Shown here in pieces: positions 1-64,000 of a DNA stretch of 64,000 bases. The notes below the pieces were generated by a model, which worked only from the letters and a program-made list of their open reading frames with translations, was not told where the DNA came from and did not search any database. The first letter of the stretch is position 1. Each line of letters opens with the position of its first letter. Made by a program: the position numbers and the translations under genes. The stretch comes from Eubacteriales bacterium. GTDB taxonomy: Bacteria; Bacillota; Clostridia; Oscillospirales; UMGS1783. The stretch is from positions 21,233-85,232 of the forward strand of contig JAZQIZ010000001.1 of the NCBI GenBank assembly GCA_045541395.1, written 5' to 3'.

Positions 1-707
1 ATCTTAAATCTGCTACATTAGAAACCTGCGGTACTGCCCGTCAGATCAAGGTTTCCAAGGAAAACACCATTATTGTAGACGGTGCAGGTGCTCCCGAAGC
101 AATTCAGGGCAGAATCGCTCAGATTAAAGCTGCTATTGAAGTAACCACCAGTGAGTTCGATAAGGAAAAGCTTCAGGAACGTCTTGCTAAGCTTTCCGGC
201 GGTGTTGCCGTAATTAAGGTTGGCGCTGCTACCGAAATTGAAATGAAGGAAAAGAAATTAAGAATAGAAGATGCTCTTGCTGCAACCAAGGCTGCAGTAG
301 AAGAGGGCATTGTTGCTGGTGGCGGTGTTGCTCTCTTACAGGCTATCCCTGCAGTAAGTGCAACCGTTGATAGCCTTAACGGCGATGAAAAAACCGGCGC
401 AAATATTGTTCTTAAAGCTCTTCGTGCTCCTCTTTATCAGATAGCTGCAAACGCTGGTCTTGAAGGTTCTGTAATAGTAGATAAAATTATTACCTCCAAA
501 AAGAAAAACTACGGTTTTGATGCTTATAAGGAACAGTTCTGCGATATGTTCAAGGCCGGTATTATAGACCCTGCTAAGGTAACCCGAAGCGCTCTTCAGA
601 ACGCTGCATCTGTTGCCGCTATGGTTCTTACTACCGAAACCTTAGTTGCCGATATCAAAGAACCTGTTGCTCCTGCAGCACCTGCTGATATGGGCGGTAT
701 GTATTAA
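1..707 (+). CDS. groL: Chaperonin GroEL, C-terminal ~235 aa (5' end outside window; first full codon at nt 3)
   Basis: Translation reads ...[26 protein letters not shown]...[11 protein letters not shown]...[21 protein letters not shown]... and ends in the Gly/Met-rich tail PADMGGMY. A hairpin terminator follows. Confidence 0.95.
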
Positions 708-722
708 TAAGCAAAAATTTAA

Positions 723-752
723 AAGGAATGGCCCTTGTGCCATTCCTTTTTG
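723..752 (+). terminator. Rho-independent terminator after groEL
   Basis: Stem aaggaatggc (723-732) pairs with gccattcctt (739-748); a T run follows. Confidence 0.85.
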
Positions 753-783
753 TGTGGTATAATCTCAAAAAAGGAGTGATATT

Positions 784-1464
784 ATGCTTAATTTCCTTGG
801 TACCGGCGGTGCCTTTGCCTTTGACTTGGGCAATAACAGCGCCTATTATAAAAAGGACGGGATGTTCCTTCTTATAGACTGTGGCGAAACCACAATGCAG
901 AAGCTCTATTTTAGTGATGTTTTAGATGACGTTCATACTGTCAATATTCTGATTACTCATACACATTCCGATCACGTTGGTTCTTTGGGTAGTTTTATAT
1001 TCCATTGTTCCGGCAAAAAGATCCCTAATATAAACATTATCTATCCTAATGTTCCTGTAATGAAGACTCTTTGTGAATTTTTCGGTACCGCAAGTCGTGT
1101 AACAAATTTTCTTACTCCCGAACAGGTTACCGATTTTCCGTTAAAGGCCTATAAGAATCTTCATGAAAAAATGGAGGCTTACGGCTACTTAATGGAGCTG
1201 GAAGGCAAGAAGATTTACTATTCGGGCGACAGTAAGTCTATCCATCAAGAACTTATAGACATGCTTGTAAATAATGAAATAGATTATTTCTATCAGGACC
1301 TTCGTGAAAAAGAAAACCTTTTCCATCTTTCCTTTGCCGAAATAGAAAAGCTTATCCCCAAGGAGTACAGAAGCAAAATAACCTGTATGCACTTTGATAA
1401 ATCTTCCGATATCCCTGTAATTGAAGCTATGGGCTACAAAACCGTAAAAATAATTCCCGACTGA
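784..1464 (+). CDS. MBL-fold metallo-hydrolase
   Basis: 226-aa ORF with HxHxDH motif (ITHTHSDHVGS). GGAG SD lies upstream of the ATG. Confidence 0.75.
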   Translation: MLNFLGTGGAFAFDLGNNSAYYKKDGMFLLIDCGETTMQKLYFSDVLDDVHTVNILITHTHSDHVGSLGSFIFHCSGKKIPNINIIYPNVPVMKTLCEFFGTASRVTNFLTPEQVTDFPLKAYKNLHEKMEAYGYLMELEGKKIYYSGDSKSIHQELIDMLVNNEIDYFYQDLREKENLFHLSFAEIEKLIPKEYRSKITCMHFDKSSDIPVIEAMGYKTVKIIPD

Positions 1465-1479
1465 TGTCGGGAATTTTCT
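1452..1479. terminator. Bidirectional hairpin terminator between convergent genes
   Basis: aattcccgac (1452-1461) pairs with gtcgggaatt (1466-1475). The loop contains the TGA stop; ttttc follows. Confidence 0.7.
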
Positions 1480-2070
1480 TTACCAGGAAAATCTCCTGTT
1501 CCATTCTATTTGCTCGGGGGTAAGCTCTTTAACTGTTTTGTTTACAATAAGCTCAGGGCAACTTTTTGTTTTAATTTGCTGTTCATTAACCTGCGCCCAG
1601 AAACTGCCGTCAATATCCCCGTTGTAAACAGTTTGGGGCAGGGAAACGGTGTTGAATAAGGAGCGTCTGCAAACAAGACCGTTATAGCCGTTTTTGCCCG
1701 TAGATTGTCCGTTAATTCTTACGTCCGGAAGCAATATCTGTTTTTTATCTGTAATATCATCAAGCTTTTCAAAAAAGTTAATGTCAACAGTATTTCCGTC
1801 CTCAATTATAAAAATGATCGGATCATTTTCAGATTTGGTATCAATGTATTCAATAGCTTTTGTTATGGCAATTCGTTTACCTGTATCGTAACCCATAGGC
1901 AAAAATTTAAAATTCTTAAATTGCTCAACAAAATTATTCAGGTAATTATTTGTGCTGTTATCGCAAACAACAACGTTTATCCCCTCAATATCTTTTAAAC
2001 AGGCAAACGTGTGTGATTGAGCGTAATTAATATCTTTAATTAAGTGAATAACAAAAATCTCATTTTGCAT
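1480..2070 (-). CDS. Hypothetical protein, 196 aa, weak GT-A (glycosyltransferase-2-like) pattern
   Basis: Clean ORF with SD (GGGAGAtgataatATG). VVVCDNSTNN and IIFIIEDGN resemble the nucleotide-sugar/DxD regions of GT-A folds. No confident family assignment. Confidence 0.4.
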   Translation of the reverse strand: MQNEIFVIHLIKDINYAQSHTFACLKDIEGINVVVCDNSTNNYLNNFVEQFKNFKFLPMGYDTGKRIAITKAIEYIDTKSENDPIIFIIEDGNTVDINFFEKLDDITDKKQILLPDVRINGQSTGKNGYNGLVCRRSLFNTVSLPQTVYNGDIDGSFWAQVNEQQIKTKSCPELIVNKTVKELTPEQIEWNRRFSW

Positions 2071-2188
2071 ATTATCATCTCCCGAATTTATTATATCACT
2101 TTTAAATAAAATTCACAATTACCTATAGAAAATTTAAAAAATATATAGTATAATTATCTTGCAATAAAAAAATTCGGAGGATTATACT

Positions 2189-2731
2189 ATGGCTAAATTT
2201 GTATGCAGTGTATGCGGTTACGTTCATGAAGGCGATTCTGCTCCTGAATTCTGCCCTCAGTGCAAGGTTCCCGCTTCTAAGTTTATTGAACAGAAGGAAG
2301 AAATGTCTTGGGCAGCTGAACACGTTGTAGGCGTTGCACAGGGCGTTAGCGAAGATATTATGGAAGATCTTCGCGCTAACTTTATGGGCGAATGCACCGA
2401 AGTTGGTATGTATCTTGCTATGGCAAGAGTTGCTCATAGAGAAGGCTATCCCGAAATAGGCCTTTATTGGGAAAAGGCAGCTTGGGAAGAAGCTGAACAT
2501 GCTGCAAAGTTCGCTGAACTCTTAGGCGAAGTTGTAACTGACTCCACCAAGAAGAACCTTGAAATGCGTGTTGAAGCTGAAAACGGCGCTACCGCCGGCA
2601 AAACTGATCTTGCTAAGCGCGCAAAGGCTGCAAACCTCGATGCTATCCATGATACCGTTCATGAAATGGCTCGTGACGAAGCTCGTCACGGCAAGGCTTT
2701 AGCAGGTCTTTTAAAGAGATACTTCGGCTAA
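2189..2731 (+). CDS. rbr: Reverse rubrerythrin (N-terminal rubredoxin-like CxxC..CxxC domain plus C-terminal diiron ferritin-like domain)
   Basis: N-terminus is [10 protein letters not shown]...FCPQCKV. Two ExxH diiron motifs follow ([18 protein letters not shown]). SD GGAGG upstream. Confidence 0.85.
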
Positions 2732-2742
2732 TAATACTAAAA

Positions 2743-2778
2743 TAAAAAGGGAATGGATTTTTCCATTCCCTTTTTTTA
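2743..2778. terminator. Bidirectional terminator
   Basis: aagggaatgga (2747-2757) pairs with tccattccctt (2762-2772). A runs lie upstream and a T7 run downstream. Confidence 0.85.
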
Positions 2779-3174
2779 TTATTTAGATTCATATGAGTAG
2801 TTTTTCTTGTCTTTATAAACAGTATTTCCTATTTTATATAGCTTAGTTCCTTGGATTTTTGCCATTGCGCGGGAAACTAATTCGGTTTCCTCGTCGGTAT
2901 TAGGCTTGGCAAGTAAATCTGCTGCCGCAACCCAGCAAAAAGAATCATCTTGCGCAAGTAATATATTTGCAGCCTCACATTTTTGTTCGGAAGTAAGAAA
3001 TTCACCGTGAATAACTTTGGTTAGGAAATGCCCTGCCTTTGAGCAGGTTATGGCGGAAACATAGTTACTCAGTCCGGAATTAAGAATATTTGCTTGCGCG
3101 ATTGCGTTGCCTGAGGAAATGGCGCTTACGTAATCGCTCCCTGTTTGTGGTAGTATTTTTGGAATTGCATGCAA
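2779..3174 (-). CDS. Hypothetical protein, 131 aa (uncertain gene)
   Basis: ORF with a TTG start and no recognisable SD. No motif recognised. Could be a gene remnant. Confidence 0.3.
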   Translation of the reverse strand: MHAIPKILPQTGSDYVSAISSGNAIAQANILNSGLSNYVSAITCSKAGHFLTKVIHGEFLTSEQKCEAANILLAQDDSFCWVAAADLLAKPNTDEETELVSRAMAKIQGTKLYKIGNTVYKDKKNYSYESK

Positions 3175-3288
3175 ATAACAGAAATCAAACTGCTGTAATT
3201 ATCATACAATGATCATAAGGTAAACTATTCCGTTTGTCAAATGGTAGACAAAAACTTTGGGATGTGATATATTATTATAGGTGATGCT

Positions 3289-3855
3289 ATGAAAAAATAT
3301 CTTTTGTTTTATTTGATTGCCGCTTTGGGCGTAGTGATCTACTTCCTTGTTTCTATGAATGCTTCGCCATTTTTAAGGGCGGGAATCCTTGCTGCGGTAG
3401 GCATATTTGCATATATTGGCTGTATTACAAGTAAGAATAAACAACATACTAAAATTGCTTTGGCAGTTTCCTTTGTGCTGTATCTACATCTTCTTGTTTC
3501 AATGTTGTTTTTAGATAGTTATTTTGGCAGAACAACCGTTTCTCCTTCAGTAAACCTTATACCTTTTAAAACAATTAGTTCTTTCTTTTATGCAGATACT
3601 TATTCGTTTTTGGTAAACATAATCGGAAATCTTGTGGTGTTTATGCCTTTTGCGTTCTTTATGCCTCAGCTTTATAAACTTCAAAGAAAACCGTGGATCT
3701 TTATTTTAACAGTATTTGCAGTCGTTGCTGTTGCTGAAGTTATGCAGTATTTTATCGGTTGTGGTGCCTGCGATATAGATGATCTTATTTTAAACGTATT
3801 GGGCGCAATTATTGCCTTTTTTGTTTTTAAACCTATAATAAAAACGGGTGCATGA
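3289..3855 (+). CDS. VanZ-family membrane protein
   Basis: 188 aa with 5-6 hydrophobic segments. VanZ-like pattern: NLIPFKTI...NIIGNLVVFMPFAFF...DIDDLILNVLGA. Confidence 0.7.
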   Translation: MKKYLLFYLIAALGVVIYFLVSMNASPFLRAGILAAVGIFAYIGCITSKNKQHTKIALAVSFVLYLHLLVSMLFLDSYFGRTTVSPSVNLIPFKTISSFFYADTYSFLVNIIGNLVVFMPFAFFMPQLYKLQRKPWIFILTVFAVVAVAEVMQYFIGCGACDIDDLILNVLGAIIAFFVFKPIIKTGA

Positions 3856-3872
3856 TCGCACCCGTTTTTTTT
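3841..3872. terminator. Bidirectional terminator
   Basis: aaaacgggtgc (3841-3851) pairs with gcacccgtttt (3858-3868), followed by a T run. It overlaps both stop codons. Confidence 0.85.
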
Positions 3873-4689
3873 ATGTTGCGTTTCCGCCACCGTCAAGGAA
3901 TATAACGTTACCGGTCATAAACTTTGAGTTGTCACTTGCCAGATAAACAGTAATACCTACTATCTCCTCAGGGAAGCCAAATCTGCCTATAGGATGTCTT
4001 TCAAGCCACTTATCTGCATAATCGGGCTCCTTGTCGATACAGGCCTGTAAAAGGGGAGTATAGAAGGTACCGGGCATAATAATGTTAGAACGAACGCCTT
4101 TCTTGCACCAGTCAATAGCCGTAGCTTTTGTGAGCTGAACCATGCCTCCCTTACTTGCGCAGTATGCTGCAGAATTGGGAATTGCAACTGCGCCCGCGCC
4201 AGAGCCAATGTTAATAATACTGCCGTTGCCTTGCTTAAGCATTACTCTGCCTGCATATTTTGTACAAAGGAAGCAGGATTTCATATTTATATCTATAATT
4301 CTGTCAAATTCTTCGTCAGGGAAATCTTCCAGTGCGCAACGGTAAGTGGTACCTGCGTTGTTTACAAGCACGTCAATACGGCCAAAACGCTCAACAGTTG
4401 CGTTAACCATCGCCTGAACCTGCTCGCTAACGCTAACGTCGGCGCAGAAGTATTCAACGTCAAAATCCTTCAATTCTTCCTTGGTTTCCTGTAAAGGGCC
4501 TTCTTTTCTTGCTACCAGCATTACAGAAGCGCCTGCCATAGCAAGCCCTTTTGCCATTTCATGGCCAAGACCGGAGCTTGCGCCTGTAACAATAGCAACC
4601 TTACCTGTAAGATCAAAAAGTTTCAGGGCAGGAGGTAAAGTTTCCTGCTGTGTGGTAATATCCAAATACTTAATTCTGCTGTCTGCCAT
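3871..4689 (-). CDS. SDR-family oxidoreductase (gluconate-5-dehydrogenase-like)
   Basis: TGASSGLG cofactor motif, NNAG, and catalytic YCASKGG. Confidence 0.85.
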   Translation of the reverse strand: MADSRIKYLDITTQQETLPPALKLFDLTGKVAIVTGASSGLGHEMAKGLAMAGASVMLVARKEGPLQETKEELKDFDVEYFCADVSVSEQVQAMVNATVERFGRIDVLVNNAGTTYRCALEDFPDEEFDRIIDINMKSCFLCTKYAGRVMLKQGNGSIINIGSGAGAVAIPNSAAYCASKGGMVQLTKATAIDWCKKGVRSNIIMPGTFYTPLLQACIDKEPDYADKWLERHPIGRFGFPEEIVGITVYLASDNSKFMTGNVIFLDGGGNAT

Positions 4690-5315
4690 TATGCGAAAAT
4701 CTCCTTAACCTTTTCTATAACTGCTTGGGCAAGCTTTGCGTGGTTCTCTTCATCCATATGCACGGCATCTGCCTTACCGGGAGCAGCTACCTGCTGTGCA
4801 TCAATAAAGTAACATCCGTACTGCATTGCAATGGAATTAAAGAAGAACGGGAACATTCTGCTTTCCTCATAGCAGCTTTCGTCAAGTACCCAAAGCGGGC
4901 CCATATCCTTTCTCTCGTAACCAATAACTATAGGTGAGATAACAAGAATGGGAACGTTATTCCCTAGTATCTCTCTTGTTTTGGCTATCAGCATACCAAC
5001 ACCCTGTGCAGACCCCCCTGCGCGGCCGCAAACGTTGACCTTAAGATCGTTTGTGCCAATGCTTATAATAACAAGGTCAAGAGGTGACTGGCTCTTTAAA
5101 CAGGGCTCCAGATATTTAAGACCGTTTGCGCCGGGAGTTAAAACGTCGTCAAACGCGGAAGTCCTGCCGTTTAATCCTTCTTCAATTACTGTATATTCGG
5201 GGAAGGCTGCCTGTAAGCGCCCTGTCCACCTGATATCCTCAGAATATCTTTCGCCCTTGCCGCCAATAAAACCCCATGTATTAGAGTCGCCGAAACATAA
5301 AATTCTTTTTTTCAT
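4689..5315 (-). CDS. SGNH/GDSL hydrolase
   Basis: Block I CFGDSNTWG, block III GTND, C-terminal DAVH. Its stop overlaps the SDR start (TAATG), indicating translational coupling. Confidence 0.8.
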   Translation of the reverse strand: MKKRILCFGDSNTWGFIGGKGERYSEDIRWTGRLQAAFPEYTVIEEGLNGRTSAFDDVLTPGANGLKYLEPCLKSQSPLDLVIISIGTNDLKVNVCGRAGGSAQGVGMLIAKTREILGNNVPILVISPIVIGYERKDMGPLWVLDESCYEESRMFPFFFNSIAMQYGCYFIDAQQVAAPGKADAVHMDEENHAKLAQAVIEKVKEIFA

Positions 5316-5369
5316 ATTTGCCGTCCCTTCCGTAAATTATTGTTTTAAGTATATCACCTATTTTGAATA

Positions 5370-5397
5370 TTGACAATATCAAATTTTGTGCTATAAT
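5370..5397 (+). promoter_or_regulatory. SigmaA-type promoter of the csoR-ATPase operon
   Basis: TTGACA (5370-5375), 16-nt spacer, extended -10 TGcTATAAT (5389-5397). Confidence 0.7.
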
Positions 5398-5402
5398 AAA
5401 AA

Positions 5403-5421
5403 TATACCCTACGGGGGTATA
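5403..5421 (+). promoter_or_regulatory. CsoR-type operator (GC-cored pseudo-palindrome)
   Basis: tataccc-tac-gggggtata lies immediately downstream of the -10. It resembles the TACCC..GGGGGTA operator type bound by Cu-sensing CsoR in Bacillus (recalled from memory). Confidence 0.6.
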
Positions 5422-5437
5422 GTATATGGAGGTAATT

Positions 5438-5710
5438 ATGTGTAACGAATACTCTAAAAACATAGAAACCCGCTTATCCCGTATAGAGGGTCAAATTAAG
5501 GGCATAAAGCAAATGGCTGGTGAGGGCAGGGAGTGTGAGGATATTATAGTTCAGCTTTCCGCTGTAAACTCTGCTATTACAAATGTTGCCCGTCTTATTC
5601 TTGAACACCATATTGAACACTGTGTTGTAGACGGCATTAAGAATTCTGACGAGGCTAAAACTATCGAGAATTTAAAAACCGCTGTTTCTGCTTTTTCTAA
5701 AATGAAGTGA
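5438..5710 (+). CDS. csoR: CsoR/RcnR-family metal-sensing repressor
   Basis: RLSRIEGQIKGIKQM, with C(x24)H(x3)C ligand pattern (RECEDII...LEHHIEHC). GGAGG lies 5 nt before the ATG at 5438; the track start at 5426 lacks an SD. Confidence 0.85.
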   Translation: MCNEYSKNIETRLSRIEGQIKGIKQMAGEGRECEDIIVQLSAVNSAITNVARLILEHHIEHCVVDGIKNSDEAKTIENLKTAVSAFSKMK

Positions 5711-5717
5711 GGTAAAT

Positions 5718-7760
5718 ATGTCTGAACATAAAGAAGTCCAAAGCTGCTGCTGTGGTCATGATCATGACCATTGCGGCTGTGAGCACCAGCATCATGAACA
5801 TCACGACCATTGCGGCTGTGAGCACGAGCATCATGAACATCACGACCACTGCGGCTGCGAGCACGAGCATCATGAACATCACGACCATTGCGGCTGTCAT
5901 CACGAGCATCACGAACATACCTGCACTTGCGGCTGTCATCACGAGCATCATGACTATAAAACAATGTGTTTGCGCATAGGACTCAGTGTTCTCCTTTCTG
6001 TTTTAGGTCTGTTTTTAAACGGTTGGGTTTCAGTCGTTTCCTTTGCTGCCGCATATATTATTATAGGTTGCGATATATTAGCCGGCTCGGTAAAAGATAT
6101 ATTTAAATATCACGTGCTTGGCGAGAACCTGCTTATGACAGTAGCATCCTTAGGTGCTTTTGCTCTCGGGGAATACATAGAGGCCGTTGCAGTTATGCTT
6201 CTTTACCAGATTGGAGAGTTACTGCAAGACAGGGCGGTTGAAAAAAGCCGTAACGCCATAAGTGCTCTCAGTTCCATAAGAAGCGAGACCGTTAACCTCG
6301 AATGTGACGGTATCTTGAAGGTAGTAGACGTTCATTCTGTCAGAACAGGCGATATTTTTATTGTAAAAGCAGGCGAGCTTATTGCTCTTGACGGCAAAAT
6401 AATTTCCGGATCATGCGAGGTAGATACAAAAGCCTTAACAGGTGAAAGCCTTCCCGTATTTAAAGAGGCTGGTGATACGGTTTTAGGCGGATCCACCAAC
6501 CTGAACGGTCTTATCAGGGTTGAAGCTTCAAGTGAATACTTTGGTTCTACTGTTGCAAAAATATTGCGTCTTGTGGAGGAATCTGAATCTCGCAAATCTA
6601 ATGCTGAAAGCTTTATAAGAAAATTTGCCAAGATTTATACACCTGTTGTGTTTTTCGTTGCGGTATTTGTTGCGTTTGTTCTTCCTTTGATTTTTGGTAG
6701 ACCCTTTAGTGAGTATATTTACAGTGCTCTCGTATTTCTAACGGTTTCTTGCCCGTGCGCCCTTGTAATAAGCGTTCCTCTTACTTATTTTGCAGGTATA
6801 GGTGGTGCATCCAAGAAAGGCATTCTTGTAAAGGGCGCAAACTTTATAGATATGCTTGCTAAGGCTGATTCCTTTGTTTTTGATAAAACAGGCACCCTTA
6901 CCGAAGGAGAATTTTCCGTAACCGGCCTTTATCCCGAAGGTGTATCAGAAGAAGAACTTCTAAATATAATCTGCTCCGCTGAATCGGGCTCAAATCATCC
7001 TGTTGCTCTTGCTGTTTGTAAATACAACGGAAATAAAGAGAATGATATAATTGATATTAAGGAAATAGCGGGCAGGGGAGTAATTGCAAAAACTCAATAT
7101 GGTACCGTTATTGTAGGTAATTCAAAACTACTGGAAGATGAAGGAATTGGCTTGAAAACTTGCATTTTTGAGGGTAGTGTGCTTTATGTTGCGCTTGAAG
7201 GAAAATATATAGGCGCTGTTACTGTAAACGTTAAGGTCAAAGATGAGGCCAAGGAAACAATAAATAGGCTTAAGGTCTTGAATATTCAGAATATTTCAAT
7301 GCTTACAGGTGATAATGAATTGGCTGCCGCTTCGGTAGCAAAAGAACTTGGTATAATTAATTATAAAGCGGGCCTGCTTCCTCAGGATAAGGTCAGTGCT
7401 TATGAGCACTCCAAGGGAAAAATAACTGTATTTGTAGGTGACGGTATTAACGATGCACCTGTTCTTAACGTCGCAGACGTAGGTATTGCAATGGGTGGTA
7501 TCGGCAGTGACAGCGCAATTGAAGCCGCCGACGTGATAATTATGGACGATAATTTAAACCGAATAGCCGACGGTATTTCTGTTTGCCGCAAAACAAGGCG
7601 GATAGCCTTGCAGAATGTTATACTGGCTCTTGCTGTCAAAACAGCCGTTATGGTCCTCGGCCTCTTTGGCCTTATGTGGCTCTGGCTTTCAATTATTGCC
7701 GATGTTGGCGTTTGTATGGTTGCTGTTCTTAATTCGTTAAGAGCCTTGAAAACTAAATAG
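5718..7760 (+). CDS. Heavy-metal P1B-type ATPase, Zn/Cd/Pb (P1B-2)-like, with His/Cys-rich N-terminal tail
   Basis: DKTGTLT, TGES, GDGINDAP, TM6 SCPCALVIS, TM8 ADVG...LNSLR (the DxG type, not the MxxSS of CopA). The N-terminal ~75 aa consist of DHCGCEHEHHEHH repeats. Confidence 0.9.
   Translation: MSEHKEVQSCCCGHDHDHCGCEHQHHEHHDHCGCEHEHHEHHDHCGCEHEHHEHHDHCGCHHEHHEHTCTCGCHHEHHDYKTMCLRIGLSVLLSVLGLFLNGWVSVVSFAAAYIIIGCDILAGSVKDIFKYHVLGENLLMTVASLGAFALGEYIEAVAVMLLYQIGELLQDRAVEKSRNAISALSSIRSETVNLECDGILKVVDVHSVRTGDIFIVKAGELIALDGKIISGSCEVDTKALTGESLPVFKEAGDTVLGGSTNLNGLIRVEASSEYFGSTVAKILRLVEESESRKSNAESFIRKFAKIYTPVVFFVAVFVAFVLPLIFGRPFSEYIYSALVFLTVSCPCALVISVPLTYFAGIGGASKKGILVKGANFIDMLAKADSFVFDKTGTLTEGEFSVTGLYPEGVSEEELLNIICSAESGSNHPVALAVCKYNGNKENDIIDIKEIAGRGVIAKTQYGTVIVGNSKLLEDEGIGLKTCIFEGSVLYVALEGKYIGAVTVNVKVKDEAKETINRLKVLNIQNISMLTGDNELAAASVAKELGIINYKAGLLPQDKVSAYEHSKGKITVFVGDGINDAPVLNVADVGIAMGGIGSDSAIEAADVIIMDDNLNRIADGISVCRKTRRIALQNVILALAVKTAVMVLGLFGLMWLWLSIIADVGVCMVAVLNSLRALKTK
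5766..5954 (+). repeat. In-frame 39-bp tandem repeat (~4.8 copies) encoding DHCGCEH(E/Q)HHEHH
   Basis: Units start at 5766, 5805, 5844, 5883 and 5922 (partial). The first three differ by 1-3 nt. Confidence 0.95.
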
Positions 7761-7771
7761 TCACATCCTTT

Positions 7772-7817
7772 GGGAGGGTATTCGCTTTTAATTGCGTTTA
7801 TCCTCCTATTTTTTTTG
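7772..7817 (+). terminator. Putative terminator after the ATPase gene
   Basis: ggagggta (7773-7780) pairs with tatcctcc (7799-7806), with an inner cgc/gcg pair, followed by tatttttttt. Confidence 0.55.
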
Positions 7818-7847
7818 CTATATTAATGAAATTTTTTATCTAAAAAC

Positions 7848-7876
7848 TTGCTTTTTTCAAAAAAAATTGTTATTAT
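7848..7876 (+). promoter_or_regulatory. gdhA promoter
   Basis: TTGCTT, 17-nt spacer, TGtTATTAT. Confidence 0.55.
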
Positions 7877-7913
7877 ATAGTGTAAGTTATTAATTTAGTA
7901 AGGAGGCTTACTT

Positions 7914-9269
7914 ATGGCTATTACAAATGAGTATTTGAAAAAGGTTTATGCAGACGTTGTTAAGAGAGATCCTGATCAGGCTGAGTTTCATCAGACTGTA
8001 AAGGAAGTGTTCGAATCTATCGAACCTGTTATTGAAAAACGCCCTGATATCGTTAAGGCCGGCATCGTTGAACGTATGGTTGAGCCCGAACGTACTATCG
8101 TTTTCCGTGTTCCTTGGGTTGATGATAACGGCGTTGTTCAGGTAAACAGAGGCTTCAGAGTTCAGTTTAACTCTGCTATCGGTCCTTATAAGGGCGGTCT
8201 TCGTTTCCATCCCTCCGTTAACCTCTCTATTATGAAGTTCTTAGGCTTTGAACAGACTTTCAAGAACTCTCTTACAACCCTTCCTATGGGCGGTGCTAAG
8301 GGCGGTTCCGACTTTGATCCCAAAGGCAAGTCCGATAACGAAGTTACGCGCTTCTGCCAGAGCTTTATGACTGAGTTACATAAGCACATCGGCGCTAATA
8401 CCGACGTTCCTGCCGGTGATATCGGCGTAGGTGCCCGTGAGATCGGCTATCTCTTCGGCCAGTATAAGCGTCTTCAGAATTCCTTCGAAGGTATTCTTAC
8501 CGGTAAGGGCCTTTCTTACGGCGGCTCTCTTATCCGTCCTGAAGCTACAGGCTATGGCGCTGTTTATTACACCGTAGAAATGTTAAAGACTCTCGGCGAA
8601 GAGATCAAGGGTAAGACTTTTGCTATCTCCGGCTTCGGTAACGTTGCTTGGGGTACTGTTAAGAAGCTTACCGAGCTCGGCGGCAAGGTTGTAACCATCT
8701 CCGGTCCCGACGGCTATATTTATGATGAAGACGGTGTTTGCACCGAAGAAAAGATCAACTTTATGCTCGAAATGCGTGCTTCCTGCCGCGATAAGGTTCA
8801 GGATTATGCTGATAAGTTCGGCGTTCCCTTCTTCCCCGGTCAGAAGCCCTGGGGCGTTAAGGCTGACGTTATTATGCCTTGCGCTACTCAGAACGAAGTT
8901 GGTATGGCTGAAGCTGAAAAGATCGTTGCTAACGGCGTTAAGTATTACGTTGAAGTTTCCAATATGCCTACCACCAACGAAGCTATTGCTTACTTAAAGG
9001 AAAACGGCGTTGTTGTTGCTCCTTCCAAGGCTGTTAACGCAGGCGGCGTTGCTACCTCCGGCCTCGAAATGTCACAGAACTCTATGAGATATTCCTGGAC
9101 TGCCGAAGAAGTTGATGCTAAGCTCCATCAGATCATGAAGAACATCTATGAAGCTTCTTACAATGCAGCAAAGACTTATGGTCAGGAAGGCGATCTTGTT
9201 GCAGGCGCTAACATCGCAGGCTTTATAAAGGTTGCAGATGCTATGCTGGCTCACGGTATTGCATATTAA
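7914..9269 (+). CDS. gdhA: NADP-specific glutamate dehydrogenase
   Basis: 451 aa with GGLRFHPSVNLSIMKFLGFEQTFKNSLTTLPMGGAKGGSDFDPKG and GFGNVAWG. SD AAGGAGG. Confidence 0.95.
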   Translation: MAITNEYLKKVYADVVKRDPDQAEFHQTVKEVFESIEPVIEKRPDIVKAGIVERMVEPERTIVFRVPWVDDNGVVQVNRGFRVQFNSAIGPYKGGLRFHPSVNLSIMKFLGFEQTFKNSLTTLPMGGAKGGSDFDPKGKSDNEVTRFCQSFMTELHKHIGANTDVPAGDIGVGAREIGYLFGQYKRLQNSFEGILTGKGLSYGGSLIRPEATGYGAVYYTVEMLKTLGEEIKGKTFAISGFGNVAWGTVKKLTELGGKVVTISGPDGYIYDEDGVCTEEKINFMLEMRASCRDKVQDYADKFGVPFFPGQKPWGVKADVIMPCATQNEVGMAEAEKIVANGVKYYVEVSNMPTTNEAIAYLKENGVVVAPSKAVNAGGVATSGLEMSQNSMRYSWTAEEVDAKLHQIMKNIYEASYNAAKTYGQEGDLVAGANIAGFIKVADAMLAHGIAY

Positions 9270-9296
9270 TTATTAGTTTTATACATTTTGGTAATT

Positions 9297-9346
9297 AGTG
9301 TCGCTTATATTTATATAGGAAGATAATATGAGCGACACTTTTTTTA
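9297..9346 (+). terminator. gdhA terminator
   Basis: agtgtcgct (9297-9305) pairs with agcgacact (9331-9339), followed by T7. Confidence 0.8.
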
Positions 9347-9642
9347 TTCATAAATACTGTATATTTATTCATCAATATAGCGATAATGCAAATTTTACTG
9401 CAACTTTGCCTATAAAATGGCAGAATTGCACTTTAATGCTTGTGGTCAGTGTTTACTAAATAATCAAGGCTTACGGTATACCAAACAGACGTTTTGGTTA
9501 TATTTTCGCAAGAATAAGCAGAAAATAGCAAAAATTAAATAAATAATTTTATTATTTAGGTTAAATTGAACAAATTATATCAATAAAGGCGATTATTTTC
9601 TATGTATTTTTGTATAAAAATCATAAAAATTGATTTTGTATG

Positions 9643-9671
9643 TTGACATTTTGCGCCGTAAGGATTATAAT
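9643..9671 (+). promoter_or_regulatory. Consensus sigmaA promoter of the ABC transporter operon
   Basis: TTGACA (9643-9648), 17-nt spacer, TATAAT (9666-9671). Leaves a ~145-nt leader. Confidence 0.75.
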
Positions 9672-9820
9672 TAACACGTAATTCACAGGGTAACCGTTCT
9701 TTCACAAGAGAATATGTATGTGTTTTAATTTTCGGGCTTCCTACTTACCTCGAATTTTAAAACTGCTTTCTCGAAATCTCGGTTACTAAATAGAACTGAT
9801 ATTAACAGGAGGAAATTACA

Positions 9821-10897
9821 ATGAAAAAGGCATTAGCTATTTTACTTGCTCTCCTTATGGTTCTCGCAGTTGTTGCTGGTTGCGGCGCTAAGGAAGAACC
9901 CAAGGATGAACCCGCTACTGATGAACCCGCTGGCGAAGATGAACCCGCTGGTGAAGATGATGCAGCTGCTGGCAAGCAGATCGCTGTTTGCATGGGCTCT
10001 ATCAACCATCCCGTACACAGAATCGTTCAGATGGGCTTCGTTCTGAAGGCTGAAGAACTCGGTATGGAAGGCGTTATTTCCGGTCTTGATGAAGGTTCCA
10101 TCCAGGAACTTATCGCTAAGTGGGAATCCGCAGTTACCAACGGCGCTGAAGGCGTTCTCGTTTGGACTGGCGACGACTCTTGCTACGATATGATGAAGGG
10201 CATGAAGGAAATGGGCGTTTATACTACCGTTCCTCACTTCGTTCATAACTATGAAGACACCAAGGACTTCATCGACAAGAACATCTCCTGCCTCGCAGCT
10301 ACTTATGGTGCTGAAGCAGCTCAGTTCGTAGTTGATAAGCTTACTGAAAAGGGCATCACTGAAGGTACTATCGGTATCACCCAGAATGGTCCTAACGTAA
10401 CTGAAAACGCAGCTAACGACGGCTTCCGTTCCAAGATGGCTGAAATCGCTCCTAACTTCAAGCTCGCTGACACCGTTATGGAAGGTCCCGAAATTACTGA
10501 AGCTACCAACAAGGTTACTTCCGTTATCCAGGCTAACGAAGCTGATATCGTAGCTGGTTTTGGTACTACCGGTGGTTCTCCCCAGTCTTGGGCAGCTGCT
10601 ATGGAAAACACCAAGAAGACCGACCTCGTAGTTGTAGGTATGGACTATACTGAACTTAACGTTAACCTCGTTAAGGACGGCAAGATCTCTGCAGTAGTTT
10701 GCCAGCCCCTGTTCCCCGAAGCTCAGGATTGCGCTCAGGCTCTCTATGATCTGTTCAATGGCGAAGTATTCAACGGTTCCGCTGATACTTGGTTCACCGA
10801 ACTCCCCGCTCCTCTCGCTTATGTTGGCGGCGAAGGCGTTAACGACATCAATTCTTATCAGGCTATCATCGATCAGGTTGCTGAATACTTCGCATAA
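9821..10897 (+). CDS. Sugar ABC transporter substrate-binding lipoprotein (RbsB/PBP type I-like)
   Basis: Signal peptide with lipobox VVAGC, acidic Pro-rich linker (DEPAGE repeats), periplasmic-binding-protein fold pattern. SD AGGAGG. Confidence 0.85.
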   Translation: MKKALAILLALLMVLAVVAGCGAKEEPKDEPATDEPAGEDEPAGEDDAAAGKQIAVCMGSINHPVHRIVQMGFVLKAEELGMEGVISGLDEGSIQELIAKWESAVTNGAEGVLVWTGDDSCYDMMKGMKEMGVYTTVPHFVHNYEDTKDFIDKNISCLAATYGAEAAQFVVDKLTEKGITEGTIGITQNGPNVTENAANDGFRSKMAEIAPNFKLADTVMEGPEITEATNKVTSVIQANEADIVAGFGTTGGSPQSWAAAMENTKKTDLVVVGMDYTELNVNLVKDGKISAVVCQPLFPEAQDCAQALYDLFNGEVFNGSADTWFTELPAPLAYVGGEGVNDINSYQAIIDQVAEYFA

Positions 10898-10977
10898 TCG
10901 TAGTATTTAACTACTTGTTTGGTTGATTGTCACAATTAAATATTCGAAGTAATTCGAATTATTGAGTAAGTAGAAAC

Positions 10978-11050
10978 AACAGGGTCTTATGTTGTAGGCG
11001 CTTAGCCTCAAATGAGGCCCTGTTCGTTTATAAAAAACGGTTTTTTATTA
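10978..11050 (+). other. Intercistronic stem-loops between the binding-protein and ATPase genes
   Basis: aacagggtc (10978-10986) pairs with ggccctgtt (11016-11024). An A/T hairpin plus T run follow (11031-11050). Confidence 0.4.
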
Positions 11051-11155
11051 TTTAGGGTCTATTACATTTAATTCTATTATTAATTTGCAAACTATGTCCA
11101 TATTAAGGAATTAGAATATATATTAAAAATACTTAAAAGGATGTGATTAAGCATT

Positions 11156-12706
11156 ATGGGAGAGTATGCACTGGAAGTCAACAATATCACTAAGGTGTTC
11201 CCCGGCGTTATAGCTAACGATAACGTTAGCCTCAACGTTAAAAAGGGCGAGATCATGGGCCTTATCGGCGAAAACGGTGCCGGTAAATCCACGATATTGA
11301 AGATTATCAATGGTATCTATCCCGCAGGCAGCTATGAGGGTGAAATTAAGGTTAACGGCGAAGTTGTTCAGCCCAAATCCCCCCAGGATGCCGCTAAGTT
11401 AGGTATCGGTTTCGTTGCCCAGGAAGTAAGCGTTTTCAAGTTTCAGTCTGTTGCTGAAAACATTTACATGGGTGACCTCACTCTTGGCAAGAAGAGCATT
11501 TGGGTAAGCCAGGCAGCCCTCAGAAAGAGAGCAAAAGAGCTTATCGATGATCTTCAGCTTGACATTGATATTAACATGGATACCAGAAGAATGTCTATCG
11601 GTCAGCAGCAGATGCTGATGATCTGTAAGGCTCTTTCCTGCAATCCTAAGGTTCTTATCCTTGACGAGCCTACCACTTCTCTTTCCGAACGTGACGTTCA
11701 GAATCTTTTCCGCGTTGTTCGTCGTCTTAGAGACAACGGTACTGCTATTATCTTCGTAACTCATAAGATGGCAGAAATTATGGAACTTACCGACAGAGTT
11801 ACCGTTCTTCGTGACGGTAAGAGAATCACTGAATTCTCCAGAGAAGATTATGATCAGGACAAGATCATTGCTGCTATGATCGGTCGTGAAGTTACCAACC
11901 TCTATCCTAAGCGTGAAGGTATTGTATTCGGTGAAGAAGTTCTTTCTGTTCAGAACCTTACCGTTGACCATCCCTACCTCTTAGGCAGAAACCTCGTTGA
12001 AGATATTTCCTTCAGCGTAAGAGCAGGCGAAGTTTTAGGTTTCGCAGGCCTCGTAGGTGCCGGCAGAACCGAAACTCTTTCTGCTATTTACGGTATGTAT
12101 AAGATTAAGTCCGGTAAGATCTTTATTAACGGTAAAGAAACCAAGATCAAGAATCCTACCGACGCTAATAAAAAGGGTATCTCCATGGTTACTGAAGACA
12201 GAAAGAAATATGGTCTTCTTTTCTCCTGGAATATTCTCAGAAATATCACCATTACCAACCTTAATGCGCTCCGCATAGGTAAAACTCCCTTTATCAATGA
12301 AAAGAAGGAAGCAGAACGTGCTGAATACTATTTCAAGACAATGAGAGTTAAGGCTCCTAAGATGCGCGTACTCGTTGGTACTTTGTCCGGTGGTAACCAG
12401 CAGAAGGTTGTTATTGCTCGTTCCTTCAATACCGAACCTAAGATCCTTATCCTTGACGAACCTACCAAGGGTATCGACGTTGGTTCCAAGAACGAAATTT
12501 ATCAGCTTATTAATGAGTTTGCTGCTCAGGGTATTGCTGTAGTTATGATTTCTTCCGAACTCCCCGAACTTCTGAACATGTGCGATAGATTCGTAGTTAT
12601 GGCAGAAGGCAGAATCGTTGGTGAGCTTTCCAAGGAAGAAGCTAATGAAGTCAGCGTAATGAAGCTTGCTACTACTACCACCAAAAAAGTAGCAGCAGCT
12701 GAATAA
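11156..12706 (+). CDS. Sugar ABC transporter ATP-binding protein (duplicated ABC domains, RbsA/MglA-like)
   Basis: 516 aa. Walker A GENGAGKST, signatures MSIGQQQ and LSGGNQQK, two Walker B motifs (LILDEPT). Confidence 0.9.
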   Translation: MGEYALEVNNITKVFPGVIANDNVSLNVKKGEIMGLIGENGAGKSTILKIINGIYPAGSYEGEIKVNGEVVQPKSPQDAAKLGIGFVAQEVSVFKFQSVAENIYMGDLTLGKKSIWVSQAALRKRAKELIDDLQLDIDINMDTRRMSIGQQQMLMICKALSCNPKVLILDEPTTSLSERDVQNLFRVVRRLRDNGTAIIFVTHKMAEIMELTDRVTVLRDGKRITEFSREDYDQDKIIAAMIGREVTNLYPKREGIVFGEEVLSVQNLTVDHPYLLGRNLVEDISFSVRAGEVLGFAGLVGAGRTETLSAIYGMYKIKSGKIFINGKETKIKNPTDANKKGISMVTEDRKKYGLLFSWNILRNITITNLNALRIGKTPFINEKKEAERAEYYFKTMRVKAPKMRVLVGTLSGGNQQKVVIARSFNTEPKILILDEPTKGIDVGSKNEIYQLINEFAAQGIAVVMISSELPELLNMCDRFVVMAEGRIVGELSKEEANEVSVMKLATTTTKKVAAAE

Positions 12707-12719
12707 GGAGGTAAATTAA

Positions 12720-13742
12720 ATGGAAAATCAAGATATGAAATTAATGAAGCAGAAACGCTTCAAAATAGGTCTTATCAGAACATTGTTATCTCCTGAAATC
12801 GGTTCTCTTATGGTTGCTTTAGCTATTATTATTATAGTTGGCAGCGTAAATAAGAACTTCTTAACCGTCAGAAACCTTGTAACCCTCCTTAACAACGCTT
12901 CCTTCATCGGTATCGTTGCTATAGGCCAGGCTCTTATCATTATGTCCGGTGAAATGGACTTGTCTGTTGGTAACAACGGCGCTTTCGCAGGCGTTATCTT
13001 CGGTATGATGGCTGTTTGGTACAATGTTCCTTGGGGTATTGCTCTTGTTGTATCCATCCTCTTTGCTTGCGCAATTGGTTGGCTCAACGGTTTCCTTATG
13101 CTTAAAGTCGGCATTATGAAGTGGGTTGCAACCCTTGCAACTTCCAACCTCTGTGCTGGTCTTGCTCTGTATTTTGCATTAGGCGTACCTATCGGTTATC
13201 TGCCTAAGGCAATCCTTCGTTTCGGCAAAATCGGTATTCCTATCGAAGGTGCTCCCGATCTTACCATCATGGTATTCATCTTTGTAGCTCTTGTTATTAT
13301 TGCCGAACTTATTATTCGTTATTCTAAGTATGGTAGAATGATCCAGGCTTGCGGTATCAACTCCGAAGCTGCTTCTATGGCTGGTGTTAACGTTGTAAGA
13401 ACCAAGTGGATAACCCTTATCTTCGTTGCTCTTCTTTCTTATACTGGTACTCAGCTTTCCAACTTTAAGCACGGCGTTATCAATCCCGGTGGTCTTGCCG
13501 GCGTTGACTTTAAGACTGTTGCTTCCTGCTATATCGGCGGTATCGGTTTCGTTGGTTCCTCCGGCTCTCTGCTTGGCCTTTTCTTAGGCGTACTTCTTAT
13601 TCAGCTTATAGAAAATGCTACTTCCGCACTTGCGTGGGACGCAAACGTTCAGCTGTTCACAGTTGGTCTGCTTGTTATGTTCGTTCTTCTGCTTGACGTA
13701 TTCAAGAGACGCTTTATGGCTTCTCGTATAGACTTAGTATAA
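12720..13742 (+). CDS. ABC transporter permease (RbsC/BPD_transp_2 type)
   Basis: 340 aa, ~9 TM segments. SD AAGGAGG. Contiguous with the ATPase gene. Confidence 0.85.
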   Translation: MENQDMKLMKQKRFKIGLIRTLLSPEIGSLMVALAIIIIVGSVNKNFLTVRNLVTLLNNASFIGIVAIGQALIIMSGEMDLSVGNNGAFAGVIFGMMAVWYNVPWGIALVVSILFACAIGWLNGFLMLKVGIMKWVATLATSNLCAGLALYFALGVPIGYLPKAILRFGKIGIPIEGAPDLTIMVFIFVALVIIAELIIRYSKYGRMIQACGINSEAASMAGVNVVRTKWITLIFVALLSYTGTQLSNFKHGVINPGGLAGVDFKTVASCYIGGIGFVGSSGSLLGLFLGVLLIQLIENATSALAWDANVQLFTVGLLVMFVLLLDVFKRRFMASRIDLV

Positions 13743-13750
13743 GGAGGAGA

Positions 13751-14752
13751 ATGAAAATGCAAAACACTGAAATTAAAAAACAGTCTAATTTTATGGGCGC
13801 TTTCAAGAGAGTTCTTGCTTCCGATGAAGTATTTGCTCTTGTTCCCCTTATTATTCTTCTTATTGCAGTTGCACTTATTAACGAAAGCTTCCTTTCTGCT
13901 ACCAACCTTATAGCTATTGCTAACCTGGCTCCCTTCGTAGCTATCTGCTGCTTAGGTAACGCTCTGGTTATTATGACCGGTTCTTCCGACGTTTCTGTTG
14001 GTAAAACCTCCGGTCTTGCATGCGTTATGTTTGCTTGGGCTATTAAGATCTGTGGTCTGCCTTCCTGGGCTGCTGTAATCATTGGTATACTTACCGGTAC
14101 TTTAGTAGGCTTTGTTAACGGCTCCCTTATCTTCAACTTCAACCTGCCTCACTTCATCGTAACCTTAGGTATGTCCTATGTTATCGGTGCTCTGAGATTC
14201 CTTGTTGTTAACGCTTATCCCTTTACCGATCTTGGTAAAGACCTTGAGGCTTTTGCTTACTTCACGATCGGCGGCTTCAATATGTGGTTCTACATATGCG
14301 TGATCCTATACATTGTTGTTGCTATCCTGCTAGCAAAGACTACTATCGGTAGAAGAATCAAGGCTGTTGGCGATAACCCTGAAGTTGCTGCTCTTTCCGG
14401 TATCAACGTAAACAAGGTTAAGAAGACTGCATACGTACTTTGCGGTACCATCGTTGCTGTAGCCGGTATTCTTACCGCTATCCGTTACGACTATGGTAAC
14501 CCCTATACCGGCAACGGTTGGGAATTCAAGTGCATGGCAGCTTGCGCTATCGGCGGTGTTTCTCTTAACGGTGGTAGAGGTTCCGGTATCTGCATTCTTA
14601 TCGGCGTTTTAACCATGGTATTCTTGGATAACGCTATCGTAATGGCAGGTATCTCCTCTCATCTGCAGACAACCGCTATCGGTGCATTCCTTATGATCGC
14701 TGCTTCTCTTGACATGTTCCGTCAGAGAAAGAAGATCAAAGCTGAAGCTTAA
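13751..14752 (+). CDS. ABC transporter permease, second subunit
   Basis: 333 aa, paralogous to the previous permease. The ATG at 13757 has better SD spacing than 13751. Confidence 0.85.
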   Translation: MKMQNTEIKKQSNFMGAFKRVLASDEVFALVPLIILLIAVALINESFLSATNLIAIANLAPFVAICCLGNALVIMTGSSDVSVGKTSGLACVMFAWAIKICGLPSWAAVIIGILTGTLVGFVNGSLIFNFNLPHFIVTLGMSYVIGALRFLVVNAYPFTDLGKDLEAFAYFTIGGFNMWFYICVILYIVVAILLAKTTIGRRIKAVGDNPEVAALSGINVNKVKKTAYVLCGTIVAVAGILTAIRYDYGNPYTGNGWEFKCMAACAIGGVSLNGGRGSGICILIGVLTMVFLDNAIVMAGISSHLQTTAIGAFLMIAASLDMFRQRKKIKAEA

Positions 14753-14771
14753 TCACTTAATGCACATATTA

Positions 14772-14799
14772 AAAGGGCATCTTTTGATGCCCTTTTTTG
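14772..14799 (+). terminator. ABC operon terminator
   Basis: aaagggcatc (14772-14781) pairs with gatgcccttt (14786-14795), followed by a T run. Confidence 0.85.
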
Positions 14800-14816
14800 T
14801 TTTATATTTTATTAAA

Positions 14817-14848
14817 TAAAATACCGCTCAAAATTGAGCGGTATTTTT
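14817..14848. terminator. argS terminator (bidirectional hairpin)
   Basis: aaaataccgctca pairs with tgagcggtatttt, flanked by A and T runs. Confidence 0.8.
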
Positions 14849-14851
14849 AAT

Positions 14852-16528
14852 TTACATATATTCCGGGGCAGATATCTTAAGAAGCTCACAGCCGTTGTAA
14901 ATGGCCTGTTTTGTGGCTCGAACAAGGGCTATTCTGCTCTTCATAATTTTTTCTTCGGCATCTTTGATCCTGCAGTCTGTATAGAACTTATGGAACGCTG
15001 TTGCCAGATCCACAAGATATCTTGTAATAACAGAAGGATCATAGCTCTGCGCTGCGGTGATTATCTGTGAGGGCATACTTGCCAGCTTAGAAATAAGCGC
15101 CTTTTCAGAAGGCTCTGCAAGCAGAGTAAGATCAGCATTTTCTTCGTTAACGTCGGTAAGCACTTTTAAAATACTGCAAATCCTTGCGTGAGCATACTGA
15201 ATGTAATATACAGGGTTCTGTGAGTTTTCAGAAATAGCAAGGTCAAGGTCAAACTCAAGATGACTGTTAGGCTCTCTTAAATTAAAGAACAGCCTTGCTG
15301 CATCAATGGGTACTTCATCAAGTAAAGTCTCAAGAGTAATTGCTTTGCCGGAACGCTTTGAAAGCTTGTATGTCTCGCCGTTCTTAACAAGACGAACCAT
15401 CTGCATGATAATTATATCAAGTCTGTTTTCGTCAATACCTAAAGCCTTCAGCGCTGCCTTCATTCTCGCAATGTATCCGTGGTGGTCAGCACCAAGAATA
15501 TCAATAGCCGTATCATAGTTTCTTATCATCAGCTTATTGTAATGGTAAGCAATATCGGGAACAAAGTAGGTGGGAATACCGTTATCTCTTACAAGAACAC
15601 GGTCCTTTTCATCGCCAAGCTCTGTGGCTTTAAACCATAACGCACCATCTTTCTCGTAAGTATAGCCGCTGGCGATCATTTTATCAATTATCTCTTTAAC
15701 TGCGCCGTTGTTATGAAGTGTGCTTTCGTTAAACCAATTATCATAGTTAATGCGGTACTTCTCAAGGTCAGTCTTAAGCTTTGTAATATTAATGGGAAGC
15801 GCAAAATCACAAAGAGCCTGTCTGCGTTCTTCCCTGGGGGCATTAACGTATTTATCGCCGTGTATAGCCTCAAAATTCTTTGCATGATCAATTATGTCCT
15901 GGCCTAAATATGCATCTTCGGGAATCTCAACAGAAGGATCAAATATCTGAAGATATCTGACTTCAAGTGAAGTTTTGAACTTTTCGATCTGATTACCTGC
16001 GTCGTTAATGTAAAATTCTCTGTCAACCTCATAGCCCGCCCAGTCAAGACAGCTTGCCAGACAGTCACCTAAAGCGCCGCCTCGGGCGTTGCCTATATGC
16101 ATAGGACCTGTAGGATTAGCAGAAACAAATTCTACAAGCACACGCTTGTTTTTGCCGTAATCGGTCCTGCCGTAATCTTTACCGCTTTCTAAGATCGATG
16201 CAACTGTAAAAGCGTAATATTCTTTGCCTAAAAAGAAGTTTATAAAACCTGGACCGGCAATTTCCGCTTTTTCAAAGTAAGACCCCTCAAAACACATATT
16301 TTCAACAACTGTTTGAGCGATCTTTACGGGAGCCATACGGAATGCTCTTGCGCCAACCATGGCAAAGTTAACCGAAAGGTCGCCAAACTCAGTGTTTTTA
16401 GGAGTTTCAACTACGAATTCGGGCAGGGGAGCGTCGCAAAGTTCTCCCTTTTCTATTGCGGCTTTTGCCGCGTTTATAACAATATTACGTACCTGCTGTT
16501 CAATTACATATAGAGGATTTGATGCCAT
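14852..16528 (-). CDS. argS: Arginine--tRNA ligase
   Basis: 558 aa. HIGN class-I signature (SANPTGPMHIGNARG) and the C-terminal anticodon-binding domain pattern. SD AAGGAGG. Confidence 0.95.
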   Translation of the reverse strand: MASNPLYVIEQQVRNIVINAAKAAIEKGELCDAPLPEFVVETPKNTEFGDLSVNFAMVGARAFRMAPVKIAQTVVENMCFEGSYFEKAEIAGPGFINFFLGKEYYAFTVASILESGKDYGRTDYGKNKRVLVEFVSANPTGPMHIGNARGGALGDCLASCLDWAGYEVDREFYINDAGNQIEKFKTSLEVRYLQIFDPSVEIPEDAYLGQDIIDHAKNFEAIHGDKYVNAPREERRQALCDFALPINITKLKTDLEKYRINYDNWFNESTLHNNGAVKEIIDKMIASGYTYEKDGALWFKATELGDEKDRVLVRDNGIPTYFVPDIAYHYNKLMIRNYDTAIDILGADHHGYIARMKAALKALGIDENRLDIIIMQMVRLVKNGETYKLSKRSGKAITLETLLDEVPIDAARLFFNLREPNSHLEFDLDLAISENSQNPVYYIQYAHARICSILKVLTDVNEENADLTLLAEPSEKALISKLASMPSQIITAAQSYDPSVITRYLVDLATAFHKFYTDCRIKDAEEKIMKSRIALVRATKQAIYNGCELLKISAPEYM

Positions 16529-16955
16529 TATTTTTTACCTCCTTGATTTTTAAGTAAAATGAGTTTCTGCTTGCCAATGTATGGTTCATTTCTATTGTAT
16601 ATGAAACCTTAAGCTCACCGTTAAGAGAAATCGTATTATCTATTTTTGATGTGTTTATTCCCATTACTACTTGGCCGTAACCCGTATCGTAATGATTAAG
16701 ATGTCTTTTACCTTTTTCCAGTAAAAGCTGTGAGCTTCTGCTACCGCTTCGGGTGATTATAACTCTGTCATTGTCTGCGCTGATGCGGGTATGCGTATCT
16801 TCCATCCCGGTTTCAATGGTTTCGTCATAATCAATAATGTATTCGTTGTTTATTCTTTGCAAGGTCCCGTTTGTAATAAGCTCTATTTTATCCTTATCGT
16901 CACCAATCTCTTGCGTACCGATTATGGAAAGCATTATATCCTTAGCACCGTTCAT
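16500..16955 (-). CDS. DUF1934 (YwiB-like) beta-barrel protein
   Basis: Pattern IELITNGTL...YIIDYDE...RVIITRSG...EKGKRHLNHYDTGYG, plus the conserved position directly upstream of argS as in Bacillus ywiB-argS. Confidence 0.7.
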   Translation of the reverse strand: MNGAKDIMLSIIGTQEIGDDKDKIELITNGTLQRINNEYIIDYDETIETGMEDTHTRISADNDRVIITRSGSRSSQLLLEKGKRHLNHYDTGYGQVVMGINTSKIDNTISLNGELKVSYTIEMNHTLASRNSFYLKIKEVKNNGIKSSICN

Positions 16956-17758
16956 AAAAGATCCACCCTTTCTACGTTTCCGTCTATGGCCTTATTAAGA
17001 AAAACAGAGCCAACCTGTGCAAAGTTTTCAACCGAGTCGGTAACGTAATATTTTGTTATACCGGGTGTGTCATCCGAAAGCATATTCCGTTTTTCAAGCT
17101 TGGCTTTTGCTAGGAGAGCCGCTTCCTTTCCGGAATCTATAAGCTGCGCTTTAGGTAAAAGCTTCTGAATGCAACCGCGTATAAGGGGATAGTGAGTGCA
17201 ACCTAAAATAACCGTATCTACTTCCTCTTTGATTTTTGAAATATACTGCTTGGCAATAAGTGTAGTCACCGTATTGTCGGCATCAATATAACCGTTTTCA
17301 ACCAAAGGCACAAACATAGGACAGGCGATGCCCGTTACCGAAAGATCCGGGTCTATGTCGTGCAAGCGGTTAACATAAGAACGACTCTTAATAGTGGACG
17401 GAGTTCCAAGTACTGCAATTTTTTTATTTTTGGTGGTCATTGCCGCCGCATATGCCGTACAGTCGACAACCCCTATAATAGGAGGATCGTCTTTTACATC
17501 AATATGAGGCAGTGCAACGGAAGAAACCGTTCCACAGGCAATTACAATAAGCTTTACGTCCTTCGACTTTAAAAAAGCAATATCCTGTTCTGCATATTTA
17601 ATTATGGTTTGTGGAGATCTTGTTCCGTAGGGAACTCTTCCTGTATCGCCTAAATAAATTATATCCTCATTGGGCATTATGGCCTGCAATTGTTTAACGC
17701 AGGTTAGTCCGCCAAGCCCCGAATCAAAAACGCCTATGGGCCTTTTGTCCATATACAT
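16952..17758 (-). CDS. murI: Glutamate racemase
   Basis: GVFDSGLGGLT, IVIACGT and LGCTHYP motifs. ATGA overlap with the next gene. Confidence 0.9.
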   Translation of the reverse strand: MYMDKRPIGVFDSGLGGLTCVKQLQAIMPNEDIIYLGDTGRVPYGTRSPQTIIKYAEQDIAFLKSKDVKLIVIACGTVSSVALPHIDVKDDPPIIGVVDCTAYAAAMTTKNKKIAVLGTPSTIKSRSYVNRLHDIDPDLSVTGIACPMFVPLVENGYIDADNTVTTLIAKQYISKIKEEVDTVILGCTHYPLIRGCIQKLLPKAQLIDSGKEAALLAKAKLEKRNMLSDDTPGITKYYVTDSVENFAQVGSVFLNKAIDGNVERVDLL

Positions 17759-17893
17759 TCCTCACTTAATATTATGATATGTTTCACATTATATTAGTAT
17801 ATAATATTTGTTCTTTTTTTGCAATTAAAATTTGAATTATTCCGCAATAAAAAGGGAAAAATAACTAAAATACTTTTTGAAGGGAGCATTTTA

Positions 17894-18103
17894 ATGATAA
17901 AAGGTTTAAGCCGACAAGCAATAGTTCTTATTCCCGATAAAACCGACGTGTTCGATAAGGTAATTTTCCTTGTAAATCCTCAGTCTTCCGGAAAAAGAAT
18001 CTCGCAAGAGGAGATGTTGGAAGAGGCTTTGAGAATTATTGAGCGTAACACAAGCTATAATTTATCAAAAAAAAGAAGAACCAGTCAGTTTAAACGCGAT
18101 TGA
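17894..18103 (+). CDS. Small hypothetical protein (69 aa)
   Basis: GAAGGGAG SD precedes the ATG at 17894; the track start at 17819 has none. Basic C-terminus. Family not recognised. Confidence 0.4.
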   Translation: MIKGLSRQAIVLIPDKTDVFDKVIFLVNPQSSGKRISQEEMLEEALRIIERNTSYNLSKKRRTSQFKRD

Positions 18104-18164
18104 TATTTGATTTGTTCACAATTTTATGATATTATATATACATTATGTTTAATATGGTGGTTTA

Positions 18165-19127
18165 ATGGAAAATATTACGCCCTTGCCGCTTATTATGGCA
18201 CCACTTGCCGGCATTACCGACAGTGTGTTCAGGCGAATTGTAAAAAGCTTCGGCGCTGATGTGACTTATTCCGAAATGATCAGCTCCCGTGGTTTGTATT
18301 ACAAAGATAAAAAAACTAAAGAACTGTTGTATTTTGAAAAAGAGGAAACGCCCATTATCATTCAGCTTTTCGGTAATCAGCCGGATATAATGGCTTATGC
18401 TGCTGAGGAAATAGCTCAGTATAGGCCGCAGGGGCTGAATATCAATATGGGATGTCCAATGCCTAAAATTGTTAATAACGGCGACGGTTGCGCTCTTATG
18501 AAGAATATTTCCCTCGCTTCTAAGGTATGTTATGCTGTTGCAAAGGCTACGAACTTGCCTGTAAGTGTTAAATTCCGAAGCGGATGGGGAAGTGACAGTA
18601 TAAATGCTGTTGAATTTGCCCGGGCGATGGAGCAAAGCGGTGCTTCATCATTGACCGTCCACGGAAGAACAAGAGAACAACAATATTCCGGTAAGGCAGA
18701 TATCAGTATTACTGAAGCAGTTAAAAACGCCGTAAAAATTCCGGTTTACCACAGTGGCGATATTACTGATGTGGAAAGCGCAGCAAATATTGCAAGGTTG
18801 ACCGGTTGTGACGGACTGATGATAGGGCGCGGTGCCTTGGGAAATCCTTGGCTGTTTTCGCAGATCAAATCTGCTTACGAAGGCAAGGAGATTATTTTTC
18901 CTTCTCCCGACGAGAAAATAAAAATGGCTCTGCTGCATGCCAAAATGCTTTGTGACTACAAGGGTGAGCAGGGCGGTATAAGAGAAAGCCGCAAGTTTTC
19001 GGCCTGGTATGCAAAGGGGCTTAAAGGTTCTGCCCGGCTTAGAAATGACGTAACTAAAGCAGTAAGCTACGAACAGTTGGAAAGGCTGTTTTGTGAATAT
19101 TTAAATAACGTAAAGGACGGTGAATAA
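18165..19127 (+). CDS. dusB: tRNA dihydrouridine synthase B
   Basis: MAPLAGITD...INMGCP...VSVKFR..., the TIM-barrel Dus pattern. Confidence 0.9.
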   Translation: MENITPLPLIMAPLAGITDSVFRRIVKSFGADVTYSEMISSRGLYYKDKKTKELLYFEKEETPIIIQLFGNQPDIMAYAAEEIAQYRPQGLNINMGCPMPKIVNNGDGCALMKNISLASKVCYAVAKATNLPVSVKFRSGWGSDSINAVEFARAMEQSGASSLTVHGRTREQQYSGKADISITEAVKNAVKIPVYHSGDITDVESAANIARLTGCDGLMIGRGALGNPWLFSQIKSAYEGKEIIFPSPDEKIKMALLHAKMLCDYKGEQGGIRESRKFSAWYAKGLKGSARLRNDVTKAVSYEQLERLFCEYLNNVKDGE

Positions 19128-19129
19128 CA

Positions 19130-19681
19130 GTGACCGATATGGAAATTATAAGAAGGGTCAGATCGGGCAAAACAAATGCCTATGAAGATCTTGTCCTGAA
19201 ATACGAAAAACGTATTTTCAACGCCGTAATGTCAATAGTAAAGAATGAACAGGATAGTCTTGATATTACCCAGAACGTGTTCATCAAGGCGTATATGCAT
19301 ATAGGTAACTTCAATGAAAACAGCCAATACTATACATATCTTTTCAAAATAGCGATCAATGAATGTAAGGATCATTTAAAAAAAGCTTTCAGGAATGACC
19401 TTTCACTTATAGATGAAGAGGGCAATCCTTTGGAGGTGGCAGACACTAAGGAAGACCCCGGCTCTTTAGCTGAGTTTCAGGAGCTTAAAATAGCTGTGAA
19501 TCAGTGTATTCTTGAGCTTCCGGAGGATTTAAGGGATGCCCTTGTGCTCAGAAGTATTTACGGTTTTACATATAATGAAATTGCCGTAAGCTTGAATATT
19601 GAGCCGGGTACGGTAAAATCCCGCATTAGCCGAGGAAGAGAAAAAGTAAGAAATTCTCTTGCGGAGCGGAACCTTTTATGA
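19130..19681 (+). CDS. ECF-type RNA polymerase sigma-70 factor
   Basis: 183 aa with region 2 (DITQNVFIKAY) and region 4 HTH (YNEIAVSLNIEPGTVKSRISRGR). Confidence 0.85.
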   Translation: MTDMEIIRRVRSGKTNAYEDLVLKYEKRIFNAVMSIVKNEQDSLDITQNVFIKAYMHIGNFNENSQYYTYLFKIAINECKDHLKKAFRNDLSLIDEEGNPLEVADTKEDPGSLAEFQELKIAVNQCILELPEDLRDALVLRSIYGFTYNEIAVSLNIEPGTVKSRISRGREKVRNSLAERNLL

Positions 19682-19713
19682 AACCAATCGTCTAAGAAGT
19701 AGGGAGTGTTATA

Positions 19714-20523
19714 ATGAAGACCTGTGATGAAATCAGAGAGCTTTTGGATGCTTATTGGGATTTTGAGCTGACCCGCCTTGAGCGTATGGAGGTGGAGGCT
19801 CATATTGAACAGTGCCCCGATTGCGCAAAGCTCTTAAAGGATTATGAAAAACTTTTTGAAAAAACCGAATATATTATGCCTCAGTCTGTTGCCGCAGGAG
19901 TGATGGAGCAAGTAAATAACGCAGAGGCTGGTGACCTGTTTAACGAGCCTGTGGATAAAGAAGCGGATTATGCTATGCGTAAAAGAATAAATAAGCGTGA
20001 AGGTATAAAAGCCTGGGGGCTTATTGCCGTTGTACTGCTTTTTGCCGTAGGCTATTATTTCCTTGAGGACTATATGACTTCGAAAACCGGAGTTGTTAAA
20101 GATGAGGCTGTAACAGAAGAGTCTGTTCAGGATAATGCGGAGGACGTTAATCAGAATCTGGGCGCTGCACCGGGTGAATCCACATTAGATAAGAACTCTT
20201 CAGTTTTGAACGTATTAAGAGAAAGCCTCAAGACTTCCGATTCGCTTACGGTTAAGTTTGGTAGCTCTAAGGTTGTTCTTTATGAACAATTTGATTTAGA
20301 CTACGTATCCGATTACATTGCCTCCAATCCCTGTGAGAAGGTTGAGGGAAGGGTAGATTATAAATCTATAGGAAACATAAAAACCAAGCCTGACAATAAA
20401 ATGAATATTCAGATTACCGACACCCATAGTATAGTCTTTACCTATAATGAGGAAATATATGAAATACAGTGTGAAAGAGAAGAACTTTTACACGTATTCC
20501 AAGGTGTTGGTATAAACGGTTAA
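19714..20523 (+). CDS. Anti-sigma factor (zf-HC2), single-pass membrane protein
   Basis: HIEQCPDC (Hx3Cx2C), TM segment AWGLIAVVLLFAVGYYFL, and an uncharacterised ~150-aa outer domain. Confidence 0.7.
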   Translation: MKTCDEIRELLDAYWDFELTRLERMEVEAHIEQCPDCAKLLKDYEKLFEKTEYIMPQSVAAGVMEQVNNAEAGDLFNEPVDKEADYAMRKRINKREGIKAWGLIAVVLLFAVGYYFLEDYMTSKTGVVKDEAVTEESVQDNAEDVNQNLGAAPGESTLDKNSSVLNVLRESLKTSDSLTVKFGSSKVVLYEQFDLDYVSDYIASNPCEKVEGRVDYKSIGNIKTKPDNKMNIQITDTHSIVFTYNEEIYEIQCEREELLHVFQGVGING

Positions 20524-20531
20524 TAATTAAG

Positions 20532-20560
20532 GGCGCGTGAAGTAATTCACGCGCCTTTTA
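20532..20560 (+). terminator. Terminator after the sigma/anti-sigma pair
   Basis: ggcgcgtgaa pairs with ttcacgcgcc, followed by tttt. Confidence 0.85.
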
Positions 20561-20641
20561 AAAAAATATTTGAATTTACACACGTATTATGATATAATAT
20601 TAAAATCAATTTTTATACCTATTTGAAAGGAGGATATTGTC

Positions 20642-22654
20642 GTGGAAGTACAAGAACTTAATAAGTTTGATCCGTTGCTGCTGTCATTAATTAAGTCCCG
20701 TGGCCCTCAGACTGAGCAAGATATATACGAATTCATAAACGGCAATCCGAATGTTTTTCATTCGCCCTCTTGTCTTTTAGGTATGGAAAAGGCCGTTCAA
20801 AGAACCCGTAAAGCAATTGAAAACCATGAAAATATTCTTATTATAGGTGATTCCGACAGTGATGGTATAACCGCAACTGCCGTTCTTTACGATTATTTAT
20901 TAAAAAAAGGCGCCAAGGTCAGTTTTCTTATACCTGATAACGGCACTAACAGCGATGCATTAAGCAATTCAAAGCTTAATGAGTATGCAAATAATGGTTT
21001 CAACCTTGTTATTACCGTGGATATGGGTATTTCTGTCGGTGATTTTATTGGTGATTTTGATAAATATAATCTTGATATTATTATTACTGATCACCATGAA
21101 ACCAAGGATTCACTGCCCTCAGTATATTCGGTAATTGATCCGAAAAGAAAGGATTCGTCCTACCCTTTCTCTGGGCTTTCGGGCGCAGGCGTTGCTCTTA
21201 AACTTTGTTGCGGTATAGAAGGCGACAGTTTCGGTGTACTCAATGAGTATTGTGACCTTGTTGCTATAGGGACTATAGCAGATGCAATGCCACTTTTAGA
21301 TGAAAACCGTAATATTGTTCGTATTGGTCTTAACAAAATAAATACAAAAATGAGGCCGGCAATAGGTGCGCTTCTAAAAACTGCAGGTTTTAATTCTGAA
21401 CGACAGGTCACGGCCTCGGTTTTAGGCTTTGTTGTTGCGCCACGTTTAAATGCAGCAGGAAGGATCAATAAGTCGGACCTTGCTATTGAGCTTTTGCTTA
21501 GTAATGATAATGAAAGAATTAAAGAATTATCAGCAATGTTCGCCGAAGCAAACCGTGAACGGCAACAAATAGAACTGGTAGCATTAAATGAAGCGGCTCA
21601 ACTCATTGAAAACGAAATAGATCTTGATAAAGATAGAATCATAATACTCAAGGTTAATGAGTGGCAACAGGGAATTGCGGGCATTGTTGCTTCCCGTATT
21701 GTTGACAGATACTCCTTGCCCTGTATAATAGTTTCCTTTGCAAACGGTGTGGGCCGCGGCTCTGCAAGAAGCGTTAAGGGATTTAATTTATTCAGTATTC
21801 TAGGCGAAAATAAACACCTTTTGATGGAATACGGCGGCCATGAATTGGCGGCGGGTATAACAGTAACACTGGATAAGTTTGATGAACTGAAACAAAACCT
21901 TCTTTTAAGGGCTGAGGAAATTTATGATATTAACGGTTATTCCATGGCAATCAAAGAAGAAGCTATTGTTGAGCAAGATAAATTAACAATGGAATTTGCC
22001 GGCTCCCTTACTGTTTTGGAACCGTTCGGTAATGAAAATCCTCAACCTATATTCCTCACAAAAGGCGTTTTGGTGGAGGACGTTATATCTCTTGCAAACG
22101 ACAGGCATCTTAAATTCACACTCCAAAAAAATGGCGTTCGTTATACCGCCCTTTATTTTGGAAGAACAATTAGAGAGATCAAGTGCACTGCAGGGGATAC
22201 TATAGATATCTATTTTGCAATGGATATTAATACTTTCAAGAAAAAGAAACAGCTTCAGTTGATTATTAAGAAGGCTGAGCTTTCGCCCGAATGTATAGTT
22301 CCGGGCTATAGTGAAGAATACGAACAGTATATCAGCGGCAACGTAAGCGTTCTGCCTGAAGCTGCAGTTCCCGATAAAGAGGATGTTATTTCGGTTTATA
22401 GGTATTTGACCCGTATAAACAATGAAAATTGGAGATCCTGCCTGTTGAACCCTTATATGATGTCCCGTCATATATCTCGAAATTTTAATACCGCTATGAA
22501 TTATGCCAAGCTTATGCTTTCTATTGAGATTCTTGTTCAGCTTAGGCTTGCCGAATTCGAAAAGCATGGAAGTTATATTTGCACTGCAGTCAAACGAACT
22601 CAGGGGAAAATAAATCTTTCAGAATCTGCTTTATATAAAAAGCTCCGAGGATAA
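20642..22654 (+). CDS. recJ: Single-stranded-DNA-specific exonuclease RecJ
   Basis: DHH-family motifs GDSDSDGITA, DMG, ITDHHE, and the DHHA1 region GGHELAAG. GTG start with AAGGAGG SD. Confidence 0.9.
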   Translation: MEVQELNKFDPLLLSLIKSRGPQTEQDIYEFINGNPNVFHSPSCLLGMEKAVQRTRKAIENHENILIIGDSDSDGITATAVLYDYLLKKGAKVSFLIPDNGTNSDALSNSKLNEYANNGFNLVITVDMGISVGDFIGDFDKYNLDIIITDHHETKDSLPSVYSVIDPKRKDSSYPFSGLSGAGVALKLCCGIEGDSFGVLNEYCDLVAIGTIADAMPLLDENRNIVRIGLNKINTKMRPAIGALLKTAGFNSERQVTASVLGFVVAPRLNAAGRINKSDLAIELLLSNDNERIKELSAMFAEANRERQQIELVALNEAAQLIENEIDLDKDRIIILKVNEWQQGIAGIVASRIVDRYSLPCIIVSFANGVGRGSARSVKGFNLFSILGENKHLLMEYGGHELAAGITVTLDKFDELKQNLLLRAEEIYDINGYSMAIKEEAIVEQDKLTMEFAGSLTVLEPFGNENPQPIFLTKGVLVEDVISLANDRHLKFTLQKNGVRYTALYFGRTIREIKCTAGDTIDIYFAMDINTFKKKKQLQLIIKKAELSPECIVPGYSEEYEQYISGNVSVLPEAAVPDKEDVISVYRYLTRINNENWRSCLLNPYMMSRHISRNFNTAMNYAKLMLSIEILVQLRLAEFEKHGSYICTAVKRTQGKINLSESALYKKLRG

Positions 22655-22659
22655 TTTTT

Positions 22660-24825
22660 ATGGATTATAAGCAAGACCTTATCAATGCGCTCAATGAGCG
22701 CACGGCACAATTTGATATAGATAAGATCATAAAGGCGTACGACCTGGCAAACAAATGCCATGAAGGTCAGATGCGCCTTTCGGGTGAGCCTTATATTTCT
22801 CACCCCGTTGAGGTTGCAAAAATACTTATCGGGATGGACTGTGATACAGATACGGTTGTTTCTGCTCTTTTACACGATACGCTGGAGGATACCGACCTGG
22901 CGCCGACAGTGATAAAAAAAGAATTCGGCGATAATACTCTTCTTATTGTTGAAGGCCTTTCAAAGCTGTCTAAACTCAATTTCACAACAAAAGAAGACGA
23001 GCAGGTAGAAAATCTTCGCAAAATGCTCCTTGCAATGGTTAAGGATATCCGCGTTATTCTTATTAAACTGGCAGACAGACTTCATAATATGAGAACCCTT
23101 TCAGCGAAATCCGAAAAACGTCAAAGAGAGATATCCTTTGAAACAATGCAGATATATGCTCCCTTGGCTGATCGCCTTGGTGTTCAGCGAGTAAAAGCAG
23201 AGCTTGAAGATATAAGCCTTTCTTATCTGGATCCGATCGGATATAAGGAAATAGAAAATAATATAGCAAGCCTTAAGGAAAAAGGTGAAACCCTCCTTGA
23301 GTCTATTAAGCAGAATATAAGCGAACGCCTCGGTGAGGATAAGATAAAATTTAATATAGATTACCGTGTAAAACAAATTTACAGTATCTATAATAAAATG
23401 TATACCCATAATCATGCTTTTGAGGAGATTTACGATCTTTACGCTTTGAGGGTAATTGTTGATACAATGCCCGAATGCTATTACGTTCTCGGCATTATCC
23501 ACGATATGTTTTCTCCCTTGCCCGGCAGATTTAAGGATTATATTTCAACTCCTAAACCGAATATGTACCAATCTCTGCATACTGTTGTTTTAAGTCGCAG
23601 CGGTATTCCTTTTGAGGTGCAAATACGTACATGGGATATGCATAAGGTTGCTGAATTCGGTATTGCGGCTCATTGGAAATATAAAGGTGGCGTAACCGGC
23701 GCCAGCGCAATAGACAGTAAACTTGAATGGATAAGAAACTTCCTTGAGGATCCCGGTGAAAGAGTAGATAATGAAGATCTTATGCAAGAATTAAAGGTAA
23801 ATCTTTTTGCAGATCAGGTTTTTGTTTTCACACCGCAGGGTGACGTTGTGAATCTTCCCGTGGGTTCAAATCCTATTGACTTTGCTTACAATATTCATAC
23901 AGCCGTTGGTAACCGTATGATCGGAGCCAAGGTAAACGGCAAAATTGTTGAACTGTCGTATCCTTTAAATAACGGCGACGTTGTTGAAGTGCTTACATCC
24001 AAAGAAGAGCGCGGCCCTTCACGTGACTGGATAAACATTGTTAAGAGTAACTCTGCCCGTTCAAAAATACGTCAGTATCTTAAACGTGAGCGCAGAGATG
24101 AGAATATTGTTAAGGGCAGGGCGGACCTTGAAAAAGAACTGCGCCGTAATAATATTCCCATAAGCGGCGAAATTTTTGAAAAGCTTATGCAAAAAGCAAT
24201 AGAGCGCTATATGGTAAAGGATCTTGATGATCTGTATGCTACTATCGGTTATGGCGGTTTGCTGCTTGTAAAAGTTATGCCTAAAATCAGAGAATGGTAC
24301 AAGGCATTTTCAGTCCCCGTTGTTAAGAAGATCGAAAATCTTGACGGCACTGTTCCTGCAAATCGCGCTTCAGGTGGCGTTATTGTTGAAGGTATTGATA
24401 ACTGTCTCGTTAAACTATCCCATTGCTGTAACCCGTTGCCGGGTGATGATATAATGGGATTTATTACCCGTGGTTACGGAGTTTCAGTTCATAAGTGTGA
24501 TTGTCCCAACGTTAAAGGCCTGATGGCTTCCAAGGATGCCAAGGAGCGTATAATAAACGTAAGCTGGGATTATTACGAATCTCATGTGTTTGCGGCAACC
24601 TTGTCTATTGTTGCAAAGGACAGGCTTGGTCTTGCTGCGGAAATCACTACCGCTCTTGCTAATCTTCACGTTATGATCCACCGTCTTTCCGCCAGGGAAA
24701 CTAAGGAACATACAAGTACAATTTGCGTAACAATAGATGTTAAGGATGTTGAACATCTTTCTGCAGTGACCGCAAGGTTAAAGCGTATAGAAGGTGTTTT
24801 AACTATTATCAGAGGTGAAATTTAA
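22660..24825 (+). CDS. relA: Bifunctional (p)ppGpp synthetase/hydrolase (RelA/SpoT, Rel)
   Basis: HD domain (HPVEVA...LHDTLEDT), synthetase domain (YQSLHT, EVQIRT), TGS and ACT regions. Confidence 0.95.
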   Translation: MDYKQDLINALNERTAQFDIDKIIKAYDLANKCHEGQMRLSGEPYISHPVEVAKILIGMDCDTDTVVSALLHDTLEDTDLAPTVIKKEFGDNTLLIVEGLSKLSKLNFTTKEDEQVENLRKMLLAMVKDIRVILIKLADRLHNMRTLSAKSEKRQREISFETMQIYAPLADRLGVQRVKAELEDISLSYLDPIGYKEIENNIASLKEKGETLLESIKQNISERLGEDKIKFNIDYRVKQIYSIYNKMYTHNHAFEEIYDLYALRVIVDTMPECYYVLGIIHDMFSPLPGRFKDYISTPKPNMYQSLHTVVLSRSGIPFEVQIRTWDMHKVAEFGIAAHWKYKGGVTGASAIDSKLEWIRNFLEDPGERVDNEDLMQELKVNLFADQVFVFTPQGDVVNLPVGSNPIDFAYNIHTAVGNRMIGAKVNGKIVELSYPLNNGDVVEVLTSKEERGPSRDWINIVKSNSARSKIRQYLKRERRDENIVKGRADLEKELRRNNIPISGEIFEKLMQKAIERYMVKDLDDLYATIGYGGLLLVKVMPKIREWYKAFSVPVVKKIENLDGTVPANRASGGVIVEGIDNCLVKLSHCCNPLPGDDIMGFITRGYGVSVHKCDCPNVKGLMASKDAKERIINVSWDYYESHVFAATLSIVAKDRLGLAAEITTALANLHVMIHRLSARETKEHTSTICVTIDVKDVEHLSAVTARLKRIEGVLTIIRGEI

Positions 24826-25467
24826 ATGATAGTATCACGTATTGTTGTTGGACCTTTAGGTACCAACTGCTATATAGTTAAAAATGAAAAAACAGGTAAA
24901 GGCTTTGTGGTAGACCCGGGTAGTGGTGCCGAAAGAATTCTTGAGGAGATCAAGAATCTTGATGTTAAAGTGGAATATATTTTTCTGACCCATGGCCATT
25001 TTGACCATTGCCTTTGTGTTAAGGATATCAGCGATGCTACAGGTGCAAAGCTTGTATTTAATAAGGCTGATTTGGAACTGTTTAAAAGCGGTGCAGGTTT
25101 AGTTCGCCATTTTTACCCGGACAGAGTAAAAAGTATGCTTGAGCATTATTATATGTCTCCTTATCGCCTTGTTACCGAAGGTGATACTGTAGATGCAGGC
25201 GGTCTGGAAGTTACATTTATGAATACCCCCGGCCATACCGGTGGAAGTATGTTTATTTTCTGTGAAGATATTGCCTTTACCGGTGATACTTTACTGTTAG
25301 GCACTGTCGGCAGAACCGATTTTGAAGAAAGTATGCCATTTGAAATGGACGACACTCTTCTGAAAATTAAAAATCTTAATAGGTCTTGTAAAGTTTATCC
25401 CGGTCACGGTGACCTTACAACCTTAGAAAAAGAAAAAGCAACTAATATGTTTTTATACAGGATCTGA
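24826..25467 (+). CDS. MBL-fold metallo-hydrolase (glyoxalase II-like)
   Basis: LTHGHFDH motif and TPGHTGGS. The start abuts the relA stop. Confidence 0.8.
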   Translation: MIVSRIVVGPLGTNCYIVKNEKTGKGFVVDPGSGAERILEEIKNLDVKVEYIFLTHGHFDHCLCVKDISDATGAKLVFNKADLELFKSGAGLVRHFYPDRVKSMLEHYYMSPYRLVTEGDTVDAGGLEVTFMNTPGHTGGSMFIFCEDIAFTGDTLLLGTVGRTDFEESMPFEMDDTLLKIKNLNRSCKVYPGHGDLTTLEKEKATNMFLYRI

Positions 25468-25469
25468 AA

Positions 25470-26894
25470 ATGAAGCTTATAATAGAAGGCCATAATAAAA
25501 AATACGATCTTCAAAGTATAGCAAGCGCTTTCTTTCCCGGGCAGTCCTTCTCTGATGGGCTGCCCATTATTGAAAGCAAAGTTTTGGGAGAAAACGGTGC
25601 GGCTGTCTGTATAACCTCAATAAAGGGAGAAAACCGCACCGTAACAAAAACTGTTCCTTTAAATAAGTCTAAGGATGATGGTGTGCGTATTGCAGTTAAA
25701 AGCGCCTTTTTTGAGGCTGCGGTGGAATATACCGGTATTGTTCCGCCTTGGGGTGAGTTTTCAGGTATTCGTCCTGTTAAGTATATGTCTTCCCTGGATA
25801 GCAATACAGAAAAAGCAAAGGAAGAATTTATAAGTTCGCTTTTGGTGTCCGAAGAAAAAGCCGGGCTTTGCGCTAAGGTTATTGGCTTAAGAGAAAATAT
25901 GCTGTTTGAACAGGGGAGAAATGACTTTTCTCTTTATATTTCAATTCCGTTTTGCCCGTCCCGTTGCTCTTATTGCTCGTTTATTTCCCAGGCAGGGGAG
26001 AAAATGCTCTCATTAAAGCCTCGCTATATTGAAATGCTCTGCGAGGAACTTAGCCTTGTTGGTGCACTGGCTAAGGAAGAGAGGCTTAGGCTTCATTCAA
26101 TTTATGTGGGCGGCGGAACTCCTGCCGTGCTTACTCCAAAGGAACTGGCTACGGTGTTCGAGGCGGTAAATAATAATTTTAATCTTTCTCTTCTCAAGGA
26201 ATATACAGTAGAAGCTGGGCGCCCCGATGTAATTACTAAGGAAAAATTACAGGTAATGAAGTCCTTTGGGGGAGACCGTATAAGTATTAACCCCCAAACC
26301 TTAAATAACAAAGTCCTTGAAGCTATAGGCCGAAAGCATACTGCAGAGCAATTTTACAATGCATATAATATAGCAGAGCAGGTAGGCTTTAAGTCGGTAA
26401 ATACCGACCTTATTGTGGGGCTTCCGGAAGATGACCTTACAAGTTTTAAAAATACTCTTGACTCAATAATATCCCTGACTCCCGAAAACATTACCGTTCA
26501 TTCCTTGTGCCTTAAAAAATCCTCTTGGCTCAGGGTGGATGATAATACGGGCTTTCTTAAAAATAAGGAGGCAATAGAAATGTCTGAATACGCCAACAGA
26601 ATACTGCTTGAGAAGGATTATCTGCCTTATTATATGTATAAGCAGAAAAATGCTGTTGGTAGCCTGGAAAATACAGGCTTTTGCAAAGAGGGCTTTGAAA
26701 GCTACTATAATATAATTATGATGGACGATATTCAGAACGTTATCGGTGCCGGCGCAGGAAGTACAAGTAAACTTTTTGACGGCGGCGATCCGCTAAGGGT
26801 ATATAACTGCAAATATCCTTTTGAGTATATTTCTCATGTTGAAAAATTTAATGAAAATATAAGACTTATAAAAGATTTTTACAAAAATCATTGA
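25470..26894 (+). CDS. hemZ: Radical SAM coproporphyrinogen-dehydrogenase-like protein (HemZ type)
   Basis: CPSRCSYCSF (Cx3Cx2C), YVGGGTP, and an N-terminal HemZ-style extension. Confidence 0.75.
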   Translation: MKLIIEGHNKKYDLQSIASAFFPGQSFSDGLPIIESKVLGENGAAVCITSIKGENRTVTKTVPLNKSKDDGVRIAVKSAFFEAAVEYTGIVPPWGEFSGIRPVKYMSSLDSNTEKAKEEFISSLLVSEEKAGLCAKVIGLRENMLFEQGRNDFSLYISIPFCPSRCSYCSFISQAGEKMLSLKPRYIEMLCEELSLVGALAKEERLRLHSIYVGGGTPAVLTPKELATVFEAVNNNFNLSLLKEYTVEAGRPDVITKEKLQVMKSFGGDRISINPQTLNNKVLEAIGRKHTAEQFYNAYNIAEQVGFKSVNTDLIVGLPEDDLTSFKNTLDSIISLTPENITVHSLCLKKSSWLRVDDNTGFLKNKEAIEMSEYANRILLEKDYLPYYMYKQKNAVGSLENTGFCKEGFESYYNIIMMDDIQNVIGAGAGSTSKLFDGGDPLRVYNCKYPFEYISHVEKFNENIRLIKDFYKNH

Positions 26895-26946
26895 TTATAG
26901 GTTTAATTTGCTATAAAATATAGTCATTCGAACGGAGGTATTTACT

Positions 26947-27357
26947 ATGGAATTCAATGAAATAGAAAGAAAAGTTAAGGAAGCTGCTGAGGTTGTTGTT
27001 GAAAAAGCAGAATCAGTTGCCAAAACCGTTGGCGAAAAGGCTACCAAATTAGTGGAAGAGGGAAGGCTTAAGGCAAAGGTAAATGAAATCTCTTCCGCTG
27101 TCAATAAAAAACTGCTCAGCTTAGGCAAGCTTGCTTATGAAAACAGGGAAGAGCTTGGCTCTTCAGAAGAAGCTGCACTGTTAGTCGAAGAGATTGATAT
27201 GTGCTACCGCGATATAGAGAAGCTTAAAAATGAAATTGCCAAGGTTAAAGGTCAGGTCTACTGTCATAACTGCGGAAAGTACAATTCTCCCGATAGCAAG
27301 TATTGTAATTACTGCGGCGAGATACTTGAAGAAGATCCCTTAATGTTGATAGACTAA
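26947..27357 (+). CDS. Coiled-coil protein with C-terminal zinc ribbon
   Basis: CHNCGKYNSPDSKYCNYCGE. SD GGAGG. Confidence 0.55.
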   Translation: MEFNEIERKVKEAAEVVVEKAESVAKTVGEKATKLVEEGRLKAKVNEISSAVNKKLLSLGKLAYENREELGSSEEAALLVEEIDMCYRDIEKLKNEIAKVKGQVYCHNCGKYNSPDSKYCNYCGEILEEDPLMLID

Positions 27358-27360
27358 AAT

Positions 27361-27393
27361 TTAAAGCCGAGGTCTTCGGCTTTAAATTTTTTT
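27361..27393 (+). terminator. Terminator
   Basis: ttaaagccga pairs with tcggctttaa, followed by T7. Confidence 0.85.
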
Positions 27394-27414
27394 GCAAAAA
27401 ACTGAAATTTGGTA

Positions 27415-27443
27415 TTGACAAATCAGACCTTATGTTGTAGAAT
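27415..27443 (+). promoter_or_regulatory. tRNA operon promoter P1
   Basis: TTGACA, 17-nt spacer, TAGAAT. Confidence 0.7.
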
Positions 27444-27506
27444 ATAAAAGCTGTTGGGAAATGGTAGCGAGTTTATAAAAAAACTTAAAAAATTATAAAA
27501 TAGGGG

Positions 27507-27535
27507 TTGACAAAAGTTGATCCTCGTAGTATAAT
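27507..27535 (+). promoter_or_regulatory. tRNA operon promoter P2
   Basis: TTGACA, 17-nt spacer, TATAAT, ~40 nt upstream of tRNA-Val. Confidence 0.75.
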
Positions 27536-27578
27536 GAATAAGCTGTCGGACCGATAGTAACGGTGAATTGGAAAACTT

Positions 27579-27654
27579 GGAAGCTTAGCTCAGCTGGGAG
27601 AGCATCTGCCTTACAAGCAGAGGGTCACAGGTTCGAGCCCTGTAGTTTCCACCA
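27579..27654 (+). tRNA. tRNA-Val(TAC)
   Basis: 76-nt cloverleaf. Acceptor GGAAGCT/AGTTTCC, anticodon loop CTTACAA, T loop GGTTCGAGCC, encoded CCA. Confidence 0.95.
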
Positions 27655-27659
27655 AGTAT

Positions 27660-27736
27660 GGCTCCGTAGTTCAGTTGGTTAGAACGCCGCCCTGTCACGG
27701 CGGAGGTCGAGGGTTCGAGTCCCTTCGGAGTCGCCA
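27660..27736 (+). tRNA. tRNA-Asp(GTC)
   Basis: 77 nt. Anticodon loop CTGTCAC, GGTTCGAGTCC, encoded CCA. Confidence 0.95.
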
Positions 27737-27768
27737 ATTCATCCTCAAAGCGGGGATGCAATGCCCAC

Positions 27769-27844
<76 letters not shown>

Positions 27845-27848
27845 ATCT

Positions 27849-27924
27849 GCGGAATTACCTCATCTGGTAGAGCGCCACCTTGCCAAGGTGGAGGTAGCGA
27901 GTTCGAGCCTCGTATTCCGCCCCA
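27849..27924 (+). tRNA. tRNA-Gly(GCC)
   Basis: 76 nt. Anticodon stem CCACC/GGTGG with loop TTGCCAA, AGTTCGAGCC, encoded CCA. Confidence 0.9.
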
Positions 27925-27957
27925 GCGCCCACGGTAAAACGTGAGCGCGTTTTATTC

Positions 27958-28032
27958 GGCGCCATAGCCAAGTGGTAAGGCAAAGGTCTGCAAAACCTCT
28001 ATGCCCCGGTTCAAATCCGGGTGGCGCCTCCA
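27958..28032 (+). tRNA. tRNA-Cys(GCA)
   Basis: 75 nt. Acceptor GGCGCCA/TGGCGCC, anticodon loop CTGCAAA, GGTTCAAATCC, encoded CCA. Confidence 0.95.
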
Positions 28033-28036
28033 GAAA

Positions 28037-28068
28037 AAAGTCCTGTTCGAAAGAACAGGACTTTTTTC
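28037..28068 (+). terminator. tRNA operon terminator
   Basis: agtcctgttc (28039-28048) pairs with gaacaggact (28053-28062), followed by T6. Confidence 0.9.
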
Positions 28069-28072
28069 AACT

Positions 28073-28236
28073 AAATCCACCCTAACGGGTGGGTGAAATA
28101 TTGCTTCGCAATGTGAAATTCTCGCTTCGCTCGAGTGAAATCGCTGCGGCGGTGGGTGGATTTAATTTCACATTTTGCGAAAGCAAAATATTTCATAATC
28201 CGAAGGATTATTTCATATCGCATAGCGATATTTCAT
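28073..28236. repeat. Divergent array of heptamer boxes (GTGAAAT x3, then ATTTCAY x4) interleaved with mini-hairpins
   Basis: Boxes at 28093, 28113 and 28135 in one orientation, and at 28165, 28190, 28210 and 28230 in the other. Hairpins at 28077-92, 28100-12, 28142-51, 28172-89, 28197-209 and 28217-29. See finding. Confidence 0.8.
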
Positions 28237-28254
28237 TACATACAACGCTCCGCA

Positions 28255-28283
28255 TTGATTTACTGCCTCTTTTATACTATAAT
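28255..28283 (+). promoter_or_regulatory. Probable tspO promoter
   Basis: TTGATT, 17-nt spacer, TATAAT. Confidence 0.55.
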
Positions 28284-28424
28284 ACGTGCAAGGTGGTGAT
28301 GTAATGTCCTTGCAAACTGTAGAAATCAATTCTGTTAAAATAACTTTCAATAACGTTTTTAGGTAGTTATAATTGGAGAATAAAAATTATTTCTTTTCAT
28401 AAACTGTACCGAGAGGTGTTTTTT

Positions 28425-28892
28425 ATGAAAATTCAATGGAAAAAACTAATAATCTGTATTCTGATTCCTTTAGCTGTTGGTGGTCTTTCTGCGTTTATTA
28501 CCAAAGATAATATGAAATTCTTTGATCAAATATCAAAACCGCCCCTAGCACCGCCGGGCTGGTTGTTTCCTGTAGCATGGAGCATTTTGTATATCCTTAT
28601 GGGTATAGCCTCATATATGGTTGTGATTTCAAATAATCCGTACCGTATTCGTACCGCTCTTACGGTTTACGGGCTGCAGCTCTTGTTTAATTTTATCTGG
28701 TCGCCCGTATTTTTTAATGCTAAGCTGTATCTTGGCGCATTCGCTATTCTATTATTGCTGCTTATTCTTATAATTTTTAACACTATACTCTTTTATAGAA
28801 TAAATAAGCTGTCAGGTTACCTCCTCATTCCTTATATTGTGTGGGTTACCTTTGCTGCTTACCTTAACTATGGCATTTATATATTAAATTAA
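28425..28892 (+). CDS. tspO: TspO/MBR family tryptophan-rich sensory protein
   Basis: Five TM segments. PPLAPPGWLFPVAWSILY and WSPVFF, the Trp-rich TspO pattern. The ATG at 28425 lies 8 nt after GAGAGG; the GTG at 28416 overlaps the SD. Confidence 0.8.
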   Translation: MKIQWKKLIICILIPLAVGGLSAFITKDNMKFFDQISKPPLAPPGWLFPVAWSILYILMGIASYMVVISNNPYRIRTALTVYGLQLLFNFIWSPVFFNAKLYLGAFAILLLLLILIIFNTILFYRINKLSGYLLIPYIVWVTFAAYLNYGIYILN

Positions 28893-28894
28893 AA

Positions 28895-28925
28895 TTAACA
28901 ACCGATTATTCGGTTGTTAATTTTG
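28895..28925 (+). terminator. tspO terminator
   Basis: ttaacaaccg pairs with cggttgttaa, followed by tttt. Confidence 0.8.
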
Positions 28926-28936
28926 TAAATAAAAGT

Positions 28937-28965
28937 TTGCAATATTTAAGATTTTATGTTATAAT
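28937..28965 (+). promoter_or_regulatory. Promoter of the HTH-glmM operon
   Basis: TTGCAA, 17-nt spacer, TATAAT. Confidence 0.7.
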
Positions 28966-28998
28966 GCGAATATAAAATTATCAAACTGTTTTCATTGG

Positions 28999-29013
28999 GC
29001 AACTTTAAGTTGC
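28999..29013. promoter_or_regulatory. Perfect 15-bp palindrome in the glmM leader (candidate operator)
   Basis: gcaactt-t-aagttgc. The half-site aagttg recurs at 29030-29035. Confidence 0.4.
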
Positions 29014-29097
29014 ATTAATATTCAATGTAAAGTTGATAGATAATGATTTTTCATTCAGATATAATAATACTATAATTGTTGAATCGGAGGTATTTAT

Positions 29098-30714
29098 ATG
29101 ACTATCGGTGAAAAAATACTTAAACTGCGTACATTAGCTAATATCTCTCAAGAGCAACTGGCGGAAAAAATATCAGTTTCCAGGCAGTCGGTTTCAAAAT
29201 GGGAAATGGATCAGGCTCTTCCTCAGATAGATAAGGTTCTGCTTTTATGTGAGCTTTTTAACCTTACTGCAGATGAACTGCTGCAGGATAAAATACCTCT
29301 TAAATCTGTTACAGAAGGAAGAAAGCCTAATAAGTACTTTGGTACTGACGGTTTTCGTGGTGAAGCCAACGTTAACCTTACCTCCGAACAGGCTTACAGA
29401 ATAGGGCGTTTTTTAGGTTGGTTCTATTCTTCCGAGCTTTCCGGCAGTAAAAAGGCAGGTTATAAGCCCCGCATTGTTGTCGGTAAAGACACAAGACGTT
29501 CCAGCTATAACCTTGAATATTCCATTGTTGCAGGAATAACTGCCTCAGGCGCTGATGCCTATATGCTCCACGTAACAACAACCCCCAGTGTTTCTTACGT
29601 TACAAGGCAGGATGAGTTTGACTGCGGAATTATGATAACCGCATCGCATAATCCTTTTTATGATAACGGTATTAAGGTAATAAACCGTTACGGTGAAAAG
29701 CTTGACGATAATACAACTGCGCTTATTGAGGCTTATATAGATAAAGATTATGCTACGCTTGGATTAAAAGGAGATATTCCTTTGGCAACAGGTGAGCGCA
29801 TTGGTTGTATTGTTGACTATGTTGCCGGCAGAAACCGCTACGTTGCATATTTGATCTCCCTTGCTTCTCATTCATATAAAAAGCTCCGTATTGGCCTCGA
29901 CTGTGCAAACGGTGCTTCCTGGACTATCGCCGGTGCAGTATTTGGCGCTTTAGGTGCCCAAACAGTTATTTTAGGTGCCGCCCCTGATGGTATTAATATT
30001 AATAACGGTTGTGGCTCTACCCATATGGAAAACCTTTGCCGCGCAGTTAAAGAACAGCATCTTGATATAGGTTTTGCCTTTGACGGGGATGCCGACCGTT
30101 GCATTGCTGTTGACGAAAACGGCAATGTGGTTGATGGAGATGCGATTCTTTATATTTTAGGCAAACGCCTGAAGGATAGGGGAATGCTTAACGGCAATAC
30201 TGTTGTTGCTACCGTAATGTCCAACAGTGGCCTTATTGCAAGCCTTGAAAAAATAGGCGTAAAATGTGAACAGACTACGGTCGGTGACCGTTTTGTATAT
30301 GAATGTATGCAGCAAAACGATTACTCCTTAGGCGGCGAACAGTCCGGCCATATTATCCTCAAAAAGTACGCTACAACAGGCGACGGCATATTAACAGCTA
30401 TTATGCTTGCGGAAGAACTGTGTGCTTCCAAACAGTCACTTTCAAAGCTTTGTGAACCTATTACGTTTTATCCTCAGCTTATGCTGAACGTAAGAGTAAA
30501 GGATAAGGCCGCGGTACTTAATGACAGTGAAGTAAAAAAGGCCTGCAATGAAGCAGAAAAGCTTATTAACGGTAAGGGCCGTGTTCTTTTGAGAAAAAGC
30601 GGTACCGAGCCTGTTATAAGGGTAATGGTTGAAAGCGAAACCGAAGAAAAATGCAAAGAGTATGCTCAGAGTATAGTAAATACAATTGTAGAAAGAGGGT
30701 ATGGCGTTGACTAA
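29098..30714 (+). CDS. glmM: Phosphoglucosamine mutase with N-terminal XRE-type helix-turn-helix domain (fusion protein)
   Basis: aa 1-63: IGEKILKLRTLANISQEQLAEKISVSRQSVSKWEMDQALPQIDKVLLLCELFNLTADELL (HTH_3-like). From aa ~79: KYFGTDGFRGEAN, active-site TASHNP, FDGDADR, GEQSGH. No internal start or stop between the domains. Confidence 0.9.
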   Translation: MTIGEKILKLRTLANISQEQLAEKISVSRQSVSKWEMDQALPQIDKVLLLCELFNLTADELLQDKIPLKSVTEGRKPNKYFGTDGFRGEANVNLTSEQAYRIGRFLGWFYSSELSGSKKAGYKPRIVVGKDTRRSSYNLEYSIVAGITASGADAYMLHVTTTPSVSYVTRQDEFDCGIMITASHNPFYDNGIKVINRYGEKLDDNTTALIEAYIDKDYATLGLKGDIPLATGERIGCIVDYVAGRNRYVAYLISLASHSYKKLRIGLDCANGASWTIAGAVFGALGAQTVILGAAPDGININNGCGSTHMENLCRAVKEQHLDIGFAFDGDADRCIAVDENGNVVDGDAILYILGKRLKDRGMLNGNTVVATVMSNSGLIASLEKIGVKCEQTTVGDRFVYECMQQNDYSLGGEQSGHIILKKYATTGDGILTAIMLAEELCASKQSLSKLCEPITFYPQLMLNVRVKDKAAVLNDSEVKKACNEAEKLINGKGRVLLRKSGTEPVIRVMVESETEEKCKEYAQSIVNTIVERGYGVD

Positions 30715-31369
30715 ACTAGTTAAGGTAAAAGATCTGTTTTGCTGTAATACACCTTGTCTGGAGCCCCTTTTTAATTCTTGTGAATATCCGTGGGAAATGC
30801 TCCCCAAAATAAAAGAATATATTAAAGAGCTGATTGCGAACGGACTTGAGGGATTTAAAGAAATCTCGGAAGGAGTATGGGTGGGGGAAAATGTTAAAAT
30901 TTATCCTACTGCAGTTATAGAAGCTCCCGCTATTATTGGCGCAGGTACGGAAATACGCCCCGGCGCTTTTATAAGAGGTAACGTTATTACCGGTGAAAAC
31001 TGTGTTTTAGGTAATTCCTCTGAATTTAAAAACTGTGTACTTTTAAACAAGGTTCAGGTGCCCCATTATAATTACGTAGGCGATTCCATACTGGGCAATC
31101 ATACTCATCTTGGCGCCGCGTCTGTTTGCTCAAACTTAAAAACCGACGGAAAGCCTGTTGTTATTCACGGTCAAACCGATTATCATACAGGACTCAGAAA
31201 GGTCGGCGCTATTCTGGGAGACGGTGCGGATGTGGGCTGTGCCTGTGTCTTAAATCCCGGAACTGTACTTGGAAAAAACACTTCCGTTTATCCCAATAAT
31301 GCTCTTCGCGGTGTTTTCGGAAGCGATTGTATTGTGAAATCACAGACCAATATTGTTAAAAGAATATAA
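30701..31369 (+). CDS. Left-handed beta-helix (hexapeptide-repeat) protein resembling the GlmU acetyltransferase domain only
   Basis: Hexapeptide repeats (IGAGTEIRPGAFIRGNVITGENCVLGNSSEFKNCVL...). No nucleotidyltransferase domain. The start is ATG 30701 or TTG 30707, overlapping the glmM stop. Confidence 0.65.
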   Translation: MALTKLVKVKDLFCCNTPCLEPLFNSCEYPWEMLPKIKEYIKELIANGLEGFKEISEGVWVGENVKIYPTAVIEAPAIIGAGTEIRPGAFIRGNVITGENCVLGNSSEFKNCVLLNKVQVPHYNYVGDSILGNHTHLGAASVCSNLKTDGKPVVIHGQTDYHTGLRKVGAILGDGADVGCACVLNPGTVLGKNTSVYPNNALRGVFGSDCIVKSQTNIVKRI

Positions 31370-31380
31370 GGAGGCTTAAT

Positions 31381-32091
31381 ATGAGATTTATAACCGTTAA
31401 AACCTATGAAGAATTAAGTGAAAAAACTGCAAATCTTATTGCCGAACAGGTAGTTTCCAAGCCGGATTCTGTGCTTGGACTTGCAACCGGCTCTTCTCCC
31501 ATAGGCGCTTATGATTATCTTGGGGTGCTTTGCTCTAAAGGTGACGTTGATTTTTCCGAAGTCACTACCGTTAATCTGGATGAATACGTTGGCCTTGACG
31601 GTAATAATGATCAAAGCTACCGTTATTTTATGAATACTAATCTATTTTCCAGGATCAATATAGATATAAATAAAACAAACGTACCTAACGGCTGCGCTGA
31701 GGATCTTGAAAAAGAAGGTAAGCGTTACGATGAGCTTATTGAATCCTTGGGCGGTATTGATATGCAGCTTCTCGGTATAGGTCTTGATGGTCATATTGGT
31801 TTTAACGAGCCCGATGAGTTTTTTACAAAGGAAACACATCCCGTTGAGCTGGACCCTTCAACAATAGAAGCCAACGCCCGTTTCTTTGAAAGGGAAGAGG
31901 ACGTGCCCCGCAAGGCAATAACAATGGGCATGGGTGCAATTATGAGTGCAAAAAAGGTGGTTCTTATAGCAAACGGTCCTAAAAAGAAGGATATTCTTAA
32001 TAAAGCTTTTTACGGCCCTATAACCCCTAAAATACCCGCCTCCATACTTCAGCTACATCCTGATGTAACTGTGATCTACAGCGAAAACTAA
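31381..32091 (+). CDS. nagB: Glucosamine-6-phosphate deaminase
   Basis: LGLATGSSP, LGIGLDGHIGFNEP, SILQLHPD. SD AAGGAGG. Confidence 0.9.
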   Translation: MRFITVKTYEELSEKTANLIAEQVVSKPDSVLGLATGSSPIGAYDYLGVLCSKGDVDFSEVTTVNLDEYVGLDGNNDQSYRYFMNTNLFSRINIDINKTNVPNGCAEDLEKEGKRYDELIESLGGIDMQLLGIGLDGHIGFNEPDEFFTKETHPVELDPSTIEANARFFEREEDVPRKAITMGMGAIMSAKKVVLIANGPKKKDILNKAFYGPITPKIPASILQLHPDVTVIYSEN

Positions 32092-32123
32092 AAAAAAGCC
32101 CCGAATATTCGGGGCTTATATTT

Positions 32124-33410
32124 TTATCTAACGGGAACAAGCTTTTCCTTGCCGCCCATATAGGGGCGAAGAGCAACAGGAATATTAACAGAGCCGTCAT
32201 CATTAAGGTTGTTTTCCAAAAATGCAATAAGCATTCTGGGAGGAGCAACAACGGTGTTGTTAAGAGTGTGAGCAAGATACTTGCCGTCCTTACCGTTAAC
32301 TCTTATTTTAAGTCTTCTTGCCTGTGCATCACCAAGGTTGGAGCAGCTGCCTATCTCAAAATATTTCTGCTGTCTGGGAGACCAAGCCTCAACGTCAACC
32401 GATTTAACCTTAAGGTCGGCCAGGTCACCGGAGCAGCATTCTAATGTTCTTACGGGAATATCCATAGAACGGAACAGATCAACAGTGTTCTGCCAAAGCT
32501 TATCATACCACATCATGCTGTCTTCAGGCTTGCATACAACTATCATTTCCTGCTTTTCAAACTGATGTATCCTGTATACGCCGCGTTCTTCAATACCGTG
32601 AGCACCTTTTTCCTTTCTGAAGCAGGGAGAATAGCTGGTAAGAGTGTGGGGAAGCTGTTCTTCAGGAATAATAGTATCTATAAATTTGCCGATCATAGAA
32701 TGTTCGCTGGTGCCTATAAGATAAAGGTCTTCTCCCTCTATTTTATACATCATAGCTTCCATTTCTGCAAAGCTCATAACACCGGTAACAACCTCGCTTC
32801 TGATCATAAAGGGAGGAATGCAGTAGGTAAAACCTCTATCGATCATAAAGTCACGGGCATAGGAAATAACTGCAGAATGAAGTCTTGCAATATCACCCAT
32901 AAGGTAGTAGAAGCCGTTGCCTGCAACCTTTCTTGCACTGTCAAGGTCAATGCCGTTAAAGCGCTCCATGATTTCGGTATGATATGGAATTTCAAATTCG
33001 GGGATAACAGGTTCGCCGTAACGCTGAACTTCAACGTTTTCGCTGTCATCTTTACCGATAGGTACGCTGGGATCGATTATCTGAGGAATAATAAGCATTA
33101 TTCTTTTAATTTTTTCTTCCAACTCAGCTTCCAGTACTTCAGCTTCCGCCAGCTCTTGGGATTGAGCAGTAACCTGCGCCTTAACAGCCTCAGCTTCTTC
33201 TTTTTGGCCCTTAGCCATCAGGCCGCCTATCTGCTTGGAAAGCTTATTGCGGGATGCGCGCAGTCCGTCTGCCTTCTGCTGAATTTCTCTGCGCTGTTTA
33301 TCAAGCTCAATTACTTCATCTACAAGAGGAAGCTTCTGATCCTGAAATTTGTTTTTAATGTTCTGTTTTACAATGTCGGGATTTTCTCTTAAAAATCTTA
33401 TGTCTAACAT
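32124..33410 (-). CDS. serS: Serine--tRNA ligase
   Basis: 428 aa. N-terminal coiled-coil tRNA-binding arm and class II motifs (FRKE..G, GTSE, RVHQF-like YRIHQFEKQE). Confidence 0.95.
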   Translation of the reverse strand: MLDIRFLRENPDIVKQNIKNKFQDQKLPLVDEVIELDKQRREIQQKADGLRASRNKLSKQIGGLMAKGQKEEAEAVKAQVTAQSQELAEAEVLEAELEEKIKRIMLIIPQIIDPSVPIGKDDSENVEVQRYGEPVIPEFEIPYHTEIMERFNGIDLDSARKVAGNGFYYLMGDIARLHSAVISYARDFMIDRGFTYCIPPFMIRSEVVTGVMSFAEMEAMMYKIEGEDLYLIGTSEHSMIGKFIDTIIPEEQLPHTLTSYSPCFRKEKGAHGIEERGVYRIHQFEKQEMIVVCKPEDSMMWYDKLWQNTVDLFRSMDIPVRTLECCSGDLADLKVKSVDVEAWSPRQQKYFEIGSCSNLGDAQARRLKIRVNGKDGKYLAHTLNNTVVAPPRMLIAFLENNLNDDGSVNIPVALRPYMGGKEKLVPVR

Positions 33411-33660
33411 TGCCCTTCTCCTTTATGTGTTTAATAATATTTAAATAAAAAAGGACCATTTCACCCCTGTGTTTGGGACGAAATGCTCCGCGTTGCCACC
33501 CAATTTGACAGTAAAACTGCCCGCTCTTAGTAATTTCAGGCTTACAAAACCTACGGCTCCGAAAGCGGAACGCCTGTTCTTTGTTATCGGCTTTCACCAA
33601 CCGCCGACTCTCTGCAAACTTAAAACAAACTTATTTTTCTTCAACGCCGTATTATATTGT
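33411..33660 (-). promoter_or_regulatory. T-box leader (tRNA-sensing riboswitch) of serS
   Basis: The minus strand shows AGAGAG and GGTGAAAG stem-I elements. The T-box sequence AATTGGGTGGCAACGCGG is the complement of 33486-33503. The terminator is GGAGCATTTCGTCCC/GGGGTGAAATGGTCC followed by T6 (33447-33489). Confidence 0.85.
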
Positions 33661-33664
33661 TAAT

Positions 33665-33693
33665 ATTATACCCTTAAATCTTATTTATTGCAA
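33665..33693 (-). promoter_or_regulatory. serS promoter
   Basis: Minus strand: TTGCAA (33688-33693), 17-nt spacer, TATAAT (33665-33670). Confidence 0.7.
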
Positions 33694-33709
33694 CAATTTT
33701 TTTAAAATT

Positions 33710-33735
33710 AATGCTCCCTATTATTAGGGAGCATT
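33710..33735 (-). terminator. serA terminator hairpin
   Basis: aatgctcccta pairs with tagggagcatt. The downstream T tract is only moderate. Confidence 0.6.
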
Positions 33736-33739
33736 ATAA

Positions 33740-34903
33740 TTAACCATTTACAACTCTTACTTTAATTACGCCGTCAATGGCATTAATATCGTCAACAACC
33801 TTTTCAGTAACAGAAGTAAGGGTATCTATCATAGTATACGCGTAAGCACCCTTGCTTTTATTAATAAGGTTTTCAATGTTAACGTTATCCTTACCCATAA
33901 GAGATGAGAACTGACCTAACATATTGGGTATGTTCTTGTGAATAATGCAGATTCTGTTGCCGCCGTTAAAGGGCATTTCAACGTTAGGTAGGTTCACTGA
34001 ATTAAGAATGTTACCGGTTCTTATGTAATTGGTAAGCTCGTGTACAGCCATAACAGCGCAGTTGTCTTCGCTTTCGGGGGTAGATGCACCAAGATGTGGA
34101 ATTGCAATGCAGTTTTCCATATCAATAGTGTCATCATCAGGGAAGTCTACAACATACTTTGCTACAGTGCCGTTGGCAATAGCATCTTTTAATGCGGCTG
34201 TATCTACAAGTCCGCCTCTTGCAAAGTTAAGAATACGAACGCCCTTCTTCATAGCCTCAAATGCTTCTGCATTCAAAAGTCCCTTTGTTGCGTCCATAAG
34301 GGGCAGGTGAAGGGTAATATAGTCGCAGTTAGCGTAAATATCACTTAATGACGTAGCCTTTTTTATGTGGCGGGAAAGTCTCCACGCTGCATCAACGGAA
34401 ATATAAGGGTCATAACCGTATACTTCCATACCTAAATGTCTTGCAGCGTCAGCTACCATTGCGCCAATAGCACCAAGACCTATAATACCAATAGACTTAC
34501 CGGAAATTTCAGGGCCAACAAATGAGCTCTTACCTTTTTCAACAGCTTTTGCAACGCCTTCTGTACCCTTAAGGCTCTTTGCCCATTCAATACCGCCAAT
34601 AACGTCTCTGGAGGAAAGCAGAAGGCCAAGCACAACAAGCTCCTTAACAGCGTTTGCGTTGGCGCCGGGAGTATTAAATACAACAATGCCTTCTTCAGAG
34701 CATCTGTCAACAGGGATATTATTAACACCGGCCCCTGCTCTTGCTATAGCTAAAAGGGAAGAGGGAAACTGTTCTTCGTGTAATGCTGCGCTACGAACCA
34801 AAACGCCATCATAATTTGTGGCAGTGTCGGAATAAGCAACGCCCTGTTTGTTCAGTTCGTCAAGACCTATTTTGGAGATCTTATTAAAAAGTTTAATATT
34901 CAT
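33740..34903 (-). CDS. serA: D-3-phosphoglycerate dehydrogenase (with C-terminal ACT domain)
   Basis: GIIGLGAIG NAD motif, the 2-hydroxyacid dehydrogenase pattern (ARGGLVD, HLGAST), and an ACT-like tail. Confidence 0.9.
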   Translation of the reverse strand: MNIKLFNKISKIGLDELNKQGVAYSDTATNYDGVLVRSAALHEEQFPSSLLAIARAGAGVNNIPVDRCSEEGIVVFNTPGANANAVKELVVLGLLLSSRDVIGGIEWAKSLKGTEGVAKAVEKGKSSFVGPEISGKSIGIIGLGAIGAMVADAARHLGMEVYGYDPYISVDAAWRLSRHIKKATSLSDIYANCDYITLHLPLMDATKGLLNAEAFEAMKKGVRILNFARGGLVDTAALKDAIANGTVAKYVVDFPDDDTIDMENCIAIPHLGASTPESEDNCAVMAVHELTNYIRTGNILNSVNLPNVEMPFNGGNRICIIHKNIPNMLGQFSSLMGKDNVNIENLINKSKGAYAYTMIDTLTSVTEKVVDDINAIDGVIKVRVVNG

Positions 34904-34909
34904 TGTTAT

Positions 34910-35992
34910 TTACCTGTTTTCTTTTTCAAATTTAGCCATAAAGTCAATAAGAGTATTAACACCCTTAAGATCCATAGCATTGTAAATGCTTGCTCTCATA
35001 CCGCCAACGCTTCTGTGGCCCTTAAGGTTAACAAGTCCTGCGTCAGTTGCCTGCTTAACAAAAGCAGCGTCAAGGTCAGCATTTCCTGTAATAAAGGGAA
35101 CGTTCATTATAGAACGGTCCTCTCCCTGTACGGTGGGTTTGAAGAGCTTGGAATTGTCAAGGTAGCCGTAAAGAGCATCTGCCTTTTCGTAATTGCGCTT
35201 AGCCATAGCCTCTAAGCCACCCATTCTTTCTACCCACTCAAGCATAAGCTTGCAAACGTAAATTGCAAAAGTGGGCGGAGTATTGTACATAGAGCCGTTT
35301 TCGGCGTGAATGTCATATTTGAACATAGTGGGAGTAAAGTCCATATTGTAACCTAAAAGATCTTCTCTAATAATTACAACAGTAAGACCTGCAGGTCCCA
35401 TATTTTTCTGAGCACCGGCAAAAATAAGGCCGTACTTGGAAACGTCAACGGGTTCGGAAAGGATGCAGGAAGAAAGATCTGCAACCAAAGGCACATTGCC
35501 TGTTTCGGGCAATGTTGCAAAGCGTGTGCCGTAAATAGTGTTGTTCTGGCAAATATAGAAATAGTCAGCATCCTTTGTAAAAGTTGCACTGTCAAGCTTG
35601 GGTATGTAGGAATAGGTTTTGTCTTCACTGGAGCCTACTACATTAACAGAACCGTATTTCTTAGCTTCAGCAATAGCCTTCTTGGCCCATGCGCCGGTCT
35701 GTACTGCGTCTATCTTTTTGCTGTTTCTCATAAGGTTGAGGGGAATCATAGCAAACTGAGAGGAGGCTCCGCCCTGCAAAAATAATACTTTATAATTTTC
35801 GGGAATCTGCATAAGCTTTCTGAGCAGATTTTCAGCATCAGCAATAATTTCGCCGTAAGCTTTAGATCGATGGCTCATCTCCATAACTGACATGCCTGAT
35901 GTGCCGTGGCAAAGCATTTCATCTGCACAGCGCTGAAGAACTTCTTCGGGCATAGCTGAGGGACCTGCACTAAAATTGTAAACTCTGTTCAT
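34910..35992 (-). CDS. serC: Phosphoserine aminotransferase
   Basis: YNFSAGPS, GGASSQF, and AGAQKNMGPAGLTVVI carrying the PLP lysine. Confidence 0.95.
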   Translation of the reverse strand: MNRVYNFSAGPSAMPEEVLQRCADEMLCHGTSGMSVMEMSHRSKAYGEIIADAENLLRKLMQIPENYKVLFLQGGASSQFAMIPLNLMRNSKKIDAVQTGAWAKKAIAEAKKYGSVNVVGSSEDKTYSYIPKLDSATFTKDADYFYICQNNTIYGTRFATLPETGNVPLVADLSSCILSEPVDVSKYGLIFAGAQKNMGPAGLTVVIIREDLLGYNMDFTPTMFKYDIHAENGSMYNTPPTFAIYVCKLMLEWVERMGGLEAMAKRNYEKADALYGYLDNSKLFKPTVQGEDRSIMNVPFITGNADLDAAFVKQATDAGLVNLKGHRSVGGMRASIYNAMDLKGVNTLIDFMAKFEKENR

Positions 35993-36052
35993 CGTGTTAC
36001 CTCCTGTAAATTTAAAAAAATATAGATTAAAAATAATTATATGATTTTTTTA

Positions 36053-36083
36053 TAAATTAGTCAAGTGAAAGTTGACTAATTTA
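36053..36083. promoter_or_regulatory. 12-bp-arm inverted repeat in the serC/chrA divergent region
   Basis: taaattagtcaa, 7-nt spacer (gtgaaag), ttgactaattta. The right arm supplies TTGACT for a TTGACT-17-TATATT promoter facing chrA. Confidence 0.45.
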
Positions 36084-36134
36084 GGATAATATCGTATATT
36101 ATTATATAGACTTAAATGTTAGTGAGGCTTTTTT

Positions 36135-36701
36135 ATGAAAAAACAGTCAAAATGGAAGGATTATTTAAGCTTGTTTTTAACCTTTATGAAAATAGGCGCC
36201 TTTACATTCGGCGGTGGCTATGCTATGATCTCCGTTATTCAGCGGGAAACTGTTGAAAACCATGGTTGGATAACCGATGACGATATTTTAGATATTATTG
36301 CTATAGCTGAATCCACTCCCGGTCCTATAGCCATAAACTCGGCAACATTCGTTGGATTTCAGGTAGCGGGTTTTTGGGGATCCTTTTTTGCTACCTTAGG
36401 AATGGTAATTCCGTCATTCGTAATAATTTCTGTGATTGCTTTATTTCTTAATCAATTCCAGGATTCTAAAATAGTTAAATATGCATTCAATGGTATTCGC
36501 GCCGGGGTACTTGCTTTAATATTAAAGGCCTTTCTGAACCTGTTAAAAAAGCAGACGAAGGAAGCCTTCGGGTATATAATAATGGCTTTGGCTTTTATAA
36601 GTGTTGTTGTATTTAAGGTCAATACAATTATTGTACTTATTTGTGCGGCTGTTGTAGGTATTGCCTGCTATTACATAGCCTTAAGGAGGAAAGAAAAATG
36701 A
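36135..36701 (+). CDS. chrA: Chromate transporter (ChrA family), half-size subunit 1
   Basis: FGGGYAMISVIQRE...ESTPGPIAINSATFVG. Confidence 0.8.
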   Translation: MKKQSKWKDYLSLFLTFMKIGAFTFGGGYAMISVIQRETVENHGWITDDDILDIIAIAESTPGPIAINSATFVGFQVAGFWGSFFATLGMVIPSFVIISVIALFLNQFQDSKIVKYAFNGIRAGVLALILKAFLNLLKKQTKEAFGYIIMALAFISVVVFKVNTIIVLICAAVVGIACYYIALRRKEK

Positions 36702-37270
36702 ATCTTTTCGAGCTTTTTTATACCTTCTTTAAAATAGGCCTTTTTACCTTTGGCGGCGGTTATGCTATGATACCGCTTATTACCGAACAGGTCACAGCTC
36801 ACGGTTGGATGGATATGGAGCAGCTGATAAATTTCATAGCTGTTTCTGAATCTACTCCCGGCCCTTTCGCACTCAATATCGCGACCTTTATCGGTACAGA
36901 GACCCAGGGTGTTTTAGGCGCATTATGTGCAACCCTTGGTGTTGCTTTGCCTTCCTTTATCATTATTCTTATAGTTGCAAAGTTTTACCTTGCATTTAAA
37001 AAATCAAAACCTATACAGGGAGCTATGTCGGGCCTTCGACCTGCGGCACTTGGAATGATAGCTTCTGCAGTCATCTCGGTTGGTGCTACTGTCTTTTTTC
37101 CTGAAGGTATAAGCTTAGGCGTGATAACAAGCTATTCATTTATTGTAAGTGCAGTTATTTTTGCACTAATGGCTTTCCTTGGATTGAAGAAAAAGATACA
37201 TCCTATTTTGCTCATTGGAATTTCCGCAGTTTTAGGCATCGTCAGCGGTTATTTAAGTGAAGTAATTTAA
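36698..37270 (+). CDS. chrA: Chromate transporter (ChrA family), half-size subunit 2
   Basis: FGGGYAMIPLITEQ...ESTPGPFALNIATFIG. The ATG at 36698 follows GGAGGA and overlaps the upstream stop (ATGA). Confidence 0.8.
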   Translation: MNLFELFYTFFKIGLFTFGGGYAMIPLITEQVTAHGWMDMEQLINFIAVSESTPGPFALNIATFIGTETQGVLGALCATLGVALPSFIIILIVAKFYLAFKKSKPIQGAMSGLRPAALGMIASAVISVGATVFFPEGISLGVITSYSFIVSAVIFALMAFLGLKKKIHPILLIGISAVLGIVSGYLSEVI

Positions 37271-37299
37271 AAAAAGCACTCCCTGCGGAGTGCTTTTTT
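37271..37299. terminator. Bidirectional terminator (chrA / spoIIE)
   Basis: agcactcc pairs with ggagtgct, flanked by A6 and T6. Confidence 0.85.
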
Positions 37300-39565
37300 A
37301 TGCGCTTTTCTTTAAATTGATCTTGGCTATAGCCACCGTCATATCATCATCGGCTTTCCCGTCAACCGTAGCATTTTCCATGATCCTCTCACATAAAGTA
37401 ATTGGGTTTTCGTTTGCATTTTCCTTGCAAAGATCAAGTATCTTTTTGGTTACGTCTACACCGTCACTAAGCATTATTATAATATCTCCGTCTCTCAGTT
37501 TGCAGTTTCTGTGTTCAGCTTTGCTGTCGCCAATAATTCCGGCAGGAAGGGATGCACAGAAAATTTCATAAGCCCTTCCTTTTCTTAGAATTAACGTGGG
37601 GGCTGCACCGAATTTATAAAAATCAGCCCGTCCGTTAAATAAATTAATACTTGCCATATCCAGCGTGGAAAAGGATTGGCCGTCGCCGCCCAAAAGCAAA
37701 GTAGAATTAACCAACGCACATGCCTTTTCTTCGCCAAATCCGTTTTGCAGTAAATTTTTTAGTATATTTAGTGTAAGGCTACTTAGCTTGTCAGCTTCAT
37801 TTCCGCTTCCCATACCGTCTGATAAGGCTAATATCTGATGATAGCTTTTTGATTTGAAGGTCGCAAAGCTGTCTCCGCATACCTTTTCACCATCCTTGTT
37901 TCTATTGGTCTGAGCAACCGTAAGGCTGTATTTCTCTTGCTGAATAAATTTCATTGAATAGAGGTTATCCTGATTAATGCATCCGTCACAAATAATGCTT
38001 CGGTCAAGTAACTTTGAAATATCCGTTGCGATACGGTGTTCAAAAATCTTTTTCTCAGACATAAAACTTATTTCAATATGCAGGGCATTTCTTTTATCAT
38101 AATAAACCGTAATATTTCTGTTGGGTATACCTAATGTGTCAAAGTATTCTCCAATGATCCTTTCGGAATTTTCATCAAATTTAGAAATTGCTGCGATTTC
38201 TTTACATATTTCATCTATAAACGATCCGATACTTTCATATTGAGCAGCCAATATTTTTCTGTTGTTTTCAACTGTGCCCATTTTTATAAGTTCATTTTTT
38301 CGTTCAATGCTTAGGGATTTAAAAGCCATTATAAGCTTATCTTTTTTTATGCAGTTAAAATAGTCCGGCATATCGGAATCCTTGTAATCAGCCGTTTTTT
38401 TAATTATATTTGCCGCTTTGTTAAAAACGTCTCTGGTAAAGGAGAAATTCTCCCCCCAACAGGAGGGACTGTTTTTGCAGGTTTTACAAAAATTGTCTTC
38501 AGTTTCCCGTACTTTAGCGTAAATATTCATAGCAGTTACCTCTTTAGGAAGCAGAGCATTTGAAATATCTTTGATCGATGCGGCAGAGTCGGTCAATTTA
38601 TCGATAATCATTTGCCGTATTTTACTTTCTTTGTTTTCTTGAGAAATAAATTTTTTCTGCAAAAGATCGGTCAATCTATTGGGGAGCAGAACGTATATTC
38701 CGCTTCCTACAGAAACTTCGGTTATTGCCCTTAAAGTGCCGATTTCATTGCTGAAATATAATGCAACCAAAGAGAAAATTCCCAAATATAAAATTCCTCT
38801 CAGATATTTTTTATCTTTGGGTATTAAGCTCAGCAGGATCGCACTCAAGCCGTAGCACGGAATAAGATAAGCGCTTTCCGGTGATCCGACAGTACAAGCT
38901 GCAGAAAAAGTCAAAGATGCTCCCAGTGCAAGAAATCCGTTTCGGTGTAGGGAAAACAGCAAAATCAAAGCAACCGAGATCACTTTACCTATGCTTAGAC
39001 CAACAATTGTAATGTTAGTAAAAGCAGTAAGCAGTGTTGCAAAAAACAAAAGCAGGTTTACAGTATCCTTCTCATCAGCGCCGTATAATCTTGACGGACT
39101 GAATATTATTTTTAAGGATCTGTCTGCAACCGCAGCAAATAGAAAACCTGCAATTACTCCGAATATACCGGTAATAAGGTCAAAATTCAGCATACCGTAT
39201 TGAATATAAAGGGTAGCATATAAAAATAGCAGCGAAATAAGTGCAGATATTGAGGGCGCAAGTACGAGTCTTTTCGAGGGCAGAAAATAATTAACGATCA
39301 TTTTCAGAGGTACAGTAAAAATCACTGCTCCTATATAAACGGGACTTGCGTTGGAAAATATATAAGCGCATATAACCCCTAAGTATACTGAAACAGTGAC
39401 CCACTTTGATTTTCTGTTGTTACAGCATATCCCTATTCCAAAGGGAGCGACCGAATAAGGTAGGGTAGCAAAAACACAAAGTATAGCCCCGGTCAGGGCA
39501 AATATAGCCTGTCCGATATTCTTTGCAAAGTCTTTTTTTAAAATTTGTTTGTTCAGCTCTTCCAT
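37298..39565 (-). CDS. spoIIE: Stage II sporulation protein E (membrane PP2C phosphatase)
   Basis: 755 aa. ~10 N-terminal TM segments, a central regulatory region, and a C-terminal PP2C domain (CGDS...SDGMGSG...SDGV...DDMT). Confidence 0.9.
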   Translation of the reverse strand: MEELNKQILKKDFAKNIGQAIFALTGAILCVFATLPYSVAPFGIGICCNNRKSKWVTVSVYLGVICAYIFSNASPVYIGAVIFTVPLKMIVNYFLPSKRLVLAPSISALISLLFLYATLYIQYGMLNFDLITGIFGVIAGFLFAAVADRSLKIIFSPSRLYGADEKDTVNLLLFFATLLTAFTNITIVGLSIGKVISVALILLFSLHRNGFLALGASLTFSAACTVGSPESAYLIPCYGLSAILLSLIPKDKKYLRGILYLGIFSLVALYFSNEIGTLRAITEVSVGSGIYVLLPNRLTDLLQKKFISQENKESKIRQMIIDKLTDSAASIKDISNALLPKEVTAMNIYAKVRETEDNFCKTCKNSPSCWGENFSFTRDVFNKAANIIKKTADYKDSDMPDYFNCIKKDKLIMAFKSLSIERKNELIKMGTVENNRKILAAQYESIGSFIDEICKEIAAISKFDENSERIIGEYFDTLGIPNRNITVYYDKRNALHIEISFMSEKKIFEHRIATDISKLLDRSIICDGCINQDNLYSMKFIQQEKYSLTVAQTNRNKDGEKVCGDSFATFKSKSYHQILALSDGMGSGNEADKLSSLTLNILKNLLQNGFGEEKACALVNSTLLLGGDGQSFSTLDMASINLFNGRADFYKFGAAPTLILRKGRAYEIFCASLPAGIIGDSKAEHRNCKLRDGDIIIMLSDGVDVTKKILDLCKENANENPITLCERIMENATVDGKADDDMTVAIAKINLKKSA

Positions 39566-39586
39566 TTTTACACCTCTTTGTGTATA

Positions 39587-39619
39587 ATTATATCAAGAAA
39601 ACACGTGCTATTTTGTCAA
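39587..39619 (-). promoter_or_regulatory. spoIIE promoter with a 21-nt spacer
   Basis: Minus strand: TTGACA (39614-39619), 21-nt spacer, TATAAT (39587-39592). The plus-strand TGTCAAA (39614-39620) matches 6/7 of the Spo0A box TGTCGAA. Confidence 0.6.
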
Positions 39620-39658
39620 ACCGTGTACGCGAAAATGTTTAAAAAAATAAATTTTTTA

Positions 39659-39687
39659 TTGACAATAGCCTTGTTAACTGTTATAAT
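39659..39687 (+). promoter_or_regulatory. infC-rpmI-rplT promoter
   Basis: TTGACA, 17-nt spacer, TATAAT. Confidence 0.75.
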
Positions 39688-39693
39688 ATTAGA

Positions 39694-39835
39694 GCACAAA
39701 GAAGCAGAGCGTTTGATTCCCGTTCTCACCGTGCGGCAAAAGGTCGGTACGGTCAATAGTCTACAGTGTAAAGCTGTGTTGTAATGCGGGGATTTTTGTG
39801 TCTTCGCCTTTTTTGTTGCAAAAATTTTTGGAGGT
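39694..39835 (+). promoter_or_regulatory. L20-leader-like attenuator upstream of infC
   Basis: ~140-nt structured leader ending in the hairpin gcgggga/tcttcgc (39786-39807) followed by cttttttg. The position and architecture match the Firmicute L20 autoregulatory leader. Not verified by a covariance model. Confidence 0.55.
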
Positions 39836-39843
39836 GTGTCCCA

Positions 39844-40362
39844 ATAAAAGCAAAAGAGCTGCTTATTAACGAAGAAATCCATGATAAAGAGGTACGAGTT
39901 ATTGATGCGGACGGCAGTCAGTTAGGTATTCTTTCTCCTAAAGATGCCCTTGCAAAGGCAAGCGCACAGGGGCTCGATCTTGTACGTATTGCTCCTCAGG
40001 CGGTTCCTCCCGTTTGCCGTATAATGGATTACGGCAAGTACTGCTTCGAACAGCAGAAGAAGGAAAAGGAACAGCGTAAGAACCAGAAAACTTTTGATGT
40101 AAAAGAGGTTCAGCTGTCCTGCAAAATTGAGGAAAATGATATTAAAACTAAAGCAAATAATGCAAAACGTTTCCTGAAAAACGGAGACAAGGTAAAAGTA
40201 GTAGTTCGTTTCCGCGGCAGAGAAATGGCTCATACCGAGATCGGTTATCAGTTGCTTGAAAGATTTGCAAGCCTCATTACCGAAGAAGGTATTGTTGAAA
40301 AGCCTGCAAAACTTGAAGGCAGAAACATGGTTATGTTTATGGCAGCAAAACCCGCAAAATAA
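39844..40362 (+). CDS. infC: Translation initiation factor IF-3 (probable AUA start)
   Basis: IKAKELLINEEIHDKEVRVIDADGSQLGI...PPVCRIMDYGKY... GGAGG (39830-39834) lies 9 nt before ATA 39844. The N-terminal length then matches Bacillus IF-3. The track start at 39784 lies inside the leader terminator. Confidence 0.85.
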   Translation: MKAKELLINEEIHDKEVRVIDADGSQLGILSPKDALAKASAQGLDLVRIAPQAVPPVCRIMDYGKYCFEQQKKEKEQRKNQKTFDVKEVQLSCKIEENDIKTKANNAKRFLKNGDKVKVVVRFRGREMAHTEIGYQLLERFASLITEEGIVEKPAKLEGRNMVMFMAAKPAK

Positions 40363-40416
40363 GGGAACACTAAAAATAAAAAATAAAATTTTTTCCATAG
40401 AGAGGAGATTAACAAA

Positions 40417-40614
40417 ATGCCTAAGCTTAAAACACATAGCGGTGCAAAGAAGAGATTCAATCTTACCAAAAACGGAAAGATCAAAAGAGCACATGCTTAC
40501 AAATCTCACATCCTGAACAAGAAGACCACCAAGCGTAAGAGAGGTCTGCGTAAGGCAGCTTATGCAGATAAGACCAATTGCTTTGCAATCAAGCAGCTGA
40601 TTCCTTATAAATAA
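40417..40614 (+). CDS. rpmI: 50S ribosomal protein L35
   Basis: [14 protein letters not shown]... Confidence 0.95.
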
Positions 40615-40651
40615 TCAGTAAGAAAATAGAAATTAACGGAGGATTATATAT

Positions 40652-41017
40652 ATGGCAAGAGTAAAAGGCGCTATGGCTACCCGTAAGCGCAGAAAGAAGA
40701 TAATGAAAGCCGCTAAGGGCTTTTACGGTGCTAAGAGCAAACAGTTCAGAACTGCCAATATGGCTGTTATGAGAGCAAATGCAAATGCATACATCGGCAG
40801 AAAGCATAAGAAGAGAGATTTCAGAAGACTCTGGATCACCCGTATCAGTGCTGCTGCAAAAATGTGCGGCATGAACTATTCTCAGTTAATGCACGGTCTT
40901 AAGTTAGCTAACGTTGACCTTAACCGTAAGATGCTTTCTGAAATTGCTATTGCAGATATGGAAAGCTTCAAGGCTTTAGCTGAAACCGCTAAGAAGGCAA
41001 TTGCTGAAGCTAAGTAA
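40652..41017 (+). CDS. rplT: 50S ribosomal protein L20
   Basis: [29 protein letters not shown]... Confidence 0.95.
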
Positions 41018-41073
41018 TTTAGTTTAAAATAAAAGTGCTTAACTTAAGTTGACCACTTTTTGTTATATAAAAG

Positions 41074-41106
41074 AAAGCAGACAAGAAATTTTTCCTGTCT
41101 GCTTTT
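41074..41106. terminator. Bidirectional terminator
   Basis: aaagcagaca pairs with tgtctgcttt. Confidence 0.7.
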
Positions 41107-41109
41107 AAG

Positions 41110-43302
41110 TTATTTTTCGGTTATCCAAAGAATATCGCTGCCCATATCACCCTTAATTGTCATATCAAAGCCTTCTTCCATAAGGACTTTGCCATTAACG
41201 GTTACGGGTTCAAATCTGCTGTCTTCAGAGGTAAGAATATAATCTCTATCCTCATAAAGACCTCTCAGCTTAATATTTTTGGTTTCGCCTTCGTTGTTAG
41301 TTGGTTTATACACAAACAGGCAGCCCTTAATTTCATTTTCGCTGTCCTTGTCTGCATACTGAATTCCGTCCCAGTTAATTCCGTCGGGGCGGGGAAGTAC
41401 GTGATAAAGATCGGCCTCTCTTACAAGGGGCTTAATTTTTTCGTTATACATAGTGCAGTATCTTGCGTATACGTCTCTGTCAATATCAACGGTCCAGCTG
41501 CTCAGCATAACAGCACCCATCATAATACTTCTCATACCGAAATCAGTGTCGCCTGTGCCGGTTCTGTAAATTGAGCCGTCTTTAAAAGTATCAATATTGC
41601 AGGGGCTCTGAAGCTGTGCGGCCGGAATACAGTAGGAGGAATCATAGAAAGTCATTCTAAGGCTGGTATAGTCAGCAGAGTCATCATTGTTTATAACAGA
41701 TGCTCTTGTAAGAGTTGCAAAGTCCTTCATTGCACCACCGGAACAGCAGCTTTCATAACGGAAACCGGGTACTGTTTCAATTAAGTGGTCTACAAGATCG
41801 TAAAATCCTGTAGCACACCAATATGTAACGTCATAACCGTTTGCATAGTGTCGGTTTGCTCTGTCGGAATAAATTGAAATAGGCTCAAAGTCACTTCTCC
41901 AGGTGGTTGCGCCACTGGATACAAAGAATTCCTTAAGCTCACTCTTTAAAAATTCAACACACTCTTCATTGCCAAGGTCGGCAGATTTGCCGGTGGTTAT
42001 CTGGGTAGGTCCAAACCATTCCTTTTTGCCGTGCCCTTCGTGACTTGTCAGGCCAAAGTCAATATCCTCGTAACTGTCGTGCAAAAGTACGTAAATTGCA
42101 AGAGTAAGGCCTTTTTCCTTGGCAAGGTCGGTAAAGTCTTTTATGGTTTCGCATCTGTAACTGCGTAAAACGTTCAGATATGCAGGCTCTCTTACTTCCC
42201 ATGCCCCCTCTAAGGTCTTCCATGTCCAGGTAATTGTTGGATCGGTAGGATCCTTTGCTTTTTCTGAGGACCACCAACCGTAATCCCACTTAATGGATTG
42301 CAACCCAAGTTCGGCAGCGTCAAGGCCTATTTGCATATCCATCTGAGTAAGGGGCTCCATTTCATTCTCTCTCATACTTTCGGGAGACTTGTAATTAAAG
42401 AACCATCTTTTAAATACATTACCGCCTTCGTCAACGTCTCCATCGTAAACGCCAAAATATGCAGTTGGGATAACAAAAGTGTCACCTTCGGGAATTTTAG
42501 TAGCAAAGGAGCCGTGTTCAGTAATATTTATGGCAAGCTCAACCTCGTTGTTGCCCTTGCCGTATGCTTCAATTTTAGCATCGGGCCATTCAAGGGCTGC
42601 GTAAACACCGCAGTTGGAGTTACTGTCAAGATACATCATAGGAATGTAGCCGTTGGTGTTCCATCCGTTTCCGGGGTTAGTATTTATTCTTACGTTGGTT
42701 TTCTCTTTAAGAACAGTTTTGTATATACCGGTGCCTTCGTAGTGTGTTCCGTTATATAATGTTGCGCCTTCAGCACATCCGCTTTCCTTTTTGAATGTCC
42801 AGGCGGTTGTTTCTTCCGGCATAGAAAGGTACGTGTTAAATAAATTAAGGCTTGTATAGCTTATGTCTTTACCGCTCAAATTCAAAAGTTTACCGGAAAT
42901 CTGAAAAGGCCCGTCACTTTCAGGTGTGTATTCGCATAAAAGATTATATTCAAAGCCCGCATCATCGTTAAAGATTAAAGTAAGCAGATTATCCTCTTCT
43001 ATTGCTTCTTTATATACCCAGTTAAATGACTGCGAAGCTTCTTCTATCTTGTAGCTGTACGGTAAAAACATCTGAGATGCCTCGGCAAACATATTCTTTT
43101 CGCCGGTAATCGTGCCAAGGTAGGTGAGGTAAGGAATATTATCCTTTAATGAAATTTCAAGAATGCTTCCACCGTTTACAAGGGCCCACTTCTCATCAGC
43201 GCGGAATTTTACTTTCTCGCTTTTTTTAATGGGACTCTCTGCGCAGGACACTAATGAAAATAATGTAATTAAAACGAGTAAAATACAAACAAACCTTTTC
43301 AT
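41110..43302 (-). CDS. Lipoprotein glycoside hydrolase, GH36-like (alpha-galactosidase superfamily)
   Basis: Lipobox LFSLVSC. IKWDYGWW resembles the KWD nucleophile block of GH36, and ESCCSGGAMKD resembles its CSGGGxRxD acid/base block. Assignment by eye only. Confidence 0.5.
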   Translation of the reverse strand: MKRFVCILLVLITLFSLVSCAESPIKKSEKVKFRADEKWALVNGGSILEISLKDNIPYLTYLGTITGEKNMFAEASQMFLPYSYKIEEASQSFNWVYKEAIEEDNLLTLIFNDDAGFEYNLLCEYTPESDGPFQISGKLLNLSGKDISYTSLNLFNTYLSMPEETTAWTFKKESGCAEGATLYNGTHYEGTGIYKTVLKEKTNVRINTNPGNGWNTNGYIPMMYLDSNSNCGVYAALEWPDAKIEAYGKGNNEVELAINITEHGSFATKIPEGDTFVIPTAYFGVYDGDVDEGGNVFKRWFFNYKSPESMRENEMEPLTQMDMQIGLDAAELGLQSIKWDYGWWSSEKAKDPTDPTITWTWKTLEGAWEVREPAYLNVLRSYRCETIKDFTDLAKEKGLTLAIYVLLHDSYEDIDFGLTSHEGHGKKEWFGPTQITTGKSADLGNEECVEFLKSELKEFFVSSGATTWRSDFEPISIYSDRANRHYANGYDVTYWCATGFYDLVDHLIETVPGFRYESCCSGGAMKDFATLTRASVINNDDSADYTSLRMTFYDSSYCIPAAQLQSPCNIDTFKDGSIYRTGTGDTDFGMRSIMMGAVMLSSWTVDIDRDVYARYCTMYNEKIKPLVREADLYHVLPRPDGINWDGIQYADKDSENEIKGCLFVYKPTNNEGETKNIKLRGLYEDRDYILTSEDSRFEPVTVNGKVLMEEGFDMTIKGDMGSDILWITEK

Positions 43303-43314
43303 TTTATTCTCCTT

Positions 43315-43725
43315 CTATGTTTTTGTAATGAATTTACTGTTGCAGTTGGGGCAGGTAAACTGTATTTTTCCTTTCCCCCTGGGAAGTCTGATATAGGTTT
43401 TGCAACCTTTGCACTTAACATATTTAACCGTCTTTCGGTTTAACCACATATTCTTATAAAGTCTGATCCGCTTTAAAAGCCTATCTTTGATCTTTGCGTA
43501 AATACATAGCTCCTTGTAACGGGCGTTTGTGTTTTTGGAAAAACATCTGAAAAGATTCCAGGTAAGAAGCGCTATTACAAAAGGGTACAAATACCATAAA
43601 AAATAAGCCCCGATCATCAGTACAAATGCAAGGATCAAAATGAATCTTGAAAGGGCGTCAGACCCGTATCGACCATACATAAATTTTTGAAATTTACGAA
43701 GTAAAAGGTTAAAGAAATTTTTCAT
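43315..43725 (-). CDS. Membrane protein with C-terminal zinc ribbon
   Basis: Two TM segments followed by CKGCKTYIRLPRGKGKIQFTCPNC. Confidence 0.5.
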   Translation of the reverse strand: MKNFFNLLLRKFQKFMYGRYGSDALSRFILILAFVLMIGAYFLWYLYPFVIALLTWNLFRCFSKNTNARYKELCIYAKIKDRLLKRIRLYKNMWLNRKTVKYVKCKGCKTYIRLPRGKGKIQFTCPNCNSKFITKT

Positions 43726-43737
43726 ATAATTACCTGC

Positions 43738-43764
43738 AAAAAAAGGCAGTGAAATCTGCCTTTA
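43738..43764 (-). terminator. Terminator after the AraC gene
   Basis: aaaggcag pairs with ctgccttt. The minus strand is followed by T7. Confidence 0.65.
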
Positions 43765-44580
43765 TTTTTTCTTGATTGTTTGAATGTACTGTTTAGGGGA
43801 TTTACCTACTTCTTTAGAAAAAACTCTGGAGAAATACAGGGGGTCGTTATAGCCGATAAACGTTGCTATATTGCTTACTGTAGTAAGACCTTCATCCATA
43901 AGCTCGCAGGCTTTCTGGATTCTGACGAAAGTAAGATATTCTGAGAAGGATCTTCCGAATTTCTCTTTAAAGCAACGGGAAACGTAATGGAAATTGTAAT
44001 CAAATCTCTTGCTTACGCTTTGTAATGACAGATTAGTGTCATTGTAATGAGTATCTACGTAATTTCTTATTGCATCCATGCTTGTTGCAACGTATTTTTG
44101 CGATTCATTTTTAGGCTGGCCCAGATTTGCCATAGTAAGGAGGATAAGAGATTCAGCCAGTAATTCGGCATTGTTGCCGTCCTGCATCTGATGGCACTGA
44201 TTCCAAATACCAATAAGCTCATCCTTCCCGGATATAACAGGGAAGTCCGGATCAATACCCGCCTTACCTAAAAGCTTAGTCCCTCTTCCTCCAAAGAAGG
44301 TTATGTAAATATACTGGAAATCTTCCATATTTGAAAGATAAAAAGATTTTGTTGGGAATGTAAAAAAGACGTCACCTTTCTTAATATGAAAACTGTTCTG
44401 AATCATATTAAGAGTTGCGCTGCCTGAAGTAACAACATAAAGACCAAAAGCCGAAAGTATTTTATATTCTGTACTTTCGGTAGGGCTGACTTCATTTATG
44501 AAGTTAATAATATTTAGTTTGTCGCCGGATTCGGACATCAAAGGCAATCCGCCTGTGAGTCCTAATCTGAATTCAGCCAT
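43762..44580 (-). CDS. AraC-family transcriptional regulator (cupin sensor plus HTH_18)
   Basis: The C-terminal double HTH ends in FIGYNDPLYFSRVFSKEVGKSPKQY. The ATG at 44580 has AAGGA 9 nt upstream; the TTG at 44622 has none. Confidence 0.85.
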   Translation of the reverse strand: MAEFRLGLTGGLPLMSESGDKLNIINFINEVSPTESTEYKILSAFGLYVVTSGSATLNMIQNSFHIKKGDVFFTFPTKSFYLSNMEDFQYIYITFFGGRGTKLLGKAGIDPDFPVISGKDELIGIWNQCHQMQDGNNAELLAESLILLTMANLGQPKNESQKYVATSMDAIRNYVDTHYNDTNLSLQSVSKRFDYNFHYVSRCFKEKFGRSFSEYLTFVRIQKACELMDEGLTTVSNIATFIGYNDPLYFSRVFSKEVGKSPKQYIQTIKKK

Positions 44581-44663
44581 TGGGCAACATCCTTTCTTGT
44601 AATTTATTATATAACAAACCAATACGGTTTTTCAACAGAAAAAGTAATTTATTTTATAAAATA

Positions 44664-44692
44664 TTGCAAAAATTTTTACATTGTCTTATAAT
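44664..44692 (+). promoter_or_regulatory. Promoter of the pseudouridine synthase gene
   Basis: TTGCAA, 17-nt spacer, TATAAT. It places the track start at 44681 upstream of the transcript start. Confidence 0.65.
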
Positions 44693-44725
44693 ATTGCTTG
44701 TAATCGCCAAAAAGTGAGGATTGAA

Positions 44726-45610
44726 ATGCAGAAAATATCTCTTACAATACCCTCTGACCTTTCGGGGAAAGACGTTAAAACCGTACTTATTAAAAATATG
44801 GGAGTATCTTCAAGTCTTGTTTCAAAAGTAAAACTCAGAGATAATGGCATTCTTTTAAACGGGAAAAGAGTTTTTACAAACGCGATTGTTTGCAAAGGAG
44901 ATTTTCTTGAGTTTGATATTTCAGATTCCGAGCCGGAATTTACAATTAAACAAATTGAATATCCCTTAGATATTGTTTTTGAGGATGATAACCTTATTGT
45001 AATAAATAAACCTGCGCCAATGGCTGTTTATGCTTCCGATAAGGTAGAAGGGCCCTGTACCCTTGCAAATGCACTTGCAGCTTATTATAAAACGGGAGAA
45101 TTTATTCTTCACGTTGTAAACAGGCTTGACAGAGGTACAACAGGCCTTATGATAGTTGCAAAAAACTCCTTCGCTCATGAGAAACTTATAAAAGATCTTC
45201 ATACCGAGAAATTCGTCAGGGAATACCTTGCCGTGGCAGTAGGGACACCCAACCCCACCGAAGGGAAAATAGAACTGCCTATAAGCCGTGAGCCTGATTC
45301 ACTAATTAAAAGAAGAATTGATGAAGAAGGTGCATATGCTTTAACTGAATATAAAACAGTAAGCCAAAACAAAAAATTCTCTCTTATTCGCCTTCGTCTT
45401 AAAACCGGACGTACCCATCAGATACGTCTCCACCTCTCAGCTATAGGGTGTCCTCTTGCAGGTGATTTCCTGTATGGCGCTGAAGATAAAGATCTTATTA
45501 GCCGACCGGCGTTACATTCTCACGAAATATGGTTTACTCATCCCGTAACCAAAGAAGAACTTCATTTCACTGCCCCATTACCTAAAGATATGAAATCTCT
45601 CATAAAATAA
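44726..45610 (+). CDS. RluA-family pseudouridine synthase (S4 domain plus catalytic domain)
   Basis: HVVNRLDRGTTGLMIVAKN (catalytic Asp), GRTHQIRLH. GAGGA SD before the ATG at 44726. Confidence 0.85.
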   Translation: MQKISLTIPSDLSGKDVKTVLIKNMGVSSSLVSKVKLRDNGILLNGKRVFTNAIVCKGDFLEFDISDSEPEFTIKQIEYPLDIVFEDDNLIVINKPAPMAVYASDKVEGPCTLANALAAYYKTGEFILHVVNRLDRGTTGLMIVAKNSFAHEKLIKDLHTEKFVREYLAVAVGTPNPTEGKIELPISREPDSLIKRRIDEEGAYALTEYKTVSQNKKFSLIRLRLKTGRTHQIRLHLSAIGCPLAGDFLYGAEDKDLISRPALHSHEIWFTHPVTKEELHFTAPLPKDMKSLIK

Positions 45611-45640
45611 AGGAACGACATTAGTCGTTCCTTTATTTGT
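45611..45640. terminator. Bidirectional terminator
   Basis: aggaacgac pairs with gtcgttcct, followed by a T run. It also closes the minus-strand CobW operon. Confidence 0.8.
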
Positions 45641-45758
45641 ATATAGCGCTCTTAAAATTGATATTAGTTGCAAAAACTTGTTCAATAGAATCCAGAACTT
45701 CTTTAATTGTAACAGTGTTGGGTTTGTTATTATGAAATAGTTTAATGATATTATCCAT
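45633..45758 (-). CDS. Candidate 41-aa micro-protein, translationally coupled to the upstream GTPase-like gene
   Basis: Hand translation gives MDNIIKLFHNNKPNTVTIKEVLDSIEQVFATNINFKSAIYK*. Its ATG overlaps the upstream TGA (TGATG). Its TAA stop (45633-45635) lies at the edge of the terminator hairpin. Below the 60-aa cutoff of the ORF track. Confidence 0.3.
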   Translation of the reverse strand: MDNIIKLFHNNKPNTVTIKEVLDSIEQVFATNINFKSAIYK

Positions 45759-46699
45759 CAGTCAAATGATGCAACCTCAGGTTCGGGCCTGTCTGCAGGT
45801 TCTATACTAATAGCTGTTAAAACAGGGCCTTTTGTTGCATAAACGGGGGTGTATTTCATTTCAACGGATGCGGTTATTTCCACCCAATCTCTTGTGTTTA
45901 ACTGATTTGCGTTTTCGCACATCAAAAGCAGGCCTGCATATGTAATATCGTCAACACAGCATGTCATAACGTGTCTTCCCACTACCACAGAATCAGGCGG
46001 TAATTTGGGGTTCTTGGCAACAATGCCTGTAAAACGAACCTTTTTCCCGTCGTAGGTATCGGGGCTTTCTGCAAGATCCCTGTAAAAATATGCGTAATCC
46101 CTGTCTGCAATTTCAATTATATCTGCATTAACATCAAAGGGTAGAGGGTCTTCTATAGTATCGTAGTCAACAGTGCCGTCAATATGCTCGTAAGCTATAT
46201 CACAGCCGCGGTTTGCGCCTCTTACTATTTTGTGTATGGGCATCATATCAAATTCAAATGGGGTGCGGTTAATAACAAGAAGTTCACAGCTTTTAAGCTT
46301 GTCATACATCAGGCTACGCATATTTGCGTTATAGTTTATAAAGGTAGTAAAATCTGCAAACATAAATTCCTGATATATTATCCAGTTTTTCGGCATTGCA
46401 CTATAAAGAATTTCTGAAAGCCACATTCCGTTGTATTCAATAATAGTGCGCTTTACGTTATGCTTCTTTTCAAAGTATGAAAGGGTTTTGGCTGTAAGCT
46501 TTTCAGGTTCATCAATAACTTCTACGAAAACGTTGGAGGCCGAAAATGTGCTTGGTTCATATTCCTCAATTCCTTCTTCGCAAAGAATAAGCAGGGTCCT
46601 CTGACCGTCATTAAAACGTTCGTCTTCTAAGGTCTCCTGAATAAACTTTGTTTTGCCTGCCTCTAAAAAGCCTGTAAATAAATAAACCGGTATTTCCAT
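45758..46699 (-). CDS. G3E/CobW-like P-loop domain fused to a DUF1980-like C-terminal domain
   Basis: N-terminus has Walker A TGFLEAGKT but no CxCC motif. C-terminus GKKVRFTGIV...VVVGRHVMTCCVDDITYAGLLL...RDWVEITASV resembles the MxCCxxD domain of DUF1980/TIGR03943 proteins (from memory). GGAG SD. Confidence 0.6.
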   Translation of the reverse strand: MEIPVYLFTGFLEAGKTKFIQETLEDERFNDGQRTLLILCEEGIEEYEPSTFSASNVFVEVIDEPEKLTAKTLSYFEKKHNVKRTIIEYNGMWLSEILYSAMPKNWIIYQEFMFADFTTFINYNANMRSLMYDKLKSCELLVINRTPFEFDMMPIHKIVRGANRGCDIAYEHIDGTVDYDTIEDPLPFDVNADIIEIADRDYAYFYRDLAESPDTYDGKKVRFTGIVAKNPKLPPDSVVVGRHVMTCCVDDITYAGLLLMCENANQLNTRDWVEITASVEMKYTPVYATKGPVLTAISIEPADRPEPEVASFD

Positions 46700-46701
46700 T
46701 G

Positions 46702-47742
46702 TTAAACTCCGAATAATTCCTTTATTGTTTCTTCTTTAATGTTGGCGCCGATAACGCAAATTCTGCCTGTAATATCTGCGCCGCCGTTTCTTACTTCCCA
46801 TTCCCCGGGAACGTAGTCAAAATGAAGCCAACCGTCATTTCCTTCAATAATGCCCTTTGCTCTTAATACAGAGCCGTATTCATCTTTATCAAGCTGTGAC
46901 AGAATTGCTTCAAGACCATCTTTAGTAAATTTCTTGGCAGTTTCAAATCCTACGCTTTGGAATATCTCATCAGCGTGGTGATGATGGTGATGCTCGTGGC
47001 CGCATTCGCATTCCTCATCATGGTGATGATGGTGCTCGTGGCCGCATTCACACTCCTCATCGTGGTGATGGTGATGATGTCCTCCGCAGCAAGGGCAAAT
47101 TTCTTCCTCTTCGTGCTCCTTCTGTAGCTTTTCAAGCTGGAAGGATAAGGTGTTCTGTCTTTCCATAGCCGCCTTTATAATCGTACCGTCAAGGGAATCC
47201 CAATCTGTTGTAACAATTACTGCCTGAGGGTTATGCGCCTTGATCAGATCAACAGCTTCTTTTATCTTTTCGGGCTTTGCATCTGAGGTGCGGCTTAAAA
47301 TAATTGCATTGGCGTGTTCTATTTGGTTATTAAAGAATTCGCCGAAATTCTTCATGTATATTTTGCATTTTTTAACGTCAACAATAGTAGTAAAGCTGTT
47401 AAGCTCAATATTATCGTCAACACCCTTTACTGCCGCAATAACGTCACTAAGCTTTCCAACGCCCGAAGGCTCTATAAGTATTCTGTCGGGGTTAAACTGT
47501 GTAAGCACCTGCTTCAATGCCTTTGAAAAATCACCAACAAGGCTACAGCAAATACAGCCCTGGCTCATTTCGGTTATCTCAATTCCGGCATCCTTCAAAA
47601 AGCCGCCGTCAATACCTATTTCTCCGAATTCATTTTCAATAAGCACAAGCTTTTCGCCTTTGTATGCTTCTTTAATAAGCTTTTTAATAAGGGTGGTTTT
47701 GCCTGCTCCTAAAAAACCTGAGAATATATCAATTTTAGTCAT
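46702..47742 (-). CDS. COG0523 (CobW/ZigA-type) metallochaperone GTPase with His-rich insert
   Basis: Walker A GFLGAGKTT, metal motif GCICCS, ENEFGE, and the insert CPCCGGHHHHHHDEECECGHEHHHHHDEECECGHEHHHHHH before the CobW_C-like domain. Confidence 0.85.
   Translation of the reverse strand: MTKIDIFSGFLGAGKTTLIKKLIKEAYKGEKLVLIENEFGEIGIDGGFLKDAGIEITEMSQGCICCSLVGDFSKALKQVLTQFNPDRILIEPSGVGKLSDVIAAVKGVDDNIELNSFTTIVDVKKCKIYMKNFGEFFNNQIEHANAIILSRTSDAKPEKIKEAVDLIKAHNPQAVIVTTDWDSLDGTIIKAAMERQNTLSFQLEKLQKEHEEEEICPCCGGHHHHHHDEECECGHEHHHHHDEECECGHEHHHHHHADEIFQSVGFETAKKFTKDGLEAILSQLDKDEYGSVLRAKGIIEGNDGWLHFDYVPGEWEVRNGGADITGRICVIGANIKEETIKELFGV
46972..47085 (-). repeat. In-frame 42-bp tandem repeat (~2.5 copies) encoding DEECECGHEHHHHH
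   Basis: Plus-strand units start at 46993 and 47035 (ctcgtggccgcattc...), with ~5 differences in 42 nt. Confidence 0.85.
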
Positions 47743-47886
47743 AAATACACTTCCTTTATTTTTTCTTATACTATTTTAATACTTAATTAGTTTTTTTTCA
47801 AGTGTAAGGGGAAAATGTTTAAATTCTATTGATTTTTTTGTTTTGCGGTAATATAATTCAACTGAAAAAATACAAAGGAGGCTATT

Positions 47887-48651
47887 ATGAATAAAAAGGT
47901 TTTACTTGTTTTGTGTGACGGTATGCGCCCCGATGCTTTGGAACAGCTCAAACATCCATTTTATCTTAAAATGAAGGAAGAGGGAAGCTTTTCCCTGGAT
48001 GCTCAAACTGTATTTCCGTCGGTTACCCTCCCATGCCATATGTCGTTATTCCATAGCGTTACCCCACAAAGACACGGCACAACCACAAATACATATATGC
48101 CGCAGGTTCGCCCTATTGACGGCCTATGCGAACAACTTAAAAAGTATGATAAAACCAGCGCTATGTTTTATAACTGGGAGGAGCTTAAGGACCTTACCCG
48201 CCCGGATTCTATGATACATACCTATTATGCCTCCGGCCATTTTTTAGGTTATGATAAGGCACAGCCTCTTTGCGTAAACAACTGCATTAGCTTCCTTAAA
48301 GAATTCACACCCGATTTTGCATTTTTGTATTTAGGTGAACCCGATGAAAAAGGCCATAATTTCGGCTGGATGGGCAAGGAGTATATGGATTCGCTTAATG
48401 CCTGTTGGGATCACATTAAAAAGGTTGCTGACGACTTAGGTGAGGATTATACAATAATCGTTACTGCAGACCACGGCGGACATGATCGCACACACGGATA
48501 CGATATTCCTGAGGATATGGTAATACCTGTGCTTGTAAGTATCCCCGGGCTTAATATGAAAGACCTTAATATAATGGATATTGCCCCTTCCGTATGCAAT
48601 CTTTTAAATATTCCCGCAAATAAGGAATGGGAAGGCAAGGCCTTTGTATGA
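47887..48651 (+). CDS. Alkaline-phosphatase-superfamily enzyme (type I phosphodiesterase / nucleotide pyrophosphatase-like)
   Basis: LVLCDGMRPD, TVFPSVTLPCHMS (nucleophile region), EPDEKGH, ADHGGHD. SD AAGGAGG. Confidence 0.7.
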   Translation: MNKKVLLVLCDGMRPDALEQLKHPFYLKMKEEGSFSLDAQTVFPSVTLPCHMSLFHSVTPQRHGTTTNTYMPQVRPIDGLCEQLKKYDKTSAMFYNWEELKDLTRPDSMIHTYYASGHFLGYDKAQPLCVNNCISFLKEFTPDFAFLYLGEPDEKGHNFGWMGKEYMDSLNACWDHIKKVADDLGEDYTIIVTADHGGHDRTHGYDIPEDMVIPVLVSIPGLNMKDLNIMDIAPSVCNLLNIPANKEWEGKAFV

Positions 48652-49838
48652 TAAACTATAAAAAATTAGGCTTTCTTTGTTGTCTTGTGTATTTCGTAAG
48701 TTATATAACCCGTATTAATTACGGCGCTGCAATAGCTGAAATAGTTGCTGATATGCAAATAACCAAGGAAATGGCAAGCTATGCTGTAACCGGAAGCTTT
48801 ATAACCTACGGTGTAGGGCAGATATTCAGCGGCATCTTAGGCGACAAATTTAAGCCAAGGCATTTAATTGTAGTTGGACTTTTGGGTACCGCTATTGTAA
48901 ATTTGTCGGTTGTATTCTTGCAAAGTATTGCTGCAATAACCGTAGTATGGTGTTTTAACGGCTTTTTCCAGGCCCTTATGTGGCCGCCCCTTGTTCGAAT
49001 TCAATCTGAAAATATGACTGAGGAACAGTATGCTGTTTCCATAAGAAATGTTTCTGCTGCATCCTCAGTTGCAACCATTGCTATCTATGTTATTGTTCCT
49101 CTTGCAATTTCAATTTCCGGCTGGCGCATAGCGTTTTTATTTGCCGCAGCCGCCGCTTTGGTCACAATCCTTATTTGGTATAAGGGCACTGCCAATATAA
49201 AAGAGGGAAGTGTTGCTTTGCAAAAGGATAACAGCCAAACTTCATCATTAAAGGGAAGCGGCATAATTTTATTCCTTTTGCCTATAATGATAGCCATTGT
49301 TTTGCAAGGCACTTTAAGAGACGGTATTACCACCTGGATGCCTTCTTATATTTCCGAGGTGTTCAATATGGGAACATCCGCTTCCATTCTTACAGGGGCA
49401 GTGTTACCGATATTCAGTATTTTCAGCGTAAGTATTGCAACCTCCCTTGAAAGGAAAATAGGCAATCCTGTAAAAACAGGTGCACTGCTTTTCGGTATAG
49501 GACTATTTGGCTGTGCGGTTATGATCCCTCTTTATAAGGTAAGCGTTTTCATTTGTATTTTTCTTATGGCTCTTATTACCGCCTGTATGCACGGTGTGAA
49601 TATAATGCTTATAGGCCGTATTCCTGCCTATTTCCAAAAATACGGCAAGGTTTCAACAATTTCGGGGATACTTAACTCCTGTACTTATATAGGTTCTGCC
49701 GCCTCAACTTATGGCTTTGCAGTGCTTTCCGATAATTTCGGTTGGAGTATCACTATATGCTGTTGGGCGGTTTTAGGGCTTTTGGGTACTTTACTTTGTA
49801 TTATTTGCATTAAGCACTGGAAAAAAATTTTTCAATAG
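48648..49838 (+). CDS. MFS transporter
   Basis: ~12 TM segments and the G-x-L-G-D-K-F-K-P-R loop motif. The ATG at 48648 overlaps the upstream stop (ATGA). Confidence 0.8.
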   Translation: MINYKKLGFLCCLVYFVSYITRINYGAAIAEIVADMQITKEMASYAVTGSFITYGVGQIFSGILGDKFKPRHLIVVGLLGTAIVNLSVVFLQSIAAITVVWCFNGFFQALMWPPLVRIQSENMTEEQYAVSIRNVSAASSVATIAIYVIVPLAISISGWRIAFLFAAAAALVTILIWYKGTANIKEGSVALQKDNSQTSSLKGSGIILFLLPIMIAIVLQGTLRDGITTWMPSYISEVFNMGTSASILTGAVLPIFSIFSVSIATSLERKIGNPVKTGALLFGIGLFGCAVMIPLYKVSVFICIFLMALITACMHGVNIMLIGRIPAYFQKYGKVSTISGILNSCTYIGSAASTYGFAVLSDNFGWSITICCWAVLGLLGTLLCIICIKHWKKIFQ

Positions 49839-49840
49839 AT

Positions 49841-49868
49841 AAAACGGCGCAACAGCGCCGTTTTTTAT
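49841..49868 (+). terminator. Terminator
   Basis: aaaacggcgc pairs with gcgccgtttt, followed by a T run. Confidence 0.85.
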
Positions 49869-49923
49869 TGATTTTTCTCTTTGAATATTATATTATATCT
49901 GTAATAAAATAAAGGATACTCTT

Positions 49924-50541
49924 ATGAAAACAGTTTATATTATTTTTTCGCATACTGCCTCTAATATGGGTCGGTTTATACGGTTTATTACTAAAAATGA
50001 ATATAACCACGTTTCTCTTTCGTTGAATAAAGCCTCCTATATGCTTTATTCCTTTGCCCGTCATTATGCTAAAGCACCTTTTTACGGCGGTTTTATAGAG
50101 GAATCGCCTTTGCGGTACAAAGGCGCCAAAATAAAAGTTTGTGAAATAGAAGTAACAGAAGAAAGCTATAATATTCTGAATAATGAAATAAACAGTGCCC
50201 TTAAACAAAAGGATAAATATATTTATAATTTAATTTCAGCCATATTCTTTCCCTTTAGAAAAAGAATTTATTTAAATTATTCGTATACCTGCCTTGAATT
50301 TGCAGTGGATACTTTATCTAAGGCTCAAATAAATTCAGTTGAAAATAAGTTTTATTCCGTTGCGGATTTTGAGGATATGTTTAAGGATTATGTAATTTAT
50401 GAGGGCGAATATACTCCTGATGATTCAATAGGCTGGGGAAACGATACATATAATATTAAGGCTTCGTTCGGTTTTCTTTTCAAATCAACTGCTATAAATA
50501 TTTTAAAGCTTTTAGGTCGTTGCTTTCAAAAAAAGCAATAA
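49924..50541 (+). CDS. Hypothetical protein, possibly a permuted papain-like (YiiX/NlpC-P60 superfamily) fold
   Basis: His precedes Cys (YNHVSLSL ... YSYTCLEFAV), as in circularly permuted NlpC/P60 enzymes. Weak, by eye. Confidence 0.35.
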   Translation: MKTVYIIFSHTASNMGRFIRFITKNEYNHVSLSLNKASYMLYSFARHYAKAPFYGGFIEESPLRYKGAKIKVCEIEVTEESYNILNNEINSALKQKDKYIYNLISAIFFPFRKRIYLNYSYTCLEFAVDTLSKAQINSVENKFYSVADFEDMFKDYVIYEGEYTPDDSIGWGNDTYNIKASFGFLFKSTAINILKLLGRCFQKKQ

Positions 50542-50559
50542 GCTTTTAGCTTATTGCTT
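50533..50559. terminator. Bidirectional terminator
   Basis: aagcaataagc pairs with gcttattgctt. It overlaps both stops. Confidence 0.7.
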
Positions 50560-51235
50560 ATAATATGTTTTTCAGTTCGTAAAGGTTTTTTATTTCATAA
50601 TCAATGGTAATATCCCTGTCACAAACATTTGCTTCAGGATTGAACCAGCATTTTTTAATACCTGCGTTTTGCGCACCTTGCATATCGGAAGAAAGCGAAT
50701 CGCCCACAAGAAGTATCTCGTCGGTATTTGTAATATTTGCAGTTTTGATGCAGTGATCAAAAAAACGTTTATCCGGCTTGTTTACTCCGATTTCCTGGGA
50801 AATAAATAAATAATCAAAATACTTATCCAGTCCTGAAACGGAAAGTCTGCTATGTTGAGTGGAGGATATGCCGTTAGTAACAACACAAAGGCAGTATTTA
50901 TCCTTTAAATATTCAAGAATATCTATACAGCCTTCCACCATAACGTGCTGTAGGCTAAGGTTATCGTTATACATAGTATTAAAAAGGGGAATATCTACCT
51001 CCTTTTTTAAAATGCTGAAAAAATCCTCGAACCTTTTAATTCTCAATTGCGGCAGAGTAACCTCTTTTTTTTCGAGCTTTTTCCAGTAACACATATTAAT
51101 TTTTGAGTATAACGGATATACGTTTTCTTCGCGTTTAACACCAAAATGGTCCAACGTTTTATTAAGCGCGGCCTCTGCGCATTTTTCAAAATCCAAAAGT
51201 GTGCCGTCTATATCAAGAAAAATATATTTATACAT
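50558..51235 (-). CDS. HAD-family hydrolase (YjjG-like nucleotidase subfamily IA)
   Basis: FLDIDGTLLDF, VVTNG, VGDSLSSD. Confidence 0.8.
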   Translation of the reverse strand: MYKYIFLDIDGTLLDFEKCAEAALNKTLDHFGVKREENVYPLYSKINMCYWKKLEKKEVTLPQLRIKRFEDFFSILKKEVDIPLFNTMYNDNLSLQHVMVEGCIDILEYLKDKYCLCVVTNGISSTQHSRLSVSGLDKYFDYLFISQEIGVNKPDKRFFDHCIKTANITNTDEILLVGDSLSSDMQGAQNAGIKKCWFNPEANVCDRDITIDYEIKNLYELKNIL

Positions 51236-51314
51236 TGTATTTTCCTCCCGTAAACAGTATAATATATTTAATTAATTATGTCAAAAACTAATTAAAAATA
51301 GAAAGGGAAAATTT

Positions 51315-52103
51315 ATGAAAGAAAGATTCTGTATTGATTTTAATCTTCATCGCTCTGCCGATAATTACAAGGAAAAGTTCGTCTTCTATAAAGAGGCGGG
51401 CTTTAACCGTATCTCTCTTGCAGGAAGCGGTTTTAAGGGTTTTATGGAGCCTGAACGTATAGTATGTTTTGCAAAAGATGCAAATGAAGCAGGCTTAAAG
51501 GTAGATAACTATCATCCTTATTTTGCAGATAACAAGTATCTGTGGTATAACTGTCCCGAAAGACAGGAAGTAATTAATAATAATCTTAAAGCCATTAAGG
51601 CTTGCGGTGAAGCCGGGATAGATTCTATTGTAATCCATCCAACCAGCGGCCCTAACAATCTGTTGGTTTCCGGTTTGGGTCTGGATGCTTTTGAGCAGTT
51701 TGTTGCTGCAGGTGAAAAATATAACGTGATTATTTGTATTGAAAATTTAAGAACCCACGTCCATATTGAATTTCTGTTCAATAATATTTCTTCTCCTTAT
51801 CTTGCTTTGGTGCATGATACCGGTCATGAATTTGCTTTCAATAAGGGCATGGAATTCCCTAAAAAGTACGGCAGGCTTGCATTTACCCATATTCATGATA
51901 ATGACGGTTTTGATGATCTTCATCATCTTCCGGGGGATAATGACCTGAATTTTGCAAGAGTTGCCGCTATGTATAAAGAAATAGGTTATGAAGGCCCTCT
52001 GCATCTTGAATCCGGTGTTAAAGATGAAAACTATAACGGTATGGATATGCCTTCTTTCTTAAAAGAAGCATATCAGCGCCTTGTTAATGTGTTCGGTGAA
52101 TAA
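51315..52103 (+). CDS. Sugar phosphate isomerase/epimerase (xylose-isomerase-like TIM barrel)
   Basis: IVIHP, ICIEN, HDTGH and HIHDNDG metal-ligand pattern. Confidence 0.65.
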   Translation: MKERFCIDFNLHRSADNYKEKFVFYKEAGFNRISLAGSGFKGFMEPERIVCFAKDANEAGLKVDNYHPYFADNKYLWYNCPERQEVINNNLKAIKACGEAGIDSIVIHPTSGPNNLLVSGLGLDAFEQFVAAGEKYNVIICIENLRTHVHIEFLFNNISSPYLALVHDTGHEFAFNKGMEFPKKYGRLAFTHIHDNDGFDDLHHLPGDNDLNFARVAAMYKEIGYEGPLHLESGVKDENYNGMDMPSFLKEAYQRLVNVFGE

Positions 52104-52570
52104 TGATAAATACAACACTTTGCTATATAGAACAAGAAAATAAATACCTTATGCTTCACCGTATAAAAAAAGAAAACGATCTTAATAAAGATAAATGGAT
52201 CGGCATCGGCGGTAAGTTCGAAGATAAAGAAAGCCCTGAGGATTGCCTTCTGCGAGAAGTTAAAGAGGAAACAGGTCTTACTTTAAATTCTTTTGCTTAC
52301 AAAGGGATAGTTACCTTTGTTTCCGATAAGTATCCAACAGAATATATGCATCTTTTTAAGTCTGATTCTTTTGTCGGCACATTAAAGGAATGTGATGAAG
52401 GAGTGTTGGAATGGGTTGAAAAAGAATTTATTCTCAGCCTTCCTCTTTGGGAAGGAGACAAAATCTTTTTAAAGCTTTTAGATGAAAACGTTCCTTTCTT
52501 TTCCTTAAAGCTTGAATATTGCGGTGATAGGCTGCAAAGTGCCGTTCTAAACGGAGAAAGGATTAAATAA
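52103..52570 (+). CDS. NUDIX hydrolase (MutT-like)
   Basis: Nudix box GIGGKFEDKESPEDCLLREVKEETGL. Confidence 0.85.
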   Translation: MINTTLCYIEQENKYLMLHRIKKENDLNKDKWIGIGGKFEDKESPEDCLLREVKEETGLTLNSFAYKGIVTFVSDKYPTEYMHLFKSDSFVGTLKECDEGVLEWVEKEFILSLPLWEGDKIFLKLLDENVPFFSLKLEYCGDRLQSAVLNGERIK

Positions 52571-52571
52571 T

Positions 52572-53117
52572 ATGAAAATTATGATTGCATCAGATATTCA
52601 CGGATCAGCTTTTTACTGCCGGCAGCTGTTGGATGCTATGGAAAAGGAAAATCCCGATAAACTTCTGCTTTTGGGTGATATTCTTTATCACGGTCCACGA
52701 AATGACCTTCCGGAAGAATACGGCCCTAAAACCGTAATTCAAATGCTCAATAGTATAAAAGAGAAAATAATCTGTGTTCGCGGCAATTGTGATACCGAAG
52801 TGGATCAGATGGTCCTTGAGTTTCCCATTATGGCAGATTACAGTATTCTGTTCTTTGATTCTCATATGGTTTACGCTACTCACGGACATCATTACAATGA
52901 AGCAAATCCTCCTCATCTCAATAAGGGCGACGTTCTTTTGAACGGACATACCCACGTTTCAAATTGTACCGTTCATCCGAATTTTGTGTATATGAATCCC
53001 GGGTCTGTTTCCATTCCTAAAATGGGTACGAAGCACAGTTATATGATCTATGAAGACAGTACTTTTACCTGGAAAGATTTGCAGGGCGAACCCTATAATA
53101 AATATTCATTTAAATAA
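52572..53117 (+). CDS. YfcE-family metallophosphoesterase
   Basis: ASDIHGS, GDILYHG, GNCD, GHTH. Confidence 0.85.
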   Translation: MKIMIASDIHGSAFYCRQLLDAMEKENPDKLLLLGDILYHGPRNDLPEEYGPKTVIQMLNSIKEKIICVRGNCDTEVDQMVLEFPIMADYSILFFDSHMVYATHGHHYNEANPPHLNKGDVLLNGHTHVSNCTVHPNFVYMNPGSVSIPKMGTKHSYMIYEDSTFTWKDLQGEPYNKYSFK

Positions 53118-53156
53118 AAAAAGCGGCAGTCATTTGACTGCCGCATATATTTTTAT
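53118..53156. terminator. Bidirectional terminator
   Basis: gcggcagt pairs with actgccgc, flanked by A7 and T-rich tracts. Confidence 0.8.
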
Positions 53157-54761
53157 TTAGGCCTTTTTCTTGGATATCTTACCAATAATAAAGAGAACCA
53201 GAACCATAACAACTATCATAATAGGAAGGGCAATAAGCCAGTTCTGTACGAAAGCCGCTAAAATGTAACCAACAGCGGAAACGCCTGCAACTAACAGTGC
53301 GTAAGGAAGCTGAGTGGAAACGTGGTTCAAGTGGTTGCACTGAGCACCGGTAGACGCCATAATCGTGGTGTCGGAAATAGGTGAGCAGTGGTCGCCGCAA
53401 ACTGCGCCTGCAAGGCAAGCGGATACTGCAATAACAAGAAGTTCGCCTTCAAAGCCTGCATTAACAACAATAGGAATAAGAATACCGAAGGTACCCCAAG
53501 ATGTGCCGGTTGCAAAGGAAAGGCCAATAGCAATGAGGAATATAACTGCAGGTAAGAACAGCTTAAGTGTTTCTGCATTTGCAAGTAAGCTTTCAACAAA
53601 TACGTCAGCACCGAGCAAGCCGGTCATTGTGCAAAGAGTCCATGCGAAGGTAAGAATAAGAATGGCGGGAACCATAGACTTAAAGCCTTCGGGAATAGCT
53701 TCCATACACTGCTTAAAGGTAAGTATTCTGCGGCACATATAGTAAATTATCACAAATATGAGGGCAAGAATAGAACCTAAAGGCAAACCTAAAGTAGCAT
53801 CGCAATCACCAAACGCGGTAATAAGATCAACACCGCCAAAGAATCCGCCGGTGTAAAGCATACCAACAACGCAAAGAACAATAAGAACAACTATGGGGAG
53901 AATAAGGTCAATAACTTTACCCTTGGGGTTGCTTTCTTCAACTTCTGCATTAGCATAAGGTCTGTCGGGAGTAGTGTAAATATCGCCGTTTTCAGCATTG
54001 TCTTCGTGCTTCTTCATGGGGCCGAAGTCAACCTTCATAACAGCAATAGCTATCATCATTACAATAGTAAGTAAAGAGTAGAAGTTATAAGGAATAGCCT
54101 TAATGAAAAGCTCAATACCGTTGTAGCCTTCAACAACACCTGCTACAGCAGCAGCCCAGGAAGAAACGGGGGCTATCATACAAACAGGAGCAGCGGTAGC
54201 GTCAATTATGTAAGCAAGCTTTGCGCGGGAAACCTTCTGCTTATCGGTTACAGGACGCATAACAGAACCTACTGTAAGGCAGTTAAAATAGTCGTCAACA
54301 AAGATAAGGCAGCCTAAAGCGGTGGTAGCGAGCATAGCGCCGGTACGGGAGTTGATCTTCTTAGCAGCCCAGTTACCGTATGCAGCGGAACCGCCTGCAC
54401 GGTTAATAAGAATAACAATAGCGCCTAAGGTTACAAGGAAAACAAGAATACCAACGTTACCTGCATCGGCAAGAGAACCTATAAAGCCGGTGTTTACAAG
54501 GCCGTAATAGGTGTTTTCCAGATTAAAGTTGCCGTAGAAAAGAGCGCCTGCCAAAATACCAACGAACAGGGAAGAATAAACTTCCTTGGTGATAAGAGCA
54601 AGAGCAATGGCGATTACAGGGGGTAAAAGAGCCCAACCTGTTGCATACAGATCGCTCTGGTAATCTTCGCTGCCGAAATCAGCTGCGCTTGCAGCTACAA
54701 CACACAGAGAAGCAACAACCAATACAACCATAAGTATGCGGAAAAACTTCTGCTTTGTCAT
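53157..54761 (-). CDS. NhaC-family Na+/H+ antiporter-type transporter (probable lysine-related transporter, given the L-box)
   Basis: 534 aa, ~12 TM segments, NhaC C-terminal pattern. Preceded by a lysine riboswitch. Confidence 0.8.
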   Translation of the reverse strand: MTKQKFFRILMVVLVVASLCVVAASAADFGSEDYQSDLYATGWALLPPVIAIALALITKEVYSSLFVGILAGALFYGNFNLENTYYGLVNTGFIGSLADAGNVGILVFLVTLGAIVILINRAGGSAAYGNWAAKKINSRTGAMLATTALGCLIFVDDYFNCLTVGSVMRPVTDKQKVSRAKLAYIIDATAAPVCMIAPVSSWAAAVAGVVEGYNGIELFIKAIPYNFYSLLTIVMMIAIAVMKVDFGPMKKHEDNAENGDIYTTPDRPYANAEVEESNPKGKVIDLILPIVVLIVLCVVGMLYTGGFFGGVDLITAFGDCDATLGLPLGSILALIFVIIYYMCRRILTFKQCMEAIPEGFKSMVPAILILTFAWTLCTMTGLLGADVFVESLLANAETLKLFLPAVIFLIAIGLSFATGTSWGTFGILIPIVVNAGFEGELLVIAVSACLAGAVCGDHCSPISDTTIMASTGAQCNHLNHVSTQLPYALLVAGVSAVGYILAAFVQNWLIALPIMIVVMVLVLFIIGKISKKKA

Positions 54762-54773
54762 ATTAATCCTCCT

Positions 54774-54992
54774 AAAATAAAATTCGTGAGATGTTATGGA
54801 TACACCTCACGAATATATATCATGATAGCTCTCCACATAAATGTGACAGTATACTGCATATTCTGCAATATCCCAGCGGTAAAAATAACAGGCTTTAAAT
54901 TACCGCTTCGGCAAATACTCCTTTCATATGCCACAATGCCCGTATATAAGACATATTACTTATAGTATCCGCGCCTCTACCCATAGTTCATC
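54774..54992 (-). promoter_or_regulatory. Lysine riboswitch (L-box) with intrinsic terminator
   Basis: The minus strand reads GGGTAGAGGCGCGGAT...AAGTA...GAAAGGAG...TTGCCGAAGCGG...CCGCTGGG...ACTGTCAC...TGGAGAGCTATC. The terminator follows: TTCGTGAGGTG/CATCTCACGAA plus TTTTATTTT. Confidence 0.85.
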
Positions 54993-55015
54993 TCAGAACT
55001 TATAATATTTAGTTT

Positions 55016-55044
55016 ATAATAACTTAATTTAAGTGAAAAAGCAA
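55016..55044 (-). promoter_or_regulatory. Probable promoter of the L-box-nhaC unit
   Basis: Minus strand: TTGCTT (55039-55044), 17-nt spacer, TATTAT (55016-55021). The -35 and spacer lie inside the 53-bp repeat. Confidence 0.5.
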
Positions 55045-55070
55045 TAGATTTATTAATTTTTTTTGAATTT
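55018..55070. repeat. 53-bp direct repeat, copy A
   Basis: aataacttaatttaagtgaaaaagcaatagatttattaattttttttgaattt, identical to 57594-57646. Confidence 0.95.
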
Positions 55071-55086
55071 ATTCGCCTTTTTTCGC

Positions 55087-55119
55087 AAAAAAAGAGGCTG
55101 TATTATTTGATACAGCCTC
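55087..55119 (-). terminator. GH31 gene terminator
   Basis: gaggctgtat pairs with atacagcctc. The minus strand is followed by T7. Confidence 0.85.
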
Positions 55120-55132
55120 CGCAAAGTAAAGG

Positions 55133-57517
55133 TTATATAATATTAATTTTTATAGGCTCTCCGGTGCTGTCGGGAATTATTCTCAGCCCGTCGTCTTCCA
55201 ATGCTGCTGCGCCGCCGCTTATTCCGTCTATTTTACTTATGCCGTAAATCGTTGCTGTCCAGTTTTTGTTTTCGGAGTCTATGTTAATAGTAAGTACATT
55301 TTCATTCATATTGACAGCTAAATTAGCCACAAGGTTTTGTTCCTTGTTGTATACTTGAATTTCCTTACTCATTCCGTTTTCAAATCCGAAAAGCTCGTAG
55401 GTTATACCGTCAACATAATTATATTCGGTGGTTGAATCTATGGCGCCTTTAGCTATAACAGATCCGGGTTTTATCAGCATCGGTAAATTTATATAATCGT
55501 AGGTTCTTTCATACCAATGCCCGCCTGCAAAGCTTTCTTTATCTATATAATTTATCCAGTTACCGCCTTCGGGAACGTAGAAATCTACACTGCCATCCTC
55601 GCTGAATACGGGGGCAACAAGAATGCTGTCCCCCAGCATATATTGTCTGTCAAGGCACAAGCAGTTTCGGTCGTTTGGAAATTCCAACATCATCGCTCTC
55701 ATTACTGGGTGTCCAAACTTTGCTGCTTCTACGGATTGGGAATATAAATAAGGCATTAGTGTGTTTTTCTGCTTTGTGAAATATTTAAGTACGTCACAGC
55801 TTTCCTCGTCAAATTCCCAGGGAACACGCCTGCTGCAGCTGGCGTGCAGTCGCCCGTGGGTGCAAAGGTGCCCGAATGCAACCCAGCGTTTGTATAGATC
55901 CGCTGTAGGTCTGGAAGCAAATCCGCTTATATCCTGCGCCCAAAAGCTAAACCCCGATTGGCAAAGTGATAATCCGCCTCTGAGCATCTGCGCCATGGAT
56001 GTGTATGCGCCGTGGTCATCGCCGCCCCAGGGCAGGGGGAATTTCTGCGATCCTACGGTACCGCTACGTTCAAGTAAGCAAGCTTCGCCCTTTTCTTTCT
56101 TAAGCATATTGTAAAGACATTCAATATATAAATAAGGATAAACGTTATGCATTGCTTCTGGGTCCGAGCCGTCATAGTAGGTAACGTCGGTGGGAATATG
56201 CTCTGCAAAATCCGCTACTATGGCGTCAACCCCTAAACGTATAACCGTTGCAACTTGCTCAGCGTACCATTTTGAAGCTTCTGGGTTTGTGAAATCCACA
56301 ACTGCCATACCCGGCATCCAGTGGTCGGTCTGCCAAACACTTTTTCCGTCCTTGGTCTTTAAGAAATATCCCTTTTCCTTTCCTTCCTCAAACAAATCGG
56401 AAAGTTGGCTTACATAAGGGTTAAGCCAAACACAGGTGCGGATACCCTGCTTATGAATCCAATCCATGAGCTCTTTGGGATCGTAAAACGGCTCTGACCA
56501 TTTATCAAACTGCACTGCGGTAAAAGGCTCCATCCAGTCCGCATCAAAATGGAAAACCGAAAAGGGAATATCGTGCTCTTTCATACGGGTAATGGTCGCC
56601 TTTGCAAGGTCGTTGCCTACGTCTACGTTCCAGCAAGATGATAACCATAATCCGAAGGACCAGGAGGGCGGAACCTGTGAGCGACCGGTCATTGCCGTAT
56701 ATTTTGTCAGTACATCAAGGGGCTTTGGTCCGCCTATTACCATATATTCAAAGGTTTCCGCTTCTATACAGAAGGTTACATGCTCCACATCCATATGGCC
56801 TATGTCAAATTCAAGATATCTGCTGTCATTAACAAAAATGCCGTAGCCCTTACTGGAAAGGTAGAAAGGAATATTAGTATATGTTTCATCGGTAACCGTA
56901 ATGTTATCGCGGTTCCACATTTCAACTGTCTGTCCGTTTCTTACCAAAGGACCGAATCTTTCTCCAAGGCCGTATATGTACTCGCCAATTCCCAAATCAA
57001 GCATTTCCCGCAAATATCTGCCGTAAAAATGTGTATTTGGCTCGCGGTGGCGGGTGGTGGTCATACGGTCGGAATCTAAATTAATATCGGTTATATATGA
57101 TCCGCCGCCGTGACTTCCCGTAAGCAGTTTTCCGTCAAAGTAAAAATCAAACCCGAATTCATTCTTCTTTTGAATAACCACCCGCATTTTTCCGTTTATT
57201 ATTGTAAGGGCGTTTTCGTTATCCTCAACATCCAGTGGCAGATCTTCGCGCTCGGTTTTATATGGCGCGCCCTTTATATCACCACCCAAAAAATGAGAAA
57301 GCTTAACCGCAATAACATCCTTTGAAGGCGCGCTGAAAGTATATGTTAAGGTTACGGGAAAAAGATGCTCACTGTTCTTTTTAAGGTTAAAGGTAATAGC
57401 CTGTACTTCTACCGACTCAGGCTTTATCTTATAGCGGAGCATCTCTTTAGCTTCGTATATCTTTGCTCCGGTGGCATAGCCCCATTGCTGTTCGGAAAAA
57501 CGCTTCATTTTTGTCAA
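55133..57517 (-). CDS. Glycoside hydrolase family 31 (alpha-xylosidase/alpha-glucosidase, YicI-like)
   Basis: 794 aa. VDAIVADFAEHIP resembles the KTDFGE nucleophile block. PLPWGGDD, WLNPY. SD AGGAG. Confidence 0.85.
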   Translation of the reverse strand: MTKMKRFSEQQWGYATGAKIYEAKEMLRYKIKPESVEVQAITFNLKKNSEHLFPVTLTYTFSAPSKDVIAVKLSHFLGGDIKGAPYKTEREDLPLDVEDNENALTIINGKMRVVIQKKNEFGFDFYFDGKLLTGSHGGGSYITDINLDSDRMTTTRHREPNTHFYGRYLREMLDLGIGEYIYGLGERFGPLVRNGQTVEMWNRDNITVTDETYTNIPFYLSSKGYGIFVNDSRYLEFDIGHMDVEHVTFCIEAETFEYMVIGGPKPLDVLTKYTAMTGRSQVPPSWSFGLWLSSCWNVDVGNDLAKATITRMKEHDIPFSVFHFDADWMEPFTAVQFDKWSEPFYDPKELMDWIHKQGIRTCVWLNPYVSQLSDLFEEGKEKGYFLKTKDGKSVWQTDHWMPGMAVVDFTNPEASKWYAEQVATVIRLGVDAIVADFAEHIPTDVTYYDGSDPEAMHNVYPYLYIECLYNMLKKEKGEACLLERSGTVGSQKFPLPWGGDDHGAYTSMAQMLRGGLSLCQSGFSFWAQDISGFASRPTADLYKRWVAFGHLCTHGRLHASCSRRVPWEFDEESCDVLKYFTKQKNTLMPYLYSQSVEAAKFGHPVMRAMMLEFPNDRNCLCLDRQYMLGDSILVAPVFSEDGSVDFYVPEGGNWINYIDKESFAGGHWYERTYDYINLPMLIKPGSVIAKGAIDSTTEYNYVDGITYELFGFENGMSKEIQVYNKEQNLVANLAVNMNENVLTINIDSENKNWTATIYGISKIDGISGGAAALEDDGLRIIPDSTGEPIKINII

Positions 57518-57593
57518 CTCCTAAAATTAATACTTTTTCATAAATACAATTATAGCATACTTATTTTTTAATTCTATAAACATTTTCAGTTAC

Positions 57594-57646
57594 AATAACT
57601 TAATTTAAGTGAAAAAGCAATAGATTTATTAATTTTTTTTGAATTT
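57594..57646. repeat. 53-bp direct repeat, copy B (contains the ygiQ 3' end)
   Basis: Identical to 55018-55070. Nucleotides 57629-57646 encode KFKKN-stop of the radical SAM gene. Confidence 0.95.
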
Positions 57647-59470
57647 TAGCCTTGGATTTTGCCCTTTTTTGGCGGTTTTTGTGCCTTGTATCAGGCAACC
57701 CTTGCCGTTACCGATCAAATCGGTTCTGCCTGCCTTTATAAGCGCCTCTTTTACGGTCTCATAATTCTCAGGCTTATAGTACTGCAAAAGTGCCCTTTGC
57801 ATATTCTTTTCTTTTGGGGTCTTTGGTACGTACACCGACTTCATTGTTCTCGGGTCAACCTCCGTATAGTACATAACCGTAGAAAGGGTAGAAGGAGTTG
57901 GGTAAAAATCCTGAACCTGCTCTGGCTTATGCCCTGTGTTTTTAAGGTAAACCGCCAGATCAACGGCGTCTTGTAACGTACTGCCGGGGTGTGAGGACAT
58001 AAGATACGGAACCACAAACTGCTTAAGTCCAAGCTCATCATTTACCTGCTTATATTTTCTTAAAAATTCAAGGTAGACCTTATGCGGCGGCTTTCCCATC
58101 ACCTTCAGCACGTTATCGGAAATATGCTCAGGAGCAAGCTTTAGTTGACCGCTTATATGGTGTTTTGCAAGCTCCCTTATGAATCTGTTGTTTTTGTCAC
58201 ATAACAGATAATCAAATCTTATGCCTGAACGAACAAATACCTTTTTTACCTTCGGTAGCTCTCTCAGTTTCTTTAACAGAGCAGTGTAATCCGAATGGTC
58301 AGCAATTAAGTTTTTGCAGGGGGTGGGGAACAAACACTGTCGGTTTAAGCAAACGCCATCTTTAAGCTGCTTTTTACAGGCAGGCTGCCTGAAATTAGCG
58401 GTTGGACCGCCAACGTCGTTAATATAACCCTTAAAATCTTTATCTTTAGTAAGTTCAATTGCTTCATTTATAATTGATTCATGGCTTCGCGCCTGGATTA
58501 TTCTGCCTTGATGAAAATTTAGTGAACAGAATGAGCAACCGCCAAAACAGCCACGGGCGCTTTGAATGGAGAATTTAATTTCCTTAATAGCATCTACTCC
58601 CCCGAGTTTTTTGTAAGAAGAATGGATATCGCGCATATAAGGCAAGGAATAAACTCTGTCCATCTCCTCGGAGGAAAGAGGCTTTGCAGGCGGGTTTTGC
58701 ACCACGTAAAAATCCTCATAAGGTTCAACAAGCCTTTTTGCTGTAAACGGATCGGTATTTTTATTCTGTACCATAAAGCTTTCGGCATATTTAAGTTTAT
58801 TGTCTAATAATTCATTGTAAGAGGGAAGCAGTTGATAATCATAAATACTTTCTTTTTCCTTTGTTTTGTATACCGTTCCGTCTATAAATGTTATATCTTT
58901 GATCTCAAGTCCGCTGTCAAGAGCTTGGGCTACCTCCACAATGCTCTTTTCGCCCATTCCGTATAAAAGCAGATCAGCCTGAGAATCAAGAAGCACAGAA
59001 CGCTTCAGTTTATCTGACCAATAATCATAATGGGCAAGTCTTCTTAGGCTGGCCTCAATTCCGCCTATTATAATAGGGCTGTCCTTATAAACCTGCTTTA
59101 TAAGGTTGCAATAAACAATAGTTGCCCTGTCCGGACGTTTGCCGATTTTTCCGCCGGGAGTGTATGCATCAAGGCTTCTTTTCTTTTTTGCGGCAGTGTA
59201 ATGGTTGACCATAGAATCCATATTCCCTGCGCTAACCAGGAAACCGAGCCTTGGTTTGCCAAATAGGGTAATGCTGTTTTTGTCTTTCCAGTCAGGCTGA
59301 GAAATAATTCCCACCTTGTAGCCGAAAGATTCAAGGACTCTGCTTATAATTGCAGTGCCGAAAGAAGGATGATCCACATAAGCATCACCTGTAATATAGG
59401 CAAAATCAACCTCTTCCCAGCCTAAGCTTTTCATTTCATTGTAGGATATAGGCAGAAACCTCTTTGACAT
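57629..59470 (-). CDS. ygiQ: YgiQ-family (UPF0313) radical SAM protein
   Basis: 613 aa. The N-terminal domain pattern is [14 protein letters not shown], and the cluster motif is CFGGCSFCS. Confidence 0.9.
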
Positions 59471-59543
59471 GATAGCAACTCCTATGTTTTTTCTTAATTA
59501 TATATGTTTTACACAAAAAAAGCAATTCGTAAATCATTATTCC

Positions 59544-59572
59544 TTGCATTTATACTCTATAAAGAGTATAAT
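59544..59572 (+). promoter_or_regulatory. Citrate synthase promoter with embedded inverted repeat
   Basis: TTGCAT, 17-nt spacer, TATAAT. The IR tatactct-ataa-agagtata (59551-59570) overlaps the -10. Confidence 0.65.
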
Positions 59573-59595
59573 ACTTTCTAAAGGAGTTGAGTTTC

Positions 59596-60933
59596 TTGAA
59601 TGATTTTGTAAAAGATTTTAACAGTAATATTCGCAATGAATATACAATAAAGGATCCCTATTATGCCGAAAACGTTAAAAGCGGCCTTCGTAATTCTGAC
59701 GGTACAGGTGTTCTTGCCGGCGTTACCCGCATAGGCTCTGTTCAGGGTTATTATATGGAAGACGGCGTTCGTCTTCCTATGAAGGGTAAGCTTTACTATC
59801 GCGGCATTAACTTAGAGGATATTGTTGAACAGCATATGGAAAGCGATACGTATGGCTTTGAGGAAGTCGCATATCTTCTGCTGTTCGGTAAACTGCCTAC
59901 ACAGGAGCAGTTTGATGCTTTTTGTGAGATGCTTTCCAAGACAAGAAATTTCCCCTCTAATTTCACTGAGGACGTTATTTTGAAATCCCCCAGCAATAAC
60001 ATTATGAACAAGGTCGCTCGCGGAGTTATGGCTTTGTATTCTTACGATGAATCTCCGGAGGACGATTCTGTTGAAAACCTTATTCGTCAGTCTATTGAGC
60101 TTATTGGAAAGTTCCCTGTAATCGTTGCAAACTCTTACAGAGCAAAGCGCCATTATTTTGATGGGAAATCACTTTATTTGCATAACCCCAAAGAAAATAT
60201 CTCTATTTCCGAAAATCTTCTCCGTATGCTCAGAACCAATAAGACCTATACAAAAGAAGAAGCCAAATTGCTGGATCTTTTGCTTATGGTATGTGCTGAG
60301 CACGGCGGTGGTGATCCCACTGCCTTTACCTGCCGCGCAATAACCTCAGCAGGCGCCGATACTTACAGTGCCATTGCCGGTGCTATCGGTTCCCTTAAAG
60401 GCGAGAAGCAGGGGGGCATAATGATAAAAGTAATTGAAATGCTTGAAGATATAAAGGCTAACGTTGAAAACCCCAAGAATGATGAGCTTATGTCTGAATA
60501 TATTGGAAAGCTTTTAAGAGGCGAAGCTTTTGACGGCAGCGGTATTATTTACGGTATAGGACATACTGTTTATACACTTTCCGATCCCCGTTCTGAACTG
60601 CTTAAAAAGTACGCCCGCAAAATGGCGGAGGAGAAGGGACTTTTAGATGATTTTCGTATTTTAGAGAAAGTCGAGGTAGTTGGTATTCCCAGTATTATGG
60701 CTTACAACAAGAGTCTTATTCCTCTTTGTGCAACCGTAGATATGTATGCAGGTTTTATTTGCAAAATGCTTGAGATCCCTTCTGAACTTTACGCACCGTT
60801 GTTTGCCGTTTCCAGAATTGCGGGCTGGTGTGCTCACAGGATCGAAGAGGTTGTTTCCGGCGGCAAAGTTATGCGCCCTGCATACCGTGCGGCCGTGGCT
60901 AAAATGCCCTACACCTTAATGGAGGACAGATAA
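59596..60933 (+). CDS. Citrate synthase
   Basis: GIGHTVYTLSDPR and the C-terminal AGWCAHRIEE pattern. The TTG at 59596 (9 nt after GGAG) is preferred over the TTG at 59587, which abuts the SD. Confidence 0.85.
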   Translation: MNDFVKDFNSNIRNEYTIKDPYYAENVKSGLRNSDGTGVLAGVTRIGSVQGYYMEDGVRLPMKGKLYYRGINLEDIVEQHMESDTYGFEEVAYLLLFGKLPTQEQFDAFCEMLSKTRNFPSNFTEDVILKSPSNNIMNKVARGVMALYSYDESPEDDSVENLIRQSIELIGKFPVIVANSYRAKRHYFDGKSLYLHNPKENISISENLLRMLRTNKTYTKEEAKLLDLLLMVCAEHGGGDPTAFTCRAITSAGADTYSAIAGAIGSLKGEKQGGIMIKVIEMLEDIKANVENPKNDELMSEYIGKLLRGEAFDGSGIIYGIGHTVYTLSDPRSELLKKYARKMAEEKGLLDDFRILEKVEVVGIPSIMAYNKSLIPLCATVDMYAGFICKMLEIPSELYAPLFAVSRIAGWCAHRIEEVVSGGKVMRPAYRAAVAKMPYTLMEDR

Positions 60934-60936
60934 AGA

Positions 60937-60964
60937 ATAACAGCCTGTGCTTAACAGGCTGTTA
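60937..60964 (+). terminator. Hairpin after citrate synthase
   Basis: taacagcctgt pairs with acaggctgtta. The T tract is weak. Confidence 0.5.
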
Positions 60965-60983
60965 ATTATGAGGTTATTTTATA

Positions 60984-62321
60984 ATGAAAAAAATATTATT
61001 GGTATTTTGTGTTGTAGTTTTAATTCTTGGTCTTTCTGTGAACGCCCTTGCCGGTAATGATACAGACGGTGTTGCTTTTGTTACTATTACGAACTGTGAT
61101 ACAGGAAAAAGCATTTCTGAAGACGAGCTTTCTCAGTTTTTGTATCATGATCAGGGGGACGGCAGATTCACCTTAACCAGTATCCGCGGCGGTTATTACG
61201 TGGATTTTACCCAGGGCGGGCTTAAAGAAAGCTGGTATGAAATTGTTTACACTGTAAAGGAACTTGAAAATAACAGAGTTCAGATCGTAATGGAGGACGG
61301 TTCATTGCTTGCGGACAGCGGGAAGAAAAAATCCTGCGCAGAATCACTTGAATTGTATGCGGCAGATTCTACGGCGCTTGAAACCGGTTGGTATATAACA
61401 GAGGATATTGGGCCTGTAAAAATTCTTCCTTTAGGTGATTCGCTTACGTTTGGTACCAATCCTGATGATACCGAAAACGATCCTGTAGGCTATAGGGAAA
61501 AGCTTTCCGGGTACCTTCTGGATTATTTCAATATGCTTTGCTTTGTGGGACCGCAGAACACTCCAACTCTGCTTACGGATAAATTTTTACTCCGTCATGC
61601 AGGTTATCCCGGTTACGTTATAGAAGATGTTTACGGTGATGATCTTCATCCGGGTATAAATACCTTGGTTCCTGAAATTATGGAGGAATACACCCCCGAT
61701 ATCGTTGTTCTTATGATAGGAACCAACGATTGCACAATGCTTGCCGGAAGTCTTGATATGGATTCCGATATGGCCGCCTTGGCAGATCGTTGGAAGGCTC
61801 TCATAAAACAGATAGACGAAAAACTTCCCGACGACGGTATGGTAATTTGTTGTTCAATCCCCCCTCTTTTAGGCGGCAGGGATGAGCTTCTGAACGAAAA
61901 GATAAAATCAGGCGTTGAAGCGCTTAAAGAGGAAGAAATAAAAGTTTCTTTTGCCGACGTTTATTCTTTATTTGAAAACAATGATGATTATTTAAGCTCT
62001 GACGGCGCTCATTTAAGCAATAAAGGTTACAGTGCAGTTGCGGAGTATTTGTGCAAATTTATTGCTTTGGAATACGGCCGAAACGGTGTTAAGGGTGAGG
62101 GTATGGAGGTGACCTTTGAAGAGGTTGAGCCTCCCGAGGAAAGTAAGGTTGAAGAATCTAAAGTTGAGGAAAAACCCAGTGAGCCGGAATCTACCGTAGA
62201 GCCTGAGACTCAGCCTGTGCCTGAAGGCAAAGAACAGATATTCTTTATTTTAGTCGGCGTAATTGCCTTAATGGTTATAGCAATAATAATTTTACTTATT
62301 CTTAAAAGAAAAAGCAAATAA
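60984..62321 (+). CDS. Cell-surface SGNH/GDSL hydrolase (signal peptide, C-terminal membrane anchor)
   Basis: ILPLGDSLTFG, GTNDC, DGAHLS. Acidic PE-rich linker followed by a TM segment. Confidence 0.7.
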   Translation: MKKILLVFCVVVLILGLSVNALAGNDTDGVAFVTITNCDTGKSISEDELSQFLYHDQGDGRFTLTSIRGGYYVDFTQGGLKESWYEIVYTVKELENNRVQIVMEDGSLLADSGKKKSCAESLELYAADSTALETGWYITEDIGPVKILPLGDSLTFGTNPDDTENDPVGYREKLSGYLLDYFNMLCFVGPQNTPTLLTDKFLLRHAGYPGYVIEDVYGDDLHPGINTLVPEIMEEYTPDIVVLMIGTNDCTMLAGSLDMDSDMAALADRWKALIKQIDEKLPDDGMVICCSIPPLLGGRDELLNEKIKSGVEALKEEEIKVSFADVYSLFENNDDYLSSDGAHLSNKGYSAVAEYLCKFIALEYGRNGVKGEGMEVTFEEVEPPEESKVEESKVEEKPSEPESTVEPETQPVPEGKEQIFFILVGVIALMVIAIIILLILKRKSK

Positions 62322-62351
62322 AAAAATCCTGCTTATACAGCAGGATTTTTT
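62321..62351. terminator. Bidirectional terminator
   Basis: aaatcctgct pairs with agcaggattt, flanked by A and T runs. Confidence 0.85.
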
Positions 62352-62352
62352 A

Positions 62353-62592
62353 TTACTTATACAGTTCTTCTTTGCATGCAGGGCAAATGAATTTTTCCTT
62401 GAATCTTGTGAGACCTTCACGTTCATCGCAGAATACGCAACCAACCTGATATTTTCTTAAAACAATGCCTTCATCAGAAACGAAAACTTCTAAAGAATCC
62501 TTTACTCTGATATCCATGACTCTTCTGAGTTCCATAGGAAGAACTATTCTGCCGAGTTCGTCAATCTGTCTAACTATACCTGTTGCTTTCAT
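62353..62592 (-). CDS. abrB: AbrB-family transition-state regulator (SpoVT/AbrB N-domain plus Cys4 tail)
   Basis: MKATGIVRQIDELGRIVLPMELRRVMDI... The C-terminus is CVFCDEREGLTRFKEKFICPAC. Confidence 0.9.
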   Translation of the reverse strand: MKATGIVRQIDELGRIVLPMELRRVMDIRVKDSLEVFVSDEGIVLRKYQVGCVFCDEREGLTRFKEKFICPACKEELYK

Positions 62593-62619
62593 GATTTTTT
62601 CCCCCTTAATTTTTTCTTT

Positions 62620-62684
62620 AGTGTATCATTTTTCTAATAATTTTGTCAATATTTTTTGTCATTTTTTTGTCATAATTTTGTGAA
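62620..62684 (-). promoter_or_regulatory. abrB promoter region with phased TGACAAA-type boxes
   Basis: Minus strand: TTGACA (62644-62649), 18-nt spacer, TGaTACACT. TGTCA/TGTGA cores on the plus strand lie at 62644, 62657, 62668 and 62679 (11-13 bp phasing). Confidence 0.5.
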
Positions 62685-62755
62685 TTTTTTGCAACTTTTT
62701 TAGGCTATACTGTATTGTTTGGCTAATAATGTAAAACATTGCTGAATTATGGGTT

Positions 62756-64000
62756 TCAATGGCGTTTAGCCGGTAACTCAAACCAAAAAACACTGCCGAC
62801 TCCCAATGCGCTGTCTACACCGTATCTTGCGTTATGTCCATCTAAAATGCTTTTTACGATAGATAACCCAAGGCCGGTACCAACCTGTGAACGTTTATGG
62901 GTTTTATCGATTTTATAGTATCTGTTCCAGATAGATGCAAGTTTATCGCCGGGAATACCTTGGCCATTATCGCTTACTTTAAATCTGCATACACCGTCTG
63001 ATTCCGTAAGGTATACTTTTATAAGCTTAATATCTCCGGTGTAATTAATTGCATTGTTGATAAGGTTATAAATCACCTGTGATAGTTTCACCTTATCGCC
63101 ATTAACAAAAATATCGGGCTGTATGTTAACTTCTATCGTAATACCTTCCTGTTCTCTAAGCTTGTTGTAACGCTCCATTATCTCATTGAGTAGAATTGAG
63201 ATATTTATATCTTCTTTTAGCAGTACCATTTCTCCCGAAGTGTATTTGGAAAGATCAAGCATGTCGTTAACAAGATCGGTAAGTCGTTTGGATTCATCAA
63301 TTATTATCTGAAGATTTTCATCATTTACTTCATCCGGCATATCCTGCATCATCTGTCCGTAGCCTGTAATAAGGGTGAGGGGAGTGCGCAGGTCATGAGA
63401 AAGATTGGCAAGAAGCTCCCTTCTGTAATCGTCAACCTTAGAAAGCTCGTTGGCTGCATAACGCAGATTTTGAGAAAGCTCATTTATCTCACGGTATCCG
63501 TCGGCAGTAAAATCCGCATCGTAATTTCCCGTAGCCAAAAGCTTTGCACTGACATTAAGCTTGGCTATAGGCTTTGAAAGCTTTTTTGAAAGCCCAAAGG
63601 CTAGTATAAGGGAAAGAAATATCAAAAGAATGGTAACAAGAACCAGAATCTCGCTGACAGTCTCAACCGTTGCGCTTACCGGTGTTATGGCTGCATTAAG
63701 CATAACTACGTAATCGTTGCCCTCATTTGAAAAGGTTTTAACGTAAACAAGGCTGTCAAACATCCCTGGGTCTGCTTTAGGTACTTCACCCTTAAAGAAA
63801 CTGTCGCTGTAATGGCTTTTAAAAGCATCAAGTGTAAAGGTGTTCAGGTATTCTCCGCCGTTATTCTTTGCGTTTTCATAAAATGTTGCTCTTTGGTCGG
63901 GTGGAATGTTATGTAGGATGCAACCCATAAGCAAGTCCTCATCGGCAACAAGCGTACCGTCTGCCTTGTAAAGCAGAATACACATTTCACCGTCCTGAGC
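62756..64000 (-). CDS. Sensor histidine kinase (N-terminus outside window)
   Basis: HAMP region, HisKA box SHDLRTPL, HATPase N/G boxes (NLINNAINYT, GTGLGLSIVK). The frame stays open upstream of the first Met to the window edge. Confidence 0.85.
   Translation of the reverse strand, partial: AQDGEMCILLYKADGTLVADEDLLMGCILHNIPPDQRATFYENAKNNGGEYLNTFTLDAFKSHYSDSFFKGEVPKADPGMFDSLVYVKTFSNEGNDYVVMLNAAITPVSATVETVSEILVLVTILLIFLSLILAFGLSKKLSKPIAKLNVSAKLLATGNYDADFTADGYREINELSQNLRYAANELSKVDDYRRELLANLSHDLRTPLTLITGYGQMMQDMPDEVNDENLQIIIDESKRLTDLVNDMLDLSKYTSGEMVLLKEDINISILLNEIMERYNKLREQEGITIEVNIQPDIFVNGDKVKLSQVIYNLINNAINYTGDIKLIKVYLTESDGVCRFKVSDNGQGIPGDKLASIWNRYYKIDKTHKRSQVGTGLGLSIVKSILDGHNARYGVDSALGVGSVFWFELPAKRH

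Follow-up and report, generated by a model that had tools for sequence, protein, structure and literature searches.

Probable transfer of a GH31 alpha-xylosidase cassette between gut Clostridia by host recombination, with a 53-bp direct repeat in one of its two host species

Background

Foreign DNA taken up by bacteria can reportedly be joined to the chromosome by homology-facilitated illegitimate recombination (HFIR) or by double illegitimate recombination, processes associated with the work of de Vries and Wackernagel in 2002, Prudhomme et al. in 2002 and Hulter and Wackernagel in 2008. The ends-in (gapped) form of integration is said to be covered by the gap-repair model of Szostak and Orr-Weaver. 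According to one report, the illegitimate joints of HFIR typically show microhomology of 3-10 bp, and duplication of the homology region, not its deletion, was seen experimentally with circle-like integration of incoming DNA (PMC3240628). Displacement of gene C-termini that leaves orphaned 3' remnants is described for Rhs/CDI loci and for T6SS effector-immunity arrays, with HFIR proposed as the mechanism (PMC5361080). In addition, a survey of small variable segments in bacterial genome alignments found that 10-18% of them are flanked by direct repeats able to mediate deletion (PMC2884548).

Here we analyse a segment enclosed by a pair of direct repeats in a 64-kb stretch of DNA from a Eubacteriales bacterium, hereafter the window. 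We consider it probable (roughly 0.8) that the repeats enclose a self-contained GH31 alpha-xylosidase expression unit, which was acquired horizontally and integrated by recombination functions of the host and not by the enzyme of a mobile element. The species of the window is denoted S1, and its sister species, represented by L081, L084, L085, L086 and L088, is denoted S2; both names were given in this analysis.

Results

Search of the window confirmed the perfect 53-bp direct repeats proposed in the first-pass annotation, with copy A at 55018-55070 and copy B at 57594-57646 and a period of 2576 bp. A third copy was not found within the 64 kb at up to 3 mismatches, and in 100 shuffles the expected number of 53-mer matches was 0. 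A repeat search extended the pair to 57 nt with one mismatch (55014-55070 against 57590-57646). Both copies are described here on the minus strand, as are the genes around them. Copy B holds the last five codons and the stop (KFKKN*) of an intact ygiQ gene (57629..59470; radical SAM family by Pfam and NCBIfam, TIGR03904, 874 bits), as had been annotated, and 35 nt of native intergenic DNA. Copy A contains 18 orphan nucleotides coding for the same KFKKN* and the working promoter of the L-box/nhaC unit, read as a -35 element TTGCTT (55039-55044), a 17-nt spacer and a -10 element TATTAT (55016-55021); in relatives with an empty site, the single homologue of the repeat lies at this position. The duplicated TTGCTT of copy B faces TATTGT, so that the two promoter pairings described earlier were recovered from the sequence. 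Downstream of copy A are a lysine riboswitch (RF00168, 54818..54987), which matched the covariance model with 104 bits against a gathering score of 30 over model positions 1-182, and nhaC (53157..54761), a gene for an NhaC-family transporter by Pfam. The riboswitch occupies the same position in all 6 relatives scanned (L081, L082, L083, L084, L087 and L089), and the Pfam matches of all neighbouring genes are to housekeeping families.

The orphan ygiQ tail beside copy A was annotated as 18 nt; its presence stands, and its length is 33 nt (55053-55085). The further 15 nt, CGAAAAAAGGCGAAT (55071..55085 in the alignment), code for RKKAN, have no match to the ygiQ tail of the window itself and are of S2 type, being identical to the orphan of L088 and matching the ygiQ tail of L081 at 14/15 positions. 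By contrast with this tail, the repeats are of the window's own type: at the positions within nucleotides 23-53 that distinguish S1 from S2, as counted from the alignment, both 53-mers carry the window type at 10/10.

Comparison with L084, L085 and L086 delimits the cassette to 55071..57593 (2523 bp), a single minus-strand unit of promoter, GH31 alpha-xylosidase gene and terminator, and each element expected of a complete expression unit from the earlier reading was found. An extended -10 element of its own, TGCTATAAT (complement of 57549..57557, read from the sequence), is conserved in the S2 cassette, and a terminator-like hairpin with an 11-bp stem followed by a T7 run (55093..55120) is identical there. 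The GH31 ORF spans 55133-57517 with a likely ATG at 57508 after AGGAG, which gives a coding sequence of 791 aa at 55133..57508; no other ORF of gene size lies between the repeats, the remaining ones overlapping it on the opposite strand. Its Pfam set is complete (PF13802, PF01055, PF21365), and it matches the NCBIfam alpha-xylosidase equivalog NF007940 with 892.7 bits, the cutoff being 606. No obvious signal peptide was seen on the protein. The product is probably an intracellular alpha-xylosidase relevant to the use of xyloglucan oligosaccharides, a role suggested by the family assignment. The GC content (44.3%) and GC3 (45.8%) of the gene are near the values of neighbouring genes; the comparison of composition that had been suggested therefore carries no signal of transfer.

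The empty site anticipated by the first-pass annotation was found in five related lineages (L081, L082, L083, L087 and L089), where the lysine riboswitch and nhaC come immediately after ygiQ and the repeat region is present in one copy each; an arrangement with two copies in all relatives was not seen. Species S2 is polymorphic, with L081 empty and L084, L085, L086 and L088 filled; between L081 and L084, identity is 97.5% on the upstream side of the site and 99.7% on the downstream side. These loci support the earlier proposal that a 2.5-kb GH31 cassette was inserted into a ygiQ/L-box-nhaC junction and that about 53 bp were duplicated in the process. Apart from GH31, L081 and the window are collinear on either flank. 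In the ancestral state of the clade, ygiQ is followed by about 90 nt of intergenic DNA with the L-box promoter and then by the lysine riboswitch and nhaC. A second genome of S1 was not present in the collections searched, where the next YgiQ is 80% identical, so the empty S1 site, with the predicted junction GGCTAAAATTCAAAAAAAATTAATAAATCTATTGCTTTTTCACTTAAATTAAGTTATTATAAACTAAATATTATAAG, is reconstructed from copy A and the sister lineages. The YgiQ, NhaC and GH31 proteins of the window had no record in exact-protein look-ups. A YgiQ search of genome contigs gave relatives of at most 70% identity, and in none of these 80 contig loci (0/80) does nhaC or GH31 adjoin ygiQ. In one of them, L034, a distant homolog of nhaC lies on the opposite side of ygiQ, about 3.6 kb from it.

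The cassette is 99.01% identical to those of L084, L085 and L086, with 25 substitutions in 2523 bp and no indels, and these S2 copies are identical to one another. Along the window and L084, identity is 66-89% in ygiQ, 98-100% from 57577 to 55078 and 63-92% in the L-box and nhaC; outside 57577-55078 it varies between 42 and 92%, with abrupt breakpoints at the borders of the segment. Identity of 99.0% in the cassette, against about 66-92% in the flanking genes of the two species, indicates recent transfer between them. Within the coding sequence, 19 nt and 8 aa differ from the S2 copies, 11 of the changes being synonymous, for a rough dN/dS of about 0.24. Neither gene conversion nor a very recent event is needed to account for the perfectly matching repeats, since at the synonymous divergence of the cassette (about 1.8%) about 1 difference is expected in 53-57 nt; 0 were observed in 53 nt and 1 in 57 nt.

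The right recombination joint (55049..55070, from the alignment) lies in a 22-nt block of the ygiQ stop region, AAATTCAAAAAAAATTAATAAA, which is identical in the window, L081 of S2 and L087. The sequence is S2-type upstream of the block and window-type downstream of it; the identity covers these 22 nt only, and neither the L-box nor nhaC holds a continuation of S2-type sequence. An identity of 22 nt is short for RecA-dependent pairing. At the left joint (57590..57597, from the alignment) the product has TATTGTAA. The two parental-type sequences, recipient-like (55014-55021) and donor-like (L084), have TATTATAA, an 8-nt microhomology in which one A is replaced by G in the product and which coincides with the -10 box of the L-box promoter. 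The joint reads AAGTTATT followed by GTAACTGAAAATG. Position 57593 is G in the product and A in both parental-type sequences, so that an additional mutation or an unsampled donor variant is needed. The filled S1 joints are represented by AAGTTATTGTAACTGAAAATG on the left and GGCGAATAAATTCAAAAAAAATTAATAAATCTATTGC on the right. On the recipient, the left joint lies 49-57 nt downstream of the right one, which is the reversed, or ends-in, order.

In the filled S2 allele (L084) no flanking direct repeat above chance level was detected. Its upstream joint is inside ygiQ, of which about 48 nt of native tail were replaced, an insertion plus deletion. As the S2 filled allele is free of repeats, the duplication is specific to the one integration in the window and is not a property of the cassette.

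As to the origin of the cassette, the next-best GH31 match is 54% identical, on contig L090, where a ygiQ/nhaC context is absent. The foreign ygiQ tail of the S2 filled alleles, KKPFLQKNKQYVKKKKK, was not found among the best 120 YgiQ matches; the foreign spacer reads ATACAGTACGCCGATAACGGTGTCTTGTATTTACTTGCAATTATGAATATGGCGC. Since the window cassette differs by 1% from every S2 copy sampled, the actual donor lies outside this sample. The 15-nt S2-type ygiQ tail beside copy A sets the direction of transfer, as it shows that the cassette derived from an S2-like filled locus.

No mobile-element machinery was found, in agreement with the first-pass annotation, which had listed no transposase, integrase or terminal inverted repeat. 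The ORF list and Pfam revealed no transposase between the repeats, Pfam of the neighbouring genes and synteny with L081 gave no sign of a gene for an integrase or recombinase within the cassette or next to it, and the inverted-repeat search found no pair linking 55071-55100 with 57560-57593. An integron cassette is contradicted by the unit's own promoter element and terminator-like hairpin; furthermore, neither intI nor a cassette array is nearby, attC having been judged from inverted repeats only. Megablast gave no plasmid or phage match, viral contigs held no exact match to the cassette terminator or the repeat-region pattern, and scans of JGI metagenomes with the junction pattern and the cassette terminator gave no match. 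A phage or plasmid vehicle is thus unsupported.

Discussion

The data show two successive transfers. The cassette first entered an S2-like species, where about 48 nt at the end of the native ygiQ gave way to a foreign ygiQ 3' end with a foreign spacer, GH31 and the terminator, and the final 33 nt of the native tail remained as an orphan scar. This already scarred S2-like allele was then copied into S1, with the right joint formed in the shared 22-nt block and the left joint at the 8-nt microhomology. Because the joints are in reversed order on the recipient, the stretch between them was copied twice from the recipient, and this double copying yields two 53-mers of S1 type and leaves ygiQ and the nhaC promoter both intact. 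The route may have been a two-ended invasion by a linear donor fragment with gap repair or, alternatively, two template switches during replication.

A Campbell-type event is the first alternative to be weighed, in which a circularised fragment carrying GH31 and the S2 repeat region, either incoming or excised, was integrated by a single homologous crossover. One crossover with a circle duplicates the region of homology by construction, the window and S2 are partly homologous over all 57 nt, and in E. coli most of the incoming linear DNA became circular again and was integrated in this way, with duplications of 109-950 bp (PMC3240628). Such a crossover should however leave hybrid repeats, with copy B of S1 type on its left and S2 type on its right and copy A the reverse, and these hybrids are missing in the window, where all 10 diagnostic positions in both copies are of S1 type. 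Two extra steps of mismatch repair or gene conversion, each favouring S1, would be required, and beyond the 22-nt block the homologous tract is identical at only 21/31 positions. Hence we regard a Campbell-type origin as unlikely.

It is very improbable that the 53-mers are the attL and attR sites of a site-specific mobile element whose recombinase is encoded elsewhere. One cassette is indeed found at one intergenic site in two species and is bordered by perfect direct repeats in the window, but the flanking homology accounts for the shared position of the insertion in both species. The repeat, moreover, consists of the recipient's own gene end and promoter and is single in every empty relative, the flanks are collinear with L081 and free of a recombinase gene, and the same repeat does not accompany the cassette in every host, the S2 filled alleles having none and being joined upstream within ygiQ.

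Splicing of S2 cassette reads into an S1 contig by a metagenomic assembler through shared k-mers is likewise highly unlikely. The cassette is 99% identical to the sequence of the other species and the right joint passes through a block of 22 nt common to both. Against this, an overlap of 22 nt is shorter than the final k of usual assemblers, and the left joint shares only 8 nt with any S2 sequence, the mismatch included, so that a k-mer graph could not have created it; the 25 private differences from all S2 copies, in turn, mean that the window cassette was not assembled from those S2 reads. Finally, an ancestral GH31 gene lost from the relatives by recombination between the repeats is scarcely credible: such a deletion would yield exactly the structure of the empty site, but five separate losses would be required, the cassette is 99% identical across species with flanking genes about 66-92% identical, and vertical inheritance cannot explain the foreign-type orphan ygiQ tail or the repeat-free S2 filled allele.

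With acquisition by host recombination as the preferred reading, the locus can be set beside the described systems. It shares with HFIR and double illegitimate recombination a foreign segment without element-encoded enzymes, abrupt breaks in identity, 8 nt of microhomology at the illegitimate joint, which falls inside the usual 3-10 bp, and a short homology at the other end, and the S2 allele has the classical outcome of insertion plus deletion. Unlike HFIR, the event in the window duplicated 53-57 bp of the recipient and deleted none of it, its homologous side comprises only 22 nt where the HFIR anchor is roughly at least 100 bp, and it is a natural interspecies case inferred from genomes while the HFIR cases are experimental. 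The event thus appears closer to double illegitimate or short-homology recombination than to anchored HFIR. Ends-in integration and the Campbell crossover give products of the same form (L-H-insert-H-R, with the homology as direct repeats), and gapped ends-in integration likewise places recipient information in both repeat copies; in the window, by contrast, one arm is an 8-nt microhomology and there is no sign of a plasmid or circular vector. Target-site duplications of IS elements and transposons resemble the locus in that direct repeats of the target flank an inserted segment, yet they measure 2-14 bp against 53-57 bp in the window and 0 in the S2 filled alleles, and they come with the transposase and terminal inverted repeats that the window does not have.

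As in the Rhs/CDI and T6SS arrays (PMC5361080), a new 3' gene end arrived together with cargo, the old 3' end was displaced downstream as an orphan, and successive transfers accumulated scars. In place of a toxin-immunity pair the cargo here is a metabolic enzyme, the orphan has a length of 33 nt and is no gene, and there is no sign of selection for tail diversity. Like the small variable segments surveyed in genome alignments (PMC2884548), the cassette is a short, strain-variable segment at a fixed locus between core genes; in contrast to them, it allows a reconstruction across species, down to the nucleotide, of its origin, of both joints and of the direction in which it was transferred.

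Recombination between the two repeat copies could possibly remove a segment of exactly 2576 bp, with the foreign 15-nt scar in it, and would thereby restore the ancestral junction. A bolder reading is that the ygiQ end and the L-box promoter form a shared landing pad for a transposase-free alpha-xylosidase cassette circulating among gut Clostridia; in this genome GH31 could then be excised and regained as a 2576-bp circle with a single repeat, which would serve as a substrate for re-integration into empty sites. We hold this to be doubtful; if it were true, the cassette would represent a mobile gene powered purely by host recombination.

Conclusions

The process is already known, and the locus is a further, clear but ordinary example of gene transfer without a transposase. 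It is at the same time an unusually legible natural record of a single metabolic gene crossing species without the machinery of a mobile element, since both joints can be read at nucleotide level and 15 nt left over from the donor ygiQ show which way the gene moved. Two outcomes of one cassette can be compared, insertion with deletion in S2 and insertion with a 53-bp duplication in S1. Recombination joints in reversed order can yield long "target duplications", which are thus not evidence for a novel mechanism of transposition. For the organism, the finding means that a lineage of gut Clostridia gained a predicted alpha-xylosidase while ygiQ and the promoter of the lysine-riboswitch-controlled nhaC were left undisturbed.

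Results and discussion

Exactly two copies of the 53-mer AATAACTTAATTTAAGTGAAAAAGCAATAGATTTATTAATTTTTTTTGAATTT are present in the window, at 55018-55070 (copy A, on the side of the lysine riboswitch, or L-box, and nhaC) and at 57594-57646 (copy B, at the end of ygiQ); no third copy was found in the window at up to 3 mismatches, and none is expected by chance. Allowing one mismatch, the repeat grows to 57 nt (55014-55070 versus 57590-57646). Between the copies lies one single minus-strand unit, composed of the cassette's own promoter element TGCTATAAT (complement of 57549-57557), AGGAG followed by the ATG of the GH31 gene at 57508, the gene itself and a hairpin with a T7 run (55120-55093). The encoded protein of 791 amino acids carries all three GH31 Pfam domains and scores 892.7 bits against the NCBIfam alpha-xylosidase equivalog, above the cutoff of 606. 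The gene ygiQ (57629-59470, minus strand) ends inside copy B, which holds its stop and final five codons, and a full-length L-box (54818-54987, minus strand; 104 bits) is located 30 nt downstream of copy A, ahead of nhaC. Everything that the first-pass annotation had described for the repeats, the GH31 unit, the ygiQ end and the L-box/nhaC unit holds.

The closest YgiQ proteins were sought in a collection of 5.8 billion proteins. The sole 100% match was the window's own genome, and the nearest relatives were 80%, 78% and 77% identical (contigs L081, L082 and L083). In these three, nhaC follows about 300 nt after ygiQ and GH31 is absent. On both sides L081 shares the window's gene order: GDSL lipase, citrate synthase, ygiQ, nhaC, metallophosphoesterase, NUDIX and AP endonuclease-2. 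Two more lineages reached via NhaC (L087 and L089) are empty too. In all five, the lysine riboswitch comes directly after ygiQ and, according to the alignment, the region doubled in the window is present as a single copy. Thus the ancestral junction between ygiQ and the L-box-nhaC promoter, postulated previously from the window alone, is real. The riboswitch upstream of the NhaC-family transporter is kept throughout the clade (window 54761-55045; L081-L083, L087, L089, L091), and the spacing to its promoter (TTGCTT or TTGATT, 17 nt, then TATTAT, TATCAT or TATAAT) is constant. Only about 10 nt separate the ygiQ stop from the L-box -35 downstream of it, and a ygiQ terminator is not evident.

A protein (P0121) with 99% identity to the window's GH31 is encoded, in each case between ygiQ and nhaC, on contigs L084, L085 and L086, which stem from three sequencing runs; L088 is a fourth, partial filled example. 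Beyond these, the best GH31 match anywhere reaches 54% identity. The filled L084 and the empty L081 share 97.5% identity over 9.8 kb upstream and 99.7% over 1.2 kb downstream of the site; they are one species (S2) polymorphic for the cassette, and the window is a different species (S1). The identity between the window and L084, profiled per 100 nt, is 66-89% in ygiQ, 98-100% from 57577 to 55078 and 63-92% in the L-box and nhaC. The cassette (55071-57593, minus strand; 2523 bp, GC content of 44.3%, not distinctive) differs from that of S2 by 25 substitutions and no indels (99.01% identity), and the copies in L084, L085 and L086 are mutually identical. Such a near-identical cassette between diverged flanks must therefore have crossed species long after the divergence of S1 and S2, and the profile contradicts the view that GH31 was ancestral and lost elsewhere. 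The coding sequence accounts for 19 of the 25 differences, and 8 of those 19 alter an amino acid; the rough dN/dS of 0.24 implies that GH31 is under purifying selection. The insertion proposed in the first-pass annotation gains support from the empty relatives, the S2 polymorphism and the near-identical S2 cassette, and the sequences allow a more precise account of it.

Divergence is uneven across the neighbourhood. Between S1 and S2, nhaC (53899-54783; 84-92% at the nucleotide level) is clearly more conserved than ygiQ (57742-59441; 66-89%), and only patches of the GDSL lipase gene can be aligned (67-70%). The 85-nt 5' non-coding part of the cassette (57509-57593) carries 5 of the 25 differences (5.9%, versus about 1.8% at synonymous sites), among them an A-to-G change at 57593. 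This change falls exactly on the left joint and converts the duplicated -10 from TATTAT to TATTGT. Either tuning of the promoter in its new host or error-prone synthesis close to the joint could explain the pattern.

The S2 filled alleles contain no flanking direct repeat, therefore the presence/absence polymorphism in S2 does not stem from repeat-mediated excision. Homology between filled and empty S2 alleles ends inside ygiQ, at L084 position 9786, beyond which follow a different ygiQ tail (ending in KKPFLQKNKQYVKKKKK before the stop), a spacer of foreign origin, the GH31 unit from promoter to terminator, and 33 nt orphaned from the native S2 ygiQ tail, CGAAAAAAG(A/G)CGAATAAATTCAAAAAAAATTAA, where L081 reads AGAAAAAAGGCGAATAAATTC. 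Integration into S2 involved a homologous crossover within ygiQ and an illegitimate joint past the terminator; it replaced about 48 nt of recipient DNA and displaced the old gene end. This is what homology-facilitated illegitimate recombination classically produces (PMC3240628), and the displaced ygiQ end parallels the C-terminal displacement at toxin loci (PMC5361080). The tail and the 60-nt spacer, which bears a 19-nt inverted repeat (9851-9892), span L084 9786-9916 (likewise in L085 and L086), had no match among the other sequences retrieved and presumably come from a primary donor with GH31 downstream of ygiQ. The palindromic TTTTTGC(A/G)AAAAAA is found in the foreign tail (L084 9812-9835) and again at the terminator/orphan-tail junction (12406-12429); it may be the microhomology of the first integration, or the terminator T-run may be partly derived from a ygiQ tail. 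Furthermore, L081 and L084 form an identity mosaic (L084 3200-9785): the first 3.2 kb are 99.5-100% identical, followed by alternating blocks of 90-99%, with 92-95% in the ygiQ 3' half beside the cassette and 99.7% downstream. The mosaic speaks for an exchange of alleles through ordinary homologous recombination, and recombination tracts seem to accompany the cassette as it spreads within S2.

Beside copy A, the window has 15 nt (55071-55085, CGAAAAAAGGCGAAT) of an S2-type orphan, identical to that of L088; its own ygiQ has GGGCAAAATCCAAGGCTA at the equivalent position. An S2-like filled allele that already bore the scar is therefore the ancestor of the window's cassette, and the direction of transfer is from S2-like to S1. 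The right joint is S2-type up to a 22-nt block common to S1 and S2 (AAATTCAAAAAAAATTAATAAA), past which copy A is S1-type. At the left joint, copy B is S1-type up to AAGTTATT and the cassette starts at TAACTGAAAAT; the recipient-like GTTATTATAAACT (copy A onward) and the donor-like GCTATTATAACTG (L084) have TATTATAA in common, and the product reads TATTGTAA. We estimate the probability of such an 8-nt match, in a fixed register and AT-rich DNA, at roughly 5e-5. Its length falls inside the microhomology range of 3-10 bp of illegitimate joints (PMC3240628). On the recipient, the left joint maps 49-57 nt downstream of the right joint; the 53-bp "target duplication" is the product of recombination joints in reversed order. 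The donor segment, bounded by TATTATAA and the 22-nt block, is equivalent to a gapped "ends-in" substrate, and the gap could be filled from the recipient through both-end invasion and repair synthesis or through two template switches of the nascent strand. Either route would yield L-H-cassette-H-R in which the two H copies are of recipient type, as is observed in the window. Where the joints lie and of what kind they are can be read directly from the sequences; the enzymatic route is what we infer from them.

Second to this scheme ranks a Campbell crossover of a circularised fragment, a documented source of such duplications (PMC3240628); in its simple form it predicts hybrid copies, but both 53-mers are S1-type at 10/10 positions in nt 23-53 that separate S1 from S2. 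A transposon, integrative element or integron is made unlikely by the absence of a transposase or integrase, the absence of terminal inverted repeats and the repeat-free S2 alleles. An assembly chimera is hardly compatible with a left joint that has just 8 nt in common with S2 and with the 25 private differences of the window's cassette, and a phage or plasmid origin found no match among the phage and plasmid records and viral contigs searched. As for the identity of the repeats, about 1 difference is expected per 53-57-nt repeat pair of the cassette's age, given about 1.8% synonymous divergence (11 synonymous differences), and we observed 0 in 53 nt and 1 in 57 nt, so that neither gene conversion nor a very recent event is needed.

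The organism belongs to a sparsely sampled Clostridia lineage and is probably a gut inhabitant, given Gut-1 RNA hits, relatives such as Yeguia hominis (up to 73% NhaC identity) and sister contigs that all come from metagenome assemblies. Two Gut-1 RNA (RF01706) matches lie head to head, 13 nt apart (28068-28146, plus strand; 28160-28238, minus strand), directly behind five clustered tRNA genes (27579-28029), and L083 has a similar convergent pair (1571-1663, plus; 1681-1757, minus); this conserved pairing of an orphan motif may be of note. In addition, a T-box leader (33471-33653, minus strand; 97 bits, gathering score 93) is located upstream of a 428-aa minus-strand ORF (32124-33410).

Conclusions

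After the duplication ygiQ stays complete, and so does the L-box promoter at copy A (TTGCTT, 17 nt, TATTAT). The duplicated promoter at copy B is directed at GH31 and lies ahead of the cassette's own element; it reads TATTGT, hence it is weakened. In principle, deletion between the copies could remove 2576 bp, S2-type scar included, and bring back the ancestral junction. The locus is a new example of a known process rather than a new kind of element: a natural case, resolved to the nucleotide, in which a single-gene alpha-xylosidase cassette was passed serially between species by short-homology and illegitimate recombination.
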